The notes under the pieces were generated by a model. The model was given only the letters and a program-made list of their open reading frames with translations. It was not told where the DNA came from and made no database searches. Positions 1 to 41,427 of a stretch of DNA of 41,427 bases are shown here, piece after piece (within the stretch, counting starts at the first letter, position 1; each line of letters opens with the position of its first letter). Position numbers and translations under genes: made by a program. This DNA is from a virus (taxonomy: Duplodnaviria > Caudoviricetes), in IMG/VR virus record IMGVR_UViG_3300037313_000468, positions 1-41,427 of that record; one strand, given 5' to 3'.

Positions 1-127
1 CGCGAACGTCTCCGGGTCGATCGTGTGGGACATCACGAAGCTCGGATAGCAGAAACCCCGCCCGCGTCGCGTTCGGGTGGCCCTGCCCCTCCGCTGCCAC
101 GAGGGGGGATGGGGCGCCGCGACGGGG
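1..127. repeat. Terminal 127-bp direct repeat, copy 1 (circular-assembly overlap)
   Basis: Bases 1-127 are identical to 41301-41427; the repeat includes the 3' end of the last tail gene. Confidence 0.95.
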
Positions 128-132
128 CGGGG
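56..132. terminator. GC-rich hairpin between convergent genes, probable terminator
   Basis: CCCCGCCC-G-CGTCGCG (56-71) pairs with CGCGACG-GGGCGGGG (118-132); it lies between the stop of the last tail gene (49) and the stop of the reverse ORF (146). Confidence 0.5.
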
Positions 133-145
133 CTGGCATCTGGGG

Positions 146-319
146 TCAGAGAGTCATCCACTCGTCGAACCGCAGGCCGCGCAGCGCGGCGGCGGGACGG
201 GACGAGCGGGCCAGACGCTCACGACGCTCGGCGCGCAGGACCGCGGGGGCGGCGTCGCCGGCGCTCTCGCACGCGGCGAAGAGGCGGGTGGCGATCATCT
301 GCTGGGTGTTGGCGTCCAT
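146..319 (-). CDS. Hypothetical protein (57 aa, MDANTQQMIATRLF...)
   Basis: AGGAG RBS just upstream of the ATG at 319; divergent from the HTH gene at 506. Confidence 0.65.
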   Translation of the reverse strand: MDANTQQMIATRLFAACESAGDAAPAVLRAERRERLARSSRPAAALRGLRFDEWMTL

Positions 320-423
320 CGTCTGCTCCTGGTCTGGCTGGTTCACGGGTCCCCCTGTCGGGCTGTTGCGTATAAGTGCGGGAGTTCGAGCCCCTGATAC
401 ACAAGCCCTGAAATCTGCTGGCT

Positions 424-489
424 CTAGTCTCACGACTAGTGGGCACGTGACTAGATTCCTCCGACCTCCCCCACTAGTCAAGGGACTAG
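424..489. promoter_or_regulatory. Two palindromic operators CTAGTC-N4-GACTAG plus a half-site
   Basis: CTAGTCtcacGACTAG at 424-439, CTAGTCaaggGACTAG at 474-489, half-site GACTAG at 449-454; -10-like TAATCT at 493-498 precedes the ATG at 506. Confidence 0.7.
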
Positions 490-505
490 CCCTAATCTGT
501 GACGC

Positions 506-691
506 ATGGGACAACTGATGGGTGCGCGCGAGATCGAGCTCATGCTCGGCGTCTCACGCCAGCGCGTCCAGCAGCTCGTCAAACACCGCGACTTCCCCCG
601 ACCCATGGACCGTCTCGCGATGGGCGCAGTGTGGCGCCGCCGAGACGTTGAGAAGTGGGCGCGAGCCACCGGCCGCATGTCCAACGAGTGA
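506..691 (+). CDS. AlpA/excisionase-like HTH DNA-binding protein
   Basis: GAREIELMLGVSRQRVQQL...DFPRP...GAVWRRRDVEKW matches the actinobacterial AlpA-like HTH pattern. Confidence 0.85.
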   Translation: MGQLMGAREIELMLGVSRQRVQQLVKHRDFPRPMDRLAMGAVWRRRDVEKWARATGRMSNE

Positions 692-837
692 CACACGAAG
701 ACCCACCCCCGACGCGCGCACGTCGAGGGTGGGCCGTAGGACCCATCCTCGCTGAGGGCACAGCAAAGATGGGCCGCTCCACTCAGAGGCGCTACGGGCG
801 CTTCTGATACATGCCCAACACAACAGCGAGGCGAGCC

Positions 838-1314
838 ATGCTGCAACCCGAAGAGCACCCCGTCGACCGCATCCTCCACCGCGTCAACGACATGACCGCC
901 CGCGCTCGCGTCTACCTGGCGATCGCAGCGGCCCGGCACCTGCTCATAGGATCAGTGGCCATCGCGATGCCCGGTTCGTTCTCCTCTGCGGCCTTCCTCC
1001 CCATCCTCCGCACGGCCCCGCTCTGGATGTGGGCCGCGCTCATGATCGGCGCCGGCTCGGCCTGTCTCGTGGCATCTGTCGCGAAGTCGGAACCGATGGC
1101 GCGGCTGGGCATGGCATGGTCCGCGACGATCACCGTCATCATCGGCGTCAGCCTCGTCATGGCGGCGCTGAACAGGACGGCCACGCCGGTGGGCCCCATC
1201 CTCTGGCTTGCCATCGCGCTCAAGGACTTCGTCGTCTGCGCCCAACCGATCCGCTCCCCATTTGAGGGGCTCACGGATCGGATGGCGAGGAAGGCCGGAG
1301 ACTCCGTCAACTGA
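838..1314 (+). CDS. Multi-pass membrane protein of the lysis cassette (holin-like)
   Basis: About 4 hydrophobic segments; upstream of the endolysin; start 838 is preferred over 811 because of an RBS. Confidence 0.75.
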   Translation: MLQPEEHPVDRILHRVNDMTARARVYLAIAAARHLLIGSVAIAMPGSFSSAAFLPILRTAPLWMWAALMIGAGSACLVASVAKSEPMARLGMAWSATITVIIGVSLVMAALNRTATPVGPILWLAIALKDFVVCAQPIRSPFEGLTDRMARKAGDSVN

Positions 1315-1333
1315 CCCACTCGGGAGGGCCACC

Positions 1334-1741
1334 GTGGAGAAGCTCGACTGGCAGGGGTGGTCCTCATTCATCCTCGCAATCACCGGACTGTTGGGCATCG
1401 TCTCAACGCATCTGCTGAACCGGCGCGGGAAGCGCGTCCAGGCGCAGCAACAGGAGGCGGCCGAGGATCTGGCCGAGCGCGCGCAGGGCTTCGACGAGAT
1501 GAAGGAGCTCGTCGACCGGCTCAACCACGAGATCGAGCGCATTGAAGCTCGAGCGGACCGTGAGGCGCAGGCCCAGGCCCGGCGCTGCCGGACGTCGCTC
1601 GATCACTTCATGGTCGCGTTCATCACTCTGATCGGTCAGGTCGGATCCGAGCAGGCCAAGCAGGCCGCCGAGAAGGCGATCACTGAGGTCGAGGTGCACC
1701 TCGCCGAGGACCACCCCGACGATCAGCCTGCGACTGACTGA
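1334..1741 (+). CDS. Single-TM coiled-coil membrane protein of the lysis cassette
   Basis: GGAGG RBS before GTG 1334; N-terminal hydrophobic helix followed by a charged coiled coil. Confidence 0.75.
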   Translation: MEKLDWQGWSSFILAITGLLGIVSTHLLNRRGKRVQAQQQEAAEDLAERAQGFDEMKELVDRLNHEIERIEARADREAQAQARRCRTSLDHFMVAFITLIGQVGSEQAKQAAEKAITEVEVHLAEDHPDDQPATD

Positions 1742-1766
1742 CCCCACCCACCTTCAGGAGGCCCGC

Positions 1767-2663
1767 ATGGGCGGTTCCACCCTGCCCACCGCGTCCACGC
1801 CCGGCTACGGCACCATGACCCGCAACGGCCGCACCTACGTCGGCTGCGACTGCGTCATCGCGTTCGTCGAGGCTGGCGAAGGGCTCGGGCTCGCCCGCGG
1901 CCTCATCAAGTACAACGTCGACATCGTCCAGCTGACCGGCACCGCTGCTGCGTCTGCTGGCACGCACGCCCAAGGCGGCGCGTTCGACGTCCGCCAGTAC
2001 TCGCGCGAATGGTCGCACCTGTGGCGAGAGATGGGCGCGGCCGGCTGGCCCCGCATCGGTGCCGACTGGGATGGCAACGAGCACTTCCATGGCGTCATCG
2101 ACTGCCCACACAACGCCCCCGCCGCCTACCAGATCCCCGCCTACTGGCGCGGCTACTCCGGGCTGGGTCAGGCCACGTCCAGCACCTACGCCGGCATGTG
2201 GGGCTACGGCTCCAAGGACCCTGACCCGTGGCGGCCCTCGACCCGGCGCACGTGGCGCGAGGGCATCGCATGGGCCAACGCGCAGACCGCAGCAATCACC
2301 GCCCAGGAGGACGACATGGCCATGACCCCCGCCGAGCGCGCCGCGCTCATCGACGACATCGCGACGAAGGTCTGGAACATCGAGGTTCCGAACCACGACG
2401 CTAACCGCGACGGCAAGCCGGACGGTGCGAGCCTCACCCGCTCGAACCTCGTCATGGCGAACTGGCGCGGCGGCCAATTGCAGGGCGCCGTGGCGACGCT
2501 CGCTGGGCAGGTCGCCGGGCTGGCGAAGGCGCTCGAGCAGATCTCTGGCGGTCAGGTCGACATCGCCGAGGTGCAGGCGGCGGCCAAGGCCGGCGCGCAG
2601 GCGGCGCTGGACGAGCGGATCTCCGATGCCGACGTCACGCTCAACGTCACCCCGTCGGCCTGA
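1767..2663 (+). CDS. Endolysin, peptidase M15-like zinc peptidase domain
   Basis: SAGTHAQGGAFD resembles the M15 HxxGxAxD motif, with a downstream His motif NEHFH; AGGAGG RBS; flanked by membrane and holin genes. Confidence 0.8.
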   Translation: MGGSTLPTASTPGYGTMTRNGRTYVGCDCVIAFVEAGEGLGLARGLIKYNVDIVQLTGTAAASAGTHAQGGAFDVRQYSREWSHLWREMGAAGWPRIGADWDGNEHFHGVIDCPHNAPAAYQIPAYWRGYSGLGQATSSTYAGMWGYGSKDPDPWRPSTRRTWREGIAWANAQTAAITAQEDDMAMTPAERAALIDDIATKVWNIEVPNHDANRDGKPDGASLTRSNLVMANWRGGQLQGAVATLAGQVAGLAKALEQISGGQVDIAEVQAAAKAGAQAALDERISDADVTLNVTPSA

Positions 2664-2691
2664 CCACCGCCCGCAGCTCGAGCGGGAGGCT

Positions 2692-2802
2692 GTGCGCCTG
2701 CTCGTCACCGGGGCGCTGCTGATCCTCGGCTGCGCCGCTCTCGGCGCGTGGGCTGCCGCGAAGACCGTCCTATTCCTGACGGTGCCGAGGGAGCGGACGT
2801 GA
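2692..2802 (+). CDS. Small membrane peptide (36 aa)
   Basis: GGGAGG RBS, GTG start, one hydrophobic helix, GTGA coupling to the next ORF. Confidence 0.5.
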   Translation: MRLLVTGALLILGCAALGAWAAAKTVLFLTVPRERT

Positions 2803-2951
2803 CCAGCCCCGAGCCGCCGACCTTCATCATCCCGACCCGACGGTGCTGGCAGTGGTGGGCACGGCGCCCGCACCGGCCGCACCTGCAAGGCAACCCACCG
2901 AAGACCCGACTCTGCCCCGGCATCCCCGCCCGAACTGAAGGAGCAGCATGA
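2799..2951 (+). CDS. Hypothetical protein (50 aa)
   Basis: 4-bp overlaps at both ends (GTGA, ATGA). Confidence 0.45.
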   Translation: MTSPEPPTFIIPTRRCWQWWARRPHRPHLQGNPPKTRLCPGIPARTEGAA

Positions 2952-3187
2952 ACATCGACCGACTGAAGCCCTACGGTAAGGCCATCGTCGCGTTCCTCGC
3001 GCCAGCCGCCGTGTCCCTCACGTCAGCCGTGCAGGACGCCTCCGCAGGTGGCGACGCGATCACCGCCGGCGAGTGGATCACCGCCGCGTGCGCCTGCTTC
3101 ATCACGGCCGGCGTCGTCTACGCCGTCCCGAACAAGGACCCGCAGGCCACGCACCAGGCCGAGTCCGTCCAGCCGCCCGCCGCGTGA
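2948..3187 (+). CDS. Holin
   Basis: Two hydrophobic helices with KAIVA...EWITA...VYAVPN, typical of small actinophage holins; GGAG RBS. Confidence 0.8.
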   Translation: MNIDRLKPYGKAIVAFLAPAAVSLTSAVQDASAGGDAITAGEWITAACACFITAGVVYAVPNKDPQATHQAESVQPPAA

Positions 3188-3294
3188 TCGCCCGACTGCT
3201 CGCCTACCTGCGCCGGCTACCCGCCACGCTCGCCCGCATGGGCGGCTACTGGGGCGGCGTCACGATGCGGTGGCGGAACAAGGACGATGCCTAA
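3184..3294 (+). CDS. Hypothetical basic peptide (36 aa)
   Basis: GTGA overlap with the holin stop. Confidence 0.4.
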   Translation: MIARLLAYLRRLPATLARMGGYWGGVTMRWRNKDDA

Positions 3295-3460
3295 GCAGAC
3301 CTGCGGCGCCAAGCTCACCCTGTACGGCGAGACGTACCGGTGCGACCGGCGCCGCGGCCACAGCAAGGAGTGGCATCGGGAACGCATGTACGGTGCCGAC
3401 GACCGCGGCCAGTACCAGACGGTCGTGCGATGGTCCCGCTGGAAAGACCGCCGCACCTGA
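3287..3460 (+). CDS. Hypothetical Cys/His protein (57 aa, MPKQTCGAKL...CDRRRGHSKEWH)
   Basis: AAGGA RBS; C...C...GH...H pattern common in small actinophage proteins; ends just before a terminator. Confidence 0.6.
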   Translation: MPKQTCGAKLTLYGETYRCDRRRGHSKEWHRERMYGADDRGQYQTVVRWSRWKDRRT

Positions 3461-3475
3461 GCCTCCTGCACGACT

Positions 3476-3510
3476 GAGCCCCGTCCTCTTCGGAGGGCGG
3501 GGCTCTTCGG
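3476..3510. terminator. Intrinsic terminator ending the lysis operon
   Basis: GAGCCCCGTCCTC-TTCG-GAGGGCGGGGCTC hairpin with a UUCG loop, between convergent genes. Confidence 0.8.
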
Positions 3511-3515
3511 CGTTG

Positions 3516-3749
3516 TCAGGCAGGCGGCGCGATCTTGGTGGTGAGCTTCACCTCACGGGTGCCGCTCCCGCCGTATTCATCGGTCACGACGACGCGGTAG
3601 GTCACGAAGTAGATCGGCTCCCCTGTCTTGGGGTCACGTGCGCCGTTGTCCTCGATGACGAAGCCTTGGTGTGCGACGCGTGACGGGTCAAGCCCGAGCA
3701 TCGCGGCGTATGCGACTGCCCGAGTATTCGGCGGCAACGTCGTTGGCAT
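3516..3749 (-). CDS. Hypothetical protein (77 aa)
   Basis: GAGG RBS; natural amino-acid composition; follows the 3751-3915 ORF. Confidence 0.7.
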   Translation of the reverse strand: MPTTLPPNTRAVAYAAMLGLDPSRVAHQGFVIEDNGARDPKTGEPIYFVTYRVVVTDEYGGSGTREVKLTTKIAPPA

Positions 3750-3750
3750 C

Positions 3751-3915
3751 TCAAGCCTCCTCGACGGTCTCGGGCCGGTCCCACACGAAGCCGGACGCCT
3801 CGACGGCCTCGCGGACCTTGGCCGGGTCGATGCCCTGGCCGAACGCCTCCACGAGGTTCGCGTGCAGGTCGCTGATCTGCTGGGTGGTGACTGGGGTTGG
3901 CTCTAGACTGCTCAC
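3751..3915 (-). CDS. Hypothetical protein (54 aa, MSSLEPTPVTTQQISDLHANL...)
   Basis: AGGAG RBS before GTG 3915; stop lies 1 nt before the next start. Confidence 0.65.
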   Translation of the reverse strand: MSSLEPTPVTTQQISDLHANLVEAFGQGIDPAKVREAVEASGFVWDRPETVEEA

Positions 3916-4072
3916 GTCGACTCCTAGTGTCGGCCACGCCCCCGGACGCCTGACCGCGTCGCGGGGGTCTTTCGTGTGCCCACGGTAGCACCGGGCGGGG
4001 ACGACGACAGGGAATCGGCCCGGATGGGCACACTAATGGGCACACCCAGCCCCACACTCACCCCGAACAGCG

Positions 4073-4111
4073 AACCGCCCCCCGCCTGTCTGTGCAGGTG
4101 GGGGGCGGTTT
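4073..4111 (-). terminator. Terminator downstream of the attP tRNA half
   Basis: AACCGCCCCCCGCCTG...CAGGTGGGGGGCGGTT hairpin directly 3' of the tRNA fragment on the minus strand. Confidence 0.7.
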
Positions 4112-4117
4112 CTGCGT

Positions 4118-4166
4118 TGCGCACCCGGAGGTATTCGAAACCCCAACCTTCTGATCCGTAGTCAGA
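4118..4166 (-). other. attP core: 3' half of tRNA-Arg(ACG), not a full tRNA gene
   Basis: Minus strand reads TCTGA-CTACGGA-TCAGA-AGGTT-GGGGT-TTCGAAT-ACCTC-CGGGTGC-G: anticodon arm (ACG), variable loop, T-arm and acceptor 3' strand; no D-arm or 5' acceptor strand. Confidence 0.9.
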
Positions 4167-4285
4167 CTTGTTGTATGCTCAGGGTAGCCGAATCCCCTTG
4201 ATTTGAGCACGAATTCGGGGTCTCGACTACCCTGTGTCTGGACCCAGAATGGGCACAGTAATGGGCACACTAGATCGGAGACGAT

Positions 4286-4552
4286 ATGACGCTGACCGAG
4301 TTCCTCCTGGCCCGCATTGCCGAGGATGAGGCTGAGATGGCCGAAGCTGTTCGACTTCGCCACCCCGGCCTGACTATTCGGCGCAGCCCGTCTCGCTTTG
4401 AGGCCGAGTGCGAGGCCAAGCGGCGCATCCTCGAGACGTGCGAGACGTACGAGTACGAGGTCACCAACGCATACGGCTACGACGACGTCCTGCGCGCCCT
4501 CGCCGCTGTCTACGCCGACCACCCCGACTACGACGAGGCGTGGCGTGCCTAA
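4286..4552 (+). CDS. DUF6221-like protein
   Basis: FLLARIAEDE...ECEAKRRIL...LAAVYADHPDYDEAW is the recognisable family pattern; GGAG RBS. Confidence 0.75.
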   Translation: MTLTEFLLARIAEDEAEMAEAVRLRHPGLTIRRSPSRFEAECEAKRRILETCETYEYEVTNAYGYDDVLRALAAVYADHPDYDEAWRA

Positions 4553-5783
4553 GCCTCGCGCCGCCTACGGCTCCGGCGCCAAGCCAGCCCAGCGCGCCGA
4601 CGGCCTCTGGGTCGCACGCATCGAAGCGGGCTGGACACCCAACGGGACACGGCGCCGCATCACCGTCAGCGCCAAGACGGAGGCCGAGTGCAAGCGCCGC
4701 CTCAAGGTCAAACAGCGCGAGCTCGCAGCCGGCGCGACCCACGGGCAGAACGTCCGCGCCACCGTCCACTCATGGTCCGGGGAGTGGCTCGCGGCCCACG
4801 CCAAGTCCGTCCGCCCCAAGGCGTACGCCACCGACGCCAGCGCCGTCCGCAAGTGGATCGTGCCCACCCTCGGCCAGCGACGCCTCAGCGACCTCACGCC
4901 CGCCGACGTCCGTGCCGTGCGAGCGGCCGTCGAGGCGGCCGGGCTGACGTCGACGACAGCGCTGCACAAGCACGGCGTGCTCATGCGGATGCTCAAGGCC
5001 GCCCGCGTCGAAGGCCACGACGTGCCCCTACGCGTGTTCGAGACGAAGCGGCCCGGCAAGGCCGTCAGCGACCGCGACGCCATCCCCACCGAGGACGCCC
5101 TGCTCATCCTGGCCGAAGCCATGCGCGACGGCGGCGGACAGCGATGGGTCGCCGCCTTCCTCCAAGGCATGCGGCAAGGAGAAGTCCTCGGCCTGACGTG
5201 GGACGCCGTCGACCTCGAGCGCGGCGTCATCGACGTGTCCTGGCAGCGACAGGACCTCCCCTACGTCGACAAGAAGGACCACTCGAAGGGCTTCCGGGTC
5301 CCCGACAGCTTCGAGGCCCGCCACCTGACCGGCGCCACCCACCTGACCCGTCCGAAGACCGCCCGCGGCCAGCGGCTCCTGCCGCTCGTGCCGTTCATGC
5401 ACGACGCCCTCATGCAGCTGCGCGACACGCGCCGGGCGAACGAGTGGGGCCTCGTGTTCACGGCGGAGGACACCCGCAAGGGCCACGAGCGCGTGATCCC
5501 CGTGCGCCCCGAACGCGACCGCAAGGAGTGGGAGGCGCTACAGGAGCGCGTCGGTGTCAGGCACCCGTCCGGGCGGCCCTACCTGATCCACGAGGTGCGG
5601 CATACGACGGCGACGCTACTGCTCGAGCTGAAGGTGCCCGATGCTGTCATTGAGGCCATCCTCGGCCACGCCGCGCTCGTCCGCGCCTATCTGCACGTCT
5701 CGACCGACCTGTCTCGGGCCGCGCTTGAGCAGGTCGCCGAGCGCCTGCACCTGACCCTGCCGCCCACCCAGATCGAATCCTAG
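4545..5783 (+). CDS. int: Tyrosine integrase
   Basis: Arm-binding N-terminus (RADGLWVARI...RRRITVSAKT); catalytic residues in GMRQGE, PKT, HEVRH, LGH and AYLH; adjacent to attP. Confidence 0.95.
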   Translation: MPKPRAAYGSGAKPAQRADGLWVARIEAGWTPNGTRRRITVSAKTEAECKRRLKVKQRELAAGATHGQNVRATVHSWSGEWLAAHAKSVRPKAYATDASAVRKWIVPTLGQRRLSDLTPADVRAVRAAVEAAGLTSTTALHKHGVLMRMLKAARVEGHDVPLRVFETKRPGKAVSDRDAIPTEDALLILAEAMRDGGGQRWVAAFLQGMRQGEVLGLTWDAVDLERGVIDVSWQRQDLPYVDKKDHSKGFRVPDSFEARHLTGATHLTRPKTARGQRLLPLVPFMHDALMQLRDTRRANEWGLVFTAEDTRKGHERVIPVRPERDRKEWEALQERVGVRHPSGRPYLIHEVRHTTATLLLELKVPDAVIEAILGHAALVRAYLHVSTDLSRAALEQVAERLHLTLPPTQIES

Positions 5784-6130
5784 TCGTGGCGGCGGCCTGC
5801 AGCCTGCTCCGCCATCAACACGAGCAGCTCCCGCGCCTCGGTCGGCAGAGCGCGCCACGCGTCGAGGAACCGCACCAGCAGCGGGTCGTGCTCGCGCCGG
5901 ACACGGCCGCCCTGCACGACCCGCAGGCACGTCCCAGGCGCCCAGCCAAGCGCGGCCTCGATCGCCGCCAGGGTTGCGTCGAGATAGTTCGACCGGTTCC
6001 CGTTCTCGATGTCGTCGATGACGCGCTCCGACACCCCCGACGCTCGGGCGAACGCCGCACGGGACCGCCAGTGCCGCCCCCGCTCCGATGCGATCTCACG
6101 CCCGAGCCGCTGCCACCCCACCTCTGCCAC
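5780..6130 (-). CDS. XRE-family HTH transcriptional regulator
   Basis: SRAAFARASGVSERVIDDIENGNR...TLAAIEAALGW. Confidence 0.85.
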   Translation of the reverse strand: MAEVGWQRLGREIASERGRHWRSRAAFARASGVSERVIDDIENGNRSNYLDATLAAIEAALGWAPGTCLRVVQGGRVRREHDPLLVRFLDAWRALPTEARELLVLMAEQAAGRRHD

Positions 6131-6228
6131 GTTGCGTCAGACTTCCCGGATTGCGAGGTGTGCGCACGTCCCAGTGATGCGGTGCGCCCAATCGATGGCA
6201 AACTCCCGCAAATGGGCGCAACGTCAGG

Positions 6229-6531
6229 TCAATGCTTAACGGCCCGGAGTGCGCGCCGCGCATCCAGTCGGGACAGGCCGTCCTCGCGCTCGGCCCGCAG
6301 CTCCCGCTCGAGCTCGAGGCGGCCGACAGCCTTGCCCGACTCGTAGAACTCGAGCGCCGGGGACATGAGGCGGCGGAACAGCCACCCCATCGTGCCGGTG
6401 CCGGCGACAAGCATCGACAGCCGCCCCCAATGGTCGGACACGTCCGGCCCGAAGGGGATCACGGCATAGATCTGGATGGCCCAGGCGGTGATGGTGGCGG
6501 TGTGTGAGGCGGTGCGGAGGATCTTTCGCAT
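6229..6531 (-). CDS. Two-TM membrane protein in the immunity region
   Basis: Two hydrophobic segments and a charged C-terminal tail; co-oriented with the repressor. Confidence 0.6.
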   Translation of the reverse strand: MRKILRTASHTATITAWAIQIYAVIPFGPDVSDHWGRLSMLVAGTGTMGWLFRRLMSPALEFYESGKAVGRLELERELRAEREDGLSRLDARRALRAVKH

Positions 6532-6679
6532 GGAGGCTTTCCCTGACTGCTCCGGGCTGGTCCCGGCCCGACCCAGCCGCGGCCCCGAGCGGCTTCAGGT
6601 CTGGCTGGTGTCTGTCCTGCGAACGTACGACGGGGTGCCGACACTTACCACCCAAATCAGGTAAAAAGCCTCGATCGTC

Positions 6680-7273
6680 TCACGCGTGGCGCGCGGGGCG
6701 CCCTTCACCCCCCGACTCGTTGCTCCGCAGCCGCTCCTCGGCGCGCATGAAGAGGTCCAGCAGAGGCACCCCGAGTGCCCGGCAGATCGAATCGAGTTGT
6801 ATCACGTCGGCTGTGCGCTTGCCGGTCAGGATCGCCTCGAGAGACCGCTTGGACACGCCCGACTTGCGGGAGAGCTCCTCGACCGTCATCTTCGCGATGG
6901 CGCGTTCAGCCCGGAGCTGGTCGGCCACGGCGATCGACAGCGGGCTCTGCTTCCTGGCGTTCAGCGAGTGTGGCTCCGCACCGCGAACCGCGAGCAGATC
7001 CTCCTCCTCGTCATGCAGCACGTGGTCAGTCCAGTCCGATCGGTCGTCGGCGACCAATGACCAGCTCGTCCCGTCAGGCCACTGAAGGGCGCGGTCAAGG
7101 TCAGTCAGTGACGCACGCATTCGCGGCGACGGCGCGCCGGACATGGTGCGCAGGTTCTGCACCCAGCGCGGAGAGGGTCCACCCTCCGACTGGATGACAG
7201 GCAAGGTAAGCCCGAGCGCCCGGCGTCGTTGCTCGACGAGGCGGTACAGCCGTTCCCACTGTGTCTCGCTCAC
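6680..7273 (-). CDS. Immunity repressor with two HTH-like domains
   Basis: C-terminal XRE HTH (QLRAERAIAKMTVEELSRKSGVSKRSLEAILTG...LDSICRALGV) and N-terminal HTH-like domain (RRRALGLTL...GGPSPRWV...LDRALQW); CATACT -10 box 6 nt before GTG 7273 suggests a leaderless mRNA. Confidence 0.8.
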   Translation of the reverse strand: MSETQWERLYRLVEQRRRALGLTLPVIQSEGGPSPRWVQNLRTMSGAPSPRMRASLTDLDRALQWPDGTSWSLVADDRSDWTDHVLHDEEEDLLAVRGAEPHSLNARKQSPLSIAVADQLRAERAIAKMTVEELSRKSGVSKRSLEAILTGKRTADVIQLDSICRALGVPLLDLFMRAEERLRSNESGGEGRPARHA

Positions 7274-7316
7274 GGCATGAGTATGCCCACCGCCGACGCT
7301 CCGCATGCCCTCTAGT

Positions 7317-7400
7317 GCGCAAGTTGAAGCCAAAAATACCTGCGCTTGTGAGATTTATGAGGTTTGGTACTGGACTTGCGCGAAACTTGCGCGTAAGTTT
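7317..7400. promoter_or_regulatory. Genetic switch region with repeated operator motif ACTTGCGC
   Basis: GCGCAAGT (reverse) at 7317-7324, ACCTGCGC at 7338-7345, ACTTGCGC at 7374-7381 and 7385-7392; near-palindrome AAACTT-GCGCGT-AAGTTT at 7383-7400; AT-rich divergent intergenic region. Confidence 0.65.
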
Positions 7401-7406
7401 CCCGTC

Positions 7407-7616
7407 ATGAACCAGTCCAATCCCATCCCAATCAGTGTGGATGTGGACGAAGCTGCTCGACTCACCTCACTCTCCCCCTTTCAGGTCCGAAACCTCATCA
7501 ACGACCGGACCATACCCGCCCGCAAGCAGGGTACCCGCGTGCTCGTCGACTATGCCGGCCTTCTGGCCTGGTTCGAGTCGCTGCCGCTCGCTGGCAAGGG
7601 AGAGCAGGCGTCATGA
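7407..7616 (+). CDS. HTH DNA-binding protein (Cro/excisionase-like)
   Basis: VDEAARLTSLSPFQVRNLINDRTIPARKQGTRVLV; first rightward early gene. Confidence 0.85.
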   Translation: MNQSNPIPISVDVDEAARLTSLSPFQVRNLINDRTIPARKQGTRVLVDYAGLLAWFESLPLAGKGEQAS

Positions 7617-7819
7617 GCAAGCTCGCCTACACCCTCGACGAAGCCGCTGAGGCGACTGGCTTCTCCGTGAAGACCCTGCGTCGCGCGATCGTCTCCACCG
7701 ACCCGTCCGCCTTCCCGCCCCCGCTGGATGCCAAGCGTGCCGGCGACGCACCGAACTCCCCGTACCGGATCCTCGCCCCGGCGCTCGTCGCCTGGCTCGA
7801 GTCGATGAAGGACGCCTGA
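7613..7819 (+). CDS. Excisionase-like HTH protein
   Basis: YTLDEAAEATGFSVKTLRRAI...YRI...LVAWL; ATGA coupling. Confidence 0.8.
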   Translation: MSKLAYTLDEAAEATGFSVKTLRRAIVSTDPSAFPPPLDAKRAGDAPNSPYRILAPALVAWLESMKDA

Positions 7820-8184
7820 TGCACGGCTACGTGTACCGCGCGTTCAACAAGGACGGTGTCCTGCTTTACATCGGGTCGACCGGCGACCTTGGCCGCCGGC
7901 TCCACCAGCATGAGCTGGCGACCCGCTGGTGGAGCGCGGACGTGACCTTCACATCGACCCGATTCGACACCTTGGAGGCGGCTCGCCGCGCCGAGCTCGA
8001 GGCGATCGCCGCCGAGTGCCCGCGCTGGAACATCCGCGGCCGCTCTCCGCTCCACCCGGACGGCCCAGCCACTGACTACGTGGACGTGCTCGCCCTCTAT
8101 CCCGATGACTGCCGTTGGAGCACTGGTCGCTCGCCCTTTGTGGCGGTCACCTCTGCGCGCCGCCGCCGAAACCGAGCGGCCTAA
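7819..8184 (+). CDS. GIY-YIG nuclease-domain protein
   Basis: YVYRAFNKDGVLLYIGST...RRLHQH...AELEAI...PRWN. Confidence 0.85.
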   Translation: MHGYVYRAFNKDGVLLYIGSTGDLGRRLHQHELATRWWSADVTFTSTRFDTLEAARRAELEAIAAECPRWNIRGRSPLHPDGPATDYVDVLALYPDDCRWSTGRSPFVAVTSARRRRNRAA

Positions 8185-8329
8185 GAACGCCGCTCGGCTG
8201 GGTTTGACATCCCACCCCCCCTCGATGGTCGCCAAGCCGAGCGGTCTTAACCCCCACAGAAAACAGCGGGACCGACTCCCCCTTGACGAAGAGCCGGCCC
8301 CGCTACGAAACCCCACCAAGGAGTATCGC

Positions 8330-8563
8330 ATGAACAGCGTAACCAAGCTCCCCACACACGCAGACCGTGTGAACGCTGCCGAGAAGCGCGCCAGCAAGGC
8401 GCTGAACCAGCTGCGCGACCGGTCGTATGAGGTCGGCTTCAAGACCGGCCGGTTCGGCAAGCCCGCCGACGAGAAGGAGGAGCGCGAGGCCGCATCCGAG
8501 GCCACGGACGCACTGACCGCTCTCGTGGAGCTCGCCCTCTCCAACGAGGCGGGTGTGCGATGA
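8330..8563 (+). CDS. Hypothetical protein
   Basis: AAGGAG RBS; ATGA coupling to the next gene. Confidence 0.7.
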   Translation: MNSVTKLPTHADRVNAAEKRASKALNQLRDRSYEVGFKTGRFGKPADEKEEREAASEATDALTALVELALSNEAGVR

Positions 8564-8811
8564 CGATCCCCTGGCGCCCCGACGCGCCCTACCGAGGCAA
8601 GCACCGTGCACCCCGCGCCCCCCGTCGCCCGCTGGTGAACGAGGAGCGCATCCCGACCCAGTTCCTCGCAGACGTCGTGCGGCACATGCGCCCCGGCGCG
8701 TTGTCGCTGGACCCTGCGCTGATCGGTGACGGGCTCGACATCGACGACGCGATGCGCCGGGCTGGTGTCGACGCTGACGACGCCCTGACCGCGTGGAGGG
8801 CAGCCTCATGA
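8560..8811 (+). CDS. Hypothetical protein
   Basis: Part of a chain of 4-bp-overlapping early genes. Confidence 0.65.
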   Translation: MTIPWRPDAPYRGKHRAPRAPRRPLVNEERIPTQFLADVVRHMRPGALSLDPALIGDGLDIDDAMRRAGVDADDALTAWRAAS

Positions 8812-9044
8812 GCGCGGACTATGGCGACGACCGCTACGGCCTGATGAGGGTCCACATCGCCGCCCAGCGCGCCCGGTGGGCGTGTGACAAGTTCTCCCGC
8901 AACTTCCTCCGAGAGTGGGCCAAGGAGCATGGCGTCTCCGCTGCCCACCGGCTCAAGTTCGACCTCGCTTGGCACATGGCGCAGCACGGCCTCATCGACG
9001 CCGAGGGAAACCTCCGCGATGGCTTCCCTGGCGGTGCGTCATGA
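8808..9044 (+). CDS. Hypothetical protein
   Basis: ATGA overlap; GGAGG RBS. Confidence 0.65.
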   Translation: MSADYGDDRYGLMRVHIAAQRARWACDKFSRNFLREWAKEHGVSAAHRLKFDLAWHMAQHGLIDAEGNLRDGFPGGAS

Positions 9045-9202
9045 CCGCCCGGCATCTGTCGATCCACCGTGCCGAGCGTCGCGCCACGCAGGTCGTGTTC
9101 GTCACCGCCCTGTGGGTCGTGCAGCACGGCGTCCTCGGCTGGTTCTGGGCCGGTGAGACCGCGGGCCGGATTGGGTTGCGGCGCAAGGCAGGTGTGCGAT
9201 GA
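9041..9202 (+). CDS. Small hypothetical protein, possibly membrane-associated
   Basis: ATGA overlaps at both ends. Confidence 0.55.
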   Translation: MTARHLSIHRAERRATQVVFVTALWVVQHGVLGWFWAGETAGRIGLRRKAGVR

Positions 9203-9444
9203 GCGCCGAGAAGTGCGGCACCCGCACGGGCTACTACCTGCACCGCAAGGTCAACGAGCCAGCGTGCCAGCCGTGCAAGGACGCCATCGCGGCGTACAAG
9301 CGCGAGTACCTGAGTCGCACTCCGGCCGTGCAGGCGAAGCAGAACGCCTACACCAAGGCCCATGACCGAGCGTTGCTGCGGCTGAAGGACGCTCACCCCG
9401 CTGAGTTCGCACGCCTTCTCGATGAGGAAAGGAGCGCGTCGTGA
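9199..9444 (+). CDS. Cys/His zinc-motif protein
   Basis: CGTRTGYYLHRKVNEPACQPC, a motif common in small actinophage early proteins. Confidence 0.7.
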   Translation: MSAEKCGTRTGYYLHRKVNEPACQPCKDAIAAYKREYLSRTPAVQAKQNAYTKAHDRALLRLKDAHPAEFARLLDEERSAS

Positions 9445-9632
9445 TCACCCACTCCCACGGCACGCCCGAGCGCACCGCGATCCAGCTCGACTTCGAACGC
9501 ATCCGCGCCGAACTGCGGGACCGGCTCGACCGGCTCGACGAGGCCACCCAACTCCGCGCCCTGCGCCAACTCGCCCACGACGACCCCGACGCCGTCAACG
9601 AAGCCCTCGACGCGGAAGGTGCTGCGTCATGA
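9441..9632 (+). CDS. Hypothetical protein
   Basis: GTGA overlap; AGGAG RBS. Confidence 0.6.
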   Translation: MITHSHGTPERTAIQLDFERIRAELRDRLDRLDEATQLRALRQLAHDDPDAVNEALDAEGAAS

Positions 9633-9877
9633 ACAGCCGCGAGCCGATACTCACCCCCCGCATCAGGTTCCGGCTCTGGCTTGACCTGCGCGTGACCCTG
9701 CCTGTTCTGCGAGCCCTGCGCTGGCTCTTCCGCTGCCCTGAGTGCCACACCCGACCCGATCGGCACCGATGGTCCAAGGCGCCCCGCTGGGATCACGACA
9801 AAGTCGCCGCGATGCTCGGGATCGTCGAGGGGCGCTGCCCGCGATGCGGCGCGGAGCTTGAGCGGGGCGCGTCATGA
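9629..9877 (+). CDS. Hypothetical zinc-finger protein
   Basis: CPEC and CPRC motifs; ATGA overlaps. Confidence 0.6.
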   Translation: MNSREPILTPRIRFRLWLDLRVTLPVLRALRWLFRCPECHTRPDRHRWSKAPRWDHDKVAAMLGIVEGRCPRCGAELERGAS

Positions 9878-10038
9878 AGCCCCGCGTCTACCAGTGCCAA
9901 CGATGCACCGGCCACCACTGGATGGTCAGCGGGCCTGCCGTGCAAGGCGTGCGCCGCCAGTACGACGGCCTGACGACCTGGGCTGAGGCGATGCAGCAGG
10001 CGCGGAACCTCGCGCGCTGGGCGGGGGTGCGGCCGTGA
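9874..10038 (+). CDS. Hypothetical protein (54 aa)
   Basis: ATGA and GTGA overlaps; CQRC motif. Confidence 0.55.
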   Translation: MKPRVYQCQRCTGHHWMVSGPAVQGVRRQYDGLTTWAEAMQQARNLARWAGVRP

Positions 10039-10136
10039 GCGTCCTCCTGCTCGCCCTCGCCGCCCTAGTCGTCGCCGAGTTCTACATCCTGCGCGCCACA
10101 CCGCGCGCCCGCCGAACCGAAAGAAGGCAGCCGTGA
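10035..10136 (+). CDS. Small membrane peptide (33 aa)
   Basis: GTGA overlaps at both ends; one hydrophobic helix. Confidence 0.45.
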   Translation: MSVLLLALAALVVAEFYILRATPRARRTERRQP

Positions 10137-10375
10137 ACGTCATCGTCGGGTTCCTCATCGTCGCCCTCATCACCTGCGCCGGCTGCTACGTCACCTGCGC
10201 CTGGGCCGACGACACCATCGAGGTCGCACCCCAGCCCCAGCCCGTGCGCCGGGCCTGCGACAACACCGGCTGCGGCTACCGGAGCGTCATCACCGTCACC
10301 CGCCGAGGCGGACGGACCGCGCACGTGTGCGCCGGCTGCCACAACACGGGCGAGTTGATGGGCTGGTGGATCTGA
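10133..10375 (+). CDS. Membrane-anchored Cys-containing protein
   Basis: N-terminal hydrophobic helix; CDNTGC and CAGC motifs. Confidence 0.6.
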   Translation: MNVIVGFLIVALITCAGCYVTCAWADDTIEVAPQPQPVRRACDNTGCGYRSVITVTRRGGRTAHVCAGCHNTGELMGWWI

Positions 10376-10653
10376 TGAGAGGCCACGACATCAGCTTCGT
10401 CATCTACGACGAGACGGCCAACGCCACCAGCTCGTATGAAGACGACGACCACATCACCTGCTGCGAGAACGACGACCTCGCGCTCTGCGGAGCGGACGCC
10501 ACGAACATGCACTGGCTCGACCCGGACGCGGAGATCAACTGCGCCACATGCCTGCGCCTCGAGCTGGCCGACGCGGAGTGGCTGGATGCGAACTGCGACA
10601 ACGATGCCCGCTGCCCCCACTGCCCGATGAACGTCCTTGGAGGCGCGTCATGA
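10375..10653 (+). CDS. Hypothetical Cys-rich acidic protein
   Basis: HITCC...ALCG...CATC...CPHC; TGATG coupling. Confidence 0.6.
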   Translation: MRGHDISFVIYDETANATSSYEDDDHITCCENDDLALCGADATNMHWLDPDAEINCATCLRLELADAEWLDANCDNDARCPHCPMNVLGGAS

Positions 10654-10886
10654 GCGACTACTTCCTCAACAACTTCGAGTCCGGCCACGCCTTCTTCGAA
10701 GGCCACGCCCCCGGCGCGCACAAGCTCCCCTCCGGCCGCTGGGTCGCCCACTGCGACGACGGGTGCATCGACCCCGACGAGCCCGGCGTCCTCATCCACG
10801 CCGACCGCGACGCCGCCGCAGAGCAAGCCGCCCACATCCTCGCCGGCCGCATCCACGGCCCCACCGACACGGAGGGCGCACGATGA
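10650..10886 (+). CDS. Hypothetical protein
   Basis: GGAGG RBS; ATGA overlaps. Confidence 0.6.
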   Translation: MSDYFLNNFESGHAFFEGHAPGAHKLPSGRWVAHCDDGCIDPDEPGVLIHADRDAAAEQAAHILAGRIHGPTDTEGAR

Positions 10887-12304
10887 GCCTCAAGGTCGGC
10901 GCGCTGTTCGCAGGCTATGGCGGCATCGAGCTGGCACTCGGGTCCGTCCTCGACACCGAGCCCGCCTGGTTCTCGGAGTTCGACAAGGCCCCGTCAGCCA
11001 TCCTCGGCCACCACTGGCCCGACGTCCCGAACCTCGGCGACGTGACCAAGGTCGACTGGGCCGCAGTGGAACCCGTCGACATCATCACGGGCGGCTCACC
11101 CTGCCAAGACCTTTCGCACGCCGGGAAACGAGCCGGCATGAAGGCCGGGACGCGCTCCGGCCTGTGGGCGTCCATGTGCGACGCCATCGACATCATCCGA
11201 CCTCGCCTCGTGGTGTGGGAGAACGTGAGAGGGGCACTCAGTGCCGAAGCCGATAGCGCAGTGGAACCCTGCCCGATCTGCGTGGGAGACGGAGGACGTG
11301 TCACTCTGCGGGCACTCGGACGTGTACTCGGAGACCTGGCCGAGCTCGGGTATGACGCGTGGTGGTACGGCCTACGCGCTGCCGACGTGGGAGCAGCGCA
11401 CGGACGGTTCCGAGTCTTTCTCTTCGCCACTCCTGCAAACGCCGGTCGCAGCGGAGGGCTCGAAGCCCTCGAACGTGATGGGCGTGGAACGGCGGGCTTC
11501 GACGGGGCAAGTGTTCCTGACGAATCAGATCGTGACGCTCTGCGGGCTGGATCCGACGGAGGTCTGACGCTGCTGCCGACGCCCGCCGTCAATGACATGG
11601 GCGCCGCCTACACGCCCGAGACGTGGGATGCCTGGACCGAGCGCATGAAGGCCGAGCACGGCAACGGCAACGGGCACGGCAAGTCACTCAACATCGAGGC
11701 GCTACGGCTCCTGCCGACACCGACGACGGTCGAGGGCACCGGCCCCGGCTCACACGGCACGGGCGGCGACAACCTCCGCACCGTCGTCGACCAACTGCTC
11801 CCGACGCCTCGCGCGACGGACGGCACGAAGGGTGGCCCGAACCAGCGCGGCTCGTCCGGCGACCTCATGCTCCCCAGCGCCGTCGGCCGACTCCTCCCCA
11901 CACCCGAGGCGTCCCGAGCTGGCGGGACGATGGAGCAGCACCTCGAGCGGAAGCGCCTCGCCGACGGTGGCGTCCGCACCGCCGTCACCAACCTCGACGT
12001 CCTCGCGGCCGGCGCGCAGCAGCAGGACTGGCGCGAGTACGAGGCCGCGATCCGCCGCTGCGAACAGGCATGGGGACGACCAGCACCACTACCCACCGAA
12101 CCCGGCGCCAAAGGCCAGCCGCGCCTTTCCCCCACGTTCGTCGAGTGGCTCATGGGCCTGCCCGAAGGGCACGTCACCGACCCCGCCATCGGCATCAGCC
12201 GAAACGACCAGCTCAAGGCCCTTGGCAACGGCGTCGTCCCGCAGCAGTGCGCAGCCGCCCTCCGCGCCTTCCTCGCCGACACCGCCAAGGAGCGTGTTGC
12301 ATGA
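10883..12304 (+). CDS. DNA (cytosine-5)-methyltransferase
   Basis: Motif I LFAGYGG, IV GSPCQ, VI WENV, VIII HGRFRVF and X KALGNGVVP. Confidence 0.92.
   Translation: MSLKVGALFAGYGGIELALGSVLDTEPAWFSEFDKAPSAILGHHWPDVPNLGDVTKVDWAAVEPVDIITGGSPCQDLSHAGKRAGMKAGTRSGLWASMCDAIDIIRPRLVVWENVRGALSAEADSAVEPCPICVGDGGRVTLRALGRVLGDLAELGYDAWWYGLRAADVGAAHGRFRVFLFATPANAGRSGGLEALERDGRGTAGFDGASVPDESDRDALRAGSDGGLTLLPTPAVNDMGAAYTPETWDAWTERMKAEHGNGNGHGKSLNIEALRLLPTPTTVEGTGPGSHGTGGDNLRTVVDQLLPTPRATDGTKGGPNQRGSSGDLMLPSAVGRLLPTPEASRAGGTMEQHLERKRLADGGVRTAVTNLDVLAAGAQQQDWREYEAAIRRCEQAWGRPAPLPTEPGAKGQPRLSPTFVEWLMGLPEGHVTDPAIGISRNDQLKALGNGVVPQQCAAALRAFLADTAKERVA
11241..11567 (+). CDS. Alternative-frame ORF nested in the methyltransferase (putative beta-like subunit, 108 aa)
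   Basis: GTG start after GAGAGGGG; +1 frame; contains ETWPSSGMTRGGTAYALP and an LLQTP module like the main-frame LLPTP modules. Confidence 0.6.
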   Translation: MPKPIAQWNPARSAWETEDVSLCGHSDVYSETWPSSGMTRGGTAYALPTWEQRTDGSESFSSPLLQTPVAAEGSKPSNVMGVERRASTGQVFLTNQIVTLCGLDPTEV

Positions 12305-12732
12305 TCTCCCGCCGCGAAACCATCTCACCCGTCGCCGTCCACCTCTCCACGAGGCGCGAAGACGACTGGCGGACGTTCGCCAACTGCGCCGGGCTCGACG
12401 TCGACGACTTCTTCCCCGACAACCGCGGCCACCAAGTGCCACAGCAGGTCATCGCCGTCTGCGCGAACTGCGAGGTAGTCCAGCAATGCCTGGACTGGGC
12501 TCTGAGGATGCGCATCACCGAAGGCCTGTATGCCGGCACCACCCCCAGCCAGCGCCGCGGGATGAAGCTCGGCGACCCCGCCCCCATCATCAACGCCCGA
12601 TGCGCGGCGTGCGGCGGGCCGAAGAAGTCCACCCGCACCAAGTACTGCCGCCGCTCGACGTGCCGGACCGTCCACGCCCGCAAGGCCGCCGCCGCGACCC
12701 GCGACGCACTGACCCAGGAGGCTACTTCGTGA
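12301..12732 (+). CDS. whiB: WhiB-family transcription factor with C-terminal Cys extension
   Basis: ANC...FFP...CANCEVVQQCL...GLYAG (4 Cys plus a G-L-Y-A-G turn); ATGA overlap. Confidence 0.85.
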   Translation: MISRRETISPVAVHLSTRREDDWRTFANCAGLDVDDFFPDNRGHQVPQQVIAVCANCEVVQQCLDWALRMRITEGLYAGTTPSQRRGMKLGDPAPIINARCAACGGPKKSTRTKYCRRSTCRTVHARKAAAATRDALTQEATS

Positions 12733-13466
12733 GCACCGTCGCCCTGCCTGTCGAGCAGACCATCCCCGACCTGCAGAACATCATCGAGCACGCCATCCTC
12801 AACGCCGAGCGGTCCCTGCAGACCACCATCGGGCCCTCGTCGCTCGGGTCCGGCTGCGACCGGTGCCTCATCACCGAGCTCGCCGGGCTCAAGCCCGAAG
12901 AGGGCCGGGCGCCCTGGCTGCCCACCATCGGCACCGCCGTCCACGACTGGCTCGAGGCCACCGTCATCCGCCACCTCATGGCCAGCGGAACCGACCGGTA
13001 CATCCCCGAAGGGCGCGTCCTCGTCGGACACGTCGACGGCCAACCCATCCACGGCAACAGCGACCTCTTCGACGTCCACACTGGCACCGTCGTCGACTAC
13101 AAGGTCACCGGCACCACCACCCTGCGCAAATGCCGCACCCACGGCCCGTCCCTCACCTACCAGCGGCAGGCGCAGCTCTACGGAAAAGGCTGGGAAGACA
13201 AGGGATTCGACGTCCGCTCCGTCGCGATCTGGTTCCTGCCCCGCAACGGCTACACCATCGACAACGGCTTCCTCTGGCAGGCCCCCTACGACCGCGCCGA
13301 CGCCGAGAACACCCTCGCCCGCGCCAACGCATTCGCCGCCGGCATCCGCGCCATCGGCGCCGAAGCCGTCCTCGCCTCGGCGCCACCACACACCGGGACC
13401 GAGTTCTCCTGCCCCGCGGTCGACGAGCCCCCCAAGACCCCCGACGCCTTCCTCGGCGTCGGGTGA
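12729..13466 (+). CDS. PD-(D/E)XK (Cas4-like) exonuclease
   Basis: IGPSSLGSGCDRC...GTAVH...E...GNSD...VDYK...QAQLYG. Confidence 0.85.
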   Translation: MSTVALPVEQTIPDLQNIIEHAILNAERSLQTTIGPSSLGSGCDRCLITELAGLKPEEGRAPWLPTIGTAVHDWLEATVIRHLMASGTDRYIPEGRVLVGHVDGQPIHGNSDLFDVHTGTVVDYKVTGTTTLRKCRTHGPSLTYQRQAQLYGKGWEDKGFDVRSVAIWFLPRNGYTIDNGFLWQAPYDRADAENTLARANAFAAGIRAIGAEAVLASAPPHTGTEFSCPAVDEPPKTPDAFLGVG

Positions 13467-13506
13467 ACCACCGCAGTTCCGACAACACCACACATCAAGG
13501 AGCACC

Positions 13507-14106
13507 ATGAGCAACAACGAGATCGACGGCTTCCTCCTCGGCGGCGGCGGCAAGTCCGCCTCCTTCGAGACCATCGGCGACAGCGTCACCGGAACCATCC
13601 TGTCCGCCGAGGTCAAGGACCAAACCGACATCGGCACCGGCAAGCCCCTCACCTGGGACAACGGCGAGGTCAAGAAGCAGCTCGTCGTCAAGCTGCAGAC
13701 CACGCTCGCCGAGGACGGAGACGACGACGGCGTCCGCGCCATCTACGTCAAGGGCAGCAAGAAGGCCGGCTCCCGGTCCCTGCACGACGCCGTCGCTGGC
13801 GCCGTCCGGGCCGCCGGGGCGAAGTCCCTCGAGGTGGGCGGCACCCTGACCGTCACCCACGACGGGACGGAGCCGTCGCAGACCCGCGGGTTCTCCGACC
13901 GGAAGCTCTACTCCGCCACCTACGCCGCCCCGAACAAGGCAGCGCAGGCCGGTGACTTCCTCGGCACCCAGCAGGCCACGACACCGCAGCAGCAGACCGC
14001 CCCCCCGGCCGCCTCCCCGGCGGCTGCACCCCAGGCGGCCCCGGCCGTCGACCCTGCCGCCCTCGCCGCCTTCCAGGCGTGGCAGCAGTCCCAGCAGAGC
14101 GCCTGA
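13507..14106 (+). CDS. Single-stranded DNA-binding protein (putative)
   Basis: OB-like beta pattern (F..IGDSVTGTI...W..GEVKKQLVV.L.T) with a low-complexity tail; lies between the exonuclease and primase; AAGGAG RBS. Confidence 0.65.
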   Translation: MSNNEIDGFLLGGGGKSASFETIGDSVTGTILSAEVKDQTDIGTGKPLTWDNGEVKKQLVVKLQTTLAEDGDDDGVRAIYVKGSKKAGSRSLHDAVAGAVRAAGAKSLEVGGTLTVTHDGTEPSQTRGFSDRKLYSATYAAPNKAAQAGDFLGTQQATTPQQQTAPPAASPAAAPQAAPAVDPAALAAFQAWQQSQQSA

Positions 14107-14120
14107 CCGCTGGCTCTGTC

Positions 14121-14151
14121 GCTCGAGCCTCCCCTCCCTTGGGGCTCGAGC
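14121..14151 (+). terminator. Hairpin after the SSB gene
   Basis: GCTCGAGCC...GGCTCGAGC inverted repeat; no clear U-tract. Confidence 0.4.
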
Positions 14152-14213
14152 GGCGGGGCGAACCGGCCAGACCCCCCATCCGAGCCCCACCGGAACCGCA
14201 AGGACCCGCCTTG

Positions 14214-16778
14214 ATGACCGAGCCAGACACCTCCCCACCAGACGGCCCCTACGCCGCCGCAGCCGCCGCGTACTGGGCCGCCGGCTGGCGCGGCCTGCTG
14301 CCCCTGCCGCCCAAGCAGAAAGCGCCCGTCCCCAACGGCTGGACCGGCGCCCGCGGCGAATGGCCCTCCCGCGCCGACGTGCAGGCATGGATCGAAGACC
14401 GACCCGACGCCAACCTCGCCCTACGCCTACCCCCCGGCGTCATCGGCATCGACGTCGACCACTACGACTCCAAACCCGGCGGGCTCGTCTTCACCCAGCT
14501 CGAGACCACCCTCGGCGCCCTGCCCGCGACGTGGCGCACCACCAGCCGCGACGACGGCGTCTCCGGCATCCGCCTCTACCGCATCCCCGAAGGGCTCCGC
14601 TGGCCCGGCGGTCTCGGCCCCGGCATCGACACCATCCGCGTCGACCACCGCTACGCCGTCGCCTGGCCCTCCATCCACCCCAACGGCGGCACCTACCGGT
14701 GGATCACCCCCGACGGCGCCACCGCCCTCGGCGTCGTCCCCAACGTCGACGACCTGCCCGACCTGCCCGACACGTGGGTCGCCCACTTCACCCGCGGCGA
14801 GCTCGCAGCCGACCAGCCCCACGCCAACCTCACCGACGCCGCCGCCGGCCAGTGGCTCACCGAGCGCGGCAAGGGACAGCCCTGCCGGCACATGCGCACC
14901 GCCCTCGACAGGGCGACCGCCGACCTGACCGTCGCCACCTCCCGCCACGACGCGACCCTCTCCGCCACGAACCGGCTCGTCTGGCTCGCCGGCGAAGGCC
15001 ACACCGGAGCTGCCGCGGCCCTGCACGAGCTGCGGGCGGCGTTCCTCAAGGCGATGGCCGGTGACCGCTCCGACGGCGTGGAGGGCGAGTGGGACCGCAT
15101 GGTCACCGGCGCCGTCCGCATCGCCGCAGCCGCCCACCCGAACCCCAGCCCCGACCCGTGCGACGACCCGTTCCACGGCCTCATCCCAGCCACCCGGAAG
15201 GACAACCCATGGACAGCGTCACCGAGTCCGACATCCACCTCGCCCTCTGCGACTGCGGCCACCTCGACGTCTTCCACGTCGTCGACTTCGGCGTCCTCGG
15301 AGACTGCGCCGCAAGCCACTGCATCTGCGACGGCTTCCACGACGTCACCGACTGACGCAGACGACCTCACCGAGACCCAGATCCGGCGCAACCAGGCCGC
15401 CGCCGCCGAACTCGAACGGCTCCGCGCCCAACGACAGGCACAGCGCCTCCTCGAGCGCGAAGACGAGGACAGCTTCATCGCCGACCGCGTCTGGCGGCGC
15501 ATCCTCGACGACAAGGCCGCCATCGAGTACAAGCGGCAGACCGAGCCGCCCGCACCGCCCTTCGACGCCGGCACCCTCGCCGACGTCCTGGCCCGACCCG
15601 CGGACCCGCCGATGCGCGTCGCCGGGCTCATCCCCTGGGCCGCGTCCGCCCTCGTCGTCGCCCAGCGCAAGACCGGCAAGACCACCCTCCTGCTGAACTA
15701 CGCCCGAGCCCTCATCACCGGCGAGAAGTTCCTCGGCGAGTTCGACGTCATCGCCCTGCCGCACGACGCCCGCGTCGCCTTCCTCAACTACGAGGTCTCC
15801 GCCGCCCAGCTCGCCCGGTGGGCGCACGAGGCGGGCATCCCCGAAGACCGGCTGTACCTCGTCAACCTCCGCGGCCGGCGCAACCCGCTCGGCAACCCCG
15901 ACGACCGCGCCCTGCTCGCCAAGGCACTCGTCGACGCCAACGTCCACGCCGTCATCGTCGACCCGTTCGGGCGCGCCTATACCGGCGTCAGCCAGAACGA
16001 CAACGGCGAGGTCCAGGCGTTCCTCGTCGGGCTCGAGGAGTTCGTCCGGTCCGACGTCGGAGCCCTCGACCTCATGCTCGCCACCCACGCCGGGTGGGAC
16101 GGGGAACGCACCCGCGGCGCGTCAGCCCTCGAGGACTGGGGCGATGTCATCATCACCCTCACCCGCGACGCCGACGAGGAGGAGCGGCGCTTCATGAAGG
16201 CGATGGGACGCGACGTCGACGTCGACGAGGACGAGCTCGTCATGGACGAGAACCGCAGCCTGGTTCGCACCGGCAACGGCTCCCGACGCGAACAGAAGGG
16301 CGACCGCGAGTCCGCCCGGCTGGCCGTCTACGTCGTCCGCGCGGCGCGGGAGAACCCCGGATGCTCCAAGTCGAAGCTCATCGAGGCGATGCGTGAGATG
16401 AGCGACGCGCCCTCTCTGGGGAAGTCGAGCCGCACCGATCTGAAGGTCAAGGAGGCCATCGGATACGCCGAGAAGGCCGGTCAGCTGAGGGTTGAGAAGG
16501 GCTCTCGCGGCACACCGGACAGGCACTTCGAAGCGTCGGAATCCACAAGTTATCCACAACCACCGCCACCACCGCCCAACCACCGCACTGCGGTACCCCA
16601 CCGCACCACCGCCGCCCCCGTATATGGGGCGGTGGTGGGTGGTGGTGGTCCTGAGCGGCACTCAAGCACGACGAAGGGCGGCGGTGGTCCCGACACCGAA
16701 GCGCGAGTCGTCGAGAGGACCGTCGCCGGTGAGCGCTACCGCGTGAACCTCGACACCGGCGACATGGAGCCCGTCTGA
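14214..16778 (+). CDS. Bifunctional primase/polymerase fused to an AAA/RecA-type helicase
   Basis: Prim-pol motifs (LLPLPPKQKAP, NLALRL, IGIDVD, YAVAWPSIHPNGGTYRW); Walker A AQRKTGKT; Walker B VIVDPF; HAG...RGAS. Confidence 0.9.
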   Translation: MTEPDTSPPDGPYAAAAAAYWAAGWRGLLPLPPKQKAPVPNGWTGARGEWPSRADVQAWIEDRPDANLALRLPPGVIGIDVDHYDSKPGGLVFTQLETTLGALPATWRTTSRDDGVSGIRLYRIPEGLRWPGGLGPGIDTIRVDHRYAVAWPSIHPNGGTYRWITPDGATALGVVPNVDDLPDLPDTWVAHFTRGELAADQPHANLTDAAAGQWLTERGKGQPCRHMRTALDRATADLTVATSRHDATLSATNRLVWLAGEGHTGAAAALHELRAAFLKAMAGDRSDGVEGEWDRMVTGAVRIAAAAHPNPSPDPCDDPFHGLIPATRKDNPWTASPSPTSTSPSATAATSTSSTSSTSASSETAPQATASATASTTSPTDADDLTETQIRRNQAAAAELERLRAQRQAQRLLEREDEDSFIADRVWRRILDDKAAIEYKRQTEPPAPPFDAGTLADVLARPADPPMRVAGLIPWAASALVVAQRKTGKTTLLLNYARALITGEKFLGEFDVIALPHDARVAFLNYEVSAAQLARWAHEAGIPEDRLYLVNLRGRRNPLGNPDDRALLAKALVDANVHAVIVDPFGRAYTGVSQNDNGEVQAFLVGLEEFVRSDVGALDLMLATHAGWDGERTRGASALEDWGDVIITLTRDADEEERRFMKAMGRDVDVDEDELVMDENRSLVRTGNGSRREQKGDRESARLAVYVVRAARENPGCSKSKLIEAMREMSDAPSLGKSSRTDLKVKEAIGYAEKAGQLRVEKGSRGTPDRHFEASESTSYPQPPPPPPNHRTAVPHRTTAAPVYGAVVGGGGPERHSSTTKGGGGPDTEARVVERTVAGERYRVNLDTGDMEPV
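15209..15355 (+). CDS. Nested out-of-frame Cys/His micro-protein (48 aa)
   Basis: GGAAGGA RBS and ATG; MDSVTESDIHLALCDCGHLDVFHVVDFGVLGDCAASHCICDGFHDVTD; codons mostly end in C/G, while the host frame reads as an S/T-rich linker. Confidence 0.65.
   Translation: MDSVTESDIHLALCDCGHLDVFHVVDFGVLGDCAASHCICDGFHDVTD
16539..16650. other. Candidate replication origin element (DnaA box plus inverted repeats)
   Basis: Perfect TTATCCACA at 16550-16558, degenerate GAATCCACA at 16539-16547, CCACC-rich repeats and their inverse around TATAT. Confidence 0.4.
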
Positions 16779-17179
16779 TGGCCACCCTCCAGCCCCGGCT
16801 CTTCGAGCACCTCGTCGCCACCGGCGTCATCGACGCCAAAGGCATCAACGACCGCCCCCGGCCCCGCACCTGCCGAGGCTGCGGCGCGGACACCCTCGTC
16901 GCCTGGCGCGACGGGATCCTCGACCCCGTCGCCGTCGACCTGCTCGCCCTCACCCCCCTCGGCGAGCTGCAGGCCCTCGCCAGTGGTCGCGAGACGTTCC
17001 AGCACTGGGGCGGCGCCACCGGCGGCCTCGACACCCGCCGGCCCCGGATCATCGCCCTCCACCCCGCCGGTAGTCACCCCGGCGCCCCCGTCCGGCCAGA
17101 GCACCGGTGCGGCTCCCCACCGCTCGACCACATCCCAGCCCCGGCCGTCACCGGCCCCACCGACACCCCACCGTTCTAG
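16778..17179 (+). CDS. Hypothetical protein
   Basis: CRGC...EHRC motifs; TGATG coupling to the primase/helicase gene. Confidence 0.7.
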   Translation: MATLQPRLFEHLVATGVIDAKGINDRPRPRTCRGCGADTLVAWRDGILDPVAVDLLALTPLGELQALASGRETFQHWGGATGGLDTRRPRIIALHPAGSHPGAPVRPEHRCGSPPLDHIPAPAVTGPTDTPPF

Positions 17180-17186
17180 GAGAGAC

Positions 17187-17639
17187 ATGAACCCCAGCAA
17201 GGCGAAGGGCACCGCGGCCGAGACGCTCGCCGTGCGCTGGTTCCGCGCCCACGGCTTCCCGATGTCCGACCGGCAGCCACTGCGCGGCAACCGTGACACC
17301 GGCGACCTCGACCTGTGCCCCGGCCTCGTCGTCGAGGTCAAGGCCCACAAGCTGCCCACCGGCCACCCCACCAGCGGGCAGATCGCGACATGGATGGCGC
17401 AGTCGCAGCTCGAGCGCGTCAACGCGGGCGCCTCGTACTGCCCGCTCGTCGTCAAGCGCCCCGGCACGACCGACGTCGGCCGGTGGTTCGCGTTCATCAC
17501 GTTCGCCGACCTCGCGATCCTCACCGGGGCGTTCGTGCCCCGCGATATCGACACCGTCCCGGTCAGCCTGCCGGTGTCCGCCTTGGCGGCGGTGCTGCGG
17601 TCGGCCGGCTACGGCGACCCGCTCGAGGCCGCCGCATGA
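17187..17639 (+). CDS. Holliday junction resolvase (PD-(D/E)XK, Hjc-like)
   Basis: SKAKGTAAE...DTGDL...VEVK...W..Q...E; AGGAG RBS. Confidence 0.85.
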   Translation: MNPSKAKGTAAETLAVRWFRAHGFPMSDRQPLRGNRDTGDLDLCPGLVVEVKAHKLPTGHPTSGQIATWMAQSQLERVNAGASYCPLVVKRPGTTDVGRWFAFITFADLAILTGAFVPRDIDTVPVSLPVSALAAVLRSAGYGDPLEAAA

Positions 17640-17824
17640 GCCTGCACTGCCGCGCCTGGTGCACGCACTGCTCGTGGAGCCACTCCGGCCCCGACGCAGA
17701 CCGGGCCGCGCACCTGCACACGACCAGCAAGGCGCAGGGCCACGTCCAGCACCCGACCGCCAGCAGTTCGCATCCACGTCAGTTCTGCACCGATGAGTGC
17801 CGACTCGAGAAGGAGTCCCGATGA
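17636..17824 (+). CDS. Hypothetical Cys/His protein
   Basis: CTHC...H..H pattern; ATGA overlaps. Confidence 0.55.
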   Translation: MSLHCRAWCTHCSWSHSGPDADRAAHLHTTSKAQGHVQHPTASSSHPRQFCTDECRLEKESR

Positions 17825-18561
17825 GCCCCGAGCAGTGGACCGAAGAAGACCTCAACGAACCCCGCGAGGCCGAAGCCACGAACCCCGCAGACGCCGGGGC
17901 GCCCCCGCGTGCCCCCGAGCCGTCTCAGGCCGCCACAGAGGCGCACAGCGACGAGCGGTGCGGCTTCACGGTCTACGACAGCGACGGCGAGGAGCAGCCC
18001 TGCGACCGACCGACGACCGGCTGGCGCTGGTATCAGGGCCACGAGCATGAGGACGCACTCGACGTCGCCTGCGAGTTGCACGAGAACGAGGGCGGCCGAC
18101 GAATCCACGCCGCCGAGCGTGCGCTGGCCGACGAGCGGGCCAAGGTGGCGCGAGTCGAGGCCGCCCTCGACAACGAGCCGATCATCGTCGCCGCGATCCG
18201 CCGCGACCTGGAGCGCAACCCCGACGGGCGCGGCGGAGAGATCCACTTCATCCCAACGACTCCCGGATATGGCAGGAGCGGCTGCCCCGGCGACAACCTC
18301 TCGAGGTGGCCCGACGAGATCCGCGCGGCGCTGGCCGGTCCCGAGCCCGAAGCGTCATGGCGCCGACTCAACTGCCCGGTCTGCGGGTCGGGTGAGGTTG
18401 GCGACTGCGTGTGCCCCGAGACCGAGGCGACCGAGGAGGCTCGGTGCCAGTACGTCAGCGAATCGCCATGGGGCCTGACGCAGTGCGCGCTGCCCGAGCA
18501 TGACAACAGCGTGCGTCACGCCTTCTCGCCCTCCGAGGCGATCGAGGGCGGTGACCGGTGA
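17821..18561 (+). CDS. Hypothetical multi-module protein
   Basis: AAGGAG RBS; several Cys clusters and a short coiled coil. Confidence 0.65.
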   Translation: MSPEQWTEEDLNEPREAEATNPADAGAPPRAPEPSQAATEAHSDERCGFTVYDSDGEEQPCDRPTTGWRWYQGHEHEDALDVACELHENEGGRRIHAAERALADERAKVARVEAALDNEPIIVAAIRRDLERNPDGRGGEIHFIPTTPGYGRSGCPGDNLSRWPDEIRAALAGPEPEASWRRLNCPVCGSGEVGDCVCPETEATEEARCQYVSESPWGLTQCALPEHDNSVRHAFSPSEAIEGGDR

Positions 18562-18640
18562 GCAACCCGCCCGGCTGGCCCCGACCCCGCCCCCACACCT
18601 GCCCCTGCGAAGACTGCCAACGCCGACGCGAGGAGACGAC

Positions 18641-18805
18641 GTGACGACCACCGCACCCACCACCGACTGCCCCACCTGTGGACGAACCGCCAAGGAATGC
18701 GACGACTCGCGCGCCAAAGGCTGGGACAACTGCTGCCAGAAGTGCGACGAACGCGGGCAGGTCCAGAACCACCGACTCCGCGCCGTGAAAGTCGACCGCC
18801 AGTGA
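18641..18805 (+). CDS. Hypothetical Cys-rich protein
   Basis: GAGGAG RBS; CPTC...CCQKC; GTGA coupling. Confidence 0.55.
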   Translation: MTTTAPTTDCPTCGRTAKECDDSRAKGWDNCCQKCDERGQVQNHRLRAVKVDRQ

Positions 18806-18975
18806 GGCGCCTGACGATCCACCTCGAGTTCGCCTTCGGCAAGGACGAGCCTGAGACCGAATGGCGCGAGGGGTTCTCCGTCGCCGAGCGCGCCCCACGC
18901 GACGACCCCGACGAACGATCCGAGCTGGACCACCGCCGCCCCATCGGCTTCGCACCCCAGGAGGACCACTCATGA
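18802..18975 (+). CDS. Hypothetical protein
   Basis: 4-bp overlaps at both ends; C-terminal PIGF motif. Confidence 0.55.
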   Translation: MRRLTIHLEFAFGKDEPETEWREGFSVAERAPRDDPDERSELDHRRPIGFAPQEDHS

Positions 18976-19673
18976 CCGACTGCGCCCGAGGTTGCCTCCT
19001 CTACGGACAGCACACCCCAGACTGCACATGCACCGCCGAGTGCCCCGAACATGACCACCACTGCGAGGGCTGCCTCCCCCGCCAAGCCGAAATCGGCCAC
19101 TACTGCCAACGCTGCGCCTTCGAGCTCCGCGATCTCATCGCCGACCTGCCACGCCTCATCGGCGGCATGTACCTCATGCCCGGTGGGCAACTCGCACCAC
19201 CTGACCGCACCAACAACGGCGACCCCAGCCGCCGCGCCACCAAAGTCGACCAGATCAGCCCCTCGCCCGCGCAAGAAGCCGCCGACGAAGCCGCCCGCTG
19301 GCTTCACTCCTGGGCCCTCGCGCTCGCTGACACGCTCCACGAGCGCGGCCCCTTCGAGTACCGGCAAGACGGCATCCCCGAACCCAACCCGCGCGCCGAA
19401 GCCCGATACCTGACCAGCCGCCTCGCCAACCTCTGCGCGCACTTCGCCATCAACGACCTCCACGACGAAGCCCGGCAGCTCACCCACACTCTCACCCGCA
19501 CCACCGGCACTGACGAAGCCAACCAGCGCATCCCAACCCCCTGCCCCCACTGCGGCCGGCGCACTCTCATGCGACCCAACGGCGAAGACGAGGTGGTCTG
19601 CCGCAACACGAAATGCACCCTCAAGTGGGACTCCGACCACTACGGCCTGCTCGCGCGGGAGGCAACCGCATGA
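18972..19673 (+). CDS. Zinc-finger protein, possibly a late-gene regulator
   Basis: N-terminal Cys/His cluster and C-terminal CPHC...CRNTKC; coupled to an HTH gene at the end of the early region. Confidence 0.7.
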   Translation: MTDCARGCLLYGQHTPDCTCTAECPEHDHHCEGCLPRQAEIGHYCQRCAFELRDLIADLPRLIGGMYLMPGGQLAPPDRTNNGDPSRRATKVDQISPSPAQEAADEAARWLHSWALALADTLHERGPFEYRQDGIPEPNPRAEARYLTSRLANLCAHFAINDLHDEARQLTHTLTRTTGTDEANQRIPTPCPHCGRRTLMRPNGEDEVVCRNTKCTLKWDSDHYGLLAREATA

Positions 19674-19891
19674 CACACCTCATCCACGACCCCCTCGTCA
19701 CCACCAGCCAAGCCGCCCAAGCCCACGGGGTCGCCCCCGCGACCATCCGCTCATGGGCCAACCGTGGACTACTCACACCCGCACGCCGAGACGGACGCAC
19801 ACCCCTCTACAGACTCTCCGACGTAGACGAAGCCGAATACCTGTCCCGCACCCGAGACACCACCGGCCGCACCACTAGACGCATCGCTTAA
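19670..19891 (+). CDS. MerR-like HTH DNA-binding protein
   Basis: VTTSQAAQAHGVAPATIRSWANRGLL...PLYRLSDV. Confidence 0.85.
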   Translation: MTHLIHDPLVTTSQAAQAHGVAPATIRSWANRGLLTPARRDGRTPLYRLSDVDEAEYLSRTRDTTGRTTRRIA

Positions 19892-19994
19892 CGACACGCT
19901 ACGGTGAACGGTTGCCCATGCAACATTCGCACTGTTAGGCTTCGCCTAGCGCGTCGTCCACACCCACCGGGTCAGACGGCGCGCTTCGCATGCA

Positions 19995-20320
19995 CCCGCC
20001 GCCGCCCCACGTCCTACACGACCACCCCGGACGCTGGCAGTCACCGACGCCGTCCGCAGGGTGCACGACGTAGGTGCCGAGCGGCGGGAACCAGCTCACG
20101 GCCCGAAAACCAAGGGTGTGCAGGCTTTCCCTCTGCGCCGGACCGTGGCCCCAGACGGACTCCCATGCCGCTCTTGGGGCGTAAACCTCTGGCAGTCTCG
20201 GGCCGTCGCGCTTCGATGAGACTGCCGCGCCCGAGGCGAAGAGCACGGGCTCAACGGGCCGGCCCGACTCCGCGCGCGCAAGCGAGGTAGCCAGCACCGA
20301 CCCCGAGACTTTCGGGAGAC
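19995..20320 (+). ncRNA. Putative structured non-coding RNA or leader (family unknown)
   Basis: Lies in a ~430-bp intergenic gap (19892-20324) with no credible ORF; multiple nested inverted repeats (see findings). Confidence 0.3.
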
Positions 20321-20324
20321 GACC

Positions 20325-20525
20325 ATGCTCGCGACAGACCGCTGTGACCGCTGCTCCGCGCAGGCGTACACCGCATGGTGGCATGCCCACCACAAAGGCC
20401 TGCTCCTCTTCTGCGCTCACCACGCCACCGCGCACGAGCTCGCCCTCGTCGCAGGCGGCTGGGAACTCACCATCGACGACAGGGCCGCGCTGATGCGGTC
20501 CGTCCGCGAACCCGAGCCGGCATGA
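20325..20525 (+). CDS. Small zinc-binding protein (DRCDRC...LLFCxHH type)
   Basis: DRCDRCSAQAY...LLLFCAHH, a motif widespread in actinobacteria; GGGAG RBS. Confidence 0.75.
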   Translation: MLATDRCDRCSAQAYTAWWHAHHKGLLLFCAHHATAHELALVAGGWELTIDDRAALMRSVREPEPA

Positions 20526-20629
20526 GCGAACCCGACAACGTGTGCCCCACCTGCGGGCGACCCTGCCCCGTCGACCGCATGCCACACGGCGACTGCCCCG
20601 GATGGACGAAGGAGGATGGCCATGGCTGA
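20522..20629 (+). CDS. Small hypothetical Cys protein (35 aa)
   Basis: ATGA overlap; CPTC motif. Confidence 0.45.
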   Translation: MSEPDNVCPTCGRPCPVDRMPHGDCPGWTKEDGHG

Positions 20630-21761
20630 CAGTGGACGAGTCCTCTACGCGCAAGCCCCCACCAAGCCGACCGGCGTCCGCATCGTCCCCTGGGGCGACT
20701 CCACGACAGCCGCCGACACGGGCCGCTACCCAGCCACCTCATGGGGCACCCGCGACTTCTGGGCATGGGGCCACGTCATCTCAGGCGGCGCCTACCAGTA
20801 CATCCAGAACGGCGGCCTCGCAGGCGACGACACTGGCGAGGCGCTTCCCCGGTTCGCCACCGACGTCGCCGCCTACAGCCCCACCGTCGTGCCCATCGCA
20901 TTCGGCATCAACGACGCCGTCAGCGGGCTCTCACTCGCGACCTTCCAGACCAACATCCGCGCCATGGTCGGACTCGTCCGCTCCATCAAGGCCGCACCCT
21001 GGCTGTGCACCGTCTCCGGCAACACCAACACCGGAGCCATCCAGCAGCGGATCGCCAGCTACAACGCCTGGCTGCGCATCTACGCCGCCGCAGAAGGCAT
21101 CCCGCTGCTCGACATCGCCTCCGTCATGACCAACCCCGCAGACGGCAAGATCCCCACCGCCTACGACCTCGACGGCACCCACCAGAACGCGGCCGGCGCC
21201 AAGGCCATCGGTCAGAAGATTGCCGACCTCGTCACGCGCACCCTGCCCGTCTGGACGCCGCCGCTGCCCGTGTCGAACACCACCGACTCGCAGAACCTGC
21301 TGACGAACGCGCTGTTCCTCAACGGAACCACCACCCCGACCGGCTGGCTCAACACCCTCGGCACGCCGTCGATCATCAGCGGGGACACCGCGATCAAGGG
21401 CAACTGGGCGCGGCTCACCGACAACGGTGTCGCCACCTCGAACCTTCGCTTCAACGCCAACACCGGCATCTCGGCAGGGGACGTGCTCCGGTTCTGTGGG
21501 CGCTACCGGCAGGTCCAAGGCACCTCGGTCGGGACCACGTCGCTCTACCTAATGATGTTCGCCACCGCCAACCGGCAGGCCCTGGTCCTCGGCGCGCAAG
21601 CCCAAGACATCGACGGAGCGTTCTGCCTCGACGTCGTCGCCCCCACCGGGATCACCAGCTGGCAGGTGCAGATGGCCCGGACCTGCACCACCGCAGGCAA
21701 CGGCTACTCCCAGATCGCCCAGATCGGCGTCTACAACCTGACCACCCTCGGCCTGGCCTGA
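20622..21761 (+). CDS. SGNH/GDSL hydrolase with a C-terminal beta-sandwich (carbohydrate-binding-like) domain
   Basis: Blocks WGDSTT, GLAGD, FGINDA and DGTH; C-terminal domain starts NLLTNALFLNG; AGGAGG RBS. Confidence 0.8.
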   Translation: MADSGRVLYAQAPTKPTGVRIVPWGDSTTAADTGRYPATSWGTRDFWAWGHVISGGAYQYIQNGGLAGDDTGEALPRFATDVAAYSPTVVPIAFGINDAVSGLSLATFQTNIRAMVGLVRSIKAAPWLCTVSGNTNTGAIQQRIASYNAWLRIYAAAEGIPLLDIASVMTNPADGKIPTAYDLDGTHQNAAGAKAIGQKIADLVTRTLPVWTPPLPVSNTTDSQNLLTNALFLNGTTTPTGWLNTLGTPSIISGDTAIKGNWARLTDNGVATSNLRFNANTGISAGDVLRFCGRYRQVQGTSVGTTSLYLMMFATANRQALVLGAQAQDIDGAFCLDVVAPTGITSWQVQMARTCTTAGNGYSQIAQIGVYNLTTLGLA

Positions 21762-21777
21762 GCGGCAAGGAGCAGAC

Positions 21778-22050
21778 ATGACCGCCTCACCAGCACACGT
21801 CACCCTCGTCGCCAACACCGTCACCACCGTCACTCTGGACCAGAACTTCTCCTCGGTCGAGGTGCTCAACGTCGACGGGGCCGCCGCCATCTACTTCACC
21901 GTGGACGGCACCACTCCCACCGTCGAAGGCAACGGCACCAACGTCCTGCCCGCCGCGATCGGCGGGCTCACGCTCTATGCAGGTAACGGCACCGACACGG
22001 TCAAGCTCATTAGCGCCGGCACGCCGAAGGCGTCCGTCCGAGGGATCTGA
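21778..22050 (+). CDS. Small beta-rich protein, possibly virion-associated
   Basis: AAGGAG RBS; T/V/G-rich beta-strand composition. Confidence 0.7.
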   Translation: MTASPAHVTLVANTVTTVTLDQNFSSVEVLNVDGAAAIYFTVDGTTPTVEGNGTNVLPAAIGGLTLYAGNGTDTVKLISAGTPKASVRGI

Positions 22051-22361
22051 TGGTCAAGCGCAACAGTGCCCAACGGGACAGACTGCGGCGCCAGATCGCC
22101 CGCGCCCGACCCGCCTGCCACATCTGCGGCGCACCCATCGACTACGCGCTCCCATACCTACACCCCAAGTCCTTCGTCATCGACCACATCATCCCCCTCA
22201 TCCGAGGTGGTGCCGACACCATCGACAACGTCAAGGCAGCACACCGCGACTGCAACTCGGCCAAGCGCTCACGACGCATCGCGCCCATCGTGAAGCGCTC
22301 CGGCTCACTACCCCACCCGGGGTCACCCCTTGACCCACCAGCGCCAGCACCTCCGGTGTAG
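22050..22361 (+). CDS. HNH endonuclease (packaging-associated)
   Basis: CHIC...IDHIIP..RGG.D...N...AH..CNSAK; directly upstream of the terminase. Confidence 0.9.
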   Translation: MVKRNSAQRDRLRRQIARARPACHICGAPIDYALPYLHPKSFVIDHIIPLIRGGADTIDNVKAAHRDCNSAKRSRRIAPIVKRSGSLPHPGSPLDPPAPAPPV

Positions 22362-22406
22362 GCGGCATCTCTCTCCGACCTTTTTCCACGAGGCAGGTGA
22401 CTCGCC

Positions 22407-22712
22407 ATGGCTGCTCGGAAGTCGCCCCTGCGGGCTGTCGCTGCCGATGAGAAGGCGGCATCTCCCCTCAAGCTGCGCACCATCGCCGAGGCTGCGTCGT
22501 CGGGCACGACCCGTGACGTTCTGATCGCCTCGCGGGACAGGATCGCACGGGCCCTGGATGACCCGAACATCGCGGCTCGAGACCTGGCTTCGAACAGCAA
22601 GCGGCTGATGGAGCTCATCCGCGACATCGAGGCCATCGACGCTCGAGCCGCTGAGGATGGGGGCGCCGGTGCCGAGGTCGAAGATGGCGAGTTCGACGCC
22701 TCGGCTGTCTGA
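22407..22712 (+). CDS. terS: Terminase small subunit
   Basis: Small helical protein (RDRIARALDD...ARDLAS.SKRLME) overlapping the large subunit. Confidence 0.8.
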   Translation: MAARKSPLRAVAADEKAASPLKLRTIAEAASSGTTRDVLIASRDRIARALDDPNIAARDLASNSKRLMELIRDIEAIDARAAEDGGAGAEVEDGEFDASAV

Positions 22713-24153
22713 GTACGCCAAGAAGTTCACCTTCCCGGCCGGTATCACGAGGACGGTCTGGCCGAGGGTTGAGGCGAAGGGGCTGGAGCTCGGGCTCGGG
22801 TTCGACTGGTGGCAGGCGCAGGCCGGCACGGTCATCCTCGGCTACGGACCTGACGGTCGCTATCGGTCGACCGTGGGCGGCGTGGGCATGTCGATCCCTA
22901 GGCAGGTCGGCAAGACGTACTTCGTGCTCGCGCTGCTCGTCATCATGTGCATCCTGTTCCCCGGCTTGCAGGTCGTGTGGACTGCGCATCACCTGCGAAC
23001 CTCGACGAAGACGTTCACGTCGCTGCGGGGCATCTGCCGGCGCAAGAAGGTCGCGCCGCACGTCAAGGCGATGCGGGCCGCGAACGGCGAGCAGCAGGTC
23101 GAGTTCCACAACGGTTCGACGATCATGTTCGGCGCCCGTTCACAGGGCTTCGGCCGCGGCTTCGACGAGATCGACGTCGAAGTCTTCGACGAGGCGCAGA
23201 TCCTCGACACGAAAGCGCTCGAGGACATGATCGCCGCGACGAACCAGGCGCGACACCAGTACGGCGCGCTGCTGTTCTTCATGGGCACACCGCCGCGCCC
23301 GTCGGACCCGTCGGAGGCGTTCCGGCTGCGCCGTGACGAGGCGTGGGCCGGTGAGGCCGAAGACGCGATCTGGCTCGAGATCGGCGCCGACCCCGAGTCG
23401 GACGTCAACGACGAGGACCAGTGGGCGGTGATGAACCCGTCCTACCCGCTACGGACGCCGCGCGAGTCGATGCTGCGGCTGCGGAAGAACCTCAAGGACG
23501 ACGACTCGTGGAACCGTGAGGGCCGCGGCGTCTGGGACCCCAAGAACACGAGCCGCGTCATCGACGAGCAGTCGTGGGCGGCGGTGGCCGACCCAGCGTC
23601 GATGGCGATTGACCGGTTGACGCTGGCGATCGATGTGGCCCCGGATCGCTCGGTGGCCTCGGTGTCGCTGGCTGGTCTGCGGCCGGACGGCATCTGGCAT
23701 GTCGAGCTCGACGAGCACCGCTCGGGCGCTGACTGGGCTATCGGCTGGGTGAAGCAGCGCGCCGCGCTGGTGAAGCTGCATGCGGTCGTGGTCGATGAGC
23801 TCGCCGGTCTCGCGGAGAAGCGCCACGGCCGGCACTACCTGAAGGGGACGGATGTGGCGGTAACGCTCGCGTCGTCCGAAGGTCGCGACATGGCGATCGC
23901 GTGCGCCGGCTACTTCGACGCCGTGATGGGCGCGACGGTCCGCCACACGGATCAGCCGCAGATGAACGTCTCGCTGTCTCAGGCGGGGAAGCGCCCGGTC
24001 GGTAGCGGCTGGGCGTGGAACAAGAAGACGCCGGACTCGGACATCACTCCGGTTGCTTCGCAGACTCTCGCGCTCTGGGGTGCCCAGAGCGACAACGTCA
24101 ACAAGGCGAGCCGTAACTGGTCGCGGAACGGTGGTGGGGGGTGGGTGGCTTGA
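22684..24153 (+). CDS. terL: Terminase large subunit
   Basis: Walker A PRQVGKT, Walker B VFDEAQ, coupling motif MGTPP, nuclease motifs AIDV and DITP. Confidence 0.95.
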   Translation: MASSTPRLSEYAKKFTFPAGITRTVWPRVEAKGLELGLGFDWWQAQAGTVILGYGPDGRYRSTVGGVGMSIPRQVGKTYFVLALLVIMCILFPGLQVVWTAHHLRTSTKTFTSLRGICRRKKVAPHVKAMRAANGEQQVEFHNGSTIMFGARSQGFGRGFDEIDVEVFDEAQILDTKALEDMIAATNQARHQYGALLFFMGTPPRPSDPSEAFRLRRDEAWAGEAEDAIWLEIGADPESDVNDEDQWAVMNPSYPLRTPRESMLRLRKNLKDDDSWNREGRGVWDPKNTSRVIDEQSWAAVADPASMAIDRLTLAIDVAPDRSVASVSLAGLRPDGIWHVELDEHRSGADWAIGWVKQRAALVKLHAVVVDELAGLAEKRHGRHYLKGTDVAVTLASSEGRDMAIACAGYFDAVMGATVRHTDQPQMNVSLSQAGKRPVGSGWAWNKKTPDSDITPVASQTLALWGAQSDNVNKASRNWSRNGGGGWVA

Positions 24154-25577
24154 CCTTCGAGAAGCTGAACATCCCCGGCCTGTCCGACTCCGAGTCGGCT
24201 GCCCTGAACCGGAACCTCGAGCGCCTGGCGAACACGCGCCGGATGAACATGCGCCGGTCCGAGCTGTACGACGGGAAGAACGCGCTCGCGCAGGCGAGCG
24301 GTGTCGTCCCGCCGCAGTACTTCCGCCTCGGGATCGCGCTCGGCTGGTCCGGCAAGGCCGTTGACGGGCTGACGCGCCGCTGCCAGATCGAGCGGATGGT
24401 GTGGCCGGACGGCGACCTCGGCTCGGTCGGAATGGACGAGCTGACGCGGGACAATTTCCTGCTGTCGGAGATCGCGCAGGGCCTGACGGACTCGGCCCTG
24501 CATGGTGTCTCGTTCCTCATCAACACCCAGGGTGTCGAGGGTGAGCCGCGGTCGCTGATGCACGTCAAGGACGCGCTGAACTGCACCGGGACGTGGAACG
24601 CCCGCACGCGCCGGCTCGATGACACCCTGTCGATCACGTCGTGGGACAAGGACGACGCGACGAAGCCGACCGGCTTCATCCTCTACCTCTACGGGCTGAC
24701 GATCAGCGCGACGAAGGCCGATGGCCGGTGGACCCTGACGCGCTCGGAGCACGGCTGGGGCGTGCCGGCCGAGCCGCTCGTCTACAAGCCTCGCCCGTCG
24801 CGCCGATACGGCCAGAGCCGCCTGACACGCCCGATCATGGGCCTGCACGAGCAGGCGGTCCGTGAGCTGATCCGGCTCGAGGGGCATATGGACATCTACT
24901 CCTACCCGGAGTTCTGGCTCCTCGGCGGCGACATGTCGGCGTTCCGCAACGCTGACGGCTCGCAGAAGGCTGTATGGCAGGTCATGCTCGGCCGCATCAA
25001 GGGCATCGAGGACAACGAGAACAAGCCTGACGCGCTCGCGCGGCCCGATGTGAGGCAGTTCCCTGCCGCGTCTCCTGAGCCGCACGCGAAGGCGCTGGGG
25101 CTGCTGTCGCGGGCGTTCGCGCGCGAGGCGTCACTCCCGGACTCGGCGGTCGCTCTTGAGGGACTGTCGAACCCGACGAGCGCCGACGCCTACGACGCGA
25201 GCCAGTACGAGCTCATCGCCGAGGCTGAGGGGGCGATGGCTGACTGGTCGACGCCGATCTCGCGGTCGGTGGCGCGCGGCCTGGCCATCCTGAACGGCCT
25301 GACTGACGTGCCTGACGAGTTCCTGACGATCGCGCCGGGCTGGCTGGGTGCGAAGTTCGAGAGCCGGGCGGCGAAGGCTGACGCTGGGTCGAAGCAACTT
25401 GCGGCGGTGCCGTGGCTGGCCGATACGGAGGTCGGGCTCGAGCTGCTGGGTCTCGACGAGCAGCAGATCCAGCGGGCACTCGCGGAGAAGCGCCGCGCCG
25501 CTGGGCGTGCCGTCCTGGCCGCCCTGACGCCGGCTCAGACGGCGACCCAGGCGCAGGCGAATGCCGACAGCGCTTGA
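24150..25577 (+). CDS. Portal protein
   Basis: About 475 aa directly after terL; YDGK, GWSGKAVD and YGQSRLT patterns; TTG 24150 (TTGA overlap) or GTG 24141 start. Confidence 0.9.
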   Translation: MTFEKLNIPGLSDSESAALNRNLERLANTRRMNMRRSELYDGKNALAQASGVVPPQYFRLGIALGWSGKAVDGLTRRCQIERMVWPDGDLGSVGMDELTRDNFLLSEIAQGLTDSALHGVSFLINTQGVEGEPRSLMHVKDALNCTGTWNARTRRLDDTLSITSWDKDDATKPTGFILYLYGLTISATKADGRWTLTRSEHGWGVPAEPLVYKPRPSRRYGQSRLTRPIMGLHEQAVRELIRLEGHMDIYSYPEFWLLGGDMSAFRNADGSQKAVWQVMLGRIKGIEDNENKPDALARPDVRQFPAASPEPHAKALGLLSRAFAREASLPDSAVALEGLSNPTSADAYDASQYELIAEAEGAMADWSTPISRSVARGLAILNGLTDVPDEFLTIAPGWLGAKFESRAAKADAGSKQLAAVPWLADTEVGLELLGLDEQQIQRALAEKRRAAGRAVLAALTPAQTATQAQANADSA

Positions 25578-26226
25578 GTCGCGGGCGGCGCTGACGCTCG
25601 TCACGGGCGCTGCTGTTGGCGCCGTGCAGCGGCTCCTCGGGTCGCTCACCGGCCCGCCAGAGTCGGTCCGGTCGGACCTGCTCGATGCGGTGCCGCAGAT
25701 CATCGGCTACTACGCGGACGGCTCGTCGGCGCTCGCCGCTGACTTCTACGACGACGAGCGGGAGCGGGCCGCAGCACGCGGGCGGTTCCTCGCGGAGCCC
25801 GTCGTGCTGGACCGTGGCGAGAAGATCGGCCGCGCGGTCGCATGGGCGGCCAAGCCCCTCTTCGACGGCGACGGTGACCCGGCAGGACGGCTGGCCGAGG
25901 TGGTGCAGCTGGAGACGGCACGCCCGTACCGGGACACGATCACGACGAACCGTCAGCGTGACCCGCAGGCGGTCGGGTGGCAGCGCGTGAGCGCGGGCGG
26001 CTGCTCGTTCTGCCGGATGCTCGCCGGCCGCGGCGCGGTCTACAAGGAAGCGACGGCTCGGTTCGCGTCACACACGAACTGCCACTGCACCGCGTCGCCC
26101 GTGTTCAAGGGCAGCGACCCCGGCCCCGAGGCGTCAGTCGTGCAGTACGTCGCGAGCAAGCGCCGCCCCACCGCGCGGGACCGAGAACGTGTCCGCGCCT
26201 ACCTCGCCGAGAACTACGGCGACTGA
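25561..26226 (+). CDS. Capsid maturation / MuF-like minor head protein
   Basis: WQRV...CSFCRMLAGRGAVY...HTNCHC motif; follows the portal gene. Confidence 0.8.
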   Translation: MPTALESRAALTLVTGAAVGAVQRLLGSLTGPPESVRSDLLDAVPQIIGYYADGSSALAADFYDDERERAAARGRFLAEPVVLDRGEKIGRAVAWAAKPLFDGDGDPAGRLAEVVQLETARPYRDTITTNRQRDPQAVGWQRVSAGGCSFCRMLAGRGAVYKEATARFASHTNCHCTASPVFKGSDPGPEASVVQYVASKRRPTARDRERVRAYLAENYGD

Positions 26227-26290
26227 AGACCCCCGCGCACGCGGGTTACGCCGACGCTGAGCGGTCAATCAGCGGCCCATGGAGGAATCA

Positions 26291-26776
26291 GTGAGCGAAG
26301 GAACCGGAGAAGGCACGCAGGGCGCGCAGGAGAACGGCGCGACCGGCGACGAGCAGACCAAGACGTTCACCCAGGACGAGGTCAACCAGCTCGTCGGACA
26401 GGCCCGAGTGGATGAGCGCCGCAAGGTGCAGTCCAAGTTCGCGGACTACGACGAGCTCAAGACCAAGGCTGAGGGCGCCAAGACGCTCGAGGAGCGTTTC
26501 GCCGAGATCGAGCAGCGGGCAGCCAAGGCGGAAGCCGCGGCGCTGCGCTCGAACATCGCGGCGAAGTTCAGCATCTCCCCGGAGGATCGCGACCTGTTCC
26601 TGACCGGCGCCGACGAGGAAACCCTCACGGCGCAGGCGCAGCGTCTCGCACAGCGTGACGCGGACCGCAAGAAGCAAGGCAACGTCGCCCCGACCGAGGG
26701 CGGCAACCAGAACCCAGGCGATTCCAAGGGCGACGAGCGCGCATTCGCGCGCCAGCTCTTCGGGAAGACCGACTGA
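26291..26776 (+). CDS. Scaffolding protein
   Basis: KTFTQDEVN...KFADYDELK coiled coil; GGAGGA RBS; precedes the capsid gene. Confidence 0.85.
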   Translation: MSEGTGEGTQGAQENGATGDEQTKTFTQDEVNQLVGQARVDERRKVQSKFADYDELKTKAEGAKTLEERFAEIEQRAAKAEAAALRSNIAAKFSISPEDRDLFLTGADEETLTAQAQRLAQRDADRKKQGNVAPTEGGNQNPGDSKGDERAFARQLFGKTD

Positions 26777-26794
26777 CGTCCCAGGAGGACAGAA

Positions 26795-27691
26795 ATGGCA
26801 ACTCTCGCAACGGGATCGCTCTCGATCCCCAAGCAGAAGATCGCGCCCTGGCTGGGCAAGATCCAGAACGGCTCATGCGTCGCGACACTGTCGGCCGCCA
26901 CCCCGATGACCTTCGGTGAGGGCGAGTCGTGGACCTTCGACATCGGCGAGGCCGAGTACGTCGCTGAAGGTGCCGCGAAGGGCGCCTCGACCGTCACGCC
27001 CACCAGCAAGACGATCAAGCCCTTCAAGTTCCACAAGACCCTCCGCTTCAACGAGGAAGTCCTGTGGGCCGACGAGGACCGCCAGCTCGAGGTCGTCGAC
27101 GAGATCCTCGAGCTCATCCAGCCGGCGCTCTCCCGCGCGCTCGACTTCGGCGTGTTCCACGAGATCAACCCCACCGGTGGCGCTGTCGTCGCCGCCATGA
27201 ACGGTGGCCTCACGGACACGACGAACCTCGTCGAGTACGCCGCCGCGGACAAGCCCTACGTGAGCCTGGACGCGGCCGACGCGCTCGTGCTCGCCGACGG
27301 CTACGTCCCGCGGGACATCGCCCTCGACCCGACGTACGCGGCGAAGTTCTCCGCGCTGCGTGGCGCCACGTCCGAGCAGAAGCTCTACCCGAACTTCCGC
27401 CTCGGCGTCGAGACCTCCGAGCTCGACGGCCACCGCGCCTCGGTGTCCAACACCGTCCGCGGCACCGGCGTCCTCGCGGTCGACACGAAGGTGCTCGGCT
27501 TCGTCGGCGACTTCTCCGCGATCCGCTGGGGCGTGCAGAAGTCGATCGGCCTCGAGGTCATCCGCTTCGGTGACCCCGACGGCGGCGGCGACCTCAAGCG
27601 CTACAACCAGGTCGCGTTCCGCGCGGAGGTCGTCTACGGCTGGGGCATCGCAGACCTCAACGCGTTCGCCAAGATCCACGACCTCGTCTGA
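26795..27691 (+). CDS. Major capsid protein (HK97 fold)
   Basis: AEYVAEGAAK...GDFS...NQVAFRAEVVYGWGI; strong RBS and codon bias. Confidence 0.93.
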   Translation: MATLATGSLSIPKQKIAPWLGKIQNGSCVATLSAATPMTFGEGESWTFDIGEAEYVAEGAAKGASTVTPTSKTIKPFKFHKTLRFNEEVLWADEDRQLEVVDEILELIQPALSRALDFGVFHEINPTGGAVVAAMNGGLTDTTNLVEYAAADKPYVSLDAADALVLADGYVPRDIALDPTYAAKFSALRGATSEQKLYPNFRLGVETSELDGHRASVSNTVRGTGVLAVDTKVLGFVGDFSAIRWGVQKSIGLEVIRFGDPDGGGDLKRYNQVAFRAEVVYGWGIADLNAFAKIHDLV

Positions 27692-27849
27692 TGGCTGACA
27701 AGCCGAAGACCGTTCGCGGCACCGTCGGTGGCGCCACGGTCGAGACGAGCCAGGAGAACGCGGAGCGTCTCGGTTCCGCGTTCACGCCCGAGAAGGCGCC
27801 GGCCAAGAAGGCCGCAGCCAAGTCGTCGGCCAAGTCCGACGAGAAGTGA
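27691..27849 (+). CDS. Small Lys/Ala-rich head-associated protein (52 aa)
   Basis: TGATG coupling to the capsid gene; high GC3 codon usage. Confidence 0.65.
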   Translation: MADKPKTVRGTVGGATVETSQENAERLGSAFTPEKAPAKKAAAKSSAKSDEK

Positions 27850-27866
27850 CCTGAGAGGGGGCGGAC

Positions 27867-28349
27867 ATGCCGCTGACGACGTCGATCACCCCAGCGAACA
27901 TCGCCGTCGCGCTCGGCGTGACCGCCCCCGACTCAGGCTCCCCCACCGAGGCGCAGTGGGAGATGTGGATCGCTGACGCGCTGATGCTGGTCCAGGTTCG
28001 TGTCGACTCGATCGACCCGGTCCCGACCGTCGACCAGGCGCGTCTCGACTACGTCATCCGCGAGGCTGTCGTGGCTCAGGTGCGCCGGCCCGACGATGCC
28101 CGGCAGGTGACCGTGGCCGTCGACGACGCTTCGACGTCGCGGACGTACACCAGCAGCCGCGGCCGGGTCTCGATCACCGATGACTGGTGGGCGCTGCTCG
28201 GGCTCGTTCCGACGAGCGGCGGCGCATTCGATCTCGACACCGTCGGGTCCTCGACGGTGCACCTGCCGTGGTGTGCGCTGAACTTCGGGGCGCTCTACTG
28301 CTCCTGCGGTGCCGACATCGCCGGCTACCCGATCTACGAGCTGGGCTGA
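27867..28349 (+). CDS. Head-to-tail adaptor
   Basis: Synteny; VTVAVDDASTSRTY...ITDDWWALLG pattern. Confidence 0.75.
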   Translation: MPLTTSITPANIAVALGVTAPDSGSPTEAQWEMWIADALMLVQVRVDSIDPVPTVDQARLDYVIREAVVAQVRRPDDARQVTVAVDDASTSRTYTSSRGRVSITDDWWALLGLVPTSGGAFDLDTVGSSTVHLPWCALNFGALYCSCGADIAGYPIYELG

Positions 28350-28354
28350 CGCTG

Positions 28355-28759
28355 ATGTCCATCGGCTACGACATCGCCGCGGCGCTTCCTGAGCTCCGCG
28401 CACAGGCCGAGTCGATGATGCTCGACACCGTGAAGGTGGAGCGCCAGACCGGCGCCACGACCGACCCCGTGACTCTCGAGGACGTGCCCACCTGGGAGAC
28501 GATCTACGAGGGCAAGGGACGCTGGCAGCGACCCGACACGGTCGCGGCCGAGACGGTGGCCGGCGAGGTCGAGTTCGGCGTGAACCGGACGACGGTGCAG
28601 CTGCCGATGTCGGCGACCGGCGTCAAGCGCGGGGACCGTGCGACCTGCACGGCGTCGACGTTCGACCCGGACCTGCCCGGCACTCAGGCGACGGTGCTTG
28701 CCGTGCCCAACAAGACTCACGCGATCATGCGCCGGCTGCTCTGCGAGGAGGTCACCTGA
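28355..28759 (+). CDS. Head-to-tail stopper (DUF6093-like)
   Basis: RAQAESMMLDTV...IYEGKGR...QLP pattern; synteny. Confidence 0.75.
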   Translation: MSIGYDIAAALPELRAQAESMMLDTVKVERQTGATTDPVTLEDVPTWETIYEGKGRWQRPDTVAAETVAGEVEFGVNRTTVQLPMSATGVKRGDRATCTASTFDPDLPGTQATVLAVPNKTHAIMRRLLCEEVT

Positions 28760-29226
28760 TGGACATCGACCTCTCTGAGTTCAAGAGCCTGTCCGCGAGC
28801 CTCGGACGTGCGTCCGCCGCGATGGTGACCGCCGAGCGCGCCGTCGTCGCGAAGGCGCTCACCAACATCAAGAAGGAGACCCGCAAGGGCATCTCGACGA
28901 ACCCGACATGGGCGCGACTCGCCTCGACCGTCAACTACGACCAGGCTGGCCTGACGGGCGTCGTCGGCTACGACGACCGCGGCCAGGGTGAGCTCGCCGG
29001 CATCGCGGAGTTTGGTTCGGCGCGCCACGCCCCACACCCGGCGCTGATGCCCGCCGCGCGTGACGAGGCGCCCCGGTTCGAGAAGGCAACGCTGGATGTG
29101 GCGTCCGGCATCATCGACGCCGCGCTGGGCAACCCGGCCGCGAAGCTTGAGTACGTCACGAAGGACGGGCGCACCATCCTCGCAACGGAGGCGCAGATCG
29201 CGAACTTCACGCGAGGCACCCGGTGA
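28759..29226 (+). CDS. Neck/tail completion protein (HK97 gp10-like)
   Basis: IAEFGS...APHPALMPA motif; synteny. Confidence 0.7.
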   Translation: MDIDLSEFKSLSASLGRASAAMVTAERAVVAKALTNIKKETRKGISTNPTWARLASTVNYDQAGLTGVVGYDDRGQGELAGIAEFGSARHAPHPALMPAARDEAPRFEKATLDVASGIIDAALGNPAAKLEYVTKDGRTILATEAQIANFTRGTR

Positions 29227-29615
29227 GCGCGGATCTCGCGTCGGCCATCATCGAGCGGCTGACCGCGGCCCCGCTCAAGGTGTTCGACACCCCGCCGCCG
29301 GCCACGACCGTCCCGCCATACGTCGTCGTCTACTTCGACGCTGGCGTCCGCTCCTCCGACCGCGAGGCCGACGCGCGCGTCACTCGCGACCATGGCTGGC
29401 AGACGGTCACCGTGGGAGCCTCCGCGTCGCAGACCCGTGCCGCCCTTGACCGCGTCACCGCGGCGCTCGAGGACTGGCGGCCCGCCGTGACGGGTGTGAC
29501 GTTCTCGAAGGTTGACCACGAGGGCACGCAGCCCACCCGTCGCGACCCGGACATGCCGGATCGCGTCCTCTACATCGCCACGGACCAGTGGCGAGCGGTG
29601 TCGGACCCGGTCTGA
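29223..29615 (+). CDS. Tail terminator
   Basis: VFD.P...PPYVVVY pattern; upstream of the major tail gene. Confidence 0.75.
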   Translation: MSADLASAIIERLTAAPLKVFDTPPPATTVPPYVVVYFDAGVRSSDREADARVTRDHGWQTVTVGASASQTRAALDRVTAALEDWRPAVTGVTFSKVDHEGTQPTRRDPDMPDRVLYIATDQWRAVSDPV

Positions 29616-29666
29616 CGCCCGCACCCGTGCAACCCATCCACAACTGCCCGGAAGGGGCGATTACTC

Positions 29667-29852
29667 ATGGCGTGGAAGCGCTACAAGGACCCCACGTCCG
29701 GGGACGAGTTCACGGCTGACGAGCGGGCCGGAACGGCGATGGGCCTCAAGCCTCTCGACAAGGACGCGGTCGACGCAAGCGACCGTCCGCTCCCCACCAA
29801 GCCCAACACCGACAAGGGCGGCCAGAAGTCCGCCGCGAGCAAGGAGGCCTGA
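29667..29852 (+). CDS. Small hypothetical protein (61 aa)
   Basis: RBS present; lies between the tail terminator and major tail genes. Confidence 0.65.
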   Translation: MAWKRYKDPTSGDEFTADERAGTAMGLKPLDKDAVDASDRPLPTKPNTDKGGQKSAASKEA

Positions 29853-29855
29853 GCC

Positions 29856-30383
29856 ATGGCGCTCACCATCCCGCCCGGCGTCGACGCCAACGGCCGTCGC
29901 AACGCCATCTTCGTCCCTACCGACACGCTCTCCGTGGCGGTCCTCACCGGCTCGACCGCGGTCGAGCTGATGTGCTACCTGACCAAGGGCACGTTCGGCG
30001 TCTCGTCGGACACGCAGCGCGGCACCGACGAGCGCGAGTGCACGCTGGTCGCCGCCGAGGTCATGGGCAACACCACGTACTCGATGAACGACCTCGAGTA
30101 TGTGTGGGAGCCGCAGGACACGGCTGGCACCTCGGCCACGAACCAGGCGCTCAACAAGCTCGGCCCGCGCACGGGTGGGGCCACCGGCTTCATCATCGTG
30201 CGTTACGGCATCGCGCAGGACACGGCGCTCGCTGCTGGTCAGCTCGTCGACAAGCTGCCCGTGACCCTCGGCCCGCAGCTGCCGAAGTCAGTCGACGGCA
30301 GCAACCCGGCCGAGAAGCTGAAGATCACGCAGTCGGTGGTCATCAACCAGGGCGCGCAGTTCAGCGTTCCGCTCGTCGCCTGA
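29856..30383 (+). CDS. Major tail protein
   Basis: ELMCYLT...DEREC...GFIIVRYG pattern; followed by a hairpin and chaperone genes. Confidence 0.85.
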   Translation: MALTIPPGVDANGRRNAIFVPTDTLSVAVLTGSTAVELMCYLTKGTFGVSSDTQRGTDERECTLVAAEVMGNTTYSMNDLEYVWEPQDTAGTSATNQALNKLGPRTGGATGFIIVRYGIAQDTALAAGQLVDKLPVTLGPQLPKSVDGSNPAEKLKITQSVVINQGAQFSVPLVA

Positions 30384-30393
30384 TCCCTCATCG

Positions 30394-30433
30394 CCCCTCG
30401 GCTCGCGCTTTGCACGGGTCGCGAGCCGAGGGG
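30394..30433 (+). terminator. Hairpin after the major tail gene
   Basis: CCCCTCGGCTCGCG...CGCGAGCCGAGGGG, 14-bp stem. Confidence 0.65.
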
Positions 30434-30471
30434 TCAACCCGTGCAACCCCGTGCCGCAAGGAGATCCACCC

Positions 30472-30966
30472 ATGTCTGAGCCCTTCGATTTCGAGGCGTT
30501 CATCGCTGGCGCCCACCTCGCCGAGGACACGTTCGCGCTCTACCTCGTCAACCACGGCCCGCAGATCGCTCGCCTTCAGGAGCAGATCGCCGCGGCCTCT
30601 GCGCCCGGCGACGAGCGCGAGGCGTCGACCGACAGCGCCAGCGCAGACCTCGAGCAGCAGGTCGAGACCCTCATCGCGCAGATGGAGGAGTCTAAGCGTG
30701 AGGTGACTCTGCGGACCCTCACCCCGGACGAGCTTCGTGACCTGTCTGGCGAAGAGACCGACGTGTACGACCAGCTCGCCACGCAGTCAGTCTCGCCGCG
30801 CCTCGACCGTGACCAGTGGCAGCGTCTCGGCGCCGCTGTGGGCGCGACCCCGTTCGCGGAGTTCGTGACGAAGGCGAACGCGCTCGCGGTGTCGCGGGCC
30901 GTGGTGCCGGATTTCTCGCCGACTATCTCGACGAGCCCGGATCTGAGGGAATCCTCACCGAACTGA
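30472..30966 (+). CDS. Tail assembly chaperone (G)
   Basis: Between the major tail and tape measure genes; AAGGAG RBS. Confidence 0.8.
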   Translation: MSEPFDFEAFIAGAHLAEDTFALYLVNHGPQIARLQEQIAAASAPGDEREASTDSASADLEQQVETLIAQMEESKREVTLRTLTPDELRDLSGEETDVYDQLATQSVSPRLDRDQWQRLGAAVGATPFAEFVTKANALAVSRAVVPDFSPTISTSPDLRESSPN

Positions 30967-31304
30967 GGACAGCTCGAGCGCACGGGTTGGGCCTGACAGC
31001 CTTTCGCGCGCTACCCGCGACGGACCGACTCCTGGCCCTGGCGCTCACGCTGTACGAGGATGGCATCGACCCGTCGCACGGGCAGCGGAAGGCGCTCGCG
31101 CTCGACCCGGACCTTGCCGACGAGTGGACGCACATCGACCCCGTGAAGGACTTTGCGGCAGAGGCGCTCGCGCTCGCAGCGGAGACCCGCAAGGACGAGA
31201 AGCACCCCCAGGCGTGGCGCTACGTCATCGGCCTGCGTGAGGGATGGGAGTCACGCAAGGCCGCGAAGGTGGCCGCGCGTGAGGCCGCTCAGGACGAGGG
31301 CTAG
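30909..31304 (+). CDS. Tail assembly chaperone extension (GT), via -1 frameshift
   Basis: Slippery-like G GAT TTC at 30909-30915 leads into the open -1 frame (FLADYLDEPG...) ending at 31304. Confidence 0.7.
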   Translation, partial: GFLADYLDEPGSEGILTELRTARAHGLGLTAFRALPATDRLLALALTLYEDGIDPSHGQRKALALDPDLADEWTHIDPVKDFAAEALALAAETRKDEKHPQAWRYVIGLREGWESRKAAKVAAREAAQDEG

Positions 31305-31474
31305 TCGCGTTTCGGTCGCGCCGCGTACTGCATGACGCCGCCGAGACCGATCGTCAACAGCCCCAGCCATGCCGGGCCGCGCATCACCACCAGCAGCACC
31401 GTGAGGGCCAGCCCCAACGCGACGATCGCGACCGGCAGCCATGCCCCGTCGCGCTTCTCCCCTGACTCATCCAT
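31301..31474 (-). CDS. Antisense small two-TM membrane protein (57 aa)
   Basis: MDESGEKRDGAWLPVAIVALGLALTVLLVVMRGPAWLGLLTIGLGGVMQYAARPKRD; TACCGT -10 box 6 nt upstream suggests a leaderless mRNA. Confidence 0.65.
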   Translation of the reverse strand: MDESGEKRDGAWLPVAIVALGLALTVLLVVMRGPAWLGLLTIGLGGVMQYAARPKRD

Positions 31475-31516
31475 ACCGGCACGGTAGCGCCGGCCGACGC
31501 TCCGTGAGGGGGTTTC

Positions 31517-34500
31517 GTGGCAGCCGAGCGGACTGTTTACGTCAAGGTCGGGGCGAAGGTTGAGGGTGCGGTCGCTGGCCTGCGGAAGGTCAAGGCTGGC
31601 GTCGATGACCTGACGAAGGCTGACCTCAAGAAGCCGCAGAAGGCGTTCGACGACCTTTCGACGAAGTCAGCGCTGCTCGGTGGCGCGGTCCTGCTCGGTG
31701 TTGGCAAGGCGGTCTCGTCGTTCGCGGAGTTCGACTCAGCGATGTCCGGTGTGGCCGCGAACTCGGGCGCGACCGGCCGTGAGCTTGACGCACTCCGCCA
31801 GCAGGCCCTCGACCTCGGCGCGGCGACGCAGTTCTCCGCGACAGAGGCCGCGCAGGGCATCAACGAGCTCGCCAAGGCTGGCGTCTCGTCGGCGGAGATC
31901 CTGAACGGTGGCCTCAAGGGCGCCCTCGACCTCGCCGCCGCGGGCCAGATCGGCGTCGCCCAGGCAGCAGAGACCACCGCCTCGGCGCTGAACCAGTTCG
32001 GGCTCAAGGGCGACCGCGCGACGCACGTCGCGGACCTGCTCGCGAACTCGGCGAACGCTGCTCAGGGTGGCGTGGGCGACATGGCCGCAGCGCTCGGGCA
32101 GGCCGGTGTCGCAGCCAATGCGGCCGGCCTGAATATCGACGAGACGACCACGCTCCTCGCGCTTTTCGCGAAGGCCGGCATGACCGGTTCGGACGCCGGC
32201 ACGTCGCTCAAGACGATGCTGCAGCGGCTCGCCGCGCCGACCGACGCCGCAGCCGCGGCGATGGAGTCCCTCGGCATCAGTGCGTACGACGCGCAGGGCA
32301 ACTTCGTCGGCGCTCAGGTGCTGCTCGGGCAGCTGTCGAAGGCTACGTCGACGCTGTCCACCGAGGCGCGCGCTGCGGCGTTCAACACGATCTTCGGCGC
32401 GGACGCGATCCGTGCCGCGTCCATCGCGGCCGACGCGGGCGCTGACGGCTACGCCACAATGACGAAGGAAGTCACGAAGGCGGGCGGTGCGGCTGAGAAC
32501 GCGGCGAAGCTGACGGACAACCTGAAGGGCGACATCGAGCGCCTCGGCGGGTCCATCGAGACCGCCTTCATCAAGGGTGGCTCGTCCGCCAACGATGCGC
32601 TGCGCACCCTGACGCAGGGCCTCGGCGGAATCGTCGACGTCATCGGCAACCTGCCCGGCCCCCTCGTGCTCGCCACGACCGGCCTCGCCGGCCTCGCGCT
32701 CACCATCCCCAAGGGCATCAGCGTCTACCGGGACTTCACGACGAGCCTCGACACCATGGGCCTGTCGATGGAGAAGGTCACGAACAAGGCGCCCCGCCTC
32801 GGGCGGGCGCTTCGCGGCCTCCAGGGGGTCGCGGCCGGACTGACCATCGCCGCTGTCATCGGCGGCATCAGCAACTCCTTCACCGAGCTCGAGAGGGTCG
32901 ACTTCGACCCGCAGAAGATCGCGGACGGCGCGGTCACCCTGGACGACTTCAACAAGAAGATGTTGGAGCTGAACGACCTCGGGCTCCCGGTGGCCACGAC
33001 GCTGAGCGACTTCGGGCAGGTGCTCGAGGCCACGTTCAGCCCCGGCAAGGGCCAGCAGATCGACTCCTTCTTTGCGACGCTGAACAGCAACCTCGGCTTC
33101 GAGAACACCTCGGACGTCGAGGTCGCCCGGCAGCGCTTCGAGCAGATGGACCGGACCCTCACGGCGCTCGTCTCGGGCGGCAAGGGTGACGCTGCGAAGG
33201 CGCTGTTCGACCAGATCACGACCGCCGCCGCCGCCCAAGGGATCAGCGTCGACCAGCTCAAGGCGAAGTTGCCGCAGTATGCGCAGGCTGTCGTCGACGC
33301 TGGCAGCGCCTCGAGCACCGCCGCCCCGCAGATGGGCGAGATCTCCGAGACCGCCAAGGACATCGAGGAGAAGGCCGAGGATGCCCAGAAGGCCCTCGAC
33401 AACCTGAAGACAACCATCGAGGGGTTCGCATCGCCGCTTGCCAGCCAGCGTGCCGCCCAGCGTGATCTGGCCGAGGCGGTGACGGGTGTCTCCGCGGCGC
33501 TCGGGAAGCAGCGTGAGGCGCTCATCAACTCCCGCGAGGCCGAGCTCCGCGCCGGGCAGAAGGGCAAGGAGCTCAGCAAGGCCCAGGTGGCCGCTATCGA
33601 GAAGTGGGCTGACGCCCAGATCAAGGCCACCAAGAAGCTCGACATCAACACCGAGGCCGGTCGCACAAACCAGGCCGCGCTCGACAAGATCCGTGACGCG
33701 ACCCTGAAGGCTGCGACGGCGACCTTCGAACTGACGCACTCGCAGGACCTTGCTGCGAAGGAAGTCACGAAGGGCCGAGAGGCGTTCGTCAAGGCTGCGA
33801 TCCAGCTCGGCCTGACCAAGGACCAGGCGAACGCGCTGGCCGACAGCATGGGCCTCATCCCCAAGGACGTCAAGACGCAGATCGGCCTCTCCGGCGTCGA
33901 GACGACCAACGCCAAACTGGACTCTGTCACGGGCAAGGTCACCGAACTCGGCAATAAGAAGCCGAAGCCCGAGGTCAAGCCCTACATCAACAGCGCCAAC
34001 GCCGCAGCGGTCGAGACACGCCTTGGCCAGCTCGCCCGGCAGCGCAACGCGTTCATCTCGATCAGCGCCGGCCTGACGCCGGCGGCGGCGAGCCTGCTCG
34101 GCGGCATCAGCGCCATCGGCGGCACGGTCATCAAGCGCGCGCAGGGTGGCCCGATCCACGGCATCGGCACGGCGACGAGCGACAGCAACATCGTGCTGGC
34201 GTCGAAGGGTGAGCACATGCTGACGGCGGCTGAGGTTCAGGCCGCTGGCGGGCATGCCGCGATCTTCGCGCTGCGCAAGGCGCTCCTGACTGGCGGCGTC
34301 TCGTTCCGCGCTCAGGGTGGGCCGATCTCGGCGCCCGTGTCGGCGTACCGCTCGGCCCCTGTGTCCGCGCACGGCGGAGGTTGGCGTGGCCCGTCGGCTG
34401 CCGAGATCGGCGCCGCGGTCGCTGCGCAGATGCCGCCGATGTTGAGCGTCCACAGCGGCGACGATGCGCGCAGTGCCGCGCGTGCCGCGATCCGTGACTG

Positions 34501-34522
34501 GGAGTGGGGGCAGACGCAGTGA
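31517..34522 (+). CDS. Tape measure protein
   Basis: 1001 aa, Ala-rich; FDSAMSGV...TQFSATEAAQG...LAKAG TMP domain; C-terminal AQGGPIHG...SDS...SKGEH. Confidence 0.95.
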   Translation: MAAERTVYVKVGAKVEGAVAGLRKVKAGVDDLTKADLKKPQKAFDDLSTKSALLGGAVLLGVGKAVSSFAEFDSAMSGVAANSGATGRELDALRQQALDLGAATQFSATEAAQGINELAKAGVSSAEILNGGLKGALDLAAAGQIGVAQAAETTASALNQFGLKGDRATHVADLLANSANAAQGGVGDMAAALGQAGVAANAAGLNIDETTTLLALFAKAGMTGSDAGTSLKTMLQRLAAPTDAAAAAMESLGISAYDAQGNFVGAQVLLGQLSKATSTLSTEARAAAFNTIFGADAIRAASIAADAGADGYATMTKEVTKAGGAAENAAKLTDNLKGDIERLGGSIETAFIKGGSSANDALRTLTQGLGGIVDVIGNLPGPLVLATTGLAGLALTIPKGISVYRDFTTSLDTMGLSMEKVTNKAPRLGRALRGLQGVAAGLTIAAVIGGISNSFTELERVDFDPQKIADGAVTLDDFNKKMLELNDLGLPVATTLSDFGQVLEATFSPGKGQQIDSFFATLNSNLGFENTSDVEVARQRFEQMDRTLTALVSGGKGDAAKALFDQITTAAAAQGISVDQLKAKLPQYAQAVVDAGSASSTAAPQMGEISETAKDIEEKAEDAQKALDNLKTTIEGFASPLASQRAAQRDLAEAVTGVSAALGKQREALINSREAELRAGQKGKELSKAQVAAIEKWADAQIKATKKLDINTEAGRTNQAALDKIRDATLKAATATFELTHSQDLAAKEVTKGREAFVKAAIQLGLTKDQANALADSMGLIPKDVKTQIGLSGVETTNAKLDSVTGKVTELGNKKPKPEVKPYINSANAAAVETRLGQLARQRNAFISISAGLTPAAASLLGGISAIGGTVIKRAQGGPIHGIGTATSDSNIVLASKGEHMLTAAEVQAAGGHAAIFALRKALLTGGVSFRAQGGPISAPVSAYRSAPVSAHGGGWRGPSAAEIGAAVAAQMPPMLSVHSGDDARSAARAAIRDWEWGQTQ

Positions 34523-35292
34523 GCGACCAGATGCGCTGGGACCTGTTCGGCATCCCCGCGAACGACGACACTGCGACCGACCCTGACGGATGTTCATGGA
34601 CTGTCGCCTCGAGCGACGGATGGGACGCCCCCGACCAGCGGACCAGCCTCGGTGCGCTGACGGGCCGTGATGGCCAGCGCGTGTCGAACATGTACGCCGA
34701 CGGGCGCCCAGTCGTCATCAAGGGCCGCATCTTCGCCCCGGACGACGCGGCGGCCTGGGCGGCGTACGACCGCGCCACGTCAACGATGCCGGGCCTGCGT
34801 GGCGTGGGCGAGATTGTGGCGTACGAGCCAGTGCCGAAGTCGCTGTCGGTGATCCAGGCCGGGCCGCCGCGCGTCAGCAAGCCGACTGGCGGGAACCTCG
34901 TGTACTGGCTGACGCTGGTCGCGGAGTACCCGTGGAAGCGGGCACTGACTGCCACGACGGTCACCGTGGGCGCAGGGGCGACGGTCTCGCACACTGCGAC
35001 TGGATCGGCAGATGGGGCCGAGATTGAAGTCACGCTCACGAGTGGTGGCACCGTCGACCTGACCATCGCCGGTCTTCGTCTGCGCTGGGGTTCGCTGCCT
35101 TCGGGTGCGATCCTCACGTCTGGTCCGGGTTTCGACAACCCTAAGCGCACGGTGCTCGGCCCTGACGGCGCGAACCTCTACGGGCTGATCGTGCAGCCGA
35201 TGCAGTGGCCGGCGATCGTGCCGGGCAGCAACTCGATCCACCAGGCGGGCACGGCGAACCTGTCGATCCGCTACTTCCCGACCTACGCCTAG
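34519..35292 (+). CDS. Distal tail (Dit-like) minor tail protein
   Basis: Follows the TMP with a GTGA overlap; GWD.P...GRDG...WPAIVPGSN pattern. Confidence 0.75.
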   Translation: MSDQMRWDLFGIPANDDTATDPDGCSWTVASSDGWDAPDQRTSLGALTGRDGQRVSNMYADGRPVVIKGRIFAPDDAAAWAAYDRATSTMPGLRGVGEIVAYEPVPKSLSVIQAGPPRVSKPTGGNLVYWLTLVAEYPWKRALTATTVTVGAGATVSHTATGSADGAEIEVTLTSGGTVDLTIAGLRLRWGSLPSGAILTSGPGFDNPKRTVLGPDGANLYGLIVQPMQWPAIVPGSNSIHQAGTANLSIRYFPTYA

Positions 35293-35301
35293 GAGGGCGC
35301 T

Positions 35302-35694
35302 GTGGCATCTGGACCTGGGGTCTCCAAGGCGATTGACGCTCTCGACATGTGGCTCGCGGGCGGTGGCGTGATCCGCATGTGGACGGTCGCGCCGAACTTC
35401 GACGGCACGGGCGGCACGGAGTCGGTCCCTGCGGGCGGGGCGCCGACTGCGACGTTCCAGCCTGCGGTGGCGGGCACGGGCGGGCAGATCGCGAAGGCGA
35501 CGTCGACGGGTGTGGTGACGTTCACGGGCGCCGCTGATGACTCGGCAGACATCGTCGCGCTGTCGGTGCACGATCCTGCGGACGACTCGCTGATCGCGAT
35601 CGATCGGGCGTGGACGGCGCCGGGCGCCGGTTGGGCGTCGGGTGACTCTCCGCAGCTGGCGTACGTGTCCGTGCCGTTCGTGCCGGTGTCCTGA
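35302..35694 (+). CDS. Minor tail protein
   Basis: AGGAGG RBS; G/A/T-rich; in the tail module. Confidence 0.7.
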   Translation: MASGPGVSKAIDALDMWLAGGGVIRMWTVAPNFDGTGGTESVPAGGAPTATFQPAVAGTGGQIAKATSTGVVTFTGAADDSADIVALSVHDPADDSLIAIDRAWTAPGAGWASGDSPQLAYVSVPFVPVS

Positions 35695-35722
35695 CCCACC
35701 CTGACTCGCAAGGAGATTCGCC

Positions 35723-36112
35723 ATGTCGTACACCCTTCCCGATGCTGAGAAGAACTACCTCGCCGACCAGCAGGCCGCGCGCGTCACGTACTTCTCGATC
35801 CACACGGCTGACCCCGGCACGACCGGCGCCAGTGAGGCGACCGGTGGTGGGTATGCCCGTGTGGCGTCGAACTTCAACGCCGCCGGCGCGGCCGGCCCGC
35901 TTGGGTCGACGTTGCAGCCCGCCACTGCGGGCATCGCGTGGGGTTCGATGACGCCGACCGTCGCGGCCGGCACGTACACGCACACGGGCGGGTGGTCGGC
36001 CTCGACAGCCGGCACGTTCCGCGGCGGTGGCTCACTCAGCGCGTCCATCGTCATGGGCACCGCTGGTGCCACCCCCGCGATCTCGATCAAGGTCGGACCG
36101 GGAGTCTCCTGA
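35723..36112 (+). CDS. Minor tail protein
   Basis: SIHTADPGTTGASEATGGGYAR...THTGGWSASTAGTF motif typical of small actinophage tail proteins. Confidence 0.8.
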   Translation: MSYTLPDAEKNYLADQQAARVTYFSIHTADPGTTGASEATGGGYARVASNFNAAGAAGPLGSTLQPATAGIAWGSMTPTVAAGTYTHTGGWSASTAGTFRGGGSLSASIVMGTAGATPAISIKVGPGVS

Positions 36113-36122
36113 AGCTTCCGTC

Positions 36123-36263
36123 TCAGTAGGCGTTCCTGGCCTGCCACTCAAGGGCGCATTCTTGGCGGTCGCACAGCCCAGCGTCGGTGGCGGGCGCGCC
36201 ACACACTGCGCAGAACGCGTAGCGCGCGGCCCACCGGGCACGCAACCAGTTGATCAGATCCAT
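36123..36263 (-). CDS. Antisense small Cys protein (46 aa)
   Basis: MDLINWLRARWAARYAFCAVCGAPATDAGLCDRQECALEWQARNAY; CATACT -10 box 6 nt upstream of the ATG. Confidence 0.55.
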   Translation of the reverse strand: MDLINWLRARWAARYAFCAVCGAPATDAGLCDRQECALEWQARNAY

Positions 36264-36329
36264 CCCCCGAGTATGCCGCCGCTTGCCGCAATGTGACTCG
36301 GAATCGTGACATATGGGAGCGCAGAAGAG

Positions 36330-36545
36330 ATGCCATACACCGCGAAAACTTGGGCCGATGACCCGGCTGGCGGAACCCCGATCATGGCTGCCGACCTGAA
36401 CAACCTGGAGCTGCGCGCCCCGATCCTCGTCTACGCCTCGGGCGCCTACCCGACACGACCGACAGGCGCGGTCTCCGCGCTCTACATCGGCCCGGTCGAG
36501 CCCACGACGTGGCAGGCCAACGATCGCTGGATGGACAACTCCTAA
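36330..36545 (+). CDS. Small tail-fibre-type protein (71 aa)
   Basis: YTAKTWADDPAGGTPIMAADLNNLE resembles tail-fibre N-terminal anchors; TAATG coupling to the next gene. Confidence 0.65.
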   Translation: MPYTAKTWADDPAGGTPIMAADLNNLELRAPILVYASGAYPTRPTGAVSALYIGPVEPTTWQANDRWMDNS

Positions 36546-38251
36546 TGGCGTACAACCTGAGCAGCCTGCGCGGATCGCCATCGTTCGCCGGGGCTGGCAA
36601 GTTCGGCTCCGCGTCGCTCTCGGGCGGCGTGATGAACAACAGCACCGCCGACGCGAATCTCTCGGCGACCGGGGCCAATGGCGGCGCCCTGACCTCCGGA
36701 ACGGTCGAGGCGTGGGTGAAGGCCGCGAACGACGGGTCGATTCGCGTCGCCTTCGGACATGCCCAGTGGTTCTGGGTCGGCAAGGACTCGAGCGGCAACG
36801 CCCAGGCACGATACGGCAGCGCGGTGGGCGAAACCACCCTCTCGTCAACCACCGCAATCGCCGACAATGCCTGGCACCACATCGCTCTCGACCTCAACTC
36901 CGGCGCGGGCAGCCTCTACGTGGACGGGTCGCGCGTGGCAACGTCAGCCACGACCCGCAGCACCGGAACGCCGACCACCGCGGCAGGATTCTGCGTGGGC
37001 GGCTTCGGCGAGTCCGGCGACTCGACGACCGCGTTCGACTGGAACGGCTCAGTCGACGACGTTCGCATCTCGACGACGCGTCGCTACACCGGCACCACTT
37101 ACACGGTACCGACCGCAGCCCACACGGACAGCACCCTCGACACTGCAGCTCGCGCCCTGTACCACCTTGACGGCAACGGCACGGACACGGCTCAGACCGT
37201 CAGCCCGGTGACGATCAACCCCAACGACGCAGGCATTCTCTACTCCCCGTACAACTGGGTCGTAGCGTCCGGGCTGGCCGAGTCGATCAACGCTGGCGCC
37301 TACTTCAAGACCATCATCACCGGGTCCCCGGCCGCCATCTCGCTCTCGTTCAACATGACGAGCGTGAGTTCGCCTGTCCCGCAGATTGCCTACCGAGTCG
37401 ATCAGGGGCCGTGGACTGTCGCGGCTGTCGCCAGCAGCGTGGCCCTCACCATCCCGAGCGGGAACGCCTGGGCGAAGCATTCTCTCGAGGTCGTCGTGAA
37501 GTCCACCACCGAGACCGTGAACCGGTGGAACTCGACACGCAACGCAACGGTGAAGCTCACTGGGATCGTCACAGACTCGATCACCGCGACGGCAGTGAAA
37601 CCAACCGTCCGCGCGCTCCGGCTCCTCGTCTTCGGCGACTCGATCACCGAGGGCGTGCGCACTCTCAACTCCACCGCGTCCAACGACACGGACCGCAACG
37701 ACGCCCAGCAGGGCTGGGCGTGGCAGCTCGCCGAGAGCCTCGGCGCCGAGGTCGGCGTGGTCGGTTTCGGCGGTACCGGCATCAGCACGGCAGGGTCGGG
37801 CAACGTGCCGGCCCTTTCGACGTCATACGCGCTCATGTGGTCCGGCACGTCGCGATCGTTCAGCACCTCACCAGATCTTGTGGTACTCAACATCGGGACG
37901 AACGACGGATCGACGAACACGACAACGGCGATGACGGGCATCCTCAACGGGCTGCTGTCCGCGACGACAGCGCGGATCGTCGTGCTGCGGCCGTTCGGCG
38001 GGACCGCGCAGGCCACATACCTACAGGCGGCCGTCGCAGCCTGTAGCGACCCGAAACGCGTCTCCTACGTGGACACTGCCGGCTGGTGGTCCTCGACGGA
38101 CAGCGCCGACGGTACGCACCCTTACGGCTACGCGAACGTCGAGACGCTCGCGCCACTCGTCGCATCCGCGGCCCGAACCGCACTGGCGCGGGGGGCGACG
38201 TGGATCAATGTGGGAGGCGTCGCGAAGGCCGCTTCCATCATCCGCCGATGA
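36545..38251 (+). CDS. Tail-associated protein with LamG-like and SGNH hydrolase domains
   Basis: LamG-like TVEAWV...DNAWHHIAL...LYVDG...GSVDDVRIS; SGNH blocks FGDSITEG, GFGGTG, NIGTND and DGTHP. Confidence 0.85.
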   Translation: MAYNLSSLRGSPSFAGAGKFGSASLSGGVMNNSTADANLSATGANGGALTSGTVEAWVKAANDGSIRVAFGHAQWFWVGKDSSGNAQARYGSAVGETTLSSTTAIADNAWHHIALDLNSGAGSLYVDGSRVATSATTRSTGTPTTAAGFCVGGFGESGDSTTAFDWNGSVDDVRISTTRRYTGTTYTVPTAAHTDSTLDTAARALYHLDGNGTDTAQTVSPVTINPNDAGILYSPYNWVVASGLAESINAGAYFKTIITGSPAAISLSFNMTSVSSPVPQIAYRVDQGPWTVAAVASSVALTIPSGNAWAKHSLEVVVKSTTETVNRWNSTRNATVKLTGIVTDSITATAVKPTVRALRLLVFGDSITEGVRTLNSTASNDTDRNDAQQGWAWQLAESLGAEVGVVGFGGTGISTAGSGNVPALSTSYALMWSGTSRSFSTSPDLVVLNIGTNDGSTNTTTAMTGILNGLLSATTARIVVLRPFGGTAQATYLQAAVAACSDPKRVSYVDTAGWWSSTDSADGTHPYGYANVETLAPLVASAARTALARGATWINVGGVAKAASIIRR

Positions 38252-38267
38252 CAGCGAGGGCCGCCCG

Positions 38268-40712
38268 ATGACCTACCCCGGAAGCGGCACCTTCCCCGGC
38301 GCGAGCACCTTCCCAGGGGACTCCCCCACGGATCCAATTGTCGGCATCGGCAACCCAGCCGGAGTCGCGGCTACTGCGCACGTTTCCGCTGGCATCGGGA
38401 ATCCCTCCGGATGGTGGTCGTCGGAGGAGCCGGGGGCTGTCCTCGTCGGAATCGGCAACCCTGCGGGCGTGGGCGCGTCTGCGCACGCCCAGACCGAACA
38501 GGGGAACAGCGCCGGTATCGGCGCGGCTCCTCAAGTCGAGACTGGCGTCGGCAACCCTGCGGGATGGTCCTCCGGCGAGCCCGATGACTTGTCGACCGAC
38601 ATCCCTGTCGGCGTCACCATCGAAGTCGGCGCGCTCACCCTGCTCAACCTCGTCACCCTGCCCGGCGTCGACATCCCCCTCGGGCTCGGCGTCGAAACCG
38701 GCGACTCCCAGCCCGTCGTGCCCCTGCCCGGCATCTCCGTCGAGATCGGCTGCACCGTCATCGCGCGCCCCGCCGAGGTTCCCGCGCCGGATCCGCGGCA
38801 GCAGCGCCCGCAGTGGCGCTACGTCGTCACCGACCTCGCGAACACCCCTCTCGGCGAGCTCACGGACCTCGAGCACGATCCCGTCGAGGATGGCATCGGC
38901 GAACCGGCCACGATGAGCCTGACGCTCGCGACCGACTCCGACCAGCACGCGCTCATCAAGCCCATCGAGCGGCAGTGCCAGGTGTGGGACGGTGACACGC
39001 TGCTGCTGCGCGGCCCGATCCTGCCCGGCCAGCCCTCCGACGACGGCACGTCGATGACGTACAAGATCCACGACCCGTCGTGGTTCTGGCGCGACGGCCG
39101 GCGCGTCATCACCCGCACCCCGCAGAAGAACCTCCTGCACAATGGGGACTTCAAGGCGGGCCTGACGTACTGGACCCGCGGCTACGACGCCGACTCGAAG
39201 CCGAAGGCCGCGCCGACCGTGCGCGTCGTGTCCGAGGACTTCGCCGACGACACCGACGGGCTCGACCCGATCAAGGCCGCCGAGATCGTCGGTGTCGAGT
39301 CGGTCACCGAGTCGGAGCTGTCGAGCAGTGCCGTGTTCTGGCCGAACCTCGCCACGTTCCGCCCCGGTGGCAAGGAGGCCATCGAGGCTGTCGCCAACGA
39401 CATGCCCACCACGGCCGGGCTGAAGGTGCTCGTCGTCGGGCACACCGCCAACGACGGCACCGGCAACGGTCTCGCGCTGTCGCTGCGTCGCGCGGACGCC
39501 GCGAAGGCGGTCATCCTGACGAAGCGGCCGAGCGCGGTCATCACGACCAAGGGCGTCGGGTTCTACGACCCGAAGCCCGGCTACCCGATCGACTCGCAGG
39601 AGCAGCGCCGCGTCGTCATCTCCTACGACCAGACCATCACGGGCGAGTCGAAGCAGTGGATGCGGCAGACGATCGAGGTGACCCAGCCGAAGGCGGCCCG
39701 CTACCCGCTGACGCTGACGGCCGCAGCGATGCTGAAGGTCGCCGACGACTGGTCCGTCCCGGACGCCAACATGGTCAGCCTCAAGGTCGTCGCGCGGCGC
39801 AAGTCCGCCCCGACGAAGCCGTGGGACGAGACGTTGGGTGTTGGCTCGTCGAGCATCAGCGACACCGACCCGGTCGACCGGTGGATTCCGCAGACTGCGG
39901 AGGCGACCGTGCCCGCCGATGACCGCGCCTACCTCGTCGACGTCTACCTGTATGCGCCGGCCGCGCTCGCCCGCTACACGGCGGTCGGGCTGTTCCCGGA
40001 CGAGCAGCTGTACTTTTGGGGCGTCGATCAGGCGCTCATTTTCAAGGGCGTCATGGAGCACATCCAGAAGCCGGAGTACGGCTACGCGAATCTCGGTGTC
40101 CTGACCCGCACGCCGGTCACTGGGATCAAGCGGGACCGGGAGTTCGCGTTCCGTGACCTGACTCCCGCCGACACGGCGCTCGACGGGCTCATGGGCATCA
40201 GCCGCGGCCTCGAGTGGGACACCGTCACCACGAAGGACCGGACGACGGCGACGACGTTCTACCCGCGGCAGGGCAAGACCGTCGACTACGTCCTAGTGCA
40301 GGGCGGGAACGTCGCAAAGGCGGTCCCGGCCACGACCCGCGACGTCGGGTCGGCGATCATCGCGCAGGCGCAGGGTCTCGGCTCGTACCGGGCCGTCGCC
40401 TACGCCACGGACGCGCGGGCGTTCGGCGGCACGAAGATACAGCGCGTCGTCACCGCCGAGCAGGACACGCCGCTCAACGAGCTCGGCGAGACGGCGAAGG
40501 CTGAGCTGTTCTGGGCCAAGTCCTCGACGCCCGCCTACTGGGTGGACATCGACCCGGACGCGATCGACGACGTCAAGGCGAACACGGCGAAGGGTGACAC
40601 GGTGCGGCTCATCCTCGACTACCCGACGGCCGTGGACGCACTGGCCCGGATCGTGCGCCGGCAGATCCACCCGGACGGCCTGCGGCTCATGGTCGCATTC
40701 GAGGAGGCGTGA
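38268..40712 (+). CDS. Large minor tail (hub/Tal-like) protein with an internal OmpA-like domain
   Basis: Siphovirus hub-like segments (WRYVVTDL..PLGEL, LLLRGPI, FYPRQG) flank an OmpA_C-like segment at 39333-39626; N-terminal GIGNP repeats. Confidence 0.8.
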   Translation: MTYPGSGTFPGASTFPGDSPTDPIVGIGNPAGVAATAHVSAGIGNPSGWWSSEEPGAVLVGIGNPAGVGASAHAQTEQGNSAGIGAAPQVETGVGNPAGWSSGEPDDLSTDIPVGVTIEVGALTLLNLVTLPGVDIPLGLGVETGDSQPVVPLPGISVEIGCTVIARPAEVPAPDPRQQRPQWRYVVTDLANTPLGELTDLEHDPVEDGIGEPATMSLTLATDSDQHALIKPIERQCQVWDGDTLLLRGPILPGQPSDDGTSMTYKIHDPSWFWRDGRRVITRTPQKNLLHNGDFKAGLTYWTRGYDADSKPKAAPTVRVVSEDFADDTDGLDPIKAAEIVGVESVTESELSSSAVFWPNLATFRPGGKEAIEAVANDMPTTAGLKVLVVGHTANDGTGNGLALSLRRADAAKAVILTKRPSAVITTKGVGFYDPKPGYPIDSQEQRRVVISYDQTITGESKQWMRQTIEVTQPKAARYPLTLTAAAMLKVADDWSVPDANMVSLKVVARRKSAPTKPWDETLGVGSSSISDTDPVDRWIPQTAEATVPADDRAYLVDVYLYAPAALARYTAVGLFPDEQLYFWGVDQALIFKGVMEHIQKPEYGYANLGVLTRTPVTGIKRDREFAFRDLTPADTALDGLMGISRGLEWDTVTTKDRTTATTFYPRQGKTVDYVLVQGGNVAKAVPATTRDVGSAIIAQAQGLGSYRAVAYATDARAFGGTKIQRVVTAEQDTPLNELGETAKAELFWAKSSTPAYWVDIDPDAIDDVKANTAKGDTVRLILDYPTAVDALARIVRRQIHPDGLRLMVAFEEA

Positions 40713-40713
40713 C

Positions 40714-41349
40714 GTGGGCACCCTGAATCCCCGCCCGCGTGGCGGCGCGTCGCTGAGTGGCGAGCTGCGCGCGAGCAGGGATGACCGGCAGCAGATCCGG
40801 CGCCTGCTCTCGACACAGCCGAAGCCGAAGGCTGCCACTGTCGTCTCCTCCGGCGGCATCGTTGGCATGGCGCAGGTCGTCAGCACCTCCGGCTCGGTGG
40901 TGTGGTCAGCCGCGTCGTCGATCATGTCAAAGGCTGGCGTCACATATGCGGCTCCGACAGACCCATACGCTGGATCGCCCGGCGCGGCGGTAGTGCCGGT
41001 TTCCTCGTGGGTGACGGTCTCCGGCTATCAGCTGGCACTGACCCCCGGCTGGTACAACCTCGCCATGTCGATCCGCATCGAGTGGTCGAGCCAGGCCGGT
41101 GCCCCGCTGTCGTTGAGCGCCTACGCTCAGGGCGGCTGGGATGCCGCGCACAATGACCGCAGCGAGTTCGCGCTGGCACAGATCGGCAGCGCCAGCACGC
41201 CACGCTGGGGCCTCGCTCAGGTCGTCAGCAACGGGCCTACGTTCATCAACGAGGGCGACCTCGTGTGGGCTGAGAGTCACTCCCCCACGTCAGCCGCGGC
41301 CGCGAACGTCTCCGGGTCGATCGTGTGGGACATCACGAAGCTCGGATAG
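40714..41349 (+). CDS. Minor tail protein
   Basis: GAGGAGG RBS before GTG; short N-terminal helical segment then a beta-rich domain; last gene of the tail module. Confidence 0.7.
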   Translation: MGTLNPRPRGGASLSGELRASRDDRQQIRRLLSTQPKPKAATVVSSGGIVGMAQVVSTSGSVVWSAASSIMSKAGVTYAAPTDPYAGSPGAAVVPVSSWVTVSGYQLALTPGWYNLAMSIRIEWSSQAGAPLSLSAYAQGGWDAAHNDRSEFALAQIGSASTPRWGLAQVVSNGPTFINEGDLVWAESHSPTSAAAANVSGSIVWDITKLG

Positions 41350-41427
41350 CAGAAACCCCGCCCGCGTCGCGTTCGGGTGGCCCTGCCCCTCCGCTGCCAC
41401 GAGGGGGGATGGGGCGCCGCGACGGGG
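41301..41427. repeat. Terminal 127-bp direct repeat, copy 2
   Basis: Identical to bases 1-127. Confidence 0.95.

Follow-up and report, generated by a model that had tools for sequence, protein, structure and literature searches.

Tail hubs and wall-binding OmpA domains

The closest described counterparts of the protein studied here are the gp27-like baseplate hubs, which form trimers and are represented by Mu gp44 (1wru), MuSo2 (3cdd) and the hubs of the phages 80alpha (6v8i_AE), Douge (8zdo) and Bxb1 (9d93). Our hub shares their fold (Z 18.5-20.6 over about 300 residues), which was also found by Foldseek in the T5 tail tip (7zhj), and their place downstream of the tape measure and distal tail (Dit) genes. 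It differs by an internal insert of about 300 aa, composed of a carbohydrate-binding-like (CBM) sandwich and an OmpA-C domain, by a long extension that is N-terminal rather than C-terminal, and by a sequence identity of 6-14%. Hubs with internal wall-targeting modules are already known: the functionalised ('evolved') Tal proteins of Brussowvirus SW13 and TP-778L (Streptococcus thermophilus) resemble our hub in harboring such modules inside the gp27-like domain and projecting them outward, namely as two lysin domains between sub-domains 3 and 4 (PMC9437275). In the window, by contrast, the insert is a non-catalytic CBM located after the first ~100 hub residues, and the OmpA-C domain is nested within it.

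The second point of comparison is the OmpA-C family (PF00691), exemplified by TagL (5m38), PorE (6TOP), AbOmpA (3td3) and MotB, with which the inserted domain shares the fold (Z 12-14.5, rmsd 2.2-4.1), the Leu, Ser, Arg and Ala of the helix motif and the C-terminal pair of arginines. It departs from the family by the replacement of Asp/Asn with Ala/Gly, a loop that is one residue shorter, its presumed location on a virion instead of in a cell envelope and a score just under the Pfam cut-off. The OmpA-C anchors of the tail-like T6SS machines are separate envelope proteins, whereas our domain lies within a phage hub. Solved OmpA-C complexes show the carboxylate of DAP bound by an Arg together with main-chain amides and its free amine bound by two side chains, those of an Asp and an Asn. 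In PorE the former contact involves Arg591 and main-chain amides, and the side chains in contact with the amine belong to Asp576 and Asn584 (PMC7192894). The contacts described for TagL are Asp486, Asn494, Leu497 and Arg501, and mutation of the latter three abolishes binding (PMC8253398); those described for AbOmpA include Asp271 and Arg286 (PMC12108004). PorE was dropped as an example of a canonical pocket binding LL-DAP, the wall of P. gingivalis having been reclassified as meso-DAP (PMC6721243).

Nested architecture of the hub gene

The window, i.e. the complete stretch of 41,427 nucleotides that was analyzed, covers an entire virus record, has direct terminal repeats and a GC content of 69%. 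Predicted structure, fold matches and position identify the gene at 38268..40712 (plus strand; 814 aa, P0001) as a predicted baseplate hub gene (BHP/Tal, gp27-like). Upstream are located the tape measure gene (31517..34522, plus strand; PF10145, E 4e-52; PHROGs), a gene for a probable Dit-like distal tail protein (34519..35292, plus strand; position and phrog_5577 minor tail, E 2e-5), which is also present in related loci, three small genes and a gene for a LamG and SGNH esterase protein (36542..38251, plus strand) that is not conserved beside related hubs. Four genes separate the hub from the Dit-like gene.

The protein starts with a low-complexity extension of GIGNPAG repeats (38268..38804), which varies in length among relatives and frequently contains LamG or F5/8 domains there. 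It is followed by the N-terminal part of the hub fold (38805..39113; aa 180-282), recognized by comparison of the model with Mu gp44, MuSo2 and 80alpha 6v8i_AE, and by the first part of the CBM-like beta-sandwich (39114..39296; aa 283-343), which was aligned to CBM16 2zew and contains the motif NLLHNGDF from 39129 onward. The OmpA-C domain (39297..39635; aa 344-456), delimited by PDB sequence matches, Pfam and structure alignment, precedes the second part of the sandwich (39636..40001; aa 457-578; structure alignment) and the C-terminal part of the hub fold (40002..40712; aa 579-814; Foldseek and VIA).

The AlphaFold2 model of aa 179-814, which is based on an alignment of 121 rows, reached a pLDDT of 93.4 and a pTM of 0.82, with lower confidence (pLDDT 74-82) in the blocks flanking the OmpA insert. 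In this model aa 344-456 exhibit the beta-alpha-beta-alpha-beta-beta fold of OmpA-C (AlphaFold2 and VIA), and their structural matches with TagL (5m38; Z 14.5, rmsd 2.5, 108 residues aligned by VIA), MotB, TssL and AbOmpA (3td3; Z 12.6) range from Z 12.6 to 14.5. The 18 best PDB sequence matches of the stretch are OmpA, Pal, YfiB and TagL chains, and the isolated stretch matches PF00691 with an E-value of 1.3e-5 and 25.8 bits, just below the gathering cut-off of 27.2; the features assigned to it by ESM Atlas score below 0.9 and serve as leads only. With the insert skipped, aa 282-578 align as a jelly roll of the galactose-binding-like kind to CBM16 2zew (Z 12.8 over 138 residues) and to one domain of 5w6h (Z 13.3), and no Pfam CBM family matches the predicted sandwich at E<=1. 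The flanks correspond to gp27-like hubs over about 300 residues (Mu gp44, Z 20.5; MuSo2, Z 20.6; phage 80alpha, Z 19.5), and Foldseek retrieved T5, MuSo2, VgrG and Mu chains (E 1e-10 to 1e-6). Because flanks, sandwich and insert align to three separate fold classes, the computed model establishes the order hub, CBM and, innermost, OmpA-C.

The initial annotation had recognized a tail hub, an OmpA-like domain in it and a surrounding carbohydrate-binding-like sandwich starting at NLLHNGDF, and the AlphaFold/Foldseek comparison that it proposed agrees with all three. Its location of the domain at 39333-39626, in frame within the hub gene, was correct, the actual extent being a little larger. The GC3 of the OmpA stretch (0.95) equals that of its flanks, which together with its conservation in relatives excludes a chance reading frame or a wrong frame; the same GC and GC3 and the depth of the clade described below exclude a recent capture. 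A preceding action of esterases that expose the wall for the domain, as originally envisaged, is not supported by the neighborhood: neither SGNH gene of the window was found in 14 related loci (6 + 8), many of which are short, and this absence rules out an obligate coupling of the domain to these enzymes.

Distribution of the insert among related hubs

A profile-free search yielded 261 representatives at E<=0.001, and the best 150 of these 261 were combined with P0001 and 18 further matches into a set of 162 distinct proteins. The OmpA domain is present in 74 of the 162 proteins of this set from the best 150, and among the 135 that span both hub parts it occurs in 63 and is missing in 72. Its position is always between the two hub parts, whose median distance is 296 aa with and 191 aa without the insert; three insert-less rows have long gaps. 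The Pfam OmpA cut-off is passed by 16 of 22 hand-picked insert-bearing relatives, and none of eight insert-less ones matches. Judged by eye, a short loop connects the same two CBM strands in insert-less relatives such as P0168. P0023 harbors two copies of the domain in two CBM loops. What had appeared as a peculiarity of a single phage thus turned out, in the survey of tail proteins suggested at the outset, to be a widespread trait of uncultured phages.

In a tree of the hub parts only (133 rows), the presence of the insert requires three changes, and 61 carriers form one branch together with five non-carriers (SH-aLRT 94, unstarred). The computation shows that the domain was inserted into a single CBM loop, within a single lineage of hubs, and the distribution of the sequences fits, but does not prove, a single gain followed by losses. 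The assumed origin as a captured module gains support from the insert-less sister hubs and from the presence of OmpA domains in 169/401 Actinomycetes genomes.

Searches with PF00691 missed known copies in the window's own record and in two host genomes and therefore undercount divergent domains. None of 50,697 GenBank phage records was matched by the hub in a tblastn search, and the Asp/Asn-type relative P0043, for which no viral contig was found, retrieved no phage record with hub and OmpA parts together; Attoomi and mu1/6, both phages of Streptomyces, were matched by its C-terminal hub part only, and the matches of its OmpA part lay in separate records. A cultured phage with the hub-OmpA fusion was accordingly not found in the GenBank phage records, and some relatives are automatically annotated as 'OmpA family protein' with no mention of the hub.

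A second family of OmpA-bearing hubs comprises P0169, P0171 and L047, the latter from a 137.6-kb viral contig on which it follows a chaperone, a tape measure and a tail gene. Both families belong to high-GC phages and have an OmpA-C domain within the tail hub. In the second one, however, it is placed directly in the hub without a surrounding CBM and has the canonical Asp/Asn pocket. The similarity between the families is limited to the OmpA domain, which in the second family is up to 58% identical to the Asp/Asn-type domains of the first.

A conserved and altered ligand pocket

By alignment with TagL, the pocket of P0001 consists of Ala394 (39447, Asp site), Gly401 (39468, Asn site), Leu404 (39477) and Arg408 (39489), to which Asn360 (39345), Thr393 and Arg447/448 can be added. 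The two DAP-pocket residues that correspond to TagL R501 and L497, Arg and Leu, are thus kept, as they are in 42/42 members with the Ala/Gly form, and the Asp and Asn contacts to the amine (TagL D486 and N494; PorE D576 and N584) are absent. The conserved Arg and the change of the Asp site (GHTD to GHTA) had been read correctly from the DNA. The supposedly retained consensus Asn had not: Asn400 lies one residue off the site and varies among relatives, and both the residue count from the LS-x-x-RA helix and the TagL alignment place Gly401 there. Given the replacement of the amine contacts, the domain is not a canonical meso-DAP binder, and since mutation of the equivalent Asn abolishes wall binding of TagL (PMC8253398), its pocket is predicted to be dead for this ligand.

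The 74 domains of the set from the best 150 of 261 matches comprise 42 of the Ala/Gly/Arg type, 15 of the Asp/Asn/Arg type and 17 others, and the Arg is present in 69 of them. In a domain tree calculated without the two pocket columns, the Ala/Gly form constitutes one starred clade (96/95); it also falls into one starred clade of the hub tree, which additionally holds one Asp/Asn row. The residues N360, G368, G391, T393, G399, L404, S405, R408, A409, G429, G431, R447 and R448 are invariant in the 39 Ala/Gly members with both hub parts, the invariance of Ala394 and Gly401 resulting from the choice of the set. Asn or Asp directly follows the Ala in 39/42 members, and 35/42 have a beta2-alpha2 loop shortened by one residue. 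No other region of these 39 proteins is as well conserved as the OmpA domain (mean top-residue frequency 0.57 vs. 0.48-0.50), and the most divergent of the rows listed have hub parts with 22-26% identity. Compared with the closest locus, the domain has a pN/pS of 0.28, and the values elsewhere in the gene range from 0.20 to 0.49. The residue changes, the architecture in which they are embedded and the strong conservation of this pocket form are results of the computation.

Parallels in cellular OmpA and MotB proteins

All 49 cellular proteins reached from the Ala/Gly query are of the Asp/Asn/Arg type, and no cellular counterpart of the Ala/Gly pocket was found among these 49 matches. Partial parallels exist in Streptomyces, whose stems are described as LL-DAP(Gly) (bioRxiv 10.1101/319178), bridges of this kind being built by Fem enzymes (PMC4052509). 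In its OmpA proteins (sample: 7 of 10 plasmid records), Gly replaces the Asn in 7/7 cases and the Asp and the Arg are retained, and a Nonomuraea OmpA protein has Asn at the former site. The Streptomyces proteins form a clade of their own (99/94) apart from the phage Ala/Gly clade, thus indicating that the change from Asn to Gly arose twice; the separate starred clades also rule out a descent of the phage domain from this Streptomyces lineage. Of the 20 secreted OmpA proteins found in the host family, 19 have Asp/Asn. Although secreted actinobacterial OmpA proteins (e.g. Streptomyces WP_331718351.1) keep the Asp and are separated from the phage domains in the tree, they likely constitute the donor pool.

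The role of MotB is wall anchoring, and the flagellar proteins were picked by their plug domain, which makes the sample independent of the pocket. In the Terrabacter family, MotB was found in 54 of the 251 genomes, among which we defined FemX-positive ones (n=53) by a strong FemAB match (best E 1e-42 to 6e-28; our own grouping). All ten MotB proteins of FemX-positive genomes lack the Asp/Asn pair (Ala/Val 7, Asn/Asp 3). The other 44 comprise 41 with Asp/Asn, one with Ala/Val (G153), one frameshifted after the Asp and one unresolved; G153 is the host of an Ala/Gly prophage and shows only a second Fem paralogue. In the class-wide draw MotB was found in 44/281 genomes, and 39 remained after three unpublished genomes, the already counted G047 and the unresolved G310 had been left out. 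Here the pair is missing in 22/22 FemX-positive genomes and kept in 14/17 others, and the three remaining FemX-negative genomes have an altered MotB. (The tallies of 169/401, 44/281 and 146/281 include genomes flagged as unpublished, on which no motif count rests.) MotB without the Asp/Asn pair thus occurs in 32/32 FemX-positive genomes, which represent few independent lineages, i.e. one clade at the family level and two pocket changes at the class level, and the independent pairs are not significant. Fisher tests on the genome counts disregard relatedness, and we do not take them as probabilities. The FemX orthologue was named by similarity only, scores below the NCBIfam cut-offs and might attach residues of another kind. 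In MotB the substitutions (Ala/Val, Asn/Glu, Asn/Asp) differ from the phage Ala/Gly, and the FemX-positive genomes G146, G183 and G198 run counter to the pattern by having canonical Asp/Asn domains.

Hosts and their wall chemistry

Named relatives of the hub are a prophage of Terrabacter terrigena CCUG 57508 (NZ_JBHTKH010000007.1), an Intrasporangium MAG contig and MAG proteins of Aeromicrobium and Dermatophilaceae, of which the Dermatophilaceae one ends before the domain. We presume that the wall of Terrabacter contains LL-DAP. Intrasporangium calvum is described as having LL-DAP of type A3-gamma with a triglycine bridge (PMC3035309), and LL-A2pm with glycine is given for the Nocardioidaceae (PMC6113628), to which Aeromicrobium belongs. 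Taking the hosts of these relatives as a guide, the window would belong to a soil-type phage with an actinobacterial host. For the Asp/Asn-type hubs, a host name was obtained for none of the 20 proteins looked up.

The 251 genomes of the Terrabacter family contain four hub copies in three genomes, all of the Ala/Gly type. All three carriers have FemAB-family genes, as do 113/251 genomes of the family, so that three of three against a base rate of 45% is a weak association. Caveats on the host link are that G153 shows only its second paralogue and that the copies in G002 are located on short MAG contigs.

A proposed wall clamp and its alternatives

Judging from the residues of the pocket, we think that on balance the domain probably acts as a three-copy clamp for glycine-substituted LL-DAP stems, with a pocket that has likely been retuned. 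Since hubs are trimeric, which is assumed here from the family, a virion would carry three arms. The lectins of the N-terminus or of a fibre, plus the CBM, would make the first contact (in this presumed order), and three low-affinity OmpA-C clamps at the ends of the CBM arms would then keep the tail tip attached to the wall so that ejection can take place. The retained carboxylate clamp would grip the DAP, and Ala394 and Gly401 would leave room for an acylated amine: the amine of A3-gamma stems carries glycine, and the two side chains that would otherwise occupy this space are gone. We infer exposure on the virion, ligand and timing from these features; the duplication in P0023 fits an avidity module. 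The altered stem-peptide specificity postulated in the initial annotation would thereby receive indirect support from the loss of both amine contacts, the invariant pocket and the parallels in MotB and Streptomyces OmpA, and the canonical Asn is now part of this loss. The 72 full-span relatives that do without the domain speak against a clamp.

Instead of the peptidoglycan stem, a remodeled pocket might bind another carboxylate ligand, which could be a surface protein, the C-terminus of a peptide or a wall polymer of teichuronic or other acidic type. The loss of both DAP-amine contacts, the shortened beta2-alpha2 loop, the new invariant Asn360 and the lack of a cellular Ala/Gly counterpart among the 49 matches would all be explained, but in Actinomycetes that form bridges both of these residues have also been lost from the wall-anchoring MotB, which makes such a loss compatible with stem binding, and we regard a different ligand as unlikely. 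Still less probable is a domain that no longer binds anything outside and serves as a structural spacer or as a contact for another tail protein. The effect of the equivalent Asn mutation in TagL agrees with it, as do the sixteen other phage copies with mixed-degenerate pockets, the five of 74 domains without the Arg and the five insert-less hubs inside the insert-bearing clade, whose position suggests losses. However, the invariant residues line the pocket, the domain surpasses the hub in conservation, its pN/pS is like that of the rest of the gene and it has been duplicated in P0023. A sensor rather than a tether, whose arm would shift when a stem or a released muropeptide is bound and would in this way help to open the hub for DNA ejection, would profit from the insertion in the hub itself and from the reported gating of tape-measure release by hubs (PMC13252515), but it is improbable considering that the domain is two insertions away from the hub core, that its linkers have a pLDDT of 74-82 and that many relatives lack it.

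Significance for actinophages and their hosts

No report of an OmpA-C domain in a phage hub was found in the searched literature, which covered few subscription papers. New aspects are the nesting in a CBM, the survey of the clade, and the putatively retuned pocket with its parallels. As a clamp for glycine-substituted stems, a non-catalytic module on the virion whose specificity is readable from the sequence would give the siphophages of Gram-positive hosts a further class of receptor. A matched natural series of hubs without insert, with Asp/Asn, with Ala/Gly and with a double copy makes the relation between stem chemistry and host range a testable question on a domain of 113 aa, and it bears equally on how OmpA and MotB proteins grip walls with an acylated diamino acid. 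The domain is also a potential probe for LL-DAP-Gly walls.

More tentatively, and as a possibility that we would not yet favor, actinophages may have made a wall-anchor domain into a swappable clamp in at least two hub families, with a pocket code that reads the chemotype of the wall (Asp/Asn for free meso-DAP, Ala/Gly for glycine-capped LL-DAP). If this were true, cross-bridge chemistry would be a determinant of host range that two residues suffice to predict, and the anchoring of MotB in bridge-forming Actinomycetes would follow the same rule.

Hub architecture and nested insertions

The N-terminal extensions of the hub family to which P0001, the predicted gp27/Tal-like hub of the window, belongs range from 0 to more than 1,100 aa (38268-38804 of the window in P0001) and frequently carry LamG or F5/8 domains. 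The extensions of Tal proteins, in contrast, have been described as C-terminal.

Duplication and further nesting of the inserts were observed among the relatives of P0001. The relative P0023 harbors two OmpA-C domains, the first at about aa 566-679 and the second further on, each located in a different loop of one CBM. P0003 (L001:6588-9968), P0025 and P0050 contain approximately three copies of an inserted repeat (FEDGSA..Y.D.L.WDPD; about 40 aa). The copies occupy a loop of the OmpA domain in P0003 and one of the CBM loops in the other two proteins, and their insertion represents a third level of nesting. The OmpA domains of the hub inserts match the C-terminal 120 positions of phrog_7897, a PHROG without assigned function, better than they match Pfam. 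The hubs of a second, unrelated family (P0169, P0171 and L047:10001-11764) harbor a canonical OmpA-C set straight into the hub.

Two genes of the window resemble SGNH esterases. One of them is a fusion with LamG (36542-38251; phrog_7918, neck passage structure) and the other precedes the terminase region (20616-21761); neither was found in the 14 related loci, many of them short.

Pocket types and wall anchoring

In the domain tree, which was built without the two pocket columns, a separate clade of phage OmpA inserts (support 99/96) comprises P0047, P0052, P0056, P0063, P0067, P0072, P0080, P0083, P0127, P0137 and P0158. Its pocket is a different one, with V[YH][HD]D.. motifs and Ser, Ala or Thr at the Asn site, and possibly represents a third specificity. 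Streptomyces plasmids, among them the one with L045:1219-1845, encode small secreted proteins of the OmpA family in which a fixed His-Gly occupies the position of the canonical Asn.

Among the genes for the flagellar wall anchor MotB of Actinomycetes (L104, L106, L109-L111, L113-L117, L119, L181-L222), those from genomes with an orthologue of the Fem-type bridge transferase FemX lack the Asp/Asn pair, which holds the DAP free amine, namely in 10 of 10 such genomes of one family and, class-wide, in all 22 resolved FemX-orthologue genomes with MotB. The pair is replaced by Ala/Val, Asn/Asp or Asn/Glu. Few independent lineages stand behind these counts, and the loss may represent a general rule of wall anchoring on bridged peptidoglycan.
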